DNA from: Styela clava
Lineage: Eukaryota
Direction of reading: 5' to 3'
Length of the DNA stretch: 64,000 nt
Assembly: GCF_964204865.1 (NCBI RefSeq)
Contig: NC_135253.1
Span: 6,324,001-6,388,000 of the forward strand
Below the pieces are notes generated by a model. It was not told the origin of the DNA and did not search any database. It saw nothing but the letters and a program-made list of their open reading frames with translations. This document shows positions 1 to 64,000 of this stretch, one piece after another (positions within the stretch are counted from its first letter, which is position 1; each line of letters opens with the position of its first letter). The position numbers and the translations under genes are program-made.

Positions 1-476
1 ATTGCACTTTCAGCTATTTTTTTTTATTGTATTCCCGAGAATATTTTCTTCAAGATAAATCGACAAGAATGAACCCATAGCGAAGCTATGGGTGACCACA
101 AAGAAATACTACTAACACTATAAAAAATATAGTGTGGGATTGCGCTTTAGGGAATATCGATTGACTTAAGACTTAAAGCAGTTCATATAAATACGGTCAT
201 AAAACAGCTAGCTATAAGGTGGAGAATTCAATTCCACATAACTGAAGTTTGGGTCATGATTTGTAGAAATGTCTATTAACTTGTGTACTTGCAACTGCTA
301 TGTTCATGGTAACTAGGTTGGCTCATATTCATATAACAGGAGACAAAGGACATGAATAAATGAGCAACCAGTAGAGATGCTATTTACTATTTAGTAGACG
401 ATTGCAAAAGCTATTCTCTAACCCTGATTTTCAAAAAATACAGGGAAATCTCCTAATGATTTTTCATAACTTCGAG

Positions 477-1151
477 TCAACCTTGTGGGGCATCAGCGCT
501 TTCAAGCTTTCGTATTTCCTCTTTAAAATTGTCAATATTTTCTCGAATTGCCTTCAATCTTTCTTTATATTCTCGGATTTCATTTTGCACTTGTGTTTTG
601 GCAGAATGTAACTTCTCTATAGTTTCCTTCTCTTTTTCCTCAAAATCAGTTTCATGTTTATGTGCACCCAAAGTCAATTGTCTTGTACTTGTGAGTAAAG
701 AATGCATCATGGCAGTTGGATCTTGAAATATCATTTCATCATACCATTCTGATACAACAGTTTTTTTACCAAGCATAATATTAGTTTCATTTTGAAACAG
801 TTTTATAGGATGATATAATGTGATTGCTCTCTCTACTTGATCATGAAAAAATATCTTGATAACGACTTCAAACTCACCCCATCCAGTCTCCGTTATCTCA
901 TATGGTGGTTTTGTTACAACTCTCAATGGATTTGCATAACTTTCGTGTAGTTTAAATTGAATTTTTTTGACATATACTGACATGTCTTCATTTTTATATG
1001 GTTTAACATAAACTGTCCAAGTATGTGTGTGTCCATCCTCTTCTCTTTTTTTTCCAAAATATCGAGCTAGGTTTCCAAATACAATGGGTTTCACAATGCA
1101 TGCACCTTTGACGCGACCACCAGACTCTGTTGCGGGTTCTGAACGATTCAT
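477..1151 (-). CDS. YEATS4: YEATS domain-containing protein 4 (GAS41/Yaf9), single-exon CDS
   Basis: 224-aa ORF with YEATS motifs [34 protein letters not shown] and a C-terminal coiled coil. Confidence 0.97.
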
Positions 1152-1425
1152 GACTAAGTCCTATATGATTACGATTCCAATCTGAATTATACATAGTTGC
1201 ATTAATTTTGAGTGCCACAAATTATCACGCTAAGTATAAATGGTAGCTAGCAGATAATGAATGATATTGGTATGTTTTAGGTAAAAAAAGCTTGCTGAGG
1301 AAATAAATGTTAATAATCCATAGGCAAATTCTTTACATAATTATTGGAAAAGAACCGATTTGACTTGATAGCTGGCTATAAACATGTGTATTCAGGATAA
1401 CAACTATGTAACTGGCAATTCTTTG

Positions 1426-1911
1426 TCAATCATTTCCAACTGGCATCATTTTGATTATTGATTGTACTCTTGACAAAATAATCTCGTTTCTTGATTGACA
1501 TGATTGTTGTGTATATGGTGGCAAAATATCCAGAACACCTGCAATACTCAGTTTTGCGCCATTAACGGTAACTGGTAAACGATTGCTTTCAAGCCATTCT
1601 TTTAATCTTCTTTGCCTCTCTAACAAATCTTCTTCAGAATATGGTATTTGCCCAGTTTGTTTGCACAAGTTATTCAGGACGTCGATAATTCCTTTATCTG
1701 GCTTAGCAAGTACTTTTACTTTTTTAATACAATGGCTAAAAACTGTAGTTAATTGAGGGTTTGACGAGTCCTCGCAATATAATACAATATTGTTCGATAA
1801 AGGGTCTATTGTGTATATCCATCCAACATGTAATTTCCCATCACTTCTTTCCACTTCAACTTTTTGATACACGAGTTTTCTAGTGTCAGTTATGGATGAC
1901 CCATTCCACAT
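1426..1911 (-). CDS. GEMIN6: Gem-associated protein 6 (SMN complex), single-exon CDS
   Basis: GWIYTIDPLSNNIVL, YSEEDLLERQRRLKEWLESNRLPV, AGVLDILPPY and NEIILSRVQ match Gemin6. First true ATG at 1911 (the ORF track starts at TTG 1926); 161 aa. Confidence 0.93.
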   Translation of the reverse strand: MWNGSSITDTRKLVYQKVEVERSDGKLHVGWIYTIDPLSNNIVLYCEDSSNPQLTTVFSHCIKKVKVLAKPDKGIIDVLNNLCKQTGQIPYSEEDLLERQRRLKEWLESNRLPVTVNGAKLSIAGVLDILPPYTQQSCQSRNEIILSRVQSIIKMMPVGND

Positions 1912-2584
1912 GCCTGACAGATTCAACCTAATATTTTAATATCTATGATATAGGAATAAATAGTTTCTCATTTAGATTCTGAAACATGTATAACTTTACT
2001 ATAGATTTTAAAATACGGAACGTAAAAGACACAAATAACTTCAATCATTTTGAACACATGAACGAACATGTTTTTAATAATAGCTATGTTTTAACTAACT
2101 GCCACAAGTAATAACACAATAATAGTAGTTTCACCACCTTTTTGAGCTCTGCTGTAAAAACAGCATCAATAAGTTCAGAAAAATCAAGTCAAGCATTCTA
2201 TTTTTTGTTGCATACAAACACGAAATATATACGCAATATTTACTGAAATCACTATAAAACAGCATAGGCGGTTTTACTACTTACTGAAGAGCGGTGGCTA
2301 ACTCGCCATGGACCACTTGTCATGCGACGGCGGTTAACGGGTATGCCTGCAATTGTACGAAGACTCTTTTTGTAATGGGAGATGGAACGGTGGCTGTTTC
2401 ACTTACAACTTAAATAGTCGGGATAAATATATTAAATTAAATGTGTTTGGTTAGAATACTGTGCAAGGGATAACAAAGTGACAAGAAAACTGCCGGAAGG
2501 CATACCGGTACCGGTACCGTACGGTACTCGACACTCAAAGGATGTCTCAACTTATCATTTTTATCTAAGCCTGCTAAATATATC

Positions 2585-4163
2585 GGGTCTGGTATAGTTC
2601 AGTACCACATCCACTTCTTGTTGGCCTGGCTCAACAATTTTTGCATATGTCAATCCCAACCCCAACCTGACTACGTCACCGAAAAATTACGTCATTCCGA
2701 CGTCACATTGGCGTAATAAGGCCCACCGAAGTATGCGGATGGTCGTCCAAAACACGTAGACGGTCACCCGAAATCGAGCAAGCTATTTCCCTCGTTTTCT
2801 TGCGCAACGATCACGATAGGAGAGAGATCGCCGGCTTTAGCAAGTTCGTTATCGGCGGCGCAGATGCCATTTCGGGCGATCGTAATTATACTTTGACAAT
2901 GGTGACGTCGTAGTGACGTACGGTAAATTTTGGATGGCATAGTCAGGTGAGGGTTAGGAATACACCAAAGTTACCCTAGCAGACATCTCTCAGCGGACAT
3001 CTCTCTCATTTTCGGAACGGTAATAGCGTTGCCAGAAAACGATTTAACATGGCACTTAAATGCCGCGCCGAAAAAAAGGAAAGCTAGTCGCAAAGGACTT
3101 GCCAGATTTACGGCGAAATTTTGCTACACTCGGAATTACACAAAACTTATCTGTAATTTCCGATGGCCGGGCAGATTTTTGAAGTTGATATAAAAAAAGA
3201 ACTTATATTGAAGTCATCCTAATTCAAGTTTTATGAAATTTATATGTTGGGAACATATATTATTACATTGTCAAACATGGCCAAAAAGAAATTTCACATT
3301 GAAATTAATAAATGTCGGCATTTTAACCCCAAATTATGTAGTTTTCGATTAAGTGCCCCACTTTTATATAAGACATCTCAAAAAAACATCTTGTGAAGTC
3401 ATTCGGAACCAAGTTTCAGAAAAATTGTATGTCGGGAACATACAATAATATCTTGTTAAACATGGCCCAAACAGGAATTTTACATCAAAATTAGTAAATA
3501 TCGGCATTTTAACCAAAAATTCTGTACTATTTGATTACGTGCCCCACTTTCAGATAAGATATTTCGAAAAATCATACTGTGAAGTCATCTCGAAGAAAGT
3601 TCCAGAAAAATTGTATGTCGGAAACATGTATTATTATCTTGTCAAACATGGCCCAAGCAGGAATTTTACATCAAAATTAGTAAATATCGGCATTTTAACC
3701 AAATATTCTGTACTATTTGATTACGTGCCCCACTTTCAGATAAGATATTTCAGAAAATCATACTGTGAAGTCATCTCTAACCAAGTTCCAGAAAAATTGT
3801 ATGTCGGGAACATATAATATTATCGTGTCAAACATGGCCCAAACAGGAATTTTACATCAAAATTAATAAATATCAGTATTTCAACCCCAAATTTTGAACT
3901 TTTTGATTACGTGCCCCACTTTTGAATAAAATATCCTAGAAGAACATATTGTGAAGTAACCTCGAACCAAGTTTGAGAAAAATTGTATGTCGGGAACATA
4001 TAATAATGTCTTGTTAAATAAACATGGCCCAAACAGGAATTTTACCTCAAAATTATTAAATATCAGTATTCAACCCCAAATGCAAAATGCATATATACCA
4101 TATGCAAAAATCGTTGTGCTATGCCCACTGGAAGTACTTGTGGTACTAAACTATAGTAGACCC
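2585..4163. mobile_element. Merlin-like MITE (GGGTCT...AGACCC long TIRs) interrupted by a ~1.13-kb insert
   Basis: Perfect 8-bp TSD AATATATC on both sides. 2585-2962 joined to 4098-4163 is the reverse-orientation equivalent of the intact copy at 16924-17373. Confidence 0.85.
3200..4080. repeat. 186-bp tandem repeat (satellite-like), ~5 copies
   Basis: GTGCCCCACTT recurs at 3353, 3539, 3725 and 3911 (period 186). Confidence 0.93.
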
Positions 4164-4312
4164 AATATATCATCATATTAATTGATTGTGTGAGTACTAA
4201 ATCAACAGTATACAATCTAACCTAGTTACGGTAGTTATAAAATGCCAATTTTTTTCTTCGCTACCGGCAGTCTCATTTTATTCTAAACAGCCGTTCAAAA
4301 CAGTTGCGACGG

Positions 4313-4429
4313 GCAGGATCAAATCTAACAAATATTTTTATTTTTAATTAGCTTCACGCCCCCTCAGAAAATTGTCTACGACCTCACCCCTCTTGTGGGG
4401 CGCGCCCCGCCGTTTGAGAACCACCACTG
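4313..4429. mobile_element. hAT-type MITE terminal fragment
   Basis: Ends ...GTTTGAGAACCACCACTG. Near-identical segment at ~56268-56378; CAGTGGTTCT-type ends also at 27752 and 38218. Confidence 0.6.
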
Positions 4430-6173
4430 CTATAATGAAAAGTCGGACTCGACTTGTAAAAATTAATGGCAGTGATTCGACTTGACTTGGTACTCGAATT
4501 TGCTGAGACTCGTACCGGTACTGGTGATATTATGTCACCGTAGTTTGAGATTTTATTTTTGCCGTGGTCATTCGTTAAAGATTCGGGGATATTTAGCCCC
4601 GCTATTTTATGCGGAATTTCTCTTTGAACAAGGCTTTGAATGAGAAGTTACTCATACATGTACTATGCAATTTGTAAACAAACAAAAATTTCGTTGTTTA
4701 TGGAATTATTAGACTGAATACAGCTATTGTATAAGAACGGTTCCATTTTCTGATATGGAGCCACACAATTTCCCAGTAGCAAACCTCTACACAAATTTTT
4801 GTCCATTGGTCGTGACAGCATACAAACTTTGAGAATGAGACGTAGAATTTACTCGATACAGGTCAAGACTGAGAACGAAAATCTTAGTATGCATTCGAGA
4901 GTTTCCAAATCGTCAGTTCGATCTATTATTTATTGTTTAGTAAAGCAAAAAGTTTCTTAAAATTTTACTACGAAAAAAAATTTATAGACTGTTTCTTTGT
5001 TATTTTTTTTATTCTATGCTGCAATATATCATTAAATAACTCCAGCTGTATGGATGAATGGGTTTTGGTAATTTCGTTAACTGTTCGTTTCTGTTGATGA
5101 AAATTAACAGGTCAAATAGGATGACTGGAAAGGTGTGCGGCCTGCTTACTTAGCGGTGACTGATAAAATGGCCCGCGATAGCAAATTGGTTCGTAACCGC
5201 GTTTCTAAAAGGTGACCTTGATTTGAAACGTCAATGAAAATCAACCCATTTTCTAGCACATGCAAGTTTGAAAAAGTGTGTTTATTGTTCTACCACTGTG
5301 AAAAAATATTTTATTTCCGATATTTTGTTTCAATATTTATAACTGTCAGCTCTTGATGTTTTTTAAAAGTATAATGAAGTTTAAATTTCTTACAATAATT
5401 CAATATATTTCTATATTTGAGAGTGTCCGTCACATTATTGTATTCGGAACCATGTCCTCATTCGAAGCAGTCCATATAAAAATATATGGTTGTTTATGCG
5501 AAGTACGAAAAAAACTTCATTAATTGAGTCTAAATACTGTTTGTACGGGCTATATTTCTGACACATATCTCCTACTTTATGGTCTCCTAATTTGCTAGAC
5601 ATATAGTGGACCTTGATGAATTCCTTTTTAAGTTGTACGGGCCGTTATTTAATTCAAAATTTGGCTGTTTTCGAATTATTGATAACATTGTCTGTGGGTC
5701 TAAACGTGTGTAAGCTCAAAGAAATTAGTCATTTATGTAATGGTAAGCGATATGTAACAAGATTCTAATTTTCTTTGATTATGTATTCGTTGTTTATGTT
5801 TTTGCGTAAACACAACTCAATCCTTACATTGAATCGGGGTTTGTTATATCTGAGTAGTTGCATAATGACTCATTTTCCTCGGTGCTATAAATTTATATTC
5901 ATAGAAACAGATTTGAATGTGAATCTTCCACTATGTTTCCAATACATCCACTGCAAATATTCAAATTTAGTGTATTTTGCATCTTATTATTACTGTTCAG
6001 TGTTCATACAACAATTTTAAAAAATGTCACACAATTATCGAAGATTATATGTTATTATGCCATATAATAAAATGTAGTGAATGTGAACTATAAGAGCATC
6101 ATAACTACACGGTTTTACCATAAGATATCACCAATTATTACTATTACAGAATACAAATTTATGTCAATTGTGA

Positions 6174-7752
6174 TTATTTCTGTTGAAGTTGCTGAATATC
6201 CTCTTCAATACTTTGACCTTCTTCCAACTTCTTTTCACATTCGATCATAAATCCGACTCCATCCACAACCATCTGTACAAGTTCCACTTCGGAGAAACCG
6301 AGACGATCAGCATTTGAAATATCGAAGGTACCACCTTCAGCTGCTGTGTCAACGCCGCCCGTTCCACGTTTTTGCAAACGAAGTTTTTTAAGAATTTCAT
6401 CGAACTTTGGTTGTTGAGAAAACAGTGGAATCTTCAGATGAACACCAGCACGAACTCCTGTGCCCAGATTACTTGGACAAGTAAGAATGTAACCAAGATG
6501 TTCATTCCACATGTACTCATGTCCAAGATCTTTCATATGCTTTTCAATCTTAAAATGAGAACATTTATAAATGAACAATTCATATGCAGTACATAATAAT
6601 TAGCGTAAGATAACTCACATTTCCTAGTCCTTGACACCATCGGGTAAAGACTTCTTTCATGTTTCCACCTTTTTGCATTGAAATAACTCTGAGATGATCT
6701 TCCTCATTTACCCAAACAAGAAAGTTCTTCTTGTCGTTGTGCCTGAGTTTTATGAATATTTTTTTTAAGGATAGATTTATTTCACTTTTGAGCTTTTAAA
6801 AAAGTTAACTATCTATTTACCACATTCCTCTTGCATCGGGCCAGTCGCGTGCCATTCCAGCGGAGAGTAACAATGGTGAAACAGGTTTATCAAAAAGAAA
6901 ATGATCGTTTATCAATTGCTCTTGTTCTTCATCTGTCATCTTTGCAAGAGGATAATATTTCCCGTTCAGTTCACCATCGAGTTTTCCAAGAGCTAAAATT
7001 ATGTAAACATTTCTTTCCCTGACTGTAAATTTGCAAATTTTATTCACAGTAGGACATAGATATTACCTTTACAAGATATATCTTCCACTTTTCTTCTTTC
7101 TGCACGACTGCAATGTGGTGGAAGACACAAACCTCTGATACTTCTTCCAGTTCGTACACGAGATGAAAGAACGTATTTTTCATCCAGGCAATCTCCTCCC
7201 TAAAAGTAGCATATTGAAAGCATACTGCAGTAGTAGTTTAAAATTTACGCTAATTATTCTACTAACAGACACAACTAATTAGATAAATTGTGATTTAACA
7301 TTTTAATTTTCAGTCGGATATGCTACCTTCAAATTTTCCGAATTAAGATCAGTCTTATGTTTATCTGTTTTCCTGTATCCGTTATGTCTGGCTTGAATCA
7401 CTGGATCAAATAATTCAGCGAACGTCTCATAAGACTCTTCATCTCCCGCTACACATCCGACAGTCATGATGAATGGATGGCCTAAAAAAAGCATTAAGTG
7501 TTTACACATTAAAATAAAGAGAATAGACGTACATCAAAAAAAAATCGAAAAAAAATCAGCAATGAGGGTTTTACCTGGATTATCGACTCCAGTTTGGATT
7601 ACATTATCGATGCTGAATCCATTCTGAGTTTGTCGAGACCTCATTTTCTTGTAGATATCTTCAGTCAGGCATTTTGCCATGTGATTATTGTGCTTTGATA
7701 AATCAGGAAACTCTTCGTTTGCTGTGTATTTAGTTGTGTTTGTGTTCGGCAT
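6174..7752 (-). CDS. Creatine kinase, cytosolic (CK-M/CK-B type), 6 coding exons, 378 aa
   Basis: Exons 7752-7575, 7481-7327, 7199-7067, 6992-6821, 6742-6619, 6548-6174; all GT-AG and in phase (1137 nt). Motifs [57 protein letters not shown]. Confidence 0.97.
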
Positions 7753-7799
7753 TTTACTTCAATGTTGTTGACGAGCTAAGAACGGTTCGATTAAAGGTT

Positions 7800-7845
7800 A
7801 CTGATGACTGGATGTATCTCTTCATTCTCTTGTGGTTTTTATATC
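7800..7845 (-). promoter_or_regulatory. Putative TATA box and initiator of creatine kinase
   Basis: Minus-strand TATAAAAA at ~7836-7843 followed ~30-40 nt later by CCAGTCATCAGT, 50-90 nt upstream of the ATG. Confidence 0.5.
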
Positions 7846-8187
7846 GAACACTATTCGCACCTTTGATGCGTGAAAAACGCATCGTGCAAATGTTTTTTTC
7901 GACTTGTCTGAAAGGGCGAACAAAAGACACGATGGGTGTGACAGACCATGTCGCTGCTTGGAAGCACCGTTTTTCGTCACAGATGATAACAAATATTATA
8001 ACTTTGATTAGTGTTGTTATAACTCAAACTAATTAGGCTGTCGTCGTTAGTTATTGCAGTGTGATACATATCTGCGATGCGAACATCTGTAAATGTTTAA
8101 ACTTATCTGTATTGGATGTGATTGGATTTCATTATTCCGAATATGCGACGGAGGGAATATCTTTTCCAATAAACAGACGGAATAGAG

Positions 8188-10577
8188 CAGGGTGGTCCAA
8201 GGTTGTCGCCTTCGCGGGCCACAAAATTATTTTTGCATTGTTCGCGGGCCACAATATTGCCATAAATAGGTAAACAGGGCAATACAAAGAAAAAAAAACT
8301 TTATTGTGCAAACAATTGATCATTGTTTGTCATTTATCTAGCTAAAACATGCAAAATACTCCAGAAAAATCACTGAAACATGCAAAAGTTTTGCTATATC
8401 GACATTTAATGTAAGATATTAAACTTTTCATAACGGGGAAAGTGGTCCCGCAAATGTAAGTGCTCTCGAACATCGATGGGGTTCTCAAAGCAAAATATCT
8501 CAAAATTTGAAAATGTTGATTGCTCACATGATAACAAAATGCCGTTTTAGATTATATTTGCCATAACTTGATTATCATAACTTGATTGATTATCATATTT
8601 TACCTAATGTAAGGTACAGGAGTATGGTGGCCCATCGTTGTCACGCGTAAAATTGAAAATAAAAATAAAATAAACCGAAAATAAAAAAATTGTTGTAAAA
8701 AAACATAAAAATAATTAATAAAAAAAAATTAAAAAAAAAAAAATAAATAAAAATGAAATAAAAAACAAAACAAAAAAAATTTAAAAAAAAAAAAAATTAA
8801 AAAAAATTGAATAAAAAGAAAATAAAAAGGTTGACAACGATGGTCCGCCTCGTGACCCATCGTTGTCACGCGTTTTTATTTTTAGAAAATTTGCTTCTGC
8901 TTGGGACCAACGTTGTCAGGCATAATCCTACGCGCACAAATGTGTTCAAATGAGCAATATTCAATATGAAAATGTTCTATAAATTCTCTATGCTACAAGT
9001 TCAACAAGAAGTAATATATTTATAATAATGATAAGAGAATATAGAATTGAATACGAAAATTCGGAAAATTTGTTTTTACGTGTATAAGGTAATTTAATTG
9101 GAGAATGCTGCTTAACTACTCAGTTGTCTAGACACTCGCAATGCCGGTACCGTCTTACCAAATACCGGTAGTCGGTTATAGTCGCTTTGCGTCTGACCGT
9201 ACCGGTAGCCATACAATCACTCAAGAAAGAATGGGAGATACGGACAGTCTCGTAGAATATAGACTACTGAAACACTCTCTGCGCCTGTCCCATACCGTAC
9301 AGCCGTAACGTACCGATCCAGACAAATGATAAATCGCCCGTGCTCAACCATTTATTTCAATCCATACCTCGATCCTAGTAGAATATAGTGAGTCGAGATA
9401 TGGATTGAAATAAATGGTTGAGCACGGGCGATTTATCATTTGTCTGGATCGGTACGTTACGGCTGTACGGTATGGGGCAGGCGCAGAGAGTGTTTCAGTA
9501 GACTATATTCTACGAGACTATCCGTATCTCCCATTCTTTCACGAGTGATTGCATGGGTACTGGTACGGTCAGACGGTACCGTACCGGCATCGCACGAGTG
9601 TCTGAGCAGTTAAGCAGCATTTTCCAATTAAATTATTTTCTACACGTAAAAACAAATTTTCGTATCCAATTCTATATTCTCTTATCATTAATATAAATTT
9701 ATTGCTTGTGGTTGAACTTGTAGCATGGAGAATTTATAGAACATTTTCATGTTGAATTTATTGGATATTGCTCATGAAAATCAGTAGTGAGTTAGAAACC
9801 CAGGAAACACATTTGTGCGTGTAGGATTAAGCCTGACAACGTTGGTCCCAAGCAGCATCAAATTTTCCAAAAATAAAAACGCGTGACAACGATGGGCCAC
9901 GAGGCGGACCATCGTTGTCAACCTCCTTATTTTCTTTTTATCCAATTTTTTTTTTTTTTTTAATTTTTTTTTTAATTTTACTTTTTTATTAAATTTTTTT
10001 TTTGGTTTATTTTTCAATTTTTTTCTTTATTTCTTTTTTTTCAATTATTTTTATGTTTTTTCACAACTATTTTTTTATTTTCGCCTTTTCATTTTATTTT
10101 TTCATTTTTTTTTTAAATTTTACACGTGACAACGATGGGCCACCATACAGGAGAGTATTTACTAATTTTTCTGACATATATATTAGAAGCATTTTTTTGT
10201 AATACTGTTTAGGCTGGTTGCAAACATCATCGGATCGTATTATATTCTCATGCCATAACAATATTATTTAGTTATCATATTTAGGTAATATAACTGATGG
10301 AATATATTCCCAGCCAAAAAGATAGCAAGCCAGTGAACAATTTGGACTACCCAAGCACACTATTCAATCTCGCTAGTTGCTTTAGCTAGCCGTGACGCTG
10401 GTCAATTCAGTGACATCAGTGATGTAACACAATGTCGGAAAGATTTTTCTGTTATTTTTATGACGAAACAACACCAAACGCGATTTTTTGATTACCTTTC
10501 AGCAAAGGCGACGCGGGCCACAGATTATGACGCTGCGGGCCACATGTGGCCCGCGGGCCTGGGTTTGGACCACCCTG
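8188..10577. mobile_element. hAT (Buster/Charlie-type) non-autonomous element carrying a nested foldback element
   Basis: TIRs CAGGGTGGTCCAA / TTGGACCACCCTG, GCGGGCC subterminal repeats, perfect 8-bp TSD GAATAGAG. Confidence 0.92.
8623..10147. mobile_element. 1.5-kb foldback (palindromic) non-autonomous DNA transposon with IS3EU-like termini
   Basis: Starts TATGGTGGCCCATCGTTGTCACG and ends CGTGACAACGATGGGCCACCATA; 6-bp TSD CAGGAG. Arms 8623-9372 and 9393-10147 are inverted copies around a 20-nt loop. Confidence 0.85.
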
Positions 10578-11397
10578 GAATAGAGTATTAACTTGCACAT
10601 GTGGCTAAGCTCACTGTCAAAACCTAGTCACGTTGCTTTTGTTTTCAGAAATTTTTCTACTGCTTGTAAATATATTCACAATGATTGAATTATGAACAGA
10701 ATCTTCTATAAGCATTTTTACTCATTTATCATGAAAGACGAAAGATCTCTGACGACAATGCATTGACATGTATAAGTGTACATATATATGGCTCATTTTT
10801 CTTAATTGTCATTCTTTTTAATGACATTTGATGGTATTGTTTTCTCTGAAACTATTGGATCAATCGTTTTCAAATTTTTATTATTTGAAGATGGTCTCGT
10901 CTCAAAGTATTCGAGACTCTCATAATAGTTCGTGGTGAGTTAGGGAATTTGTACACATATCTGCCAAACGAACCTGTCAGGCTCTCAAACTCTAAAGCAA
11001 ATCAAAAATTCACATAATATGTGAACCCATTGCATATTTTTATTTTGAAAGCTAAATAATGAATGAGTTTCTCATTGCATGATCCCCTTTATCTCTGATA
11101 AAAATCTGGATACCAAAGAAATAAAAGGGCCTCACTTCATGCATTGCAATATATTCTGGAGTATAAATATAAACCTATAGCCTCTGAATAAATAGATAAA
11201 ATTAATCATAAATAATATGTAATTTTTTTTCTCTCAGATTTCTGTGAAATATTAATTGATCTTCCGTCGTTATTATAGTTTTACTTGGGAATATTTAAAT
11301 CAAGAGTCTATCAATAGTTACATGTAACTAACATCAGGTTCTAGAACTCGATTGACTAATTTCTATGAACTCCTAGAGATAGATGTTTTTATTTTTC

Positions 11398-11879
11398 GCG
11401 GTTGTTTGATGCCAGCTTTGCACTACCCGAATCACCCCACCCGTACCATACCCATGGTATATATTTTCCTGAATCTTTGCGGTTGTTCGACATCAGCTTT
11501 GGATTTTCTGAATCACCCCACCCGTGCCATACCCATGGTATATCTTTTACTGAATCTTTGCGGTTGTTCGACATCAGCTTTGGGCTTTCTGAATCACCCC
11601 AACCGTGCCATACCCATGGTATATCTTTTCCTGAATCTTTGCGGTTGTTCGACATCAGCTTTGGGCTTTCTGAATCACCCCACCCGTGCCATACCCATAG
11701 TATATCTTTTCCTGAATCTTTGCGGTTGTTCGACATCAGCTTTGGGCTTTCTGAATCACCCCACCCGTGCCATACCCATGGTATATCTTTTCCTGAATCT
11801 TTGCGGTTGTTCGACATCAGCTTTGGGCTTTCTGAATCACCCCAACCGTGCCATACCCATGGTATATCTTTTCCTGAAT
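11398..11879. repeat. 81-bp minisatellite, 6 copies
   Basis: GCGGTTG recurs at 11398, 11479, 11560, 11641, 11722 and 11803. Confidence 0.95.
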
Positions 11880-12477
11880 ACAATAAACACGATATATATA
11901 GTAATTTAAACTGTAGCAATGATTAAATTGGATATTCGTTGACTTTATTGTACGATAATAAGGTTTAATACGCGCTTCTTGAGCAGTGGCACTTGAACAT
12001 GTATAGTAAATGGCCGGGAAAACCTAAACAGGTTGTGATGCTCATCATGCCCCGTGGCCAACGCTTTGCGAAATTTTTGTTTGGTGTCTCGGCATTCATT
12101 TTTGTGCCCGTAGACCCAATCTTGATTTTAGCCACAAATCAAGAAGATAGAAATGTCTGCTAGTTTTTTAAATTAGATTAGTTTGATCTATTGTTTTGCT
12201 ATATTGGAAAAGATAAAACAATCAACGTATATACATAGCTGCAATTTTGAGAATTTAGCCACATATACAGACGTCAACTCGAGGCAAAAACGGGGTTGTT
12301 GAATGTCTAATAATCGTGAAATAATGACGACGAGAAACTGTTAGAAAACAATTAAACCGAGGCTGTTTATCAAGTCAGAAATTAAAAGTATGACGTCTGA
12401 AATTTTAAAACAATGTTTCAACGAAGATCGCAAAATTTTAATGATGGGGGTTTTTGTGCACTTGACATTAATATATA

Positions 12478-12575
12478 GGCGCTCCCGAAGTATGGCGCAC
12501 AACCTGAACCCTAACCTAGTAATATACTGTGTTCAGGTTGTGCGCCATTTTGATGCACATTTTTTCTGGAGGTCC
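12478..12575. mobile_element. Short palindromic MITE with GG...CC termini (Merlin-like)
   Basis: GGCGCACAACCTGAAC...GTTCAGGTTGTGCGCC inverted core; flanks AATATATA/CATATATA; same family at 32040-32148. Confidence 0.65.
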
Positions 12576-12808
12576 CATATATAGGCAGTTTTCTCAAATT
12601 AAGTGTATAGTTTGCTCGTATTAATATATCTTTTTTTTATATTAGCAATATTCTTACCTTCATTGTTATCCACCGCTTTGAAGTTTTCAACACTCTTAGC
12701 ACATCGTTGATAGCAATGTAATTACGTACGAGCTAATTAGTAATGTATGTATGTTTATTTGCCTCAAAAATGTAACAGTATCTGCATAATATTTAAACGG
12801 TATAACAG

Positions 12809-13239
12809 TAGGGTGACCATATTTTTAAACCCTAAAAGGAGGACACATCGTTTGGTGGAACCATATTCCACCTGTGCCTGAGATATATACATTATGTATG
12901 TACTAAATTTTTATTAAAAATCGAAGTGACGATGGACGATGTGGCGGCAATGCAATAATGCATTCTTGTCTTGGCAACGAGCAACTGTAGCCACAAGTAA
13001 TGCACTCCGCTTCGCTATCAGATCTAAAGCATGGATACTTTTGCTTACGTACCTGGGATTTTTCTTTTCGGCATAATTAACTGGGTCTACTGACGTAATT
13101 TTCTGCTAAAATTGAAACTCTACTAAATTGCTAAATACAAAATGCAATGACGTAAAAGATAATTGCAGATCAACACGATTTTTACGAAACACGAAAAATG
13201 AGGACAAATCCTTCAAAAGGAGGACGTATGGTCACCCTA
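12809..13239. mobile_element. hAT MITE (TAGGGTGACCA termini, Blackjack-like)
   Basis: TIRs TAGGGTGACCATA / TATGGTCACCCTA, GAGGAC subterminal repeats, perfect 8-bp TSD TATAACAG. Confidence 0.9.
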
Positions 13240-13957
13240 TATAACAGAGACGGGATGCATGTTCAAGACCATACTGGCCTGAGACACGGATATGCAAAGC
13301 TTGTCCACGTTTTACATGGAGGAGAAAAAGATTTGTACTACTTTGAATTTTATTAAGAGATCTTACACAAATTTTACCTATAGATAAGCTTCAGTATATA
13401 TATAATATTATTATTCCAAGCCCATTTACCGTTATATGTAAAGGCCGCATCGAACCGAAAATTTGATAACTGAATTCTCTAGCTTTTTATATGAAGGTTT
13501 TATCTAAAGAGTCAATCAAAGTTATATTGTTTTCATATATTTAGTTACCATGCATAATGAATTATGCTTACCATGTGCAAAGCACCCCAATTTGCATGAT
13601 CAGCAGAAACACAAAAATCTTCGATGCCATTTTATCTTCTCGCGATTTTTTTCTTCTGATAAACATCGACAAAATTGCCTTGGTACGGTTGTAGCATGCT
13701 AGCCTTATATTCAAAAATTATTTCCGGTCTTATTTTTAAATATAAAATAGCAAATACAAACTTAAATATAACAGAATCATTGAATTGAACATTGCGATTT
13801 CATGAAAATCTAACGACTTCCACACGAATTGTTTCCATCCATTGTGTTTCTATGAATCTAGATTTGTAACAGAATAATTTATTTTTTAATAGTTATATGA
13901 TAATATTTATGAGCCTATTATCCATATAACTTAGTTTAACGTAAAGATTGTTTCCAT

Positions 13958-14127
13958 AAATTTCTCGTAGTTTTAGCAGATATATATTGGGAAAATGCGA
14001 TCATCCACAGAATTTAATGCATTCAATGCGTAATTGAAAATTAAATTTCTCGCAGTTTTAGCAGATATATATTGTGAAAATGCGATCATCCTCAGTATTT
14101 AATGCATTCAATGCAAAATTAAAAATT
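13958..14127. repeat. Tandem duplication of ~85 bp
   Basis: AAATTTCTCGYAGTTTTAGCAGATATATATTG...AATGCATTCAATGC occurs twice in tandem. Confidence 0.85.
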
Positions 14128-15790
14128 TAAGTTTGGTTGATAGAGTGTGAACAGATTTCCGCTATTTTGTAAATTAAATTCGGTATTAAACAATTCAATT
14201 AAGCATTAACTTATCTGTTCATTTTTATGTTTAAACTTTATGAATGAGATGTGAACTTAGGAATTGTGTACCCAAAATCAACGATAAGTATCAAAAAACA
14301 TTTTGTTTTTATGAAAATAGTACAATGAAAAAACATAATCCAAAGTTTCGAAGTATCAGAATATAAGGATAAGCGGAGTAGAAATAGGAGGGAATAATTT
14401 TTGTATGTATAATTATGTGCATACAGGTCTTTAAAGCTCATATATATATATATTATATGCTGTGGTAGTACATACCTAAGGGATTTTTGCCCAGCATAAT
14501 TCATTCCATTCTTTAATTTCTTTATTAAGCTTTCAAAGATCCAATCGAGGACTACAAACCGGTTAGACGTTATTTCTAACTTTGTCACATAAATGAAAAA
14601 TGTATTTTTGTAGGCGACTTATTGCCATTAATTGTTAAATTATTATTAGTGACTCATTTTTATCTAATATAGACTATTCATTAGAGCAAAAACTGAAATA
14701 ATATTTTACTGTAATGACTGCCGATCAGTTTATTTCATTACCTTACGTCGTTTTTCTGATGATCAGTTTGGACTTGCCATACGGAAATAAAATGAATTTT
14801 ATATTCAATTACCGAAAGAGTATAGGATAGCTAGTCAATCATTTTACAAAAAATGTTACGACTGGTACGTGTATATGTTTATAGATTAAGTCTATGTAAA
14901 ACAAAATTAGTAAGAGCATATGCATTGCGCAGGAGCCTACTGATGAAGCATTTCAATGATTACACTTTTGATATACTGGAAATCAGCTAATACAAAACAT
15001 CGTCACAACTAAAAATATTATAATATATATATATACGACAACATATATATGCCCTTCACATTATTATTCATATACTCTATATATTTTTGTTATTATCTTT
15101 TTTTGTAGCTTTTAAAGGATATGCGATATACCATAAAATGCAGGTAAAACTTATTGAATTATTTGACGAAACATTGAGTATTTAACTCGGGGCAACATAT
15201 TTTGTCGGTGGACCATATAACCAACTTCACAGATCTAGCTGAATTTATTTTTTTCATATATATATATATACACAACAAATTAATAAATTCTCCCAACGGA
15301 TAATTTTATTTATTTAACATCAAGTTTTTGCATATTTTATTAACATCCAATTTGAAGAAAATGTCGTATTGCCTTCTTCTCGTTAAATATATAATATATG
15401 TATATATATCATTGCTTTTATTCAAAGCGTCTCTTGTCTGAAGTGCTGAACGCTGGTAATTGACCGAATTCCGTGGTCTTGATTATTTGCGATTAATTTC
15501 TGCCACAAATACCGTATGCTCCCAGCTTTAGGTGGCCGATTAAACAAGAAATTATGCCTTTGAAAATTGATTGTAAAAGTATAAGTTTATTTTGACTCCG
15601 TGGATGTTTCCCCGACCCTTGACACCAGAGAAAATGTTGGGTCATTTTTGACTCATCGCTGATTTGGTATTGTTGCGGAAATAAACAAGAAAATCGGTGA
15701 GCGAGGAAAACCAAAGTGACTATTGAGGAAAACATCCATACATAGAATAAAATACTATAGGTTTAACATGGTAGCGGGTGGAGGGCTCTA

Positions 15791-16654
15791 GTGTTAAAGA
15801 ATTTTACAATGTGCATGTACATAATTAGTGTCTTGGATTGTTATAAAGCTAGAGAATGTGATTATAATGAGCATTACAATCATATTTGTATATCCTTTGT
15901 TGAATACAATATTGGACAACAACTTAGTACATTTTGGGGGATTAGAACTAAAAATACATGTTTACATAGATTTTGTCCTCAAAGTGAGTATAGATTAATA
16001 TTAGAATTTTTAAGAAAACATAACATAAGTAGTACAGATAAAAAAGAAGGTATGCATAAAACTATTTATAAAAAAATTGTTATTTCTATGACTGGGGATA
16101 GATTAATTTTTCTACGCAATTGTAATTTAAATATTGCATGTGAGAATGTTCATAATAATATTCTGGCAAACTATATGAAAACCTTTAATTCCAAGTTAAT
16201 GTGGGATATTTTACCAGTAAAAACAAAACCTGGAATAAGAAATATAGCAGGAAATGATATGTGTGTGTTATGTGGAAAAGAACCAGAATTTGTTAGCCAT
16301 CTATTTATGAGTTGTGAATATTTTGATTATGTTTCTGATTTTATGGAAAATACTGTTAGGAAATTAAATAATGCCAGACTTTTGAAAAATTATGAATCTT
16401 GTGTTTTATTGGATTTAAGCTATTTGTTACATTCCAACATTACAAGACGAGATTTAGATATCATTGTTTATTTAATTTCAATCACTAAAATATGGATACA
16501 AAGAAATTCTGTTATATTTGGAGGTAGTCCCCCTAATCAGCACCTAGTTATCAAACAAATAAAAACTGCAATCACTTACAGACTCAACATTGAAAAAAAT
16601 AGAAAATCACCAAATTTTGTCAGAGAATTTGAAATACTAAGGAATTGTATTTGA
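15791..16654 (+). mobile_element. 5'-truncated non-LTR retrotransposon ORF2 C-terminus (L1/Tx1-like zf-RVT region)
   Basis: WDILPVK...CVLCGKEPEFVSHLFMSC zinc knuckle followed by IWIQRNSVIF, typical of L1/Tx1 ORF2 ends; no RT core present. Confidence 0.8.
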
Positions 16655-16923
16655 ACTATAAATCAAGTGTGTATAAATTTAGTATGTATAAAAATGAACA
16701 TGTCTAATATATTTAATTTTTTACTTTAATTGTACATAATATAACTCAATATACTAAAAATTGATGAATTGATGAATTCAAATGATATTATGAATGCTTC
16801 TTAATTGTGTACGCTAATTATACAAGTTGAACTGGTAACACGATTGATTATTGTAGTACTTTGAATTGGCATTCAGGCACTGTTTCATCAAGTACCCTTG
16901 AAAGCAAAGGCCGTTAACAGGTT

Positions 16924-17373
16924 GGGTCTAGTATAGTTTAGTACCACAAGTACTTCTGGTGGGCGTAAAATAACGAATTTTGTATATGTTATTCCTAACC
17001 CCAACCCGACTATGCCATCCAAAAATTACGTCACTACGACGTCACAATCACGTCATAGAGCTTACCAAGTACAGCTACCATCGTCCGAAATGGCATCTGC
17101 GCCAACAATATCGAACTCACTAACGCCAGCGGTCTCCCTCATATTGGGATCGCTGCGACGAGAAAACGAGAGAAATAGCTTGCTTGGTTTCGGATTATCG
17201 TCTGCGTTTTGGACGACATCCGTATACTTTTGAGGTATTTATTACGCCACTGTGGCGTCGTAGTGACATATTTTTTCGGTGACGTAGTCAGGTGGGGGTT
17301 AGGAATGACATATGCAAAAATTGTTGAGCCAGGCCAACTAGAAGTGCATGTGGTACTAAACTATACCAGACCC
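16924..17373. mobile_element. Intact Merlin-like MITE (450 bp, long imperfect TIRs)
   Basis: GGGTCTAGTATAGTTTAGTACCACA...TGTGGTACTAAACTATACCAGACCC; 8-bp TSD AACAGGTT/AACAAGTT. Confidence 0.88.
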
Positions 17374-17870
17374 AACAAGTTATGCCTACTTATGCATTAC
17401 AGGCTTGCCATACTGCAGTAGGCTAACTGTAAACACGTTTTGGTTTGAATTACCACAGCTTTTTACAATTTGTATGTATTTTCTGGGTCGATCTCAAATA
17501 GCACCAAGTTATAGTAAGATACAGAAATATAAGAATGGCTTGTATGATTTCATAGTGCAGTAGTGTCTGAGTGTGGTGAACAGGTTATACTGTTATAGAA
17601 GTTTTCTATTTTGTTAGCATGTTTACCTTGTATTGGAGTGTCCCACAATAACCTATTGGTATTAGTGATAATTCAGAAGAAAGTTGCACTGAATAGCGCT
17701 AACTATAAGTTATTTACCGCTAAAGTTATGCATTAAATTGCCTTATAGTTAATATGGACGTAGCTTTCTAAACCTTGTACTTGTATAGTTGTATACTCAC
17801 CCATTTCTGCTTTTGTATTCTCAAAGGTTCTAGTCATTATATGCATATGAAATAGATTATTAGAGCAAAC

Positions 17871-20800
17871 ATGACGGAGACGATTAAAAACAAACTGGAA
17901 TTTCCTCACTATTTTGTCAGAATTCAAGCTATTGAACAATTGCAGACATCTGCAAGACATAAACTCAAAACTGGACAAAAACTGATTTCAGAATTGGATA
18001 TTCTATGGCAAAAGTCCTGTGAATCGAATGATTCCAATACAGCATGTGCATGTGCAAATGCGATTGTGACTCTGGCCAGAGAAGGATTGTTGGATGGAAA
18101 TAAAGTGGTTTCAACAGCAGTGAATTTTTCCTCTCACGCTCCTTGTATTAGTTGGCTGCTTCACATCATTGGTCAATTACTCAAGTTAGATGTTTTGAAA
18201 CAAGTTCAGTCTTGCAATGATGCTGTTTTATATCGCTGTCCATATAATTTTAGATCTCCACCCCATCCATTTATATCCATTCTTTCAAGCAGTCCGAATG
18301 CATGGCATTTAGTGGTCTTGCAAATTGAAAACATATTACAAATTGACATTGATAATTCTGATACAAATCTACTAAATGGAATGTTTGCAATATTAAAACC
18401 AATTATTTTGTACATTCTATTAAACCCATCAACTGCAAATGAAGTGGATTTATGCAGATTTAGACTGTTGACCTGTTTATTTGAAATCATCATGAATGAG
18501 GACAAAAGGGATCAGAAATTAGAATTCAAGAAAACTATATTTCACGTTCTGGAATATCATGACCCAACAACTAATACACTTACATTTTATGAAAAAGCTG
18601 CAGAACTGAATGAAAAAAATCTGATGCTTCTTTTGAAGATATTACATTTCTGTATCACCACATCAGATGCTTGTAATAAATTAATAGCTATGAGAATGCT
18701 GAGAAGAATGACAAAAGATTGTCACTTTAGTACTGTGGACTTTGAGCTGATATTGGTTGCTATTGCACGATTCTTAAAAACCCAGCCTGTCATAGTTTTA
18801 TTTGATGTTCTGTGTTGGATACAATCATTCGTGGAATTAATTGAAGATGTTTCCAGCATGATAGTAGACATGCTAAGACTCACATTGTTGCAGTTGCAGC
18901 TTTTGTGTAGCATGAATGTGATAGAACCAAAAACGAAGAATCTTCTTCTCAAGGTATTCACAAGCTTGGAGGAGAAACAATCCAATGTAGCAAATAAAGC
19001 ATTCAAATCTTCTTTAAGTGAATATTGTATTTTGGATAACTATGGAAATGAAGTATTGTCATTTGCAATTACACTTGAGAGAATTTCTTCAGATCCTCTA
19101 CTTTGGCTAAACTCAATTGAAAATTTACTCGCAAACAATTCCGTTGATAAAAGTGATATTTCAAACATTACTCATTTGTTATTAACCTTGCTGCTGAATA
19201 CAGCAAAATTGGATATTGGAGATGAGTATGTGTCAAATGTTTTCAGCCACACTTTAAACTGTCTGATGAAACTAGCCGATGCAAACCCTCAATGTTCATT
19301 TTCAATTTTGCCAGTTTACATATATTTAATCAAGCGTTCTGATATGATGATTGTCCACAGGGTTTTCTATGCACTACCTAGTTTGGCAAACCATCCTTAT
19401 TGTGTGTCACCCATTTTAAATATTTTAAAATCAATGTCATCTAGTCCATCTCTAAAACCATTGGCACTAAGGCTTTTGATTAATGTTTGGAAGAATCAGG
19501 ATCGTTGTTATCCACACATACAAACAATGATATCTGGTGATGTGAACAGCATTTGGAAGAAAGATGATAATTATGATTTGCATTTAGTGAAAGGTCTTGC
19601 CATTTGTACAATATGTAAAGACCGACCTCATCAATATGGAAGTGATATGCTGAAGATAATAAATCGTTTAATTATGACACCTGGTCAAGGTAAATGCCAT
19701 ATTGGAATGGTTTCACTTGCATTAGAAGCTCTTTACTTTTTATGTGAAAGCAAAGTCTTGAATTTAAAAACAATGTGGGATGAGGTCGGGCCTCATTTAC
19801 AAAAACAGACTGAAGCACTCATATGTGCAGGTGTTTTGAAACTTTTATCACTCGTTCCAAGCTTCATGACGGATTCTCAAGAGTATGAAACTTTCCTTGG
19901 AATTACTTTACCATGGGTTTGGAATAAACTTAACAGTACAGATGATATCTCAATTGTTGATGCAGCCTTGCAAAGTTTGTCTCACTTTGATTATTTGAAT
20001 TTTAAAGTTAAGCATTTCCCGTCATCTCTTAGGCCACAAAAAAGTGACGAAATTTCAGAGGAAGAATATCTGGAAAAGCCGGTTCCTGGTTCATGTTTTG
20101 GAAAACTTTTACTTACAGTCAACAGTAAAAACTTTGAATCATTTGAAAAATTATCTTCATCAATTCTAAAACAAGAACTGAGAAGTCTTCCGAGGGACAT
20201 ACATCACAGAGCAATGAAATCGCAGTTACAGGCATCACAACCCAAGCCATTGAAAGCTATTCCTGAGTTTATTGTGAATTTCTATGAGCGAAATAAACAA
20301 CCAGCAATGAAGGCAAGTTTAGCTTCTAGTTTGCTTTTATGTTACTCTACTTCACCAGAATTAGATAGCTCTGGTAATCCACTTCCAAAATCATTGGTCT
20401 CACAAGGAAGAAAAGTGATTGACATACTGAAAGCATTACTGAAAGAAGTGTTTATTGAGCCAAATAACTGGCAAAGTTTGTTATGGTGTGCACATGGTTG
20501 GAAGGTTTTTATGAAGAGATGTGTAAATATTGTGATAGTTGGCAGGCTTGCTGAGCTTAATATGCAAAAATTAAGAGATGATGGTGATTCCACTGAGGCG
20601 CAGGAGGAATTGGAACAAAAGATAAACACTGTTAATTTATGGTGCAGAGATAAAATTATGAATGTTTTGAAGGCTGCTTCTAAAGGAAACCCCAGCTCTC
20701 AGGGAAATGCTGTATTTGCATTAGCAGCTCTAATTATTGCAACAAACACCGGTGAGAATGATATGAATGAAGAGAATACTGCCGAGGCAAAAATTGACAC

Positions 20801-23234
20801 AGAATTCCTTAAAATGTCACATTGGACAACAATGGCCATTGATACATTAATGAGCATAGCAAATCCGGAACATATTCCAAGTGGAAGAATTATGTCTTGG
20901 TGTCAATATAGAGCTGTATCATCCACTGGTAAGCTTAGCACAACTCAATTAGGTAAAATATGTGCTATTCATGCCCTGCCATTCATCACATTGGTTACAA
21001 TGCAAAAACACAGTGGAAAAGTTCTTGAAATGCTTGCATTCTTGAGAAAGAACGATTTATCAGAAGAAGGCATAACTTTTCACAGCTTTCTTGCCTTGGG
21101 CCACATTCTGAGCGTTATCTATCATGAAAACCTGAATGATCAATTCACAAATGACGGTGTGTTACTTATCCAAAAGTGTTTAGAAATGCTTTATGAAAAT
21201 TTGAACAATATCCTGAAAGAAAATGATAAACAGCTACAGGATAATCTTGGATGCCTGCTTGGTTTTGGGTTAGCTTTTTCATCTAAACTCCAAAGCTCTG
21301 ATCCATCATTCAATGTCGCTGGTAAAGAAGTCATTTTCAAATTGAAAGAAAGTCTAAAAAATGAAGATCATTCACCTGAATGTGCACAAACACTGGCAAC
21401 TATTTTGACATGGACTCACCTCTCTGCATTTTCCAATGGTATATTTGCAAATGATGAAGTAAACAGTTTGGTGGATATTCTTCACACTGTTGTAGATGAA
21501 AATCCATCTAAATCTGGTCTTAGTGAATCACTAGGAACTTTGTGCAATGGAATTTTTCTTTTTGGTGAGGGTTCAATTAGTGAAACAATGAATTCACTTT
21601 TCAGCAAATGGTATGCAAATTTAAGTAAGGGTCAAATACCAACTCGGGAAAAGCTTGCATCTATTACTGGTATAAGTGCCTTGGTCGGGGCAAACTCCAC
21701 TCTATCCCCTGTTGCTGTGGATCCCTCCATGTTGGGATCCAGTCAGTACTTGTCTAAACTATCTGGTGTTGTGAAATCACTGCGTCTATTAGCAAGGAAT
21801 TCTGATGATCCGGGAGTTCCTACTAAAGCTACCATACTTTTGGGCCACTTATATATGTCACTAGAAAGCAACAGCAGCACTATTGGTTCCATTTTGCCAC
21901 CATCCTATGAATACTTACCACATACCAGCATTTTGAAATGTTTATACAATCTTTGTATAGAAGCAATAAAACCAGATAATGTGATGAAAGGTGATATACT
22001 CGATGTAATCATGAGAGTTATATCTCAAAATTCGTGGGATTTTAAGCTTCCTCCAGTGAATTGGACTTCGGTGCTTTCTCCTTTGCTTCTAGGTAGTTAC
22101 AGCGAAACAACAATAAACTCTGTTATATCAATCCTACTTTCACAGTGCAATCATTCATCAGCATGCTCTTCTCTTTTATCGATATGGATTTCTATGAAAA
22201 AATTTGAATCTATTCCTTCCTCTGCTCAAGTAATGATCTATCAAAATCTGGATAAAGTAATAAGATGTCAGGAAGATTTAAAAATAGCCGACTTTCTTGA
22301 GTTAATAGCAACTCGATGTATTGATATGCCTTGGAACTCCGACCAATTTCAAGTAATGCGTGTGGCCATCATAGATGGTTTAACTAAATCATTGAGACAA
22401 TCTAGTGCTTTGGCTTCTGGTATCAATGATATGTTGTATAACACGATTGAAGGATTGTTTATGAATTTACCTTTTATGTGTGACAATAAAAGACATATAG
22501 ACGTTTTACGAAAGTTGTCTGAATGCATAGAATGCCTGCCTGATGCCAATGCGTTGCTTTCAAATTACGAAGTTGAAAATGCTCTTTCCAGCAATCTTCT
22601 AAAGTGCTTATTTATCAGGTGTTGCTGTACACTTACTGGTACACATCCACTGAACATGTGTAATAATACAATTCTCAAGTGTGGCAAAGATGAAAGTATT
22701 CGTAATGAGTCTTTGTGGATCATTGGTCAATGTTTATGTGGTATTGGAAGAAAAGAACAAGTGCATAGCCAGATTGAATGGCTACAAGAACTGATGGGTG
22801 AGATTAAGAAAATAGTCGAATCTTCAGAGAAACTCGATCATGGGCTGTTAGATTATTGTATTAATATATTATCTATGGCAGTTGCTTTTTGGTCAACTGC
22901 TGGGAGTTCTTTGCCCATTATGGGACACTACAAGAATAGTTCCATGATTTTGAAAGTTCAGTCTACATGTCTAAATGACTGCAAACATATGTTTCCGCTC
23001 TCCCTATCAATGTTATACAAGTCCGAGAAATGGGAAAATTTAATAAAGCATATGACTGATTGGTTGATAATGATGTTGCAGAAGGTAAATGTCATTGGTT
23101 CAATGCAAAGTTGGGAACAACCATTTAGAGGTGCTCTGTATGCAGCTGTTAATACAAAAGGATACCAATTACCCTCCGTTTGGTGCAAAGTAGTAACTGC
23201 AATTGTCAAGCCGATGCTTAGACAAGATAATTGA
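17871..23234 (+). CDS. FOCAD: Focadhesin (FOCAD/KIAA1797; RST1-like), single-exon 1787-aa ARM-type protein
   Basis: Uninterrupted 5364-nt ORF; blocks PHPFISIL, YALPSLANHPYCV...LRLLINVWKNQDRCYPH, ICKDRPHQYGSDML, KGNPSSQGNAVFALAAL, LPPVNW; length matches the family. Confidence 0.9.
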   Translation: MTETIKNKLEFPHYFVRIQAIEQLQTSARHKLKTGQKLISELDILWQKSCESNDSNTACACANAIVTLAREGLLDGNKVVSTAVNFSSHAPCISWLLHIIGQLLKLDVLKQVQSCNDAVLYRCPYNFRSPPHPFISILSSSPNAWHLVVLQIENILQIDIDNSDTNLLNGMFAILKPIILYILLNPSTANEVDLCRFRLLTCLFEIIMNEDKRDQKLEFKKTIFHVLEYHDPTTNTLTFYEKAAELNEKNLMLLLKILHFCITTSDACNKLIAMRMLRRMTKDCHFSTVDFELILVAIARFLKTQPVIVLFDVLCWIQSFVELIEDVSSMIVDMLRLTLLQLQLLCSMNVIEPKTKNLLLKVFTSLEEKQSNVANKAFKSSLSEYCILDNYGNEVLSFAITLERISSDPLLWLNSIENLLANNSVDKSDISNITHLLLTLLLNTAKLDIGDEYVSNVFSHTLNCLMKLADANPQCSFSILPVYIYLIKRSDMMIVHRVFYALPSLANHPYCVSPILNILKSMSSSPSLKPLALRLLINVWKNQDRCYPHIQTMISGDVNSIWKKDDNYDLHLVKGLAICTICKDRPHQYGSDMLKIINRLIMTPGQGKCHIGMVSLALEALYFLCESKVLNLKTMWDEVGPHLQKQTEALICAGVLKLLSLVPSFMTDSQEYETFLGITLPWVWNKLNSTDDISIVDAALQSLSHFDYLNFKVKHFPSSLRPQKSDEISEEEYLEKPVPGSCFGKLLLTVNSKNFESFEKLSSSILKQELRSLPRDIHHRAMKSQLQASQPKPLKAIPEFIVNFYERNKQPAMKASLASSLLLCYSTSPELDSSGNPLPKSLVSQGRKVIDILKALLKEVFIEPNNWQSLLWCAHGWKVFMKRCVNIVIVGRLAELNMQKLRDDGDSTEAQEELEQKINTVNLWCRDKIMNVLKAASKGNPSSQGNAVFALAALIIATNTGENDMNEENTAEAKIDTEFLKMSHWTTMAIDTLMSIANPEHIPSGRIMSWCQYRAVSSTGKLSTTQLGKICAIHALPFITLVTMQKHSGKVLEMLAFLRKNDLSEEGITFHSFLALGHILSVIYHENLNDQFTNDGVLLIQKCLEMLYENLNNILKENDKQLQDNLGCLLGFGLAFSSKLQSSDPSFNVAGKEVIFKLKESLKNEDHSPECAQTLATILTWTHLSAFSNGIFANDEVNSLVDILHTVVDENPSKSGLSESLGTLCNGIFLFGEGSISETMNSLFSKWYANLSKGQIPTREKLASITGISALVGANSTLSPVAVDPSMLGSSQYLSKLSGVVKSLRLLARNSDDPGVPTKATILLGHLYMSLESNSSTIGSILPPSYEYLPHTSILKCLYNLCIEAIKPDNVMKGDILDVIMRVISQNSWDFKLPPVNWTSVLSPLLLGSYSETTINSVISILLSQCNHSSACSSLLSIWISMKKFESIPSSAQVMIYQNLDKVIRCQEDLKIADFLELIATRCIDMPWNSDQFQVMRVAIIDGLTKSLRQSSALASGINDMLYNTIEGLFMNLPFMCDNKRHIDVLRKLSECIECLPDANALLSNYEVENALSSNLLKCLFIRCCCTLTGTHPLNMCNNTILKCGKDESIRNESLWIIGQCLCGIGRKEQVHSQIEWLQELMGEIKKIVESSEKLDHGLLDYCINILSMAVAFWSTAGSSLPIMGHYKNSSMILKVQSTCLNDCKHMFPLSLSMLYKSEKWENLIKHMTDWLIMMLQKVNVIGSMQSWEQPFRGALYAAVNTKGYQLPSVWCKVVTAIVKPMLRQDN

Positions 23235-24043
23235 TGGTCTACAATCATGATTCAAATTTAATATCTTGAAGCAATTAGTTTATGTTGAGCATTCCTGCTA
23301 CTGATCTTGTCACTGTCAAACACCATTCCCTTTTTATAGTTGGTATGGTTTGTTAAAATAAAAGTCATATATATACGACTTATTTGTTCATATTTTGCCA
23401 ATATGGGTTCAGCTACTGTAAATGCCATTTCTCTTTCACTACACTGATGTATTTAGTCTGATTGTAAGGGCACTAAAGATTTTATGCTTAATCAGTTTAG
23501 TCTCTAATCAATAACCCCTGCTGTACTGAAAATGATGACCAGGGCAAAACTTTACATTGGTCGTTTTCATACTGACGGGTGAGAGATCACCATCACAAAA
23601 TTGTAACTAAAAGAACATAAAGGGCGAGGGACCGCAATCATGAGCTCAATACTAGGGTTGCTGTTTTGAGACCAGATTTGAAATCCAGGGGTCTGGCCTC
23701 AACTGACGTAGGTTCGATTGTTCTTAGTTAGTGCGTCACACATATTTTCTGGCCTATTCCTGCTTGTCTCATATAGCAGCATTTCTTTCTCAACCACCGC
23801 CATTCAACATCTATAAGTACACCTTCGTTCCTCTGTCTTCACAAGGTTCCAAGTCATTTGAGTGTCTGGTCAGCCCAAACTTGCAACCATTGAATAAGAG
23901 CTTGGCATGACCTGTCTATGTTTTCTCTATGATAACTACATTTTATCCACCAATTTGGGCAACAGGAAAATTCACATACATACAAAGTTGAACAAAAAAT
24001 ATATATTAACAAGTTCAGAAAAACATTAACACATATTGAAGTA

Positions 24044-26944
24044 TCATCTTGCTATGGCAGGTATGAAATATTGCAGAGATAATTCATCATGAAGAAGGAA
24101 AAATTGTACTATGGTCCCATCAACGATATCTGCAAAAAATGACATTTCATTTGTTATAGCACATGTCAAATTTGGGGAATTAAATAAATATTTAACAAAA
24201 ACTGAAAACTGGCCATTGCTCAAAATAGACACAAAGGCCAAAACAAGTAGTATCAAATCTTTTACACTGCAAGTAGTCTAACCACCAAATCACTGAGATG
24301 TGACTACGGTGCACAGTTTCCAATTTTAATGAGGCCATCACACAGAAATTTTTGAAATAAATAAAAATAATAGCAACAAGCTCTCACCACCTGAAATTTT
24401 AAAACAATTCGTCGAGTAGTTGAAGAGAAAAGCAAATTTTTCACAACAACAACAAAAAGATACATAGGTCAATTCATGTCCAAAAACACTTACTGCAAAT
24501 CACACGCTCTGGGTTTATAATCTGTCCTGCCAAAAACTGCAGAAATTTTTTGATATCTATTCTAGCACTGGCAAACTCATCAGGAGGCCAAGCAAGCCTG
24601 TGAGAGACACTTTGGACTTCTTCATCTTCCATGCGCACATCAGGGATATCCAGATCTTGAAAACTAAAAACATAAAAAATGTCTGCTTTTATTGTCAAAA
24701 TATCGGAAACAGCACACAAATTCGAGCTCGCACTTTGTCATGTATACCACCTACTATACTAGGGCTGCAGAGTCTAGGGCAGACAGGTGTGGGCACGGTT
24801 TTTAGATTAGGGGCCAATTTGCCCACCTAGACTGGCGGGCCATGTAAGTATGAGGTAAAGAGTTTCATTTTATGAACAATGTTTACAGTGTTACAAAAGC
24901 AACAGTGGAAAACAATAAACCTCATGCCAAAACTAAATTTAACCGCAATCTCAACAAATACCTTGAGTTATATTTAACTAAAACATCAAAGTTTGGTCGT
25001 GGCAGCATCGGACGGGCCGGATTTCGCTCACGGGCCATACTTGTCTGGTCTAGGACAACCAAACTCTGACCTCACAGCACTGGACTATACTGTAGATATG
25101 TCCTGGTGTCATTTTTAGCCAATCAATATCAAACCAAATATCTTCAAACGATCTATTGATGTCTTTCGTGACAAAAATGAAATGCAAAAAATTTTCGAGT
25201 TATTGTAATAATATTATTCAATTATTGTAATAATAGTCCTTGAAATATTAATCTGATGACTACATGTCAGGACAAATGTATACAAGAAAGCAGAAAACCA
25301 GACACATGATTGGCAGTTTCGGACATGCAGATACTTTGAAATAATATGTTGAACAGCTTTACCTAGTTTTCACTGTAACAAGATCTGTGTCAACTCTCAT
25401 CAACATCTCACCCTGCTGATTTGCAGCAAGAATCAAATATGAGCTGATGTTTTTCATTTTTTCCGCAATTGTCTTGACCTGATAACAATTATTTTTTTTC
25501 ATACAAATTGAAGATGGCATAAAAATAATTTTAGGCCCTATAAAAACTATATATGTATAAATTAATATGCAAATTCAGGCAGGCATATTGATTAAACACA
25601 CTGTTATTGGTATTTAAAACGATCTCACCATTTTCAATGGAGGCATAAATATTGTCACATGGTAGTTTGGCATATTTGGCTCTGCATAATCTCCCCACAG
25701 TCTTCTTGGTATTACTGTTACAGGAATATCATGTGTTACAGTCCGCGAGTCAGACGCTAGAGATGGCTGAAATGTTTTATTATATGGCAATTATCAATGA
25801 ATAAAGCCCTTTATGTCTTAAATTCTATATATCTTTACCAATTCAACTTCTAGTGATAGACATGGACTTTGTTTCTTCGTCAGTTTGATTTTTAATGCTT
25901 TTGCAGCTTGTGCAGATTTCAGTGCTCGACTTAAATTTTCTGCTACAACCTCAAGATAGATTTCATTGCAATCCTTGTTTACTCCTTCCATCTGGTATTC
26001 ATCAAAGAAGTTTTCCTAGAAAAATGCATATCGTTCAATACTCTGTATCCGGATAACTCAAGTTTGAAAAATTACTTTTTATATGAAAACAAAAATTAAG
26101 GCTTGGCGGTGTGGCGAATCGTGCTAAGCGTTAGGAATGCATTCGCACCTCTGATTACACTGCGTGTATCCGGGGATAGCTATGTGCGAAAGAATTGCTG
26201 AACTCCTCGCCGCCGTAGGGTGGTTCATGTGATCGGTTGCGGCTTCCTCCACCATCAAGTCCATGCTTCCGAAAATAAATAACTGGCTAACTAATCCCAT
26301 ACCCAACATGGATTGGTAACCGGACGAGAGGCCGATTAAAGAGTCTTTCCTCTACCCCGGGATAAATATGTAAATCCAAAAAGTAGAAGCTGATTGGGTG
26401 CCACTCTGACAATGATTGAGTTCCCTGAATGCTCAATTATCATTGAAATTGGCCAACACATTATATCTAATACGAAAACACATACCTGCTTGATTTCACA
26501 CCACATGCTGACCCCTCCATTAGAAACCTGATCTGGTAGAATGAAATAAACTTTTTCAGAAGTGAAACGGAGGGTGCATTTCTTTAAAAGTTTGGATATT
26601 GTATTCACAACTCCTGAAATACAATGCATAAATTGAATAATTCTAACTAACACTTACTTACTCACGGTATGTTAACCATGTATGGATGTACTAGCTCTCA
26701 CGGTTTTGATATTATATTATAGGGAAATATCCCTGAACCCGGTTTGAGTACGATACGGTACCGGTACCACACGCCTGACGGTACCGGTATCTAGACTAAA
26801 GTGTTAGTTTTATATAGACCTAGCCTACATAATTTGAAACTATGGGTAAATAGTTTACTTCTTTCCTTGAACAGCCTGGAAATAGTACTCACTTGTCAAG
26901 TGGTGCACACATCCGATATCAACAACTTTTGCTCGAAAACGCAT
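24044..26944 (-). CDS. HUS1: Checkpoint protein HUS1 (9-1-1 clamp), 7 coding exons, 288 aa
   Basis: Exons 26944-26893, 26613-26486, 26015-25839, 25766-25629, 25478-25363, 24663-24494, 24129-24044 (867 nt, in phase). [55 protein letters not shown]. Confidence 0.96.
26104..26376 (+). mobile_element. tRNA-derived SINE in HUS1 intron 2
   Basis: Starts GGCGGTGTGGCGAATCGTGCTAAGCG (A-box-like tRNA head); GC-rich body in an AT-rich intron; B-box not clearly intact. Confidence 0.55.
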
Positions 26945-27338
26945 CCTGTTTTAGTGACTTAAAAGCATAAGCGACTCGCAAATTCCACAATTGAACAAGC
27001 GCGGCAATGTGAATCGGGGGGATCCCCCATAAGAAAGTGTTAAGCTATTCTTAGTTGCCAGATTTTTATTGAGTTCATCCATGGAATTCTAACGATTGTT
27101 CTAATTGTCTTTGCATGAAATTCTTTATCGTGAGTTCTGTGTTGTAGGTGCAACGTAGTTCTATATAAAATGCCCGGTCATTTTTTCTTTCTTAGTTCTT
27201 CGGAAAATTGGAATGATGCGTTCCGCATCCTGAATATGTTCATAACTATAATTCGTATTGCTAAATTGTTGTTCGTGTTAGTGCAAAAATTTATATACGC
27301 ATTTTTGTTAGTTTCTCCGCAGTATTTTTGCTTCTTGT

Positions 27339-27724
27339 GCTGATTTCCCCGAAAATAAGACCTACACTGAAAATGAGACCTAGCCTTAATTTTAAAAATG
27401 ATTTTAATATAAGCCACCACCCCCTTCAAATAAGACCTGGTCAATAACGTGATTTTTTTTCGACCTACCGGTAGTTGATAGCAAGAAATTTCTCCTAAAC
27501 TTTTTGAATGATTGGTAATCCATGTTTTGCAGTTATTTTGCAGTTAAAAACGTGTTATTTAAAAGTAATTTGATATCGGTTTCATATTTGAAAATCTTGT
27601 AATTCTCTACTTCATAATTTTGTTTTTGATAAATGAAAATATAAGACATCCCCCTAAAATAAGTCCTAGTGTTATTTTTCGAAAAAAATGAAATAAGACC
27701 CAGTCTTATTTTCGGGAAACACGG
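27339..27724. mobile_element. Tc1/mariner (Tc2/pogo-like) MITE
   Basis: TTTCCCCGAAAATAAGAC...GTCTTATTTTCGGGAAACACGG followed by TA; AAATAAGAC subrepeats; second copy at 28773-29295. Confidence 0.75.
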
Positions 27725-28772
27725 TAGTTATGCATATCTATCCATCTAGGGCAGTGGTTCTCAAATCTTAACCTTTTTACTTTTGTGGCCAATTTTCGCT
27801 GCCCAAAAATTCTTGTGACCCATACATTTTTGCAAGTGATAAACTAGAAAAAAAATCCAAATCTTTCTGTAAAAATGGACACTTTCACTTTAATAATTAG
27901 AAAGAAACTTATTACTCAGAAAACAATCATTGTTAGTGCAATCAAAATTATTGATAGTGACATAAATCAACTGTGGCATTTTTTAATAGTTCTGTGGTCC
28001 ACCTAAAAATCTTTCCATGGCATGCTGAGTCGGTGACTTACTTGAAACAGAGAATTGTGATCTACAGCGGATAACCCATGTACTGGCATATATTTTCAAA
28101 ATAAACTTAATTTGCTCCGAGTAGCCCCAAATATATTGAAACCAAAATAACAGCATTTTACAAATATATGGACAGGGTGGTGCAGTAACTAACCGCAGTA
28201 TTTTTGTTGCAACAACACAAACTACTTCTTGTAATCCGTATTGAGTGATTCCATTCTCAAGCGCTTGGATTTATCTTGTTTCAATGACGTAATTACCATA
28301 AAGTTTCTTACTTACTTAGTAACCCATAACTACGTAATGGCGCAATAAAAAAAATTCTTTTCAGCTATAGGCTTTTGATAATTCATAGATACGATAGTAA
28401 AAGTGAATATATCGGAAAGAAGGAATTGAAAAAAATATATATCGCTAATCCCGCACCAAAGCAAATATTTGTAGATAAAATGTTATAGGTTCCCCATTAC
28501 GATAGCTGACAAATTTTGATTGTATAAGCCTGATCCTTTAATTTAAATTACAGTTTTTTTTTTTTGAATCAATGGGTGATGAACTCCACCAATTACAAAC
28601 TATGGGAACTGCTGATGGGAATATTTTTCGTTCCATAATCAGGAACTGCAATCGCTCCCGACTGGTTCCATTGAAGAAGTTTATGTAATTTCCCTTATAT
28701 TGGCTTTGCCAATACGCTTGGGTGAAAAGGTTTTCAAAACGTTTGATACCAGGCATTTAAAAAAACATACTA

Positions 28773-29295
28773 CCTTGTTTTCCCGAAAATAAAACCTAGC
28801 CTCAAATTTGAAAATGATTTTATAAGCCCTCCCCCTTAAAATAAGACATAGCGATAGTATCTTTTGACTTAGTCGATAGAAAGAAATCTCTCCCACGCGT
28901 TTTAAATGATTAATCTATGTATATGAGACGATAAGGTTCAATGAAGTTCTCAATCGATGAGACCTTTCATTGTCGACATGAAACTACAGGTGCAAAAATT
29001 CGACAAAAAATTCAATTAAATTAAATCTTCATTGGCATGCAAGACATTCCAGAGGATGGTGATATGGTTTATTTCAAATCAATCTATGTTTAGCAGTTTT
29101 TTTTTTTTTTAATAAAAACGCGTTATTTATAAGTAAAGGGATATCGGTTTCCATATTTGAAAATCTCGTTATTTTCTACTTTGTAATTTCGTTTTTAATA
29201 AATGAAATTGAAACACATCACCGAAAATGAGCCCTAGTGCTATTTTTTGGAAGATAATTGAAATACCACCCTGTCCTATATTCGGGGAAACACCG
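28773..29295. mobile_element. Tc1/mariner (Tc2/pogo-like) MITE, second copy
   Basis: TA|CCTTGTTTTCCCGAAAATA...TATTCGGGGAAACACCG|TA; shares internal sequence with 27339-27724. Confidence 0.75.
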
Positions 29296-29921
29296 TATGC
29301 TTATTTGCTGTTGAACCGCGTAGCTGAAATTGGAGATGTTTCTGATATAATCCACCCCGAAAACAAAAAAACCAGAAATCGTTGAATGAAATAGATGTTT
29401 ATCAGGGATACAAGAATTTAAGAATTGATGCACGACATTTCGCTGAATTGATACCTAGCGGTTATGAAAAAGTGATATCGCATCAAGTTATTTGTACATA
29501 ACCTCAAGGTATCAATTCACCGAAATGTCAGGAGTTTTATTTTCATAAAGAGAGAAAGTAAGAAGAAAATAAAAATAGAAAGATACGATACAAGTCGAAA
29601 CTCTTTTGTTTCGCAGCTAACTATCAGCTTATATTTTCGCAATATATATAGTTTCGACACTTGTGGCTTTAGTCGTCTGTGAATAAGTAGTTTCGGTAAA
29701 AACGAAGATTAACAATTTTTGCTTTTCATTTGTTGCTTCTGAAACTGAATGAGTTGAACTAAAATAGATCAACAAATTATAATATTCAACATTTACTTAC
29801 AAAATGTTGAACGAATTATGCCTAACTCGAATGCGATCTTCTTCGAAACCGCTTTTGAGCAATGTGTCACGCGCACTAAGCGTAAACATGAAACGTCGAC
29901 CATTACATCATCGCCTCTTCT

Positions 29922-30021
29922 GGGGAATTCTTCCATAAACGCCCCTTGTTGTAATTTCGAGTGAGAAACCCCCTTTTCTACAATATAAAAACCTCGATCG
30001 ACTTCTCGCAAAATTTCAGTT
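29922..30021 (+). promoter_or_regulatory. Putative TNFR core promoter: two kappaB-like sites, TATA box, Inr
   Basis: GGGGAATTCT 29922-29931; GAGAAACCCC 29963-29972; TATAAAA 29984-29990; TCAGTT 30016-30021; followed by ATG|GTGAGT at 30044. Confidence 0.5.
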
Positions 30022-30043
30022 CTACACAGTCACACAGTATAAA

Positions 30044-33000
30044 ATGGTGAGTACTGTACTTTAAAAAATTAAATATTTATGATTTTGATATTGTCTCACC
30101 ACTATCTTAGGCTAGGTTAGTTTATGGTAGGTTACGTTATTGCTGCATCCTCATCAATATTAAAAGGAAAAAAGTGGGGCAATATTAAAATCTGAAATAT
30201 TCTAACTAACCTACGATAGACGACACAATCAGAAAATAAGATATAAAAGTGGTGATGCAATAACAGTGCGAGACCGCACTTTTATATTTTTTTAGTTTAA
30301 ATGCCAACTCGCAATATGATCAGATATATTGAACTAATAGCTACAGGAAAGATATATTTCAGTAGGGACAAGTTTAATACCACTGGTGGTTCTGTAGTCT
30401 ATCTTACCGCCCTGACTTGTAAGAAATTTTGCGAGTCAAATGAGGTCTATTTTGTTATAACGATTAGAATATATTAGTAAATCTCGTTCTCAAAATTTTA
30501 AGAAATGCCTGTAACCGCTATAGAAATCGGGTAGAAATGAAAAAAAAAAAATTATATCGAATTACATCCCAAATGCGACATGTTTAAAAGGTGTATATAT
30601 TCGCATGGCATTTTTTTCCCGGACGAGAATATCCGAGGTAGATTGAGAATTAGTGAAAATGAGTTATTTATGTTTTTCTTATTGAAATCTATATCCCGCT
30701 TCTTGTTTTTGGCTTTGGCAATAATAGAATCTAATATCTATCTATATTCTATGATGACGATATTTTAATAGTAGGATTACCAAAAACGCAAAAGGCTTTT
30801 TAGATGACAATAGTATTTTTATTTCACTGAAATCAACAGCCTGCATACAGCAGATCCATTCAGAATCAAAACTAAGTTAGACTATGCCATTCTCAGGTTA
30901 GGAACTGTAAACTTAACGCTTATCAAATTCATGCAGTTCATGTAGTAAACAGGTGAAACTATACTTCGGCGACATAAAATTACTGGTAAAAATAAATTTG
31001 ACGTTTGATGGGAAACACCGATATATTTTGTGTGTTGAATGTATTAAGTAAATATTAATACGTATTTGCGCAACTAGGCTACTCTTGCGCAAGTAAACGT
31101 CACAGAACAAGCGAAAGTGTTTCGTCTGTTTCTGTCTCTGACGAAATATCATACCGAGGTATTTCTTACACTCGACGTAACGCTAGACTAAACTATTATT
31201 AATAAAAACTGTGGTGTCTGTTTTACACGGACGGAAAAGGCTTTATTGCGACCTCAACCTACGCGTGTGGTCGCATCAAAGATACCTGTTGTTGGCGACA
31301 TATTATAAGGTGCCAATCACTTTACTTCAGTATGTATCAGGGTGCTTCAATACGATAATCCTATTGTCTATATGTAAGGTGATAGGTAAAATAAACACCA
31401 GTGATATTTTTGTACCGTCTGGAAACTTACGAAAAATTTCTAGGTGTTATCTTTCTCGGCGGGCTTCGCATGACCGCGTGCTGTATCAATTGGGTACACT
31501 CAGCAATTTTGAAGGACAAATTATGGAAAGGGATTGTCGATCAATACACTGAAATTAGGCCTCTTATGTAAACGTAACAAGTTGTAATATCGCTAATTTA
31601 TTCATAAAATGAAACTACAAAAACAAAATTCAATTTTTACACAAAATATTAAAAAAGTTACATTTCATAAATATTGGATTTTATAAATAAAGATACTGAC
31701 GTAATAGTTTAACTATAGAAATAGGGTGATGCATTGCACCATCCTTTTTCAACGTCACAATTCAAATATTTGATAAACTGCACAAGTTTGAAAAGCACCT
31801 CGTGTAAATTCCTTATATTACAAACAATTGTGCTATGAATAAATATGTTATGTAATGTGCTATAAAATAGCAGTTGGACCCTAATATGTCATCCTGGTTT
31901 CAAACCTCAATAACATATCTTGTACCAACACGAAGGGTCGTCATAAATTTCGTACCGTAAGGTTTTTTTGCCTAGTTGTAGTCGCTATTCTAGATAATGA
32001 GTGTGTGTGCGGCAAGTCAATGCCCATGAAAAAGTAAACGGACCTCCTGAAGTATGCGCTCAAGATGGCGCACAATCTGAACTCAGGTTGTGTACCAGGT
32101 TGGGGTTCAGGTTGTGCGACATCTTGGTGCGCATACTTCAAGAGTACCGAGTAAATTCCCATTATAGGTGAATTTACACATGTATACAATTTGGTACGAG
32201 CGAGAAAACGAGCACCAAACAAACCATGGATTTTTGATTTTTAGTCAACGAATATTCATTTTGTGTATTTCAATACTTCAAAATGTATGCTGAATCGAAA
32301 TATTTTCATTTTTAGATAACCAAGATATGTGCCGCATTGTTGCTGTTATTCACTGTTGCAACACTTGTAGTCGGATATAGAAATGAAAATAACAAACGCG
32401 TAAAATGTGGTGAAAGCTCATTCTTCAACGCCACAAGACAAGCTTGTCAAGCCTGTGGTATATGTGAACCAGGTATATGCTAATTTTTGTTTGTAACTTG
32501 TACAAGCCTAGCGTCATATGACTCTACGTATTAGAGCCACGGAATGCTGAGACTTTATTTGATTCAGGTGAACCATGGTGTTTATACTAAGACAAAATAA
32601 ATGTCACGCGCTGAGAAATGACTTTGCAGTTTTTCTCGGTAGTCTTGTGATTCACAGATTGACGTCATTTGCAACTGATCTCCCCACAAATTCTCCCCAA
32701 ACTTATGAGCCATGAAAATGCAACAAAATTTCGATATCAATTATAATATGATATGACGAATACGACAAAAAATATTTTATTTTGACAAACTCAACAGGCT
32801 TTATTACGATGAAATGTGTGTGTATTATTGTTGTCTGATCTCGTTATCTGGTATTCATCAAAGGTACATACATCAAAAGAACCTGTAGCGGAACTCGAGA
32901 TTATCACTGCAAAAAATGTGAACCTGGACATTTTTCAACCAGATATACAAGATTGCCTGGGAAATGTCGAATGTGTAGTCGATGTGGGGATAGACCTGTT

Positions 33001-33992
33001 ATAAAACGATGTACAAAAACATCAGATACTGTATGTGGTGATTGTCCTTTAGGTAAGAATACTCGTTAATGCGAAAATCAATGTGACGTACAAACTTTCC
33101 ACACCAAAATCACATTATGACTTGTGTTCAGGCACTTTCATGTCGTTTGGACGATGCATTTCTTGTGGATATTGCTTTCCAGACTTTGGTATCGATATAC
33201 CAAGGGAGCCAGCTTGTGAAAAGCCTCAGATACCAGCTTCACACCGATGTACCGTGCTCATAGTAGATCCATATGATCCACCTTATTTAGTGTCGAGGGC
33301 AGATGATGATGGAAATCAATATTTTGTATCATGTGAGTATTTGAAAATAAGTGTTTGTTCAAAAATTCTTTTCTCTCTTTTATGCCCAAAGTTATTAATA
33401 TTCCATTAAAAGTTTTAAATGTTTTTTTTAAGGTTTATTCCGGCTTAAAGTGCTTTTAGTTGACGTGGAATTTTTTATGTAAAAACTGCTTCGTTTCTCT
33501 ATTTAAAAATATTATAGATTACATCTATTCCGGATTTGTAATTTTACAAGTATTTTCCTAACAGCTTACACTCTTTTGCCAAAAAAATCTGACACACCTC
33601 ATGACAACGCACGATTGTTGATCGACGATAAACAAACAAGTCAAGGAGAAAGCCACACGACAACGATACCAACAACAACAAAACGTGTAAACATGGTTAC
33701 GAGCGTATTGGCGAACATACCTCGGCACACCGCAAGAGAAATATCCAGTAGACTTGTAAAATATGGAGAAACTTCTTATGAATATTGGTTGGCTGGTGCC
33801 GGAATCATAATCAGTCTATGCATTGCTTTAACTCTTGGGTGTATCAGTGTAATCTACCGTCGCAGATTATCACAAACTGTGACTCAAAAACCTTATCGCC
33901 CGATTGTGAAAAATCGACAACAATACTACGCTCATTTTGTGGATGAACATACAAAACATAGTTTGAAGTCAGCTCTTTTAGACAATGCCTAA
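30044..33992 (+). CDS. TNF receptor superfamily member, type I membrane protein without death domain, ~325 aa
   Basis: Exons 30044-30046 (ATG only, GTGAGT donor; least certain), 32316-32472, 32864-33052, 33132-33332, 33565-33992; in phase (978 nt). Signal peptide ICAALLLLFTVATLVVG; TNFR cysteine-rich repeats (CQACGICEPG...CSGTRDYHCKKCEPG...CRMCSRC...CTKTSDTVCGDC); Thr-rich stalk; TM WLAGAGIIISLCIALTLGCISVIY; 44-aa tail. Confidence 0.88.
32040..32148. mobile_element. Short palindromic MITE (same family as 12478-12575) in TNFR intron 1
   Basis: GGACCTCCTGAAGTATGCGC...GCGCATACTTCAAGAGTACC; flanks AAGTAAAC/GAGTAAAT. Confidence 0.7.
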
Positions 33993-34768
33993 TATCAAGC
34001 CTCAATAGAGTTTTTCGTTAATACTTTCTTGGGAGAAATTTACTAACAAAGTGACCATCAATGATGGAACCAAATGGAATGAAATTATTTCAAATGAGTT
34101 CAATATATTTCTGTTCGAATTGTGCAAAACCTTTTTTTATATTTGGGAAGAATATATTTTAAAACGCCTGCTTTCATAAAGCACGTCTTCGAAACAGAGA
34201 ACTACGGTAGTTATTTAGTGACCAGGGTTCATTCAGCCATTCAGCTCAAAATTAGAAAATAGGCTAGTTGAGTACTGATGCCATTTGTAGGTGTATGCCA
34301 GTAGCCATTGAGAAAGCAGTAAGAGTAACCCTAGTTCATCATCAGTTGTTCCGTATACGTGTACGCTTAATCTACCAACAAAAAGTTTATTTTGGTACCT
34401 TATATTTATTCTAAATCACAAGCAAGAAATAAGTACAAAATATATACAAAGGCGAATGTTGTGCTCACGCAATTATTTTTAACAAAAAACAAAACAAGCT
34501 GAAATATAAAAAAAAAACGGTTTCTATACTAAGAATTATAAATCACAAGGGTATTTTTTAAGATCTCTGTTAAGTTATAGCGATTTCGACTTGGTTGAAA
34601 TATTTCAGGAAGTAACGCAGGCAGATGATTTAATAGCTTTCATGTGTATTGTAATAACGACCCCATAAGATGAGTAAGCTTTATAATATTTAGCAACTAT
34701 GTTGTTAGTGACAAAGTGTCCTGTTAATTTTTTTTGTCTTGACAACCGACCAAAACAGCATAACAGTT

Positions 34769-36586
34769 CTACTGTCTGAATTGTCCCAGATAAAAAACTC
34801 CAAAAAACGATTTGTCGTCGTTCATGTCGATTACAATTCCACCCCTCGTTGGATGGACAGACAAAAGATCATCTGGTCTGAGATAGAAAACACCTGCCGT
34901 ATAACTCGATTCTTCAGATAGCACTGGTCTGCCAGGACGTAATCTGTCAGAATGAATGAAATCTAATAAAAAATACGGTTCACTTACACAATTTGCAAAA
35001 AATATCTCCCGAACTAAACATAAAGTCATACAGGCTTCTTACATTTTCCAAGAATTCGAGCTGGTAAGTAAAGTTTTTCTCGTATCTACGCCATTAACTG
35101 TTGTTGTTACATCTACAGTGTGTCCAGCCGGAAATACGCCGTGTGTATGATATGTTACCTGTTAATTCAACGTGAAAATAATACAGGATTACAAAAATAT
35201 TACTGGTCTTTACTATATAATGTTTACATTGAACAGAGATAAAATCAACGGTTATTCGAAATTGTACCGTACTTGACTATACACATGATATAATCCTTCA
35301 GTTGCTATTCGTATGTACTGAATTCCATTGTTTCCGCTGTCATATCTAGTTTCCATATAACATATACTGTGTGGTTCCAAGTCTGGCTCCTTCCAAAGCA
35401 TGCAATCATTTTCTTAATAAACAGTTTATTGTTAATACTTCATATATTGATGGTACAAATACACAACGCTATTTAACATAATAGTTAAATACGAATCAAA
35501 TTTACCAGATTATTTTAAATAGTACACAAAATATATTTTTGATTTCTACTTGATCTAGGTCTTTGCCTGGGGCCATCTTCACTGAAGATTTCTGGTCCTT
35601 GTTTTCCTTCTAAGTGACACGGTCCCACAGTCAACTTTTTGTTACCTATCATAAAACATAATTTTAATTAAGTGATGTAATTATTATTATTACATGATTA
35701 TTTTACAAGTAATTTATTCTCATATTTTATATATAGTTTTTACATTTTTTGTCTCTTTTGCATCTGTTTATTCCTCGTTTTACCCTCTTTATTTCAACTG
35801 AATTTTCTTTTTCTTCAATTACATCGTCATATGAGATGTCGTCAATCGATGATTTTTCATTCTGTAATGTAATCGATTCGTGACCGTTGAAATTGCGTGA
35901 TATTCTAATGTTTATATTGGAATATAAAGCAATGAATAGTATTTTCAACAATTTACTTATCTATTTTTTTAACTGAATAAAAATAACAATTGAACTTTTA
36001 AAAAGAAAAGGACATGGATGCCTACTGTTCAATGTAATTGTTACCTTTCTTGGCTGATATTATTTGCTTTTGCTGGATGGATGGAATTCGGACGCCCACA
36101 CGGAGACAACCGCATATCACAATAAAACGTGAATAGGCCACACATGATGCACCAAACCTATATTTCCTATTTATTTTCTACCTCGTTTATGGCATCATCA
36201 TTTAAGTCTGCTTGGTGGTCATACATTTTTTCCGGGGAGTTTCCATATTTGGTATTTACTTCAAGCAGATTTTGTACAAGTTCCGTATTTATTTTCAAAA
36301 GCCTTCTTTGTTCTTGAAGCTAAAAATATCAAAAAAGGAAGTTTTAATAGAAGAATTTTTTAGCTCTTCCTCTTTTCTCCAAACGCCCACTCACCTCACA
36401 CGAAAGCTCTATAACTTTGTATGCCACACCTGAAATAAGTAAGAACAAAGAACACCACAATATGATGATGAATATACGTGGGCGAGCGGTACTTTTCCGT
36501 CCACACAAAATTACATCCTTGCGTGCTTTGACCAGCTGCTCTCCTTTCTCAGAAATGTTCAACGGGGTATTTCCTTGGGGGCTCAT
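34769..36586 (-). CDS. TNF ligand superfamily member (type II membrane protein; EDA/BAFF/Eiger-like TNF homology domain)
   Basis: Exons 36586-36395, 36319-36182 (or 36260), possibly 36157-36045, 35904 (or 35862)-35744, 35645-35550, 35412-35273, 35158-35043, 34943-34769. N-terminal TM IFIIILWCSLFLLISGVAY; furin site RVKR; TNF-domain motifs CHLEG, MLW, EGLYHVYSQVTY, SSYTAGVFYLRPDDLLSV, DKSFFGVFYL. Confidence 0.88.
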
Positions 36587-37604
36587 TTGGTCGTTCCAAC
36601 TAAGCTTTTTATAAATTTAATCTACAAACAAAGAAAAGCAAAAGTAAATTCTTTTATGACTTCAAATAGCAATTGGAAATCACCGGCATTGCTGAAATAC
36701 TTCTGCAGCTCGTGCGTGGGGTTACAAGACGCTCGAACGCTAGACTACTGATTTCAGCTACAAGTTATACGTTATATGAGACGACCTTTCTGCACAGCGA
36801 ACGAAATTGTATTCAAATCGGGTGATAACCCTTTTTCGTAACAACTATAACAGTTACACACAAAACTCAATAGATCTCAAAGATCAATAGGGTATTAAGT
36901 TTTTACTTGTTTGCACGCCTCGGCAATCACATACGCCGAGAATAAAGTCGTTGTAAGAATAGGTGATAAGGTGAGTTTCGTATCTTAGGAAATTCGGGAC
37001 CGATATCTAATTCATTCCATTGAGTGCCGAGGAACCGGAACAGGGCGTGGGGCGTGTTTACACACTCATGCGATAGCCTATTATTATATACAAGGCAAAC
37101 AATGTTGGCGACATCGACTCCCATAAAGATGGGTGTACTGGAGGAGGCACCCTATTGAAAACAAGAGTTTCGGTTCTCGTAATTCGTGGCCTGCCGACTT
37201 TAAAACCGGTATGACCTTATTTCAAACTCAGAAGATTATCCAGAACAGAGGCGTATAGAGGGTGGCCCCATATTTCCAATCAATTCTTTTGCTGAATGAA
37301 ATTTTCTACTAAGTAGATAGTCGTTTATTTGCGACAACAGAAGACATATAGGTCCACTTACAAATGACTAAAAATATTAAATGTCGAAACGATTTTCATA
37401 CTGAATTTTGCTGATTTTATTAATTCATGAGAACACACGTTTTATTCAGTCATCGTTTTGTTAAGCAAACTCGTTGCACTCACTGGTTACTGGGGCCGAT
37501 GTGTATACTGTAATTCATGTTCTTTAGTCTCATTTGTTGAAATGCACCTTAATTAATACTTTTTCAACCATGTATTTTGGCACACAGATTTTAGAACACA
37601 CATA

Positions 37605-37878
37605 CAGATTGCACCCATGTATATTTTCACCCACGGACATTTGCACTCATAGTTCTTAATGCCTTTTCATCCATGTACGTTTGCGCCCATGCATTTCCAC
37701 ACATAGCCTTTAGCACACTCATTCAAATTGCACCCGTGGACGTTTGCACCAATATATATTTTTACGGACATTTTGCACACATGAATATTTGCAGCCATGG
37801 ACATTTGCACCCGTAGACAGTTGCACCCGTGGACATTTGCACCCGCGAACATTTGCATCATTGACATTAGCACCCAGC
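37605..37878. repeat. Degenerate ~15-bp tandem repeat (GGACATTTGCACCCGT-like), probably transposon subterminal
   Basis: TTTGCACCC/TTTGCACC units every ~15 bp; a related unit occurs in the ends of the MITE at 41212-41424 and at ~43950-44023. Confidence 0.8.
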
Positions 37879-40800
37879 TTTGAATCAATACAAATGTTCG
37901 TGCTCAAATATATGGGCATGGTAGTCAAATATTGAAAAATAGTAGTGCCATGAGACGCAATAAAACGCTAAAATTTCGACTGAAATATCAGCTGAGACCA
38001 AATGCCTCAGAAACACTATAAAAGTAGTAGCATTCAAGTACAGAAAATATAAAATCGATTAGCTGAATTATTCATTAGTTGCGTAGAACAGTTTTTACTT
38101 TTCACCTTACACGATCCATCGTGTCCGACAATGAATCAAAATAATTGTGGGAGAGCGACACAATATAAACACCCCCACCAAATCGGTTATATGTTGCATT
38201 CCGAGCTTCTCTTAGAGCAGTGGTTCTTAAACTTTTTGAGCCGCGCCCCCCTTTGGAAAATTTTACAAACTTCGCGCCCCCCCCTCCCCTCTTTTTGCTT
38301 TGAAAAAATGCTTTTGTGATGGACAAGTTGTTATATATTAAGATGGCGCTATAACTTAGTGTTGGTCTCATAGCGTCATTGCTCAGATTGTTTAGGCATA
38401 AAACGCTTCGGAGTACAACTTCGCCATTCACTGTCGATGTATAAAGCCAAATATAGTGGTTGGTCATCATACATTCTCGTTTTTCCGCTCAGTTTGCAAT
38501 TCTTGGCAAAGTCAAACTAGTTATTAAGTAAAACTAAACAAGCAATAAACTTATCCTTTAATGTATTTTCTGCTTAAACCTTTACATAAGACACGTAAAA
38601 TTTCAATCAATTGTTGTCGCTAAAGCGTTTGCGATTGCATTTTGTTTAAATCTCCATTGTTTACGGCAGCGTGGCGTGTTATTTAAGCCCTGCAAATCTT
38701 GATTTCGGTGTTTATTCTTCCTAAATCCGAAATTTCCCTCGACATATTCTTGTGCCGCAAAGACGATTATAATTACTTTTTTTTGTTCTCGCATGGAACC
38801 ATGACACCTCTGAGGAAAACGAGTTAGTTTTTATAATAATCATCAGCGACGAGATACTAATGATGAATAAAGAAGTGAATCCGTAAAAGTGGCATTATAA
38901 AATACTAAAAATAAAACGGAAAACGCCATGAGTTTTGTTTTGGGGTGGACCGCGACAGATTAAAAACACTTCCTTAGACATTGAAAATCTCATAAATTCC
39001 TTGTGTGTGCTCCACACCAGTAGTGTTCTAAAACTACAGACTTGATATAAATTTTACTCCGTGGGATCGCAGACTTAGAAATATCTGTAACGGTGATATC
39101 TTGAAATTAATCGAGTGGCGGCATTGCGATAGAGCGGAGTAAGAGATGCAGGGACAGCTCATGTTGGTGAAATTGGCAAGAATACAAATCAAAACAAAAT
39201 GTAATCGAAATTTTTATTGTTGCGGATTACCGTGTTATTTTGGAGTACTGGTGCTTTTATTTTGTCGACGCAATCGTAGATTTAATTTATCACGATTAAA
39301 TGAATAAAGCAACCATTTTAAATAAGTATATCAATCATGGATTGAATATTTTATTCAACAGAAAAACTATTACATATCCGTTGAAAAAGTCGACTGGCGT
39401 ATTCTCGAGGACTGACTCAGAAGCCGTACCGCGGGGATTTCGTTTCGATGAATATGAATTTTTCATCTACTAATATACTTTACATGTATTTTAATTGTAC
39501 TAAATTAAATATACTTTCTGGGATATTATACCAGATCTTTCTAATGACGACAACGAATTCGCATGAGGGCAATATATAAACTAAATATAATCGGGCAATT
39601 GATCACACTTTGTTATGTCCGCGGATTGGCGTGGTATTTTAGATAGATAATGAGTTTATTTTGTCGTGAGTCGCCGCAACCGCGAGTTACCTTGAACACA
39701 AATGAATTAAAATAGAGAGACATTTTGAATTATTGTAGTTACTGTATTACGAGACAGAAAAATTTAATTATAACACGAAAAAGTCGGTTTTTTTAACGAA
39801 CGCGGAGACCGCTTCAGGAGCCGTTACATGTAAATTTACGATTCCATCTTGTGACCTCTCAAATTCTGTGCGACTGCATCAGTTTGTATAGGTTTCGTGT
39901 ACATTTTGCTGTTGGTTTGAGTTTAGCTTAAAGTTCACCACCGATGTGATATTTTAGTTTGGTTCATTTTGCAGTTTATTCAGATATAACGCAATACACC
40001 ACTTAACTGGATATTTTACTATGTTATGAGGAAAATGTAAGACTTAGAATCCCCGGGATAATATGTGTTCGCATTTAATACTGTGTTGTGCATTTCCACT
40101 GCTCCTTTATTTAAGTAAACGGCATGTATTACCATAATGATTCCAAGCTGATAAAAATGATATCTTATCGTGTTTTTTCCCTTGTACTTTATGTCACATG
40201 GTGAGATTGTCCGTGCACTTTATATCTCATGTTTTAACTTTATCTGGATCTTTGGCAGTCTTCATGGATTTTCTTCTGTGTGTTTGTTTTGTGTAACGTA
40301 ATTATTTTTAGTTATCATAGTAGCGATATTTAAAATATTCTTATCTCATCATCATCTATTCTATTTTTTCACAGTATCCACTATAGTCGAAATTTAAATG
40401 TAATTTGGTTTGTCAATTCCTTAGAAGGTTTAAAAATTGGACTCAAAGTATTCTTTTATTCTAATTTTTCTCCCTCTCTCACTCCGAATGCGAAATTTGT
40501 CATGCTTATTTTGGCATATTGCAACCATGAAAACTTGTTATTGCACAATAGAACGAGGCAAATATGGGTATGTTACAAATCTTTGAACGCGATACCATTC
40601 TGTCCTGCCCTAAAGGGACGATTGTTAGGGTCTTATTGGACATGAAGTGTAGGCCTACATGTGGATCGTTTGGTTATTATGTTGTTGTTCTTGTTAGTCA
40701 TTCTTTTCTTCTTATTGATATAAAAAACCCGCCTTTCTAATTAACTACTGGAGAAATTGCTTTAAAATTTTCGGTGGTTAAATATTGTATTTGTCGCTAG

Positions 40801-41211
40801 AAGGCTATAACTGGTAATTAATTGGCTGTGGGCTCTGTACGATTCGTTTTCTGTGTGCGATGACGTCATTAAAATTAAATATTGCGCAATTTGGACCGGT
40901 TTCGCGTTCGTACATTCTGGTATCAGACGTGAAGTCGTGAAGGCTGCGTACCCTGCTATCGGTAGTCTACTGTTAACGATTACAAACATGTACTTCTTGG
41001 GCATATATTTGGGCATTTCTCTCTCTCTCTAATATGGTTGGCACCATACCGGGCTATTTAATTTGAACGTAAAATATTTTTTCATCGAACATGCCTTATC
41101 CTGTCATTATTCTCCAATGTAGTTTGTTTAGACCAAATAGTCTCAAAATAATTCAATCACTTTACACCGACGTTGCCCCACTATAAACAATTGACTAATG
41201 TAGTTTTTTTT

Positions 41212-41424
41212 GGTGACCGTACATTTAAACCCACGTACATTTGAACCCATATATTTGCACCCGTATATCCGCGGGTTCAATCTATGAGAGTGATAAAATC
41301 CACGGATTGGGTTCAAATATCCGTAAAAAAAAATAATTTTCATAGGTGCACTAATATGCAGGTGCAATTGTCGTGAGTTTAAATTACGGGTTCAAATGTA
41401 CGTGGGTTCAAATATAATGGAACC
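41212..41424. mobile_element. MITE with GG...CC termini and 15-bp subrepeats (Merlin-like)
   Basis: GGTGACCGTACATTTAAACCCACGTACATTTGAACCC...GGGTTCAAATGTACGTGGGTTCAAAT...GGAACC; flanked by G(T)7-8 on both sides. Confidence 0.7.
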
Positions 41425-44400
41425 GTTTTTTTATTGTTTATATAATTTTCATCTTTTAATAGCAGCAAATGCGTCATAGGGTGTCACAGCTTGATAACGT
41501 CTTGAGGTTTTCAGTGACTCCCTTCATAGGAATAACAATGTTTATCTTCTGTTTGTAAATGTATCTCTTATTTTTATGGGTTGGTGAGTACATATTACTA
41601 CTACTACTACGACTCGAGTACAAATTACATACTCTTTTTATAACAAGTAAAATTTATATCTTTCGATTATCTGTTAAATTCTCATATCAAGGATAATAAT
41701 AATCAGCCCTGTTGTGATGTATCTATTTCTCAGACAAAAAAAAAACTGACGAAAGGATTTAATTAGTGGTTTTTTATCATACCGATATAAACACACATTA
41801 TGTATACAAACTGCAGAAATGTAACAATATTAATAAATTCCTGCCCTTCAGCATCATCTAGAGGCGTGTTGTTTTGAGTTGTCTTATGCGTTATATTAGA
41901 AATTGTACGTAATAAAAAAACACTAATATTTTTTAAATATATGAAAAACAATAATTGTTATTGTATATCTGACTCCAGCTTGCGTGGATTTGATGAAGAA
42001 ATATAATTAGGCTGGTCATTGAGCACAATAACAAGGTCAAGCCTAAGGAGAACCCTGCCTCTGAATATTTTGTCTGTCTATTACTCTTTTCCCATCATTT
42101 GAATTCCATATTGTTTACTTTTATTTTACTTTTGATCACGGATGAAATTTCGTTTTCAAAAATCTAATTGTTACACTGATCATGGCACATTTACAGATAT
42201 TTACTAATCCTCATTTCATAGAGAACGATACTTTATAAAACACTAAACTTGGAACATGCGTCTTATGCAGTTAAGGCAGTATGTTCCCCAGCTTTTTATT
42301 TTAGGGGGGGTGTTTCCAAATTTAGGGGGTGTAGACATTTCGTTATTAGTGATAAAACTATTTCTAATTTATAAAAATGTGTTATGTATTTGATTGATCA
42401 TGTTCACCGGCATATGAGCCACTTTCTGAATATTCAAATACATTTTCATTTACGTTAAGAACTAAAGCATGGTGTCATACCTGAAAAGTAGGATGGATCA
42501 CTGAGTTAAGGTCATAATATGTCCATTCCTATTTCTGATAGAATTCTGACTAAACTCAGAAAACCACGAAAAAATGATAGATACAGTTATCGAATGTGAA
42601 GGCTGGAAAAAATTGCCATCGAAAACGTTGCTGCGATTTCCTTGATTTACTACAATAAATAGAATGTCGGATTCATGTTTTTTTTTCGTAAACGATCTCA
42701 ATGTTTATCAAAATTGCATTTGCGATTTATTGCAAACTTTCACGTTTGTTATGTTATCTGAATTTTATGCTTCCCGAGCCTTTTAAATGTTGTTGAAGTG
42801 TCCAGATTGAGAGTTTAAATTTAATAATACAGAGTGGGCTACAAAAGAAACGAGTCAGTTTGTGAAAAACATTGCCACATTATTTTGAAAACAATTTAAT
42901 ATTCGCGTATTCCATGTAATACTAAGAAAAGGTGGACTATTAAAAAAAAAAAAATAATTGAATTATTAAAAAAAAAATTAATTGAATGAATTGATTATTA
43001 TTTTAAATACATTGGAGGTGATATACCATTATTAAACTATTGAAAAAAAATTAATAATTTGCTCATGTCTCGATATTTCGCATCCCCAGCACGCCAAATT
43101 TTAACACGCCCTGTTTTTCAAAATATACACCCATGTTTGCTGCACATTTATAATAAAGTGAACAAAAAACAATAGAAAACAGACGATACGTCAAGACATC
43201 CTGTACAACATCCAACATATTGGAGTAAAATGTACAAAAAAACTCGAGGTTTCAAGGAATGAAATCGAATGTTGTTCATGATAGGTACAATGAAAACACA
43301 TAGCCACCAAATTAATATACTAAAATAGCTATTTAAATAGGCATTTTAGATAAGTGATTAAATATTTATACATTGTTCACTAATGTTATCGAATTTAATA
43401 TTTTATTACAGATAATTCTGTTTTTTTAACCTCATTCAAATTTGTGCCTATTTTTGCTAATGTTTAAAAAAGTATATCACAAAATTGAAAGTATGTATTA
43501 TATAATACATTTTTTCCTCGTACTTCATCTTGAACTTTCAAATCAATGAATTCCCTTTCAAAAGCAATATAATCACTTTGTTCGATAAATGATTTTGTGT
43601 AAACTGATTTGAGACGGATATCCCACTTTCTTTAATTTAATAAGGAAAGAATTTCAAATAACGCGAGGTGTGAATTTGAATAAATGTACCTTATAAATCA
43701 CAAACAATAAACTATTTTTATAGTTCATCAATTTATTTTATGTGTTTTCAATCTAATTGATGGATTTGTTTATAAATTCTCCATATCACCCAAATCACCA
43801 TTTGTGTTCACTTGTCGCCGGGATCCACTAAACCTTATCGCAAAAAAAAAAACTGGCTGTCCAACTGTGTATTTATTCAAAGTACAGATGAACAAATGAT
43901 GCTATGAAACTTCGTAAATTTAAGTACTAACCCTAACCCATGGGTTTTAGCACCTGCATATAGATTGAACCCGCATATATACACATGGGTTTAAATGTAC
44001 GTGGGTTTAAATGTACGGTCACCAAATTTTTCACATAACCCTAAAATACTCTTGTGTTTACCAGCGCCCCGGATGATTGTCAGCAAAACCGACTCAACCT
44101 GGAAATAGAAACTACCTGCTCTATGTACCGTAAGTGTGTATCTATAATATGAAGATACAGATAGATGAATAATCCCATCAAAATTCGTACGTTCAAGTTC
44201 CAAATTGAGCCATCGGCGCCATTTGCTCGACGAAAAATCACAGTGCTAAAATATTTGAAGTTTTGGTCAAAATCACTCAAGCGGAATATTTGCTGGGCGA
44301 CGGGTAAACTATAACTGTTTGGTTCGAGGTTTCGAGTTTTCATGCGAATTTTCAGGTTTTGTTTCTAATCTGGTAATTTTTTTTTAGGATATTCCTGTTT

Positions 44401-46099
44401 TTATTTCTAATAGGATGGAGCGTGCATTTTCTTAATTTTAAAAAAGTCGATGATGGTGTTTGGGCATAGCCTGGAGGAAATTCCCTGTTAAATGAGTTAT
44501 AGTTTAGTTTATTTCCACGCCTTTTTGTAATTTCTAGTTATAACTATAAGTTATAGTATGTATAAGTTAGTATAACGCAGCACATGCCCATACCCAAGGC
44601 GCAAATGATCAAAATTTCTCAATTTACCGATTATAGTTGAAGGCCCATATGACTTAACAAAACTTTTGCAATGCCAATTTGGAACCCCTGAATTAGAATA
44701 ATACAATAATGTTGGGTAGTTCCTGATCATTTGTCACTTGAAATTACTGAATTAAACATTGTTTAGCCTGAAAACTGAAAAATCAGTTCTGAAATCATGT
44801 AAATAATTCATCTCCAACTTTCTAACATAATTCAAATCTTTCTGATTCCAAATTTTCAACTTTTGCATGGTAAATAAATATGATGGTTTTCAACCAGAAT
44901 TCCGAGGAACACCAGTGGAATTCAAGGGCTCCCCAAGTTTACATTTAAATTTGGGAGTGTTTATTGATATATGTATATTGTTTGAATATAATCAAATACA
45001 GTATACATGTATAATATAATCATATGATAAGTTTGTTTCACTGGTGTTCTATGAAAACCCTCCAGGTGTTCCTCATCAAATTGTAGTTTCCCGTTTTTAG
45101 GTTGGCATATTTTATGATAACAAACATACATATAATCAATTGCACATGGGAAGCTTGAGCCTTCTTGTATGTTTCATTTGGTTTCGCTCCATCAAAAAGG
45201 TTGAAAATCACTGGGCAATACTAAAATGATAGCTTCTGAGTTAATTTAACGCATCGGTTAAATATTTACTGAAATGGAAATGAATGTCTCAATATACTAC
45301 AGCTATGCTAAAAGAAGCTTATTTTGGCCACACATATCGGCGCTAATGAAGGATACCCCCAATAATGAATGATAATAGTATATTCCCTCAGGCCCTCCCT
45401 ATGTGGCCAGCTTCTTCTACATACCTATGAATATGATAAAAAAAACTGCAGGGCTAGTTCATATGTTCGAGTCATATTATTGAGATTTTCTCCTCCAAAC
45501 CTAATATTTATCGAAATAGTCGAATTATATATTTTCAAATGTAGAGACCCCAATTTAAGTTGGTGTTCCATGCAAATGGGATGTTTATTATTGCTGCTTC
45601 TGTATTTATGGACTTCAATTTCTGAATTATATTAATATACCAGGCATAGTCGAAGTACACATATTCATTGAATGTTTGTAAGATTTGAACAATATGATTC
45701 TGTTAAAAAATATTCATCTACTCCATTTTGTAGTCGTTTAATTTGTCGATCTGATCAAACGAATTTTTCATTTATTTTGCATGTCCTGTTTTGCTTATGT
45801 TGTGCATAGTTTAGTATGGTGTGTTTTTCAGCTCTACTCTTAATAAGTCTCTGTTCTGTACAATCAGTTTCTCTGACATAGGGAGCTATTTAGTTAAAAA
45901 GTTTTTTTTAAGATTGTAACGGCTTACCTACCGTAATTTTTTATACTCTGGGTTAGGTTCCGAATTCACTAATTAAATTAAATGAAACACAATTGTGATG
46001 TATTTTTTTGAACGACCAATAGTCACGCCTTTTCCTCTGAGCAAGGCTCTATACAAGAATGCACTATCTGAGAAGCAACTATTAATTGGAAATATTTTT

Positions 46100-46233
46100 T
46101 TTTTAGGTTTTATCCACCCAATTTATTTCACCCTGAGTGAGGTAGGGGGCACGGAATTCGCACTCGAGATGTGTAGTCTGCGATTTCAGATTACATAAGT
46201 CGAACGCTTTAAAAGCTAGGTTAATGCGCCGCC
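46100..46233 (-). mobile_element. Degenerate tRNA-derived SINE
   Basis: Minus strand GGCGGCGCATTAACCTAG...GAGTGCGAATTCC (A/B-box-like). Related degenerate copies at ~48545-48620, ~48672-48782 and ~56884-57127. Confidence 0.55.
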
Positions 46234-46431
46234 TGATGTAGTTGTTATTAAATAATATTAATGATTGTTATACATTCTTTCTTAGCTTTCATCTGTGATA
46301 TAAAAATACTCCTCTCAAAGAGGTTACATTTATTAAGACTTTTTTTAACACTGTGAATTAATTGTGTACTCAGAGAAAATGGAAGAGTGTGATCAAGCAG
46401 CAGGTACCGTTTGTCATCAAAATGTGTAGGG

Positions 46432-46719
46432 CAGGGGTCGGCAACCTATGGCCCGCGGGCCGGCCAGATCGAATGTAATTATAATTGGACAAATGGCAAG
46501 AAAACGAGGAAAAGATGATGCAAATGGTTTTAACGGCATAGAAAAAATTCAAATGGTCAATCTTAGCTCGCTGCTTAAAATTTAACTTCTGACCTGTGTG
46601 AAAAAATGTGATTCATCAGCCACCCGTTCGGTTTTTAACTTTCTAAAAATATGTGCGGCCCGCCAATGACTCGCAACCTTAAATTTTGGCCGCAAGTGAC
46701 GAAAGGTTGCCGACCCCTG
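46432..46719. mobile_element. hAT-Charlie/Buster MITE
   Basis: TIRs CAGGGGTCGGCAACCT / AGGTTGCCGACCCCTG; perfect TSD GTGTAGGG. Confidence 0.93.
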
Positions 46720-46846
46720 GTGTAGGGTATAGAGTATATTAGTATATGGCTGCATGAAAACAATATTTTATGAATTATGTCAAGCAAGATGAGTTTTAGG
46801 AATTTGCGCATTTTTTTAAATAGAAACTGATAGGAAATAGAAACTA

Positions 46847-47011
46847 CTGTATATCCTCGTGTATAAGCCGACCGTGAATATAAGTAGACCCCCTAAAAAC
46901 ATCCCTAAAACAATGAATTTATAAAAGTTCGCATATAAGCCGTTCCTACAAATCGCAATCGCTACTTTTTTGAGTTTTAAACTAGGCTTATATGCGAGTA
47001 TAATTATACAG
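46847..47011. mobile_element. Tc2-like MITE
   Basis: TA|CTGTATATCCTCGTGTATAAGCC...GGCTTATATGCGAGTATA...TACAG|TA. Confidence 0.6.
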
Positions 47012-47126
47012 TAATCAAAATTACTATGGTAATACTAAAATTAATAACGCCTACTTCACTCTATATCTAGTTAGTTATTTTTTAGATTAATTACTGGTAC
47101 CATATTCCTCAATGTGTATAATTAAT

Positions 47127-50100
47127 ATGGACTCTGATAGTCAGGTGCTTTATTGTCAGCATCATGTTCTTGTGTTAAAATATATTTGACTATCTTATGA
47201 AATTTTATTTTAAATAATTTATATTAGTAAGTGTCATTTTTTTCGATGTTTCACTTATTTATCTATTTTTCGGGAAATTACAGGTGTTGAAGAATCTTCG
47301 TCAACTGAAGATAAAGGATACGGTGGATGGGAATATATTCTTGCTGAAGTTAAGGATTGTTTACCTGGTATTGATTCTGATTCGGAGGTAAATTTTGAAC
47401 TGAAATTTTACATTATTTTTAAAAACTTATGATTAGTAAATTGTCAATAAGTATTTTGTATCAATGGCATGTTATTCCTTTGTAATGCTTAATTTATTCC
47501 AATACTTATTTTATTGTTAAACATTTTTAATTCTTAATATAATTATATCAGCTTTACTTGAGGAAGTATCTTTTATATGGACTAATACTTGGTCTGCCTT
47601 CATGCAGCATATGAATAATTCATGACTGCTGTTGTCATTTCAAGTAATTGTGTTGAATTCCAATTTCAATGTGCATGCACTTACTCAGTATGTAACCTTT
47701 TATTTGGATATTTATTTTGTGGTGTTTTTTGTTTTCTTCTTCTCAAATTATATTTTAGAAACTTAATTTCAATCCTGATTTGTAATAATAACCAATTGTA
47801 TCTGCTTATTGGAATATGGTTCTGTGATAGACAAAGTTACTTGATACAAATTAATTGACATACCTATAAATCACAATTTACTATATTGAGTTTTTTTTTA
47901 TACAGTCAAGTACATTGCCAGAAGAAACTGATGGTGTATTTCAAAGGAAGATTGCAACATTTGACAATACAGATAGTGATTCAGATATCAGTTCATTAAC
48001 CAATTTTCCCAAAGCAGGCTCAGAAAGACATGATACTTCAACTCTAAACTCTGAAGGTACAGTCAATCAGATTATTAACAGCAAACACAATTGAATCTAA
48101 GGTTTTACTATATTTATAATATATGATATATCTCTTATACACATGGCAAAATGAATAATTGATTTCAATTAAAATGTTTATTGACTTTCTTGAAATCCGA
48201 TACTTCTTTTATTAATATGTTTGACCAAAGATAGGCCATTTTGAACGAAAGATGCATTTTCATATTTATGGTAGTCTTTTATATACTAGTAAACAGTGCT
48301 TAGTTCTTAACGCAAAACACTCAGTTTTCTTTCTTCAATTCGAATAGTAAATTATTAGCTTGGTTCAATAGAATTAAGCATATACACATATATAGATCAA
48401 AATACCGGTAAGTCAAAATAGATTGAAATCAACTCTTATTTCTTAATACAAGTCATGTTACTGATCTAAATAAAATGAGTGTTTTTTCATATGGCGCTTA
48501 CGATTTTTCCTCTAAACAAGTCTACTTGTCCACAAGCAATCAATCTGGCTACCCAATTTATCACACATGGGATTTGTAACCTGTAATGCCAGAACAATCA
48601 AGTTAAATGCTGTAACCTGTATTTAATGGTTTCATTTTTTGGCTTTGATTAATGGGATTTATTATTTCAGCAGTGCCTACCCTATTTATTACGATGGTGT
48701 ACATGGGATCTGAACCCGAGATGTGTTACCTGTAGTGCCAACACAGTCAAGTCTAACGATTTAACCGTTAGGCTATCATCTCACAATTAATATTAAAATT
48801 TCTTCGTTCTGGCACAAAGGTTATGCAAGTGCTTCAAGTTCCTCTCCGACTTCTAATACTTCATCTGCAACATCCAAATCAACGACCATGAATCCTGGTC
48901 TTTCATCATCATCCAGTGTCAATCAAGAACATTCTTCCATGTTATTATTTCAAAGACTTCACAATCATCTCAATACAAGGGACGGTGACAATCTTTGTGG
49001 AATAACTGATGATAAAGATGGTAATTTGATGAGATTTCTTCAGTTTTAGTTAATGATTCGTGATTTGTGGTACATGTTATTTAATATGTTATGAAGAAAA
49101 GGACGAACAGCATGATAGTCAGTGTTTTTCAATGTATGGGTTGCGACTTGTAACCCAAAGTTTGGCTGCATGATAACATTCTTGAGTTGCTTGTTTTTAC
49201 AGTAAGAAACATATAATAAAAATATTGATTTTATTTTCTGGTAAATTTTATTGTTTATTTTATATTGAACAGATGTTTATATATACCAATGCGAAGTATC
49301 ATGGCATAAAAACTTTACACCATTTACTTTTTGTTTATGATTTAATGCAGAATATTTGAGGGTGTCAGTGTCATAAGTAAATGCATCCATTTTTGTACGA
49401 CTGTCAGACCTCAAATGCTCAAAAGAAAAAGAAAAACAGTCTAAATTATTTGTATTAAAATCAACTTCAAATAGGAACAGCTTTGAATAAATTGAATATT
49501 CAATTCATTTCGGACATTCCTGTTGAAATTTAACTGTAGTGTCTCCTAACAAAAATATTGCTAAAAATCTGTTCTGAATTAAACCATGATGGTCAAATAG
49601 TGGTTTGCAACCTACCATTTGAACTATCGTATATTCTTGTTATAAGCATATGCTGAATTGAAGTAGATATACGATTTCTTATTGATTTGAGGTTTGGTTA
49701 TTTATTACATTGCTGTTTCATAGTTTGTCTTTTTTTTTAACGAGAGTGTCATAGGATATTGCCTTGCCATTTGTTAGAATCCTAATCTTTTATCTCTTAC
49801 AGATTTACATTTGACTGACATGGATCTTGACTTACCCCTATATGAAAATGATAAGCTGACATTTTATACAGAAAATGATGAAGATCATTCACCTCCCCCT
49901 ATGGATATGAGAAGAGGTAGACTCTCAGAATGACTCTTGAATGGAATTACCATTGAGCGGTTTTGTGATAGTAGCTTTTGTCGGAACCTAAGTTTAGTTT
50001 ATTACTTTACAATCAAACCCATGAGTATCATAAATAGTAGGCTTTATTTCACTTAATTAAAGGTTAGCAGTGCCTTAAAGCAGTACATAATGAAACAAAT

Positions 50101-53100
50101 GATAAAGCACCAACAAAACATGACTCAAATAACAGCATGCCAAGTATGACTCAGCAGATAAATTACTGTTGCCAGTAAACAGATAAAGTTAAGATTACCA
50201 AAATATGCAATACAAATTATATAAATTACCACAGCTTTTTCCTACCACATAAGCCAATATTGAAAGAAACTAAAATGTAGTAAATTTTTTCATTTTGGTT
50301 TGCACAATATTGTGTTAATATATTTTCAGTTAATTCAACTGTTTTCATATCTCATCTCTTGGCCATACTTGGTAATTAAGTCCATCTGGCTCTATTTTAA
50401 AATTGAAAATTTTTCAAATCAATTTTATTGCAGGACAATACCAGCCTATTATGGACAGTGAAGCATCATCTGGTATTTTAAGTAGAGATGAATCTAATGA
50501 TGATTATCTTGAATCAAATGATAGCGAAGGAAAAGCTCCAGTGTTATCATTGAAGGTAAATTGTGATCGTTTAAACCAGGGGTGTGCAACCTTTAATAAT
50601 ACAAGAGGGCCAGATACAAATAATTGGGCGAAACCACGGACCGCACCTTTATTTAACATAGACTTTCTAGTAGTAGCACAAAAACTCTGGTTATTGATCT
50701 TATGACATGTGTTGTTCGTTTCGCGCAAGCTAGCTGTTAGAGCATTGCAACGTCATAGGCACAGATTATAAATTGAACGCAGGTGTAGGCTTTGCAAACT
50801 CTTTTCATGGGCGCACACCATTCAAGATTGGCTCTTCTCTGCGGGCCAAACAATTTATCTTTTTGGCCGCATTTGGCCCCCGGGCCACAGGTTGAACACC
50901 TCTGGTTTAAACAATTGCTACTCGTGAGATCTGTATCAATTTAGAGCAGGGATGTGCAACATATTTTGTTGATGGGCCATATAACCAACTTCAGACATTA
51001 AGCTGGGCCACACAAAAATTTTAGTTTTTCCATGTAGACAACGAATTAAAAGATTCTCACAAAGCAAAATTTTGTTTATTTAACATTAGTGGGACGCTTG
51101 AAATTTCGAGTTCTTGTATAGTTTTTAACATCAGATTTGACACTAGGTAAAAATTTATACTTGATGGGAAAAATCTAGAGTGTTGACAAGGGCCACACTA
51201 AATGGCTTGGCGCACTGGGTTGTGGCTCGCAGGCCGCCTGTTGCACATCTCTGATTTGAAGGTACATCAAACCTATTGTCAAATGGCAGCCCAATATGCC
51301 TTATATGTGGAGTCCATTCAAATGGCAATTGGGACCTTATAACTAACCTACACCCATCCTAGGATATGATATAATCATTCTGGTTAGGCATAGCTTATCC
51401 AAATTATAACTCTTGGTGGGGTGATTTGATGCCTTGTCATTCATCCCACAATTCATTTTTCTCATCCACCTATGTTGTATTTGTTATTCAAGTATTAGAC
51501 TTATTGCAAATGGGATGAAAAGTTTGACACAGATTTATGCCAACCTTTGTTTGGATTTAAATTTATGATATTTGGTCTTGATCAAGTGTTTTCTTTAGTT
51601 AGGTGTTTGTATTGAGTACTGTGCAAATATCTTTATTCAATGGCTCTTCTTGAAGTATATATTTCATTGTGAAGTGAATTTAATTTGAAGGGTAGAAACT
51701 TAATCTATCACACATTTAAATTCATTATAAAATGAATTGGCTTTTTAGGTATTTAGCTGTATATATGTATCACATTTACATTTTTCATGATCGTTCAGTT
51801 TTATACCATAATGATGAGATATTCAATTTTTAATTTTGATTAAATTATTGGTTTGTTATCATGTTTGATCTATTTTGTCCTACATTTAAAATCAGTATTG
51901 GACCAGAGTCCCTAAATTTTTTTTCAGGTTTATTATAAAATCAGAGAGCAATGCTAAATATAATATAATATGGACACAAATGTAACTTTCTAGACGTTTA
52001 GGGCTGTGTCAGTATGCTGTGTCAGTATTGTAAAGGATTAGCTAACTAGTTGGCTGCATAAGAATCGCAGGAGAAGGAAAAAAATTAAAAGTGGTATCCT
52101 TCTAGTGACATCAACCATCTTCAAGTACTAAAATTTGAAAACAGTTTGGCCCTTGGTGAATTTTAATGAATTTTGCTTTGTGTCCACTGGACACTGTCCA
52201 GTAATCACCTGTTGGGTGTTTTTAAACATTGTGAATTATTTTTTTCCAGGGATTAGAAGGTTTTGATCTTGATGATTTACTTGATGATTCATATGGTGAA
52301 GATAACATTGATGTCTCCCTCACTTCTCTCAATTTGGACAAAGGTATCAACAATTTCTTATTTATACTTTCTTAATGATAATCTTTAACACTGTGCCTTT
52401 TTATATTTGTACTTAAATGAATCTTAAGTTATTAACATATTATCATAGCTGATGAATTTCAAAACACATAACCCTGCTTTACCTTAGGCATTATAAAACT
52501 ATTTTAAATTTGTGATTAAATTTAAATATACCTCTCATACTTTGTATCTAGAAACTAACTAACCATCATGTATATTAATGTGTATATATTGTAGGCAGGC
52601 TAGTCGATAGTCAGTCATCCTAGTTGATAATAAATACCAAAATTCGGAAAAATTAATTTATCATTAATGATAGCCAAGCGTTTCAAGCATTAGACTAAAT
52701 TAACTGTTTTGGCATCTCAGATTAAATATCTTGGGTTAAAATCATATGCCACCCCATTACATACATAATGTAATAAATTGGTAGCCAATACTCAACTGGA
52801 AATGCTTATATAATAGTAACTTCTTACATATCATTAGGTATCAGTGGGATCTTGTATAGAGCCTCGTTTGGAGCGAATGGTGTGTATAAGCAACGTATAA
52901 AAATATGAATACAACCAAAAATTCATCTGCAAAACATTTGGAAATTTGATGATACATGATACATAATAAAATATACCTAACTCTGTCATGTACATGTATG
53001 GTGCGAATGACTTATCTTGCATAAATTGATATTTAAAATTTTTTCTATAGATCAAACAAGCCAATACGATTTAATGAATCAGCTTGTTGATTTGAGTAAA

Positions 53101-56100
53101 ACTCAAAAAGGAAAAGAAGATGGCACAGTGTCGAATTCAGAGGCTGGTGATTCTAAGCAACATTTTTTAGCATCTCGCCAATTTCAAAATGAACCTGGTG
53201 GACAGGAGAATAACATAGAAGAAGAAGTTTTGGAAAAGGCTGATATTGGTAAGATCTTCTACATAGTAATAATGTCAATCATGAACAATTTAGGTTGTGA
53301 GCTTTATGCAGGGATGTGCAATATGATTAGAGTATTTCATTTCGAGGATTTGAAAAAAAAAATCAAGCAAATAAATGCTAAAATGTAACTGTCCTGCACT
53401 TCGAAAAAAAAGTTCATTGAATATAATTATGTTGGTTTTTATATATTCTCAGCTCAGTTATACAAAACCCAAGTTGGGTATTACATATTCCAAAATATCA
53501 ATTTTGAATGTATTCGGGATAGAAGATTAATTGGTTTTAGTCATCTGTCACTTTAGGTTGTTGGTCGGAACCCCCTTCCCCCTTTGCAATGTGATAAAAA
53601 AAGTATTTTTCTGTGTCATACATAGCAAATTCTTATAGCCTGACCTGAAATGCTTTTTAGAACCTGAAGAGTCTTGAAAACTCCCGGAACCGCTAGCTGT
53701 TATGGTCTAACTTGGCAATTATAAATTTCAGAACTCCTTTGTTGAAAATTGCTGACTACACCCCTGTGTCTGAATTACCTCAAGCAAAACATGTTTGCTT
53801 ATATCCAGTGGTGGGATTCAAATTTTTTGTCAGCCGGTTCCATCACACAAATGTCATATTTTTTCAGCCGGTTCTGTTGTTTTTTTCAGTAATGCCAACC
53901 GGTTCGCTGATCTCATAAAATTCTGTGAGATAGTTCTATAGAACCGGTGCGAATCGGCTGAATCCCACTACTGCTTATATCCATTGTCAAGTGTCTGCAC
54001 GACTGCACAGGACTCCTTAAAACCGATAATTTTAGGATTTACTGACGTGCATGTCACAAGCATATCATTGTTCCATAATTCATCACCCAAGAAACAATGT
54101 TATTAAAAGAGATTTTTCGAATCCCATGATTTTGCTAATTGAATCCATTCTTATGTTAATTTTATCATAACTAGATTGGCAGAATTTTTTTTTCAGTCTC
54201 TGTCTTTACTATGGAATATTGCTAGACTAGGTGTGCTCTCATAAGGAAATTTTCCAACAATTTGCTATGCTTATTTGTTGTCCCAAAACTTTCCATTATC
54301 ACTGTCTCTTATTTTTCCTTATAGAAGATAACAAGGAAAAGAAAATAGAGGATTTATCATCCAATCCAATTTCATCATCTTCAGGAAGCTTCTCGTCTAC
54401 AGCTGGTTAGTAGCCATGTCTGAGTTAGATCAATGCTTTTTAACTTTCATTAATTTTATTTTGATCAATTTTTATTATTGTACACTACATTATTAATTTA
54501 AACAAACAAGTCATGCTTTTCAGCAACTTAATATTTCGGTTAGACAATGCAATACCTCTTTAATACGGGTAGGTTTTTTATACAACACATAATCATGCCT
54601 TTCGCTTCGAACAAGGCCATATGATACTGAGGAGATATGCCACTGATATTCAAGTAGCTACTATTCTGGGACTAAAGTTTTGAGAAACCAGTACTCCCGG
54701 TCCATGTATTTGTTCATTACTCGATTGTATTCTATGTAGGGTTATTCGTTAATCCATCGTTTTTCAAACTTTTGTTTCCCAGAACACATACACTTCCTAT
54801 CTCGCCTTGCGGAACGAAAATTAGGAGTGGTTTTCATTTTGCTTATGAAAAAATTGAAATGTTTGCTTTTAAAACCAGGCCGGCGGTTAATGAGAATGCC
54901 ATGCGTTTCAAACTGGCACAAGGCCTGTCTGCTTGTTGCCGTGATTGGCGTGGCGTGCTCCACGAAACACAGTTGAGAAACGCTACGCTAATCTAAAGCT
55001 AAACTCTAGCTAAAAAGCATTGCATTTGATATCCTATACCAGCAGAACAGCAGCACGCTCGGTTAATTAGTTTCATATTGCACTGTTTTCATTAAACAAT
55101 CAGGAAAATCACAAATTTTTCAATGCCTTTCATAGATTGTTTTTTTAATTTTTTTTCTTCTATTAGAATTATCATTGTCCGAACCTACAACAATATATCT
55201 TGATCTTCGGCCTAAAGCTGACTCGGATACTAATAATGAAAAACAAGAGGAATCACAGGAAACTCAGAATGTGGTATGAAACTGAATTATACATTTATTT
55301 ACATTAAATGTTTGCAAATTTTAAATTGCTACTATAGTGCTTTATAAAATAATTCAAGAGCACATTTAATGTAATCTTAAATACATCATGTCGCTGTGGT
55401 AGAATCAAATTAGCTTATGTCAGATTTTATTAAGGTTTTGAGAAAATTTCATTTTGGCAATTTTCAAATCTCTATAGCTAAACCTGAAAGCGAGCATGGG
55501 GCACCATCTAAAATCAAAACTAAAATAGATGAAGCTTTGAAAACAAGACCAGAAAATGGCCCTGTTCCATTATGGCAGAAGATAAAAAAAAACTCAATTT
55601 TTTGAAAAATGTTTACGGGAGTGACATATTGAAAGCTTTTACCCACTGATTCAATTATCAATTCAATTTCCTATTTATCTTTTAATCAACTGTAAATTTA
55701 TATCTTCGGTTTATACATTAATGCTGTAACTTTACAGAAACTTGACTTGATTCTGTCTAAATTGCGTGTTGTTATTGAAATCTTCATTGACTGTTTGCAC
55801 AATTAATAATTAATAGGAGAAACCTGTAAATCGAGTTATGAGGCGAAGAGTTCGAGCTCAAACTAAAAGTATCGGAGTTTCTGCATCAAATAATATTGAT
55901 CAAGATCAAGTTATGAAACGGGTTCAAAGTTTGTCCAGAATAAGAACAATGACAAGGTGTGATTACTGGAATAAAGGATTTTTTATTTTATTATATTTAA
56001 CCAGTTAACTGTAATGAAGTTGTACTGGGAAATGGAGATAATTTTTTTTTATACTATTATACAGGTAATTAAGATTCCCAACCTTCTTCGTTTATTTATT

Positions 56101-59100
56101 TTTAAACTTTTCATTCCTCCTTCAATAAGCATAAAAACAATTTTTTTACTCTTTGATGAATCATTAATTAGCTCTCTGGCTTTTGTACAGTTTAAAATAT
56201 TCATTAGTTGTGCAAAAATATGTATTTTTAATATTAATTGAAAGGTAGCCTAAATATCTAAAATAAGGCAGGCAAGATCAAATCTAACAAATATTTTTAT
56301 TTTTAATTAGCTTCATGCCCTCTCAAAAAATTGTCTACGCTCCCCTCATGTGGGGTGCACCTCACCGTTTGAGAATCAAACGTCTGAATCGTTTAAAGGC
56401 TTAAATGAAGGATCAGTAGTAACTGATGTTTATGATGAACATGTTTGATATGCTGTATCAGATTTAGTCTTCCCAAATCTATTATTTCTTTCAACATATA
56501 TTTAGACCTGTTTTTTAATCAAGCAAATTTTTTTTACAGAGAGGAATCAGAAGATTCCGATTCAGAAAATGATGATGATGATTTTAAAGCTTGGCAAGCT
56601 GAAAGAAATAGGTTTGTATTATATTATTTTAAATGTCAACATAGTGGGAGATGGCTCTTCTGTGGACATTCAAATTACAGTATGCTCTGACCTAATAGGT
56701 AACAAGTATATTATTGTCCTCTGTATGTTTTATAAGCTAAAGGTACATATGATAACTTTACCAGGATGTAGTTAATCTCTCAAACTGGAAAATATTTTTA
56801 TGAGTTTTTTGCATACAGCTCTGAACAAGGCTCTATACTAGTAACCATTAATACATAATTATCTGCTATTTTTTTTTAAAGATTGGTTGTGCATTGTCAA
56901 CCCAATTGATTACACTCATAGTGAGGTGATGAGTATGGGGCTTGAACTTGCGACCCATACATAGTTAGGCTCAGTTCTTTAACCACTAGGCCAGGGGTGG
57001 TCAAATTACGGCCCGCGAGCCGGATCTGGCCCACTTGTGCCTGCTGAAATTATGAGTATAGTTTTTATGGTTATATTTCTTCGTTAATAAAGTAATTGCC
57101 CACCCCTGCTCTAGGCTATCGCATCCACTGAATAAATTCGATAACTTCGTACTTATGTCTGCTTAAAGCTTTGTCTGTACTGAAGTAAGTGGCTCATATA
57201 AATGATGTTTAAAATTTTAAAACTTTCCAAAACTGTCAGATTTCAATTTGTCATTATAATGTATGGTATGGGTTCCCAGAGAATAAACAGTCTCACTAAA
57301 CAAAAACAACTTTTCAATTTAGGATCAAAGAAAGATCATCTTTGTCCGCCGCTGTATCACCGAAAAACAAAGCGAAAAAAATGGACACTGAAACTATCAC
57401 TCACCATAAAGGAAATTCTTCATTATCATTCACAAGTTCAACCAGTAACAAGAGGTCTACTAAATATGATAGAAATTTACAATCCAATTCAGGTGCTAAT
57501 GATAATAGTAAACCAGCAAGAAACACAGCATTTGGCGAAAATATTCCAGGAATCGAACACATTGATAATAGCATTTATGATGGTGACAGAAGAATTTTGA
57601 ATGATGATGTTACTTGCCTTGATCTGGATGAGTTATCAGAGTCTTTCGACGTTGATGAAAACAATGCAGGAATCTATGCCAGGCAAAGATTAAAAAAAGA
57701 AAAACAAGAAAAGGGAAATGTGACGACAACATCTTCATTGCGGAACAAAGCAGACAAAACTAACAATAAAAATAAAGGGAAAGTAACAGTTAGTTTTGCT
57801 GAGGAACCTAAAAAAGGTTGGTTGTATTTTTGGATTTAGTAGATAGATCATAAACTTGTATCAACAAAAATGAAAGAATTTTTTCTTATATAAAATTACA
57901 TTGGAACTTGGAGGTATGGTTTTGATAGGCTATTAATATCGTTTGTGAGACAATCTCCTTCGCATCACATTATCTTTGCATTGATTTTCACTCTGTATTC
58001 TTACTCTAATCATTTCATTGCAGTTTCATATCTATTCTAACTAAATTAGAATCTATCATCCAATCTTTTAAACATGATGTTTCCCATCATTTGTTCATGC
58101 TGTGAGTTTTCATTTATTTACTGTCAGTGTTTTATCTAAATAAGTGTTCCCCAACCCCAAGGCCTGCAGACTTACATGAGACTCCATGCACAGACATATT
58201 GGCTATATTGATCATTTTCATCAGCGAAACAGTAACTGTAACAGCGTGAAGCGTTGTATTTTCATTCAGTTCTGCTAGTTTTGTTGTCCTCTGGTTGTTT
58301 CATGTTTACAGAATGTTTTGTTTTTAATTTGCTTTCCACATCGATTGCTTGGGCAAAATGAAATTCAAGCATTTAGAAATAAAGACAGGTACTTAAAGCT
58401 TAAGAGTTTATTAATTTGGAATCTGAAACAAAAAATACACTTTGACTACCATTGACTATTTCGTAGTCAAAATTCTGATTTCACTGTAGCCAGAATTTCA
58501 GACTCTCAATGGTGATAGGAGTTTTCTACTAAAATTTAAAATACTCAGTTATTAGGCGTTTTATAGGCAGAGTTTGGTAATTAACATTTTTAAAAGTTTA
58601 AGAGGCTAAAAAATTACTATTGACAAAGTTCTCCCAATCTAAAATTAGATCGATGAAAAGTCTGTTTTTAATTAGGAAGTTAACTGGAAAATAATTGGAT
58701 CAATAAAATAATTTATAAATGGTAAATAGTAAACCCAAAACCCAATCACTAAAGTTAATTGGATTGATAATGTTATTTTTAATCTACCTTATGAGAATTG
58801 ACTGCCTCAGTTCTCATACAATTTATCACAACTCGCATTATATAAGAATTGTTTCTATGGTTCAGCCTTTCATAGGCTAACCGTCTGTGTTTTCAACTTC
58901 TTCACAACTGTACTATGACACAACAACAGTAATAAGTGCTATAGTTTTTTCGAATATAAATTTTCCTGAGTAGAAGTTCAGTGACAACTGGCAAAGTTCT
59001 CATTAAATGTTGCGAGTGGTATAATGGTATTTATATAGTTGCCCTAATAAATAAAAAATTCAAATCAAATTAACGTTTATTCAATCCTTGTGCCTGAGTC

Positions 59101-62100
59101 CACCGCATTGTTATGTAATTCATTTTGCTTCGGAAATGGTCTACTACTGTTTTGGATGGACAGGAAACTTTTTTCCAAGAACTGCATACTTGAAATTTAC
59201 TTGTAGCAATTTTTTTATTAACGCCTCGCCCTCAACTCAAACTTAAAGTTGAACTGCTTTGCGTCAATCGACATTCACTAGTGTGTAATGTGTTACTGTA
59301 AATCTATATAGTTTCTGTAGGCATTTCAGTAGTTGCACATATCATTGTTCAGAAATAAATCTCGTACGAACACAAAGGGTGGTTTGCGCCTCGGAATCTT
59401 CCGCTTTTGAATGTGAAATAAAAACATTTTATGCCAGAAGCCAAAAGCAGCGTTTTCCGGATTCCAAATAGAAAGTTACAGTCTAACTTGGCAATTAGAA
59501 TTTTCAGAACACCCTTTTTTGTAAGATCCTGGCTTCACCCCTGTCGTCAATAGTTTCTGTGTTATGATTGGTTTTTTTTCTACAGATGATAATGATACAA
59601 CAAACATATATCGTGCCAAGAATTTAAATTCAACAGCATGGAAACCATCGAATGAAGACAATTCTTCAAACGTAGTCAAGAAAACTACAGATTCAATCAC
59701 AAGCAGTGTTCAAACAGAAGATTCATTTCCATTGACAAGGTCTGTTGGTAACCAAGTAATCTGCTTCAATGTTCTTCATGTCTGGTGATCGGGGATGACC
59801 AAAACCGAATGATCTACTTACTACCTTGTGCATATTTTGAAATATTCTTTTCAAATATGGGAATTGAATTTATATTCTGAATTGAGTCATGTTTAATAGG
59901 AAATGTGTATATTTACAGAGATTGAATTTATGATATAGAAAAGTTAAGGTAGCTTATATTTTGTTCTGACAGTCATTTTGTATGGATTTCATTTTTAGAT
60001 TAAATGTGTCAGTATCTCCAAAAGGACAATTCTAATTTCCTAGAATCACATATTTTCCTTATTGAATTTGATTTTAAATATTTATTATGAATATTACTGC
60101 TCCTGATATAACAGACTGCCATACATTAATTAGTTTCTACTTGTTCTGAAGAATGTTCTGAAGTAAGGGTGTAAAAAAATAGAATATTCTTTTATGCTAT
60201 AAATTTATCATATTTACAGGAATTCTGATCTGGCATTTCATAAAGTTGTTGAAGATATGTTACAAAGACGAGGTTTGATTTTTCTTACTACTTTCTTTGT
60301 TTTCATAATGCATATCCAATATTAATATATTTTTTCTTGTTTCCAGGTGATGTGAAATTAATAGACAAAACTGTAACTGATAAACACATTGAAGCTCAAT
60401 CAGTCCTCGCCAAAAAGGTAAAAATCCTATCTCACTTTCAATTATATTTTCCATATGATTAGTGATGCTCAGTGAATACCAAGCTATTCAGATGGGAATA
60501 TTCCTATATATGATGACATCTTACACTACTTATTTGTGGTCTTGATATAGAGCTTTCACAATTCAGTATTATTTAGCTCATGTTCTTTCAGGATTGAGAT
60601 ATTTTGATTATTTTTGTTTGTTTGTACATAGCACTTGAACTTTGAAAGATTATGAAACTTTTTTAGGTTTGAATTTTGAATTACGTTTAACAGTCTTAGT
60701 TATTTTTTTATTTTAATTATTTATTTGTTTTCAATTAAAATATAAAAGTATTCAGCAAATATTTTTGTGATTTTCTTACAGCCAATATCAACAGGCATAA
60801 TATAGTCGCAAGTTTTCCTTGAATTTAAGTTTTATTTTATACACTACATCATCTATATTTTAGCAATACGAACTAGCAAAATCAATTGGATTGTCATCAT
60901 CTTCATATCTTGATGATAGACAAGTATTGAGAGAAACCAAATTAAAATTAAAAGTTCTTCTGGAAAAGGAAGAACAAAAGTTGGGGAATGCAACCAGGGT
61001 ATTATATGATATGGTGAGTTAATCAGTATATTTTCAACATTTTCTGAAAAAAATCCCATTGTCAGATTTGGTATTGTAATAATCCAAGGCAAAATTTAAT
61101 TCCATGTTTGTATTATTAGTATATAATGCTTATGAGACATTGGGTTAACAAACCCATCAATCATTTTGGTATATTTTTTTGTCAGGACGAAAATCGCCAT
61201 TTTCTTTGACCAAATGCTTTTTAGGATTAAAGTTAGGTCTAAGACTGAAATTTATCCCAAGAGTGTTACTATTTTTTTGAAATTTTCACTGAATTCCCTC
61301 GGGACGAATTTTTTTTTCTTACAAACTTTATTGTGTTTTTAAGTGAATTTACATCACTGTATAGAATTTACATGGAATATTAATTTTCTTGTCTGCCTTA
61401 AACGAACAGTGTACATTTACCATGTCATTTCAATGGTAATAAAGGAAGTCAAAATTTTTCAAATAATCTCAAGAATCATTAACCTTACTAAGCATTTTTA
61501 ACATTCTATTAAAGAAGGCTTGCATGCACAAAAGTTTTGTTATTAAAATTTGATTTTCTTGGAGCTGAAATTTTTTACAACTCAGAGTCAGGAGTTTTTT
61601 TTTAATCAAAGTTGTGAGTCCACACTCTTGTTGTTCAATTATTAGATTACATAGATGTTTTCACAATCTTTTTGTGAAACACAGCATTACAGCTCACACT
61701 CATATCCTTTGCGTTCAACGATATATAGAGTAAGCAACTGAGCCTGTAATATTATTTTTCACTTCTACCAAAAGTTTGTATCTCATTACAGGATGCATCA
61801 TATGAGACTGAGGTTCCCAATATTCCTCCTGAATTGAACACAGAGAAGTCTCAGATGGTTTTGTTAACAGTCAACATGTCATCAACTGGATGTATTGTGA
61901 CTCACAGAACATCAGGTGGACACAAAGCAACATCAGTTGATCCTAATATCGGTTTCTCCATTACTTATCCTATGCTTATATCATGGTTTCTAGCTTTGGT
62001 AAGATATATTTCAATCATTTCTGTATTGAATTTTTCACTTCTATTTGCAGTAGAATTGTTAGAAAAAGTGGTTTTCATGCTATCATGAGGTTAGTCCAGG

Positions 62101-64000
62101 GTTGGTGGAAAATGTACTATGTTTACAATAATAGCACATACAGACAAAAATTGCTTAATAATATCCTGAGTTTCTGATTCCTGCCTATAATGCGGTAGCC
62201 TAAGTCAGTGGTTCCCAACCTTTTTACCCTGGCGGACCGGTAAAATTAAATTAAATGTACTGGCGGACCGGCAAAAATTGGAATGTTCGGAACAGAAAAG
62301 AGTAACATATATGTGCTTAATATAATGCAATGTCGGGCACTCAATATGCTTTTAGACAAAAAAGGCACACTTGAAAACATTTCACACGAAGAAAAACTAT
62401 CAAATATTGTGTCGGCCAAAAATTGAAATAGGTGAAACATAAAATAATACCATATATTTGCGTAATGAAATGCAGTGTTGGTCACCCATTATGCGTAAGA
62501 AAGGCATACATAAAATATCTCACATAAAAAAAAACATGTACATGCCAAATCATGTAAAAACACAATTAACTCTAGTTAGAATCTTGCTGTTGTTTCGTTT
62601 TTAATATAAAACTGCAAACGAGGCCTCAAAGAAGTTTCTGCAACACGTGGCTCTGCAGCAGCGTGTAACCGATTTCTGTGCTCCGTTTTATTCAAGTTTT
62701 ATCTTTTTCATCGGGTTCATAATATTAATCCCTCTGCAGTTGACCGACGGCTCAAACGACATGAATTTACATTACAATGTCAAAGTCGTCGGTAACTTGA
62801 CAAGTTGGCACCAGGATCAATCCTACTGTGTCTGCTCAAAATACTGGAAAAGATCTCAGCGGCCCATGCTTTTTTGCGCATCTCGTGACCACCTGCAAGG
62901 TCGCACCAATTTCATATCTTACTGGGATATTATACTGTTTTTTTCTGTTTTCTGGTTCAAACAAAGAAATATGCATAACGTTTTATATGGATTGTCATAT
63001 TAATCAGGAAAAGCATGCAGAACAGGAGAAGCACGCCTGCCGATTTTTAGGTTTCTGAATCTTGCGAGATTTGATGAAGCACATTCGCGATAAATCGCAG
63101 CCAAAAAAGCGAAAAGTGTGATTACTCGGCGCCAATATGTCGCGAAAGACGTCGCCAAGATGTCGCAATATGACGACGGAAGAGAAATTGCGCAATAAAC
63201 AAACGCAACCTCGTCTTCGGTAAAGCGATTGAGACGGCATAAAAACAACAAAACAACGAAATTTCTTGCGGACCGGCAAAAAAGCTTTGCGGACCGGCAC
63301 CGGTCCGCGGTCCGCGGACCGGCGGTTGGGAACCACTGGCCTAAGTGATTTTTTCTCTTTTTTTCAATCGTGCTCACTCGAAAGTAAAGAAAATCGCCTT
63401 TGGGCAAACTTAAGGGTGACAACTAAAATGCCAACATGCAATGAAATTTTGAGTTTGGTTGCACGAGACTAACTTCCTATCCTTCTTCCATGCCTTTATG
63501 CTAGTTGATCTGTATGCTTATAATGCTAGGATGCTGTAGCAGGTATAAACATGACTATTCTATCTAAATCAAGAGTCCTGCTGCACACTAACACAAATGT
63601 ATTTCTGTAACGTTTCGTCCGACCAAAGTCAGACTTCTTCAGACGAGCAGTTTACAACAATGATAAGAAATGAGTAATAATGTTGTTTAAATATAGCAAT
63701 GAATAAATTTGTTTGAAATTGAAATCTGAACGCAATGAAATAACTGGTATATAGATTTATTGGAATGCATTATATGCCAGCAAACGCAAATTAGCACAAG
63801 ACCTAAAGCAGTTCAAGGTAATACGATCAAGAAAACAGCTATGAAGTAACTGAAGTTCTTGGAGAAAACTTTTGGCATAAAAATTTCTTTGTCTTGAAAG
63901 TTATTATCCCTATTTATTACATCATAATTCTCAGGTTCCAGAAGATTTGACAAAACTTCATCAGGCAAGAATGGACGATACATTTACTATTGATATTGAT
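47127..64000 (+). CDS. DNAAF8: Dynein axonemal assembly factor 8 (C16orf71/Daap1)-like, long form, 3'-incomplete
   Basis: In-phase exon chain 47284-47387, 47906-48056, 48820-49020, 49803-49916, 50434-50555, 52250-52343, 53051-53248, 54325-54405, 55167-55273, 55817-55956, 56540-56611, 57323-57816, 59586-59739, 60220-60272, 60347-60417, 60864-61013, 61792-61998, 63935->end. Start uncertain (ATG 47127 needs a weak donor). Ordered motifs WEYILAEVKDCLPGIDSDS, VFQR, LSLKGLEGFDLDDLL, LMNQLVDLS, PTTIYLDLR match recalled DNAAF8 blocks. Confidence 0.8.
50577..50904. mobile_element. hAT-Charlie/Buster MITE
   Basis: CAGGGGTGTGCAACCT...AGGTTGAACACCTCTG; perfect TSD GTTTAAAC; lies 21 nt downstream of an exon donor. 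Confidence 0.88.
50947..51253. mobile_element. hAT-Charlie/Buster MITE
   Basis: CAGGGATGTGCAACA...TGTTGCACATCTCTG; degenerate TSD ATTTAGAG/ATTTGAAG; related fragment at ~15188-15350. Confidence 0.8.
53806..53973. mobile_element. hAT MITE (CAGTGGTGGGATTCA termini)
   Basis: TIRs CAGTGGTGGGATTCA / TGAATCCCACTACTG; CCGGTTC subrepeats; perfect TSD CTTATATC. Confidence 0.9.
56992..57108. mobile_element. hAT-Charlie/Buster MITE inserted into a SINE
   Basis: CAGGGGTGGTCAA...TTGCCCACCCCTG; TSD CACTAGGC/CTCTAGGC. Confidence 0.85.
62206..63338 (-). mobile_element. Internally deleted hAT Buster/Charlie element with transposase C-terminal remnant
   Basis: TIRs CAGTGGTTCCCAACC / GGTTGGGAACCACTG; perfect TSD GCCTAAGT; GCGGACCGG subrepeats. 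Minus strand ~62690-62573 reads KTEHRNRLHAAAEPRVAETSLRPRL...KQQQDSN* with one frameshift. Confidence 0.9.
63605..63646 (-). ncRNA. Minimal hammerhead ribozyme motif of Penelope-like-element type
   Basis: Minus strand CUGAAGA-A-GUCUGAC-UUUG-GUCGGAC-GAAACGUU: CUGANGA and GAAA cores, 7-bp stem II, palindromic ACGU in place of stem III; stem I weak. Confidence 0.6.

What the first reader, a model, noticed from the sequence alone, without database searches (positions are those of the whole stretch)
30044..36586. Tail-to-tail TNF receptor and TNF ligand genes: candidate linked ligand-receptor module
Seen: a complete TNFR-superfamily gene (+, stop at 33992) and a complete TNF-superfamily ligand gene (-, stop at 34769) converge, with only 776 bp between their stop codons. 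Known: the two families are structurally unrelated, so this is not a tandem duplication. In vertebrates cognate pairs are generally not adjacent (EDA and EDA2R share the X chromosome but are not neighbours). The ligand's furin site and SxYTAGVF/FFG pattern resemble EDA/BAFF/APRIL/Eiger, and the receptor is a death-domain-less type. Inference: a co-inherited, possibly co-regulated cognate pair. It could be a relic of ancestral ligand-receptor linkage, or a lineage-specific immune or developmental cassette (ligand plus decoy is also possible).
Basis: partly seen in the sequence, partly recalled or inferred. Interest (0 to 1): 0.8.

Follow-up and report, generated by a model that had tools for sequence, protein, structure and literature searches.

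The report
Sea-squirt TNF ligand beside TNF receptor
In a sea squirt, a TNF-family signal gene and a TNF-receptor-family gene sit end to end and both are real spliced genes, but nothing found here shows that they bind each other or stay together in other species, so the pairing is most likely an accident of a compact, fast-shuffling genome.

Summary
In Styela clava a 325-aa TNFR-family gene (+) and a 324-aa TNF-family gene (-) converge with 776 bp between stops. All ten introns appear in sequencing-run contigs; RefSeq has both.

The 'EDA-like cognate module' reading is weaker. The ligand lacks the E-F disulfide of EDA/BAFF/APRIL and is listed with tunicate TNFSF-T1b, on the TNF/FasL/TRAIL side (PMC12843592). 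The receptor belongs to a death-domain-less three-CRD invertebrate class whose short tails are enriched for YxxΦ sorting motifs (12 of 29 against 5.3 expected, post hoc), suggesting trafficking or scavenging.

No other TNF region (0 of 6) has a receptor beside it. A second tunicate's receptor orthologue has no ligand exon in 3.5 kb downstream. Unrelated FOCAD/HUS1 converge at 809 bp in this window.

Against chance: random adjacency is only about 0.4-2% likely per genome, and Ciona could not be tested. Binding is untested.

The parts
29698..30046 (+). Receptor exon 1: 5' UTR plus the ATG (30044-30046) as its only coding part
   Evidence: One contig of run X1 covers 29698-30045 and joins to 32315 across a GT..AG intron (1 of 4 runs); RefSeq protein P0001 has the same N-terminus
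32316..32472 (+). Receptor exon 2: signal peptide and first half of CRD1
   Evidence: Splice model; hydrophobic N-terminus; joint 32470-32862 in 4 of 4 runs
32864..33052 (+). Receptor exon 3: end of CRD1 and CRD2
   Evidence: PF00020 E 1.3e-8 on this exon alone; joints in 4 of 4 runs
33132..33332 (+). Receptor exon 4: CRD3 with the class-typical CxxCxxC...C...C module and a following beta-hairpin (about aa 169-183)
   Evidence: 17 cysteines invariant in a 37-sequence alignment; AlphaFold2 block means of pLDDT 88-98 over aa 31-180, strands 169-173 and 179-183
33565..33992 (+). Receptor exon 5: Ser/Thr-rich stalk, transmembrane helix (about aa 256-281), 44-aa tail with two YxxΦ motifs, no death domain, no TRAF-type motif by regex; stop at 33990-33992
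33993..34768 (.). 776-bp stretch between the stops; holds both 3' UTRs, which appear to meet or overlap near 34130-34170
   Evidence: Receptor-side contigs end at 34023-34168, ligand-side contigs begin at 34133-34255 in two runs (34567 in a third), and one 2,982-nt contig of run X2 runs through both spliced genes. Contigs are unstranded, so overlap is inferred
34769..34943 (-). Ligand exon 7: end of the TNF homology domain (F-H strands); stop at 34769-34771
   Evidence: PF00229 E 6.5e-4 on this exon alone; joint 34943-35043 in 3 of 4 runs
35043..35158 (-). Ligand exon 6: TNF domain D-E strands, no cysteine
35273..35412 (-). Ligand exon 5: TNF domain with Cys185, Cys199 and the GxYxVYSQ motif
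35550..35645 (-). Ligand exon 4: start of the TNF domain with Cys159
   Evidence: the published domain starts here
35744..35861 (-). Ligand exon 3: stalk with two furin-type sites (RVKR136, RCKR143), both kept in the unnamed orthologue P0003
36182..36319 (-). Ligand exon 2: helical stalk, no collagen repeat
36395..36586 (-). Ligand exon 1 (coding part): short cytoplasmic N-terminus and type II transmembrane helix (about aa 38-58)

Best explanation
Two ordinary, separately promoted, single-copy genes that happen to be neighbours in Styela clava. SHOWN: the ligand is a type II membrane protein with a C-terminal TNF domain and two furin-type sites; the receptor is a type I membrane protein with three complete cysteine-rich domains, a stalk and a 44-aa tail without a death domain; both are spliced as modelled. 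INFERRED from the families: the ligand (tunicate TNFSF-T1b) trimerises and is shed by furin as a soluble cytokine of about 180 aa. The receptor works less as a TRAF or death-domain signalling receptor than as a recycling binder: its tail carries YxxΦ sorting motifs, so it most likely cycles through endosomes and captures, clears or presents a TNF-type ligand or another partner, much as Drosophila Wengen does. INFERRED about the linkage: it arose by intrachromosomal rearrangement in the Styela lineage or its close relatives and needs no functional cause; the neighbour may or may not be among the receptor's ligands (my estimate about one in three).
For: Gene models and splicing. Single copy of each: only the window's exons match P0002 and, apart from one weak E 0.09 match, P0001. 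Not a genome-wide pattern: 0 of 6 other TNF regions have a CRD match at E<1 in 230 kb scanned, and 0 of 5 other receptor loci have a TNF last-exon match (best E 0.98) in 150 kb. Second tunicate (L081-L084, four near-identical contigs, so one species): receptor orthologue with the same three intron positions, grouped with the window's receptor at 92/89 support, and no TNF exon in 3.5 kb downstream or 8.8 kb upstream; an HMM without any T1 member still finds the window's own last exon at E 4e-4. [quoted passage not shown] The gap size is matched by an unrelated pair (809 bp). Tail: YxxΦ in 12 of 29 class members against 5.3 in shuffled tails (P about 0.0015), TRAF-type motifs 7 against 4.8; in 3 of 4 tunicate orthologue proteins tested plus the L082 model. 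Wengen binds Eiger weakly, sits in vesicles and can act without it (abstracts of PMC8024323 and PMC10514202).
Against: Random adjacency is unlikely at face value (0.4-2% per genome). The cross-species negative rests on one species, whose contigs end 3.5 kb after the stop, whose introns are 2-20 times longer and which may have lost T1b (present in 10 of 24 species in the published alignment). Divergent ligands can be missed: leave-one-out E-values were 0.04 and 0.79 for two other paralogues. Ciona, which has both genes, could not be tested; an unlabelled gene (KY21.Chr14.676) does sit next to one of its NGFR-like genes. About 70 kb inside the C2 ligand cluster and four weak receptor-like matches were not examined. 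The YxxΦ test was chosen after seeing the tails and ignores relatedness; P0004 lacks the motif. Wengen is an analogy, not a tested orthologue.
Confidence: 0.6

Rival explanations
1. Cognate cassette kept by selection in ascidians or stolidobranchs: T1b is the receptor's own ligand, and tight linkage keeps a shed cytokine and its scavenger or decoy (or co-adapted alleles of both) together.
For: Low nominal chance of adjacency. Both genes have orthologues across the two main tunicate branches (ligand; receptor). Spliced forms of both occur in the same four runs. Both are single-copy.
Against: No ligand exon beside the orthologue in L081-L084. T1b is listed for only 10 of 24 species. No other ligand-receptor neighbours in this genome. 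Convergent genes share no promoter (inference).
Confidence: 0.2
2. Relic of an ancestral chordate ligand-receptor linkage, specifically an EDA-type ligand with an EDAR/EDA2R-type receptor.
For: Best solved-structure sequence match of the ligand is APRIL (E 9e-4 for single-domain entries) and the best Atlas structure match is a TNFSF13 cluster (TM 0.69). Ligand and receptor genes share chromosomes elsewhere in this genome (C4, C18), though 3-10 Mb apart.
Against: No E-F disulfide; no collagen stalk; Atlas feature search gives FasL/TL1A-named clusters first (0.90, 0.89); the published tree puts T1 with V11/V12, not with EDA. The receptor's closest relatives are invertebrate death-domain-less proteins, and EDAR is 19th among solved structures. 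A separate locus (G000:C18:6.78 Mb) looks more EDAR/EDA2R/TROY-like by its shorter last module (the diagnostic pattern is recalled), and Ciona has a separate EDA2R/TNFRSF19 orthologue.
Confidence: 0.07
3. The linkage matters at the RNA level only: the two 3' ends overlap, so the transcripts interfere or pair and tune each other, whatever the proteins bind.
For: Contigs from the two sides meet or overlap near 34130-34170 and merge in one run; no AATAAA on the + strand in the gap.
Against: The inferred overlap is tens of bases, pieced from different runs, on unstranded contigs; close convergent ends are ordinary in this window.
Confidence: 0.1

Closest known systems
Tunicate TNFSF-T1b (Marin 2026, PMC12843592; Ciona XM_004226590.4; this gene is XM_039393452.1)
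   Same: The window's ligand is itself in that paper's S1 alignment, in the block with Ciona T1b; all 12 entries of the block share two cysteines matching Cys159 and Cys199, which the T1a block lacks.
   Different: The text I read does not mention a neighbouring receptor; the synteny figure (Fig. 3) could not be seen and may show it. The T1b label is inferred from list order and shared cysteines, not from the tree figure.
EF-disulfide TNF ligands (EDA, BAFF, APRIL)
   Same: Type II topology, furin-type cleavage, similar F- and H-strand motifs; APRIL is the top pairwise match.
   Different: No E-F cysteines, no collagen stalk; other Styela paralogues do carry the E-F pair.
Invertebrate death-domain-less three-CRD TNFRs (automatically labelled 'TNFRSF16/NGFR-like'; e.g. 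Ciona savignyi H2YU73, Ciona intestinalis XP_002126343, Ptychodera XP_070552609)
   Same: Same cysteine frame including the membrane-proximal module, stalk, single TM and short tail; tunicate members form one clade with the window's receptor.
   Different: The tunicate clade adds a conserved hairpin after CRD3. I found no study of this class's ligands.
Drosophila Wengen and Grindelwald with Eiger
   Same: Death-domain-less TNFRs; Wengen lives in vesicles, binds Eiger weakly and can act without it (abstracts), which is how this receptor most likely works.
   Different: Orthology was not tested; the fly genes are unlinked (recalled); the fly has one ligand, Styela clava 13 listed sequences.
Vertebrate decoy and non-signalling TNFRs (DcR1, DcR2, DcR3, OPG) and p75NTR/DR6
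   Same: CRD1-2 superpose best on p75NTR and DR6 (Z 11.1, rmsd 1.7-2.1, about 80 residues); DR6, DcR3 and OPG are the top sequence matches.
   Different: A shared CRD fold does not assign a subfamily; p75NTR and DR6 have death domains and DcR3 and OPG are secreted (established knowledge).

Membership tests
TNF superfamily ligand | C-terminal TNF homology domain | tested here: met
   PF00229 42.8 bits against cut-off 23; Atlas model aligns to a TNF cluster at TM 0.69
TNF superfamily ligand | Type II transmembrane anchor with cleavable stalk | tested here: met
   Hydrophobic helix near aa 38-58; two R-x-K-R sites kept in P0003; cleavage itself not shown
TNF superfamily ligand | Forms a homotrimer | not testable with these tools
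   Own AlphaFold2 model of the ligand failed (pLDDT 38, two-sequence alignment)
EF-disulfide group (EDA/BAFF/APRIL) | Disulfide between strands E and F (PMC6224509) | tested here: not met
   Ser261 and Ser280 align to APRIL's cysteines; no Cys after 199 in P0002 or after 198 in P0003
EDA proper | Collagen Gly-X-Y stalk (recalled) | tested here: not met
   No run of four or more Gly-X-Y triplets
Tunicate TNFSF-T1b | Membership of the T1 branch with Ciona XM_004226590.4 | tested here: inconclusive
   Read from the paper's S1 order and shared cysteines; I could not rebuild the tree and did not see Fig. 1
TNF receptor superfamily | Cysteine-rich domains with the six-cysteine pattern, type I topology | tested here: met
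   PF00020 48.4 bits against 29.4; 18 ectodomain cysteines; model matches TNFR structures at Z 8-11
Death receptors | Cytoplasmic death domain | tested here: not met
   44-aa tail; no Pfam match other than PF00020
TRAF-binding TNFRs | Canonical TRAF-binding motif in the tail (motif patterns recalled) | tested here: inconclusive
   None in P0001, P0004, P0012, P0031 and no enrichment in the class (7 against 4.8); non-canonical sites cannot be excluded
EDAR/EDA2R/TROY receptors | Orthology to the vertebrate EDAR group | tested here: inconclusive
   EDAR ranks low (E 0.0015; Z 6.9); a separate Styela locus and a separate Ciona gene fit better; no named vertebrate sequences were available for a tree
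Linked cognate ligand-receptor module | Adjacency conserved across species | tested here: inconclusive
   Absent in the 3.5 kb downstream and 8.8 kb upstream held for one other tunicate; Ciona and other stolidobranchs not testable
Linked cognate ligand-receptor module | Selective binding of this ligand to this receptor | not testable with these tools
   Needs a binding assay or a panel of complex predictions against paralogues
Linked cognate ligand-receptor module | Correlated expression | not testable with these tools
   Only flat contig depths were available, which cannot rank genes

The most novel reading that the evidence does not exclude
TNFSF-T1b and this vesicle-cycling, death-domain-less receptor are a true ligand and scavenger pair kept tail to tail, with touching 3' ends, across ascidians that retain T1b. 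Gene adjacency would then de-orphan a widespread invertebrate TNFR class with no known ligand and give the first assigned TNF ligand-receptor pair that I could find for tunicates, the sister group of vertebrates.
Probability: 0.15. Interest if true: 0.65.

Novelty: new member of a known kind. Interest (0 to 1): 0.3.

Why it matters
Tunicates have up to 14 TNF ligands (PMC12843592), and none of the papers I saw assigns one to a receptor. If this adjacency proved conserved, it would hand over a concrete pair to test and a ligand for a receptor class found in molluscs, echinoderms, hemichordates, amphioxus and tunicates. As the evidence stands it is a correct, apparently unremarked, single-genome adjacency of two known gene types. 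Its lasting value is smaller: a corrected class for the ligand (not EDA-type) and a testable trafficking role for the receptor.

Tried and rejected
Complex prediction (ligand domain x3 plus receptor ectodomain): no verdict, scores 0.00 and 0.01, alignments not used, controls not run; counted neither for nor against binding. AlphaFold2 of the ligand failed (pLDDT 38), so no fold search was run on it. Fold searches of the receptor model confirm the CRD fold only and barely test residues 113-250. The run search listed no holder on record as RNA; contig depths were not used as expression evidence. Word-index protein searches returned only the Styela proteins and one unnamed orthologue. L085 is an unrelated cysteine-repeat protein on a contig of another kind and was dropped (1 of 5 loci). 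Most of the 24 PF00020 matches in the genome (C2:16.9 Mb, C4:20.4-20.5 Mb) are partial repeat matches that I did not count as receptors; C1:3.74 Mb, C5:15.5 Mb, C14 and C17 were not examined closely. Ciona adjacency: the KY21 table labels receptors but names no T1 ligand; another paper's supplement had nothing usable and a third could not be read. S. plicata has no entry in the T1b block, but I do not count this as a loss because P0003 (61% identical, unnamed) could come from it. First gene models with wrong boundaries were discarded. Repeats in the gap are short and unremarkable. Earlier scan notes: nothing relevant. In the YxxΦ count, 8 of 37 aligned proteins without a detected TM were set aside. 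Not in print as far as searched; subscription papers, figures and bioRxiv supplements were out of reach.


Full report
VERDICT. The two genes are real and lie as described. The ligand is not of the EDA type, the receptor looks like a trafficking or decoy-type protein, and I found no evidence that the pair is cognate or conserved. Conservation could be tested in only one other species and only in part, so it is not excluded.

THE OBSERVATION. The window is G000:C4:6324001-6388000 of a 377-Mb genome; protein matches name it Styela clava. Splicing by coordinates gives a 325-aa receptor on + (five exons, the first coding only the ATG) and a 324-aa ligand on - (seven exons), all introns GT-AG, with 776 bp between stops. 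Contigs from four public runs skip these introns: receptor intron 1 in 1 of 4 runs, introns 2-4 in 4 of 4, and all six ligand introns in 3 of 4. RefSeq holds the same models as consecutive loci LOC120327064 and LOC120327065. Pfam gives PF00020 and PF00229 above cut-off and nothing else. Each gene is single-copy in the genome searches, which score only the best candidates. Contigs from the two sides meet near 34130-34170 and merge in one run, so the 3' ends probably touch or overlap slightly; contigs are unstranded.

THE LIGAND. It has a type II helix, a stalk without collagen and two furin-type sites that the unnamed orthologue P0003 keeps. Its best pairwise match is APRIL and the Atlas structure search also gives a TNFSF13 cluster first, while the Atlas feature search gives FasL- and TL1A-named clusters. 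The hallmark of the EDA/BAFF/APRIL group is a disulfide between strands E and F (PMC6224509, one passage). Here those positions are Ser261 and Ser280 and no cysteine follows residue 199; two paralogues elsewhere in the genome do carry the pair. Marin 2026 (PMC12843592; I read the abstract, sections 4 and 12-16, part 1 of 2 of the Discussion, part 1 of 5 of S1 plus searches of S1; no figures) lists this gene as XM_039393452.1 in the block with Ciona XM_004226590.4, which the text names TNFSF-T1b. All 12 entries of that block, from 10 of 24 species, share two cysteines matching Cys159 and Cys199. The paper groups T1 with vertebrate V11/V12 genes (96% bootstrap), not with EDA (V11 is the TNF and FasL clusters per passages of PMC11762692).

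THE RECEPTOR. Signal peptide, three six-cysteine domains, a Ser/Thr-rich stalk, one TM helix and a 44-aa tail. The AlphaFold2 model is confident over residues 31-190 and adds a hairpin after CRD3; CRD1-2 superpose on p75NTR, DR6, OPG and RANK, which assigns the fold but no subfamily. A full search found 221 relatives at E<=0.001. Of the 20 looked up, 17 carry names, all from tunicates, amphioxus, hemichordates, echinoderms and molluscs, and 3 are unnamed. In a 24-row ectodomain tree the window's protein groups with P0004, two Ciona proteins and the L082 gene model at 92/89 support, below the tool's starred level and with long branches. No TRAF-type motif is found in four tunicate tails. YxxΦ occurs in the first 30 tail residues of 12 of 29 class members with a TM against 5.3 in shuffled tails (P about 0.0015), whereas TRAF-type motifs are not enriched (7 against 4.8). 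I chose this test after seeing the tails, relatedness is not corrected, and P0004 lacks the motif. That YxxΦ directs endocytosis and sorting is established knowledge.

IS THE LINKAGE SPECIAL? Within the genome, PF00229 matches fall in seven regions. None of the six others has a CRD match at E<1 in 230 kb scanned, and none of five other receptor loci has a TNF last-exon match in 150 kb; about 70 kb inside the C2 cluster was not fetched. A metagenome scan gave four near-identical contigs (L081-L084) with a tunicate-type orthologue of the receptor and the same three intron positions. They hold 3.5 kb after its stop and 8.8 kb before its start, with no TNF exon by tblastn, HMM (best E 13) or motif scan. 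The HMM finds the window's own last exon at E 4e-4 without any T1 member but misses or barely finds two other paralogues (E 0.04, 0.79), the introns there are 2-20 times longer, and the species may lack T1b, so this is a partial negative. As a baseline, FOCAD and HUS1 converge at 809 bp in this window, and neither FOCAD/HUS1 nor YEATS4/GEMIN6 is adjacent in Ciona (rows of supplementary file 4 of PMC12258801). Against chance stands the arithmetic: 0.4-2% per genome under assumed gene numbers. That is low for one family pair but not for a scan over many families and genomes. In Ciona the same table names no T1 ligand, and an unlabelled gene lies beside one NGFR-like gene, so the decisive comparison stays open.

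HOW IT MOST LIKELY WORKS. The ligand is shed by furin as a soluble trimer (inferred from the family). The receptor binds through its CRDs and cycles through endosomes by its tail tyrosine motif, clearing, buffering or presenting a partner and not signalling directly (inferred). Drosophila Wengen gives the precedent: weak Eiger binding, vesicular location, ligand-independent action (abstracts of PMC8024323 and PMC10514202); orthology was not tested. The two genes are transcribed from opposite ends of the locus, and their closeness most likely reflects rearrangement in a compact genome (0.6). Rivals: a cognate cassette kept by selection (0.2), regulation through overlapping 3' ends (0.1), a relic of ancestral EDA-type linkage (0.07). 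Apart from linkage, I put the chance that this ligand binds this receptor at about one in three.

NOVELTY. The ligand is catalogued and both genes are annotated as uncharacterised. Eight literature searches found no statement of the adjacency; Fig. 3 of PMC12843592 lists flanking genes and may show it. Also seen: passages of PMC7674686, PMC13367198, PMC10923776 (supplement unreadable), PMC12816324, abstract and passages of bioRxiv 10.1101/2024.07.27.603686 (supplements closed), and a supplement search of PMC8462739. None reports linked TNF ligand-receptor genes in the passages seen. Earlier scan notes held nothing relevant. Score: new member of known kinds, interest 0.3; 0.65 if the cassette proves conserved and cognate (probability 0.15).

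Noticed in passing
L067:4522-8183 + (G000:C16:11.021-11.025 Mb): Exons with TNFR_c6, EGF_CA and TNFR_c6 matches are followed by exons with TNF-like strand motifs but no Pfam, PDB or hhalign support. The Atlas structure search of the ligand hit a 908-aa chordate 'TNFR-Cys' cluster at TM 0.70. Possibly one protein carrying receptor-type CRDs and TNF-fold domains; unverified.
   Followed up: partly
L073:2618-4163 - (G000:C18:6.78 Mb): A separate TNFR gene with a shortened last cysteine module; a better candidate for the EDAR/EDA2R/TROY-type receptor (pattern recalled). It shares contig C18 with the T1a-like ligand, 10 Mb away.
   Followed up: partly
window 17856-23234 +: Focadhesin (FOCAD) is one uninterrupted 1,792-aa reading frame, tail to tail with HUS1 at 809 bp. 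YEATS4 (477-1160) and GEMIN6 (1426-1935) also read as single open frames.
   Followed up: no
window 32026-32162: A short repeat with 34-nt inverted arms in receptor intron 1, very abundant in the run contigs. In 3 of 4 runs the receptor contig starts in or just after it and runs unspliced into exon 2, where no in-frame ATG precedes the signal peptide: a retained intron or an alternative start.
   Followed up: partly
window 33257-33332 + (receptor aa about 157-184): A confidently modelled beta-hairpin after CRD3, conserved in the tunicate orthologues and not covered by the fold matches.
   Followed up: partly
window 34126: A>G in contigs of 3 of 3 runs that cover the site, next to the inferred 3' overlap. 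Most likely a common allele; editing cannot be told without matched DNA.
   Followed up: no
G000:C2:19.63-19.77 Mb (L053-L055, L061-L065): Tandem cluster of TNF ligand genes with a near-identical block repeated about 15 kb apart.
   Followed up: no
window 11328-11926 and 15767-16654: A tandem repeat array of about 72-bp period (judged from the repeating translations) and a zf-RVT retroelement fragment.
   Followed up: no
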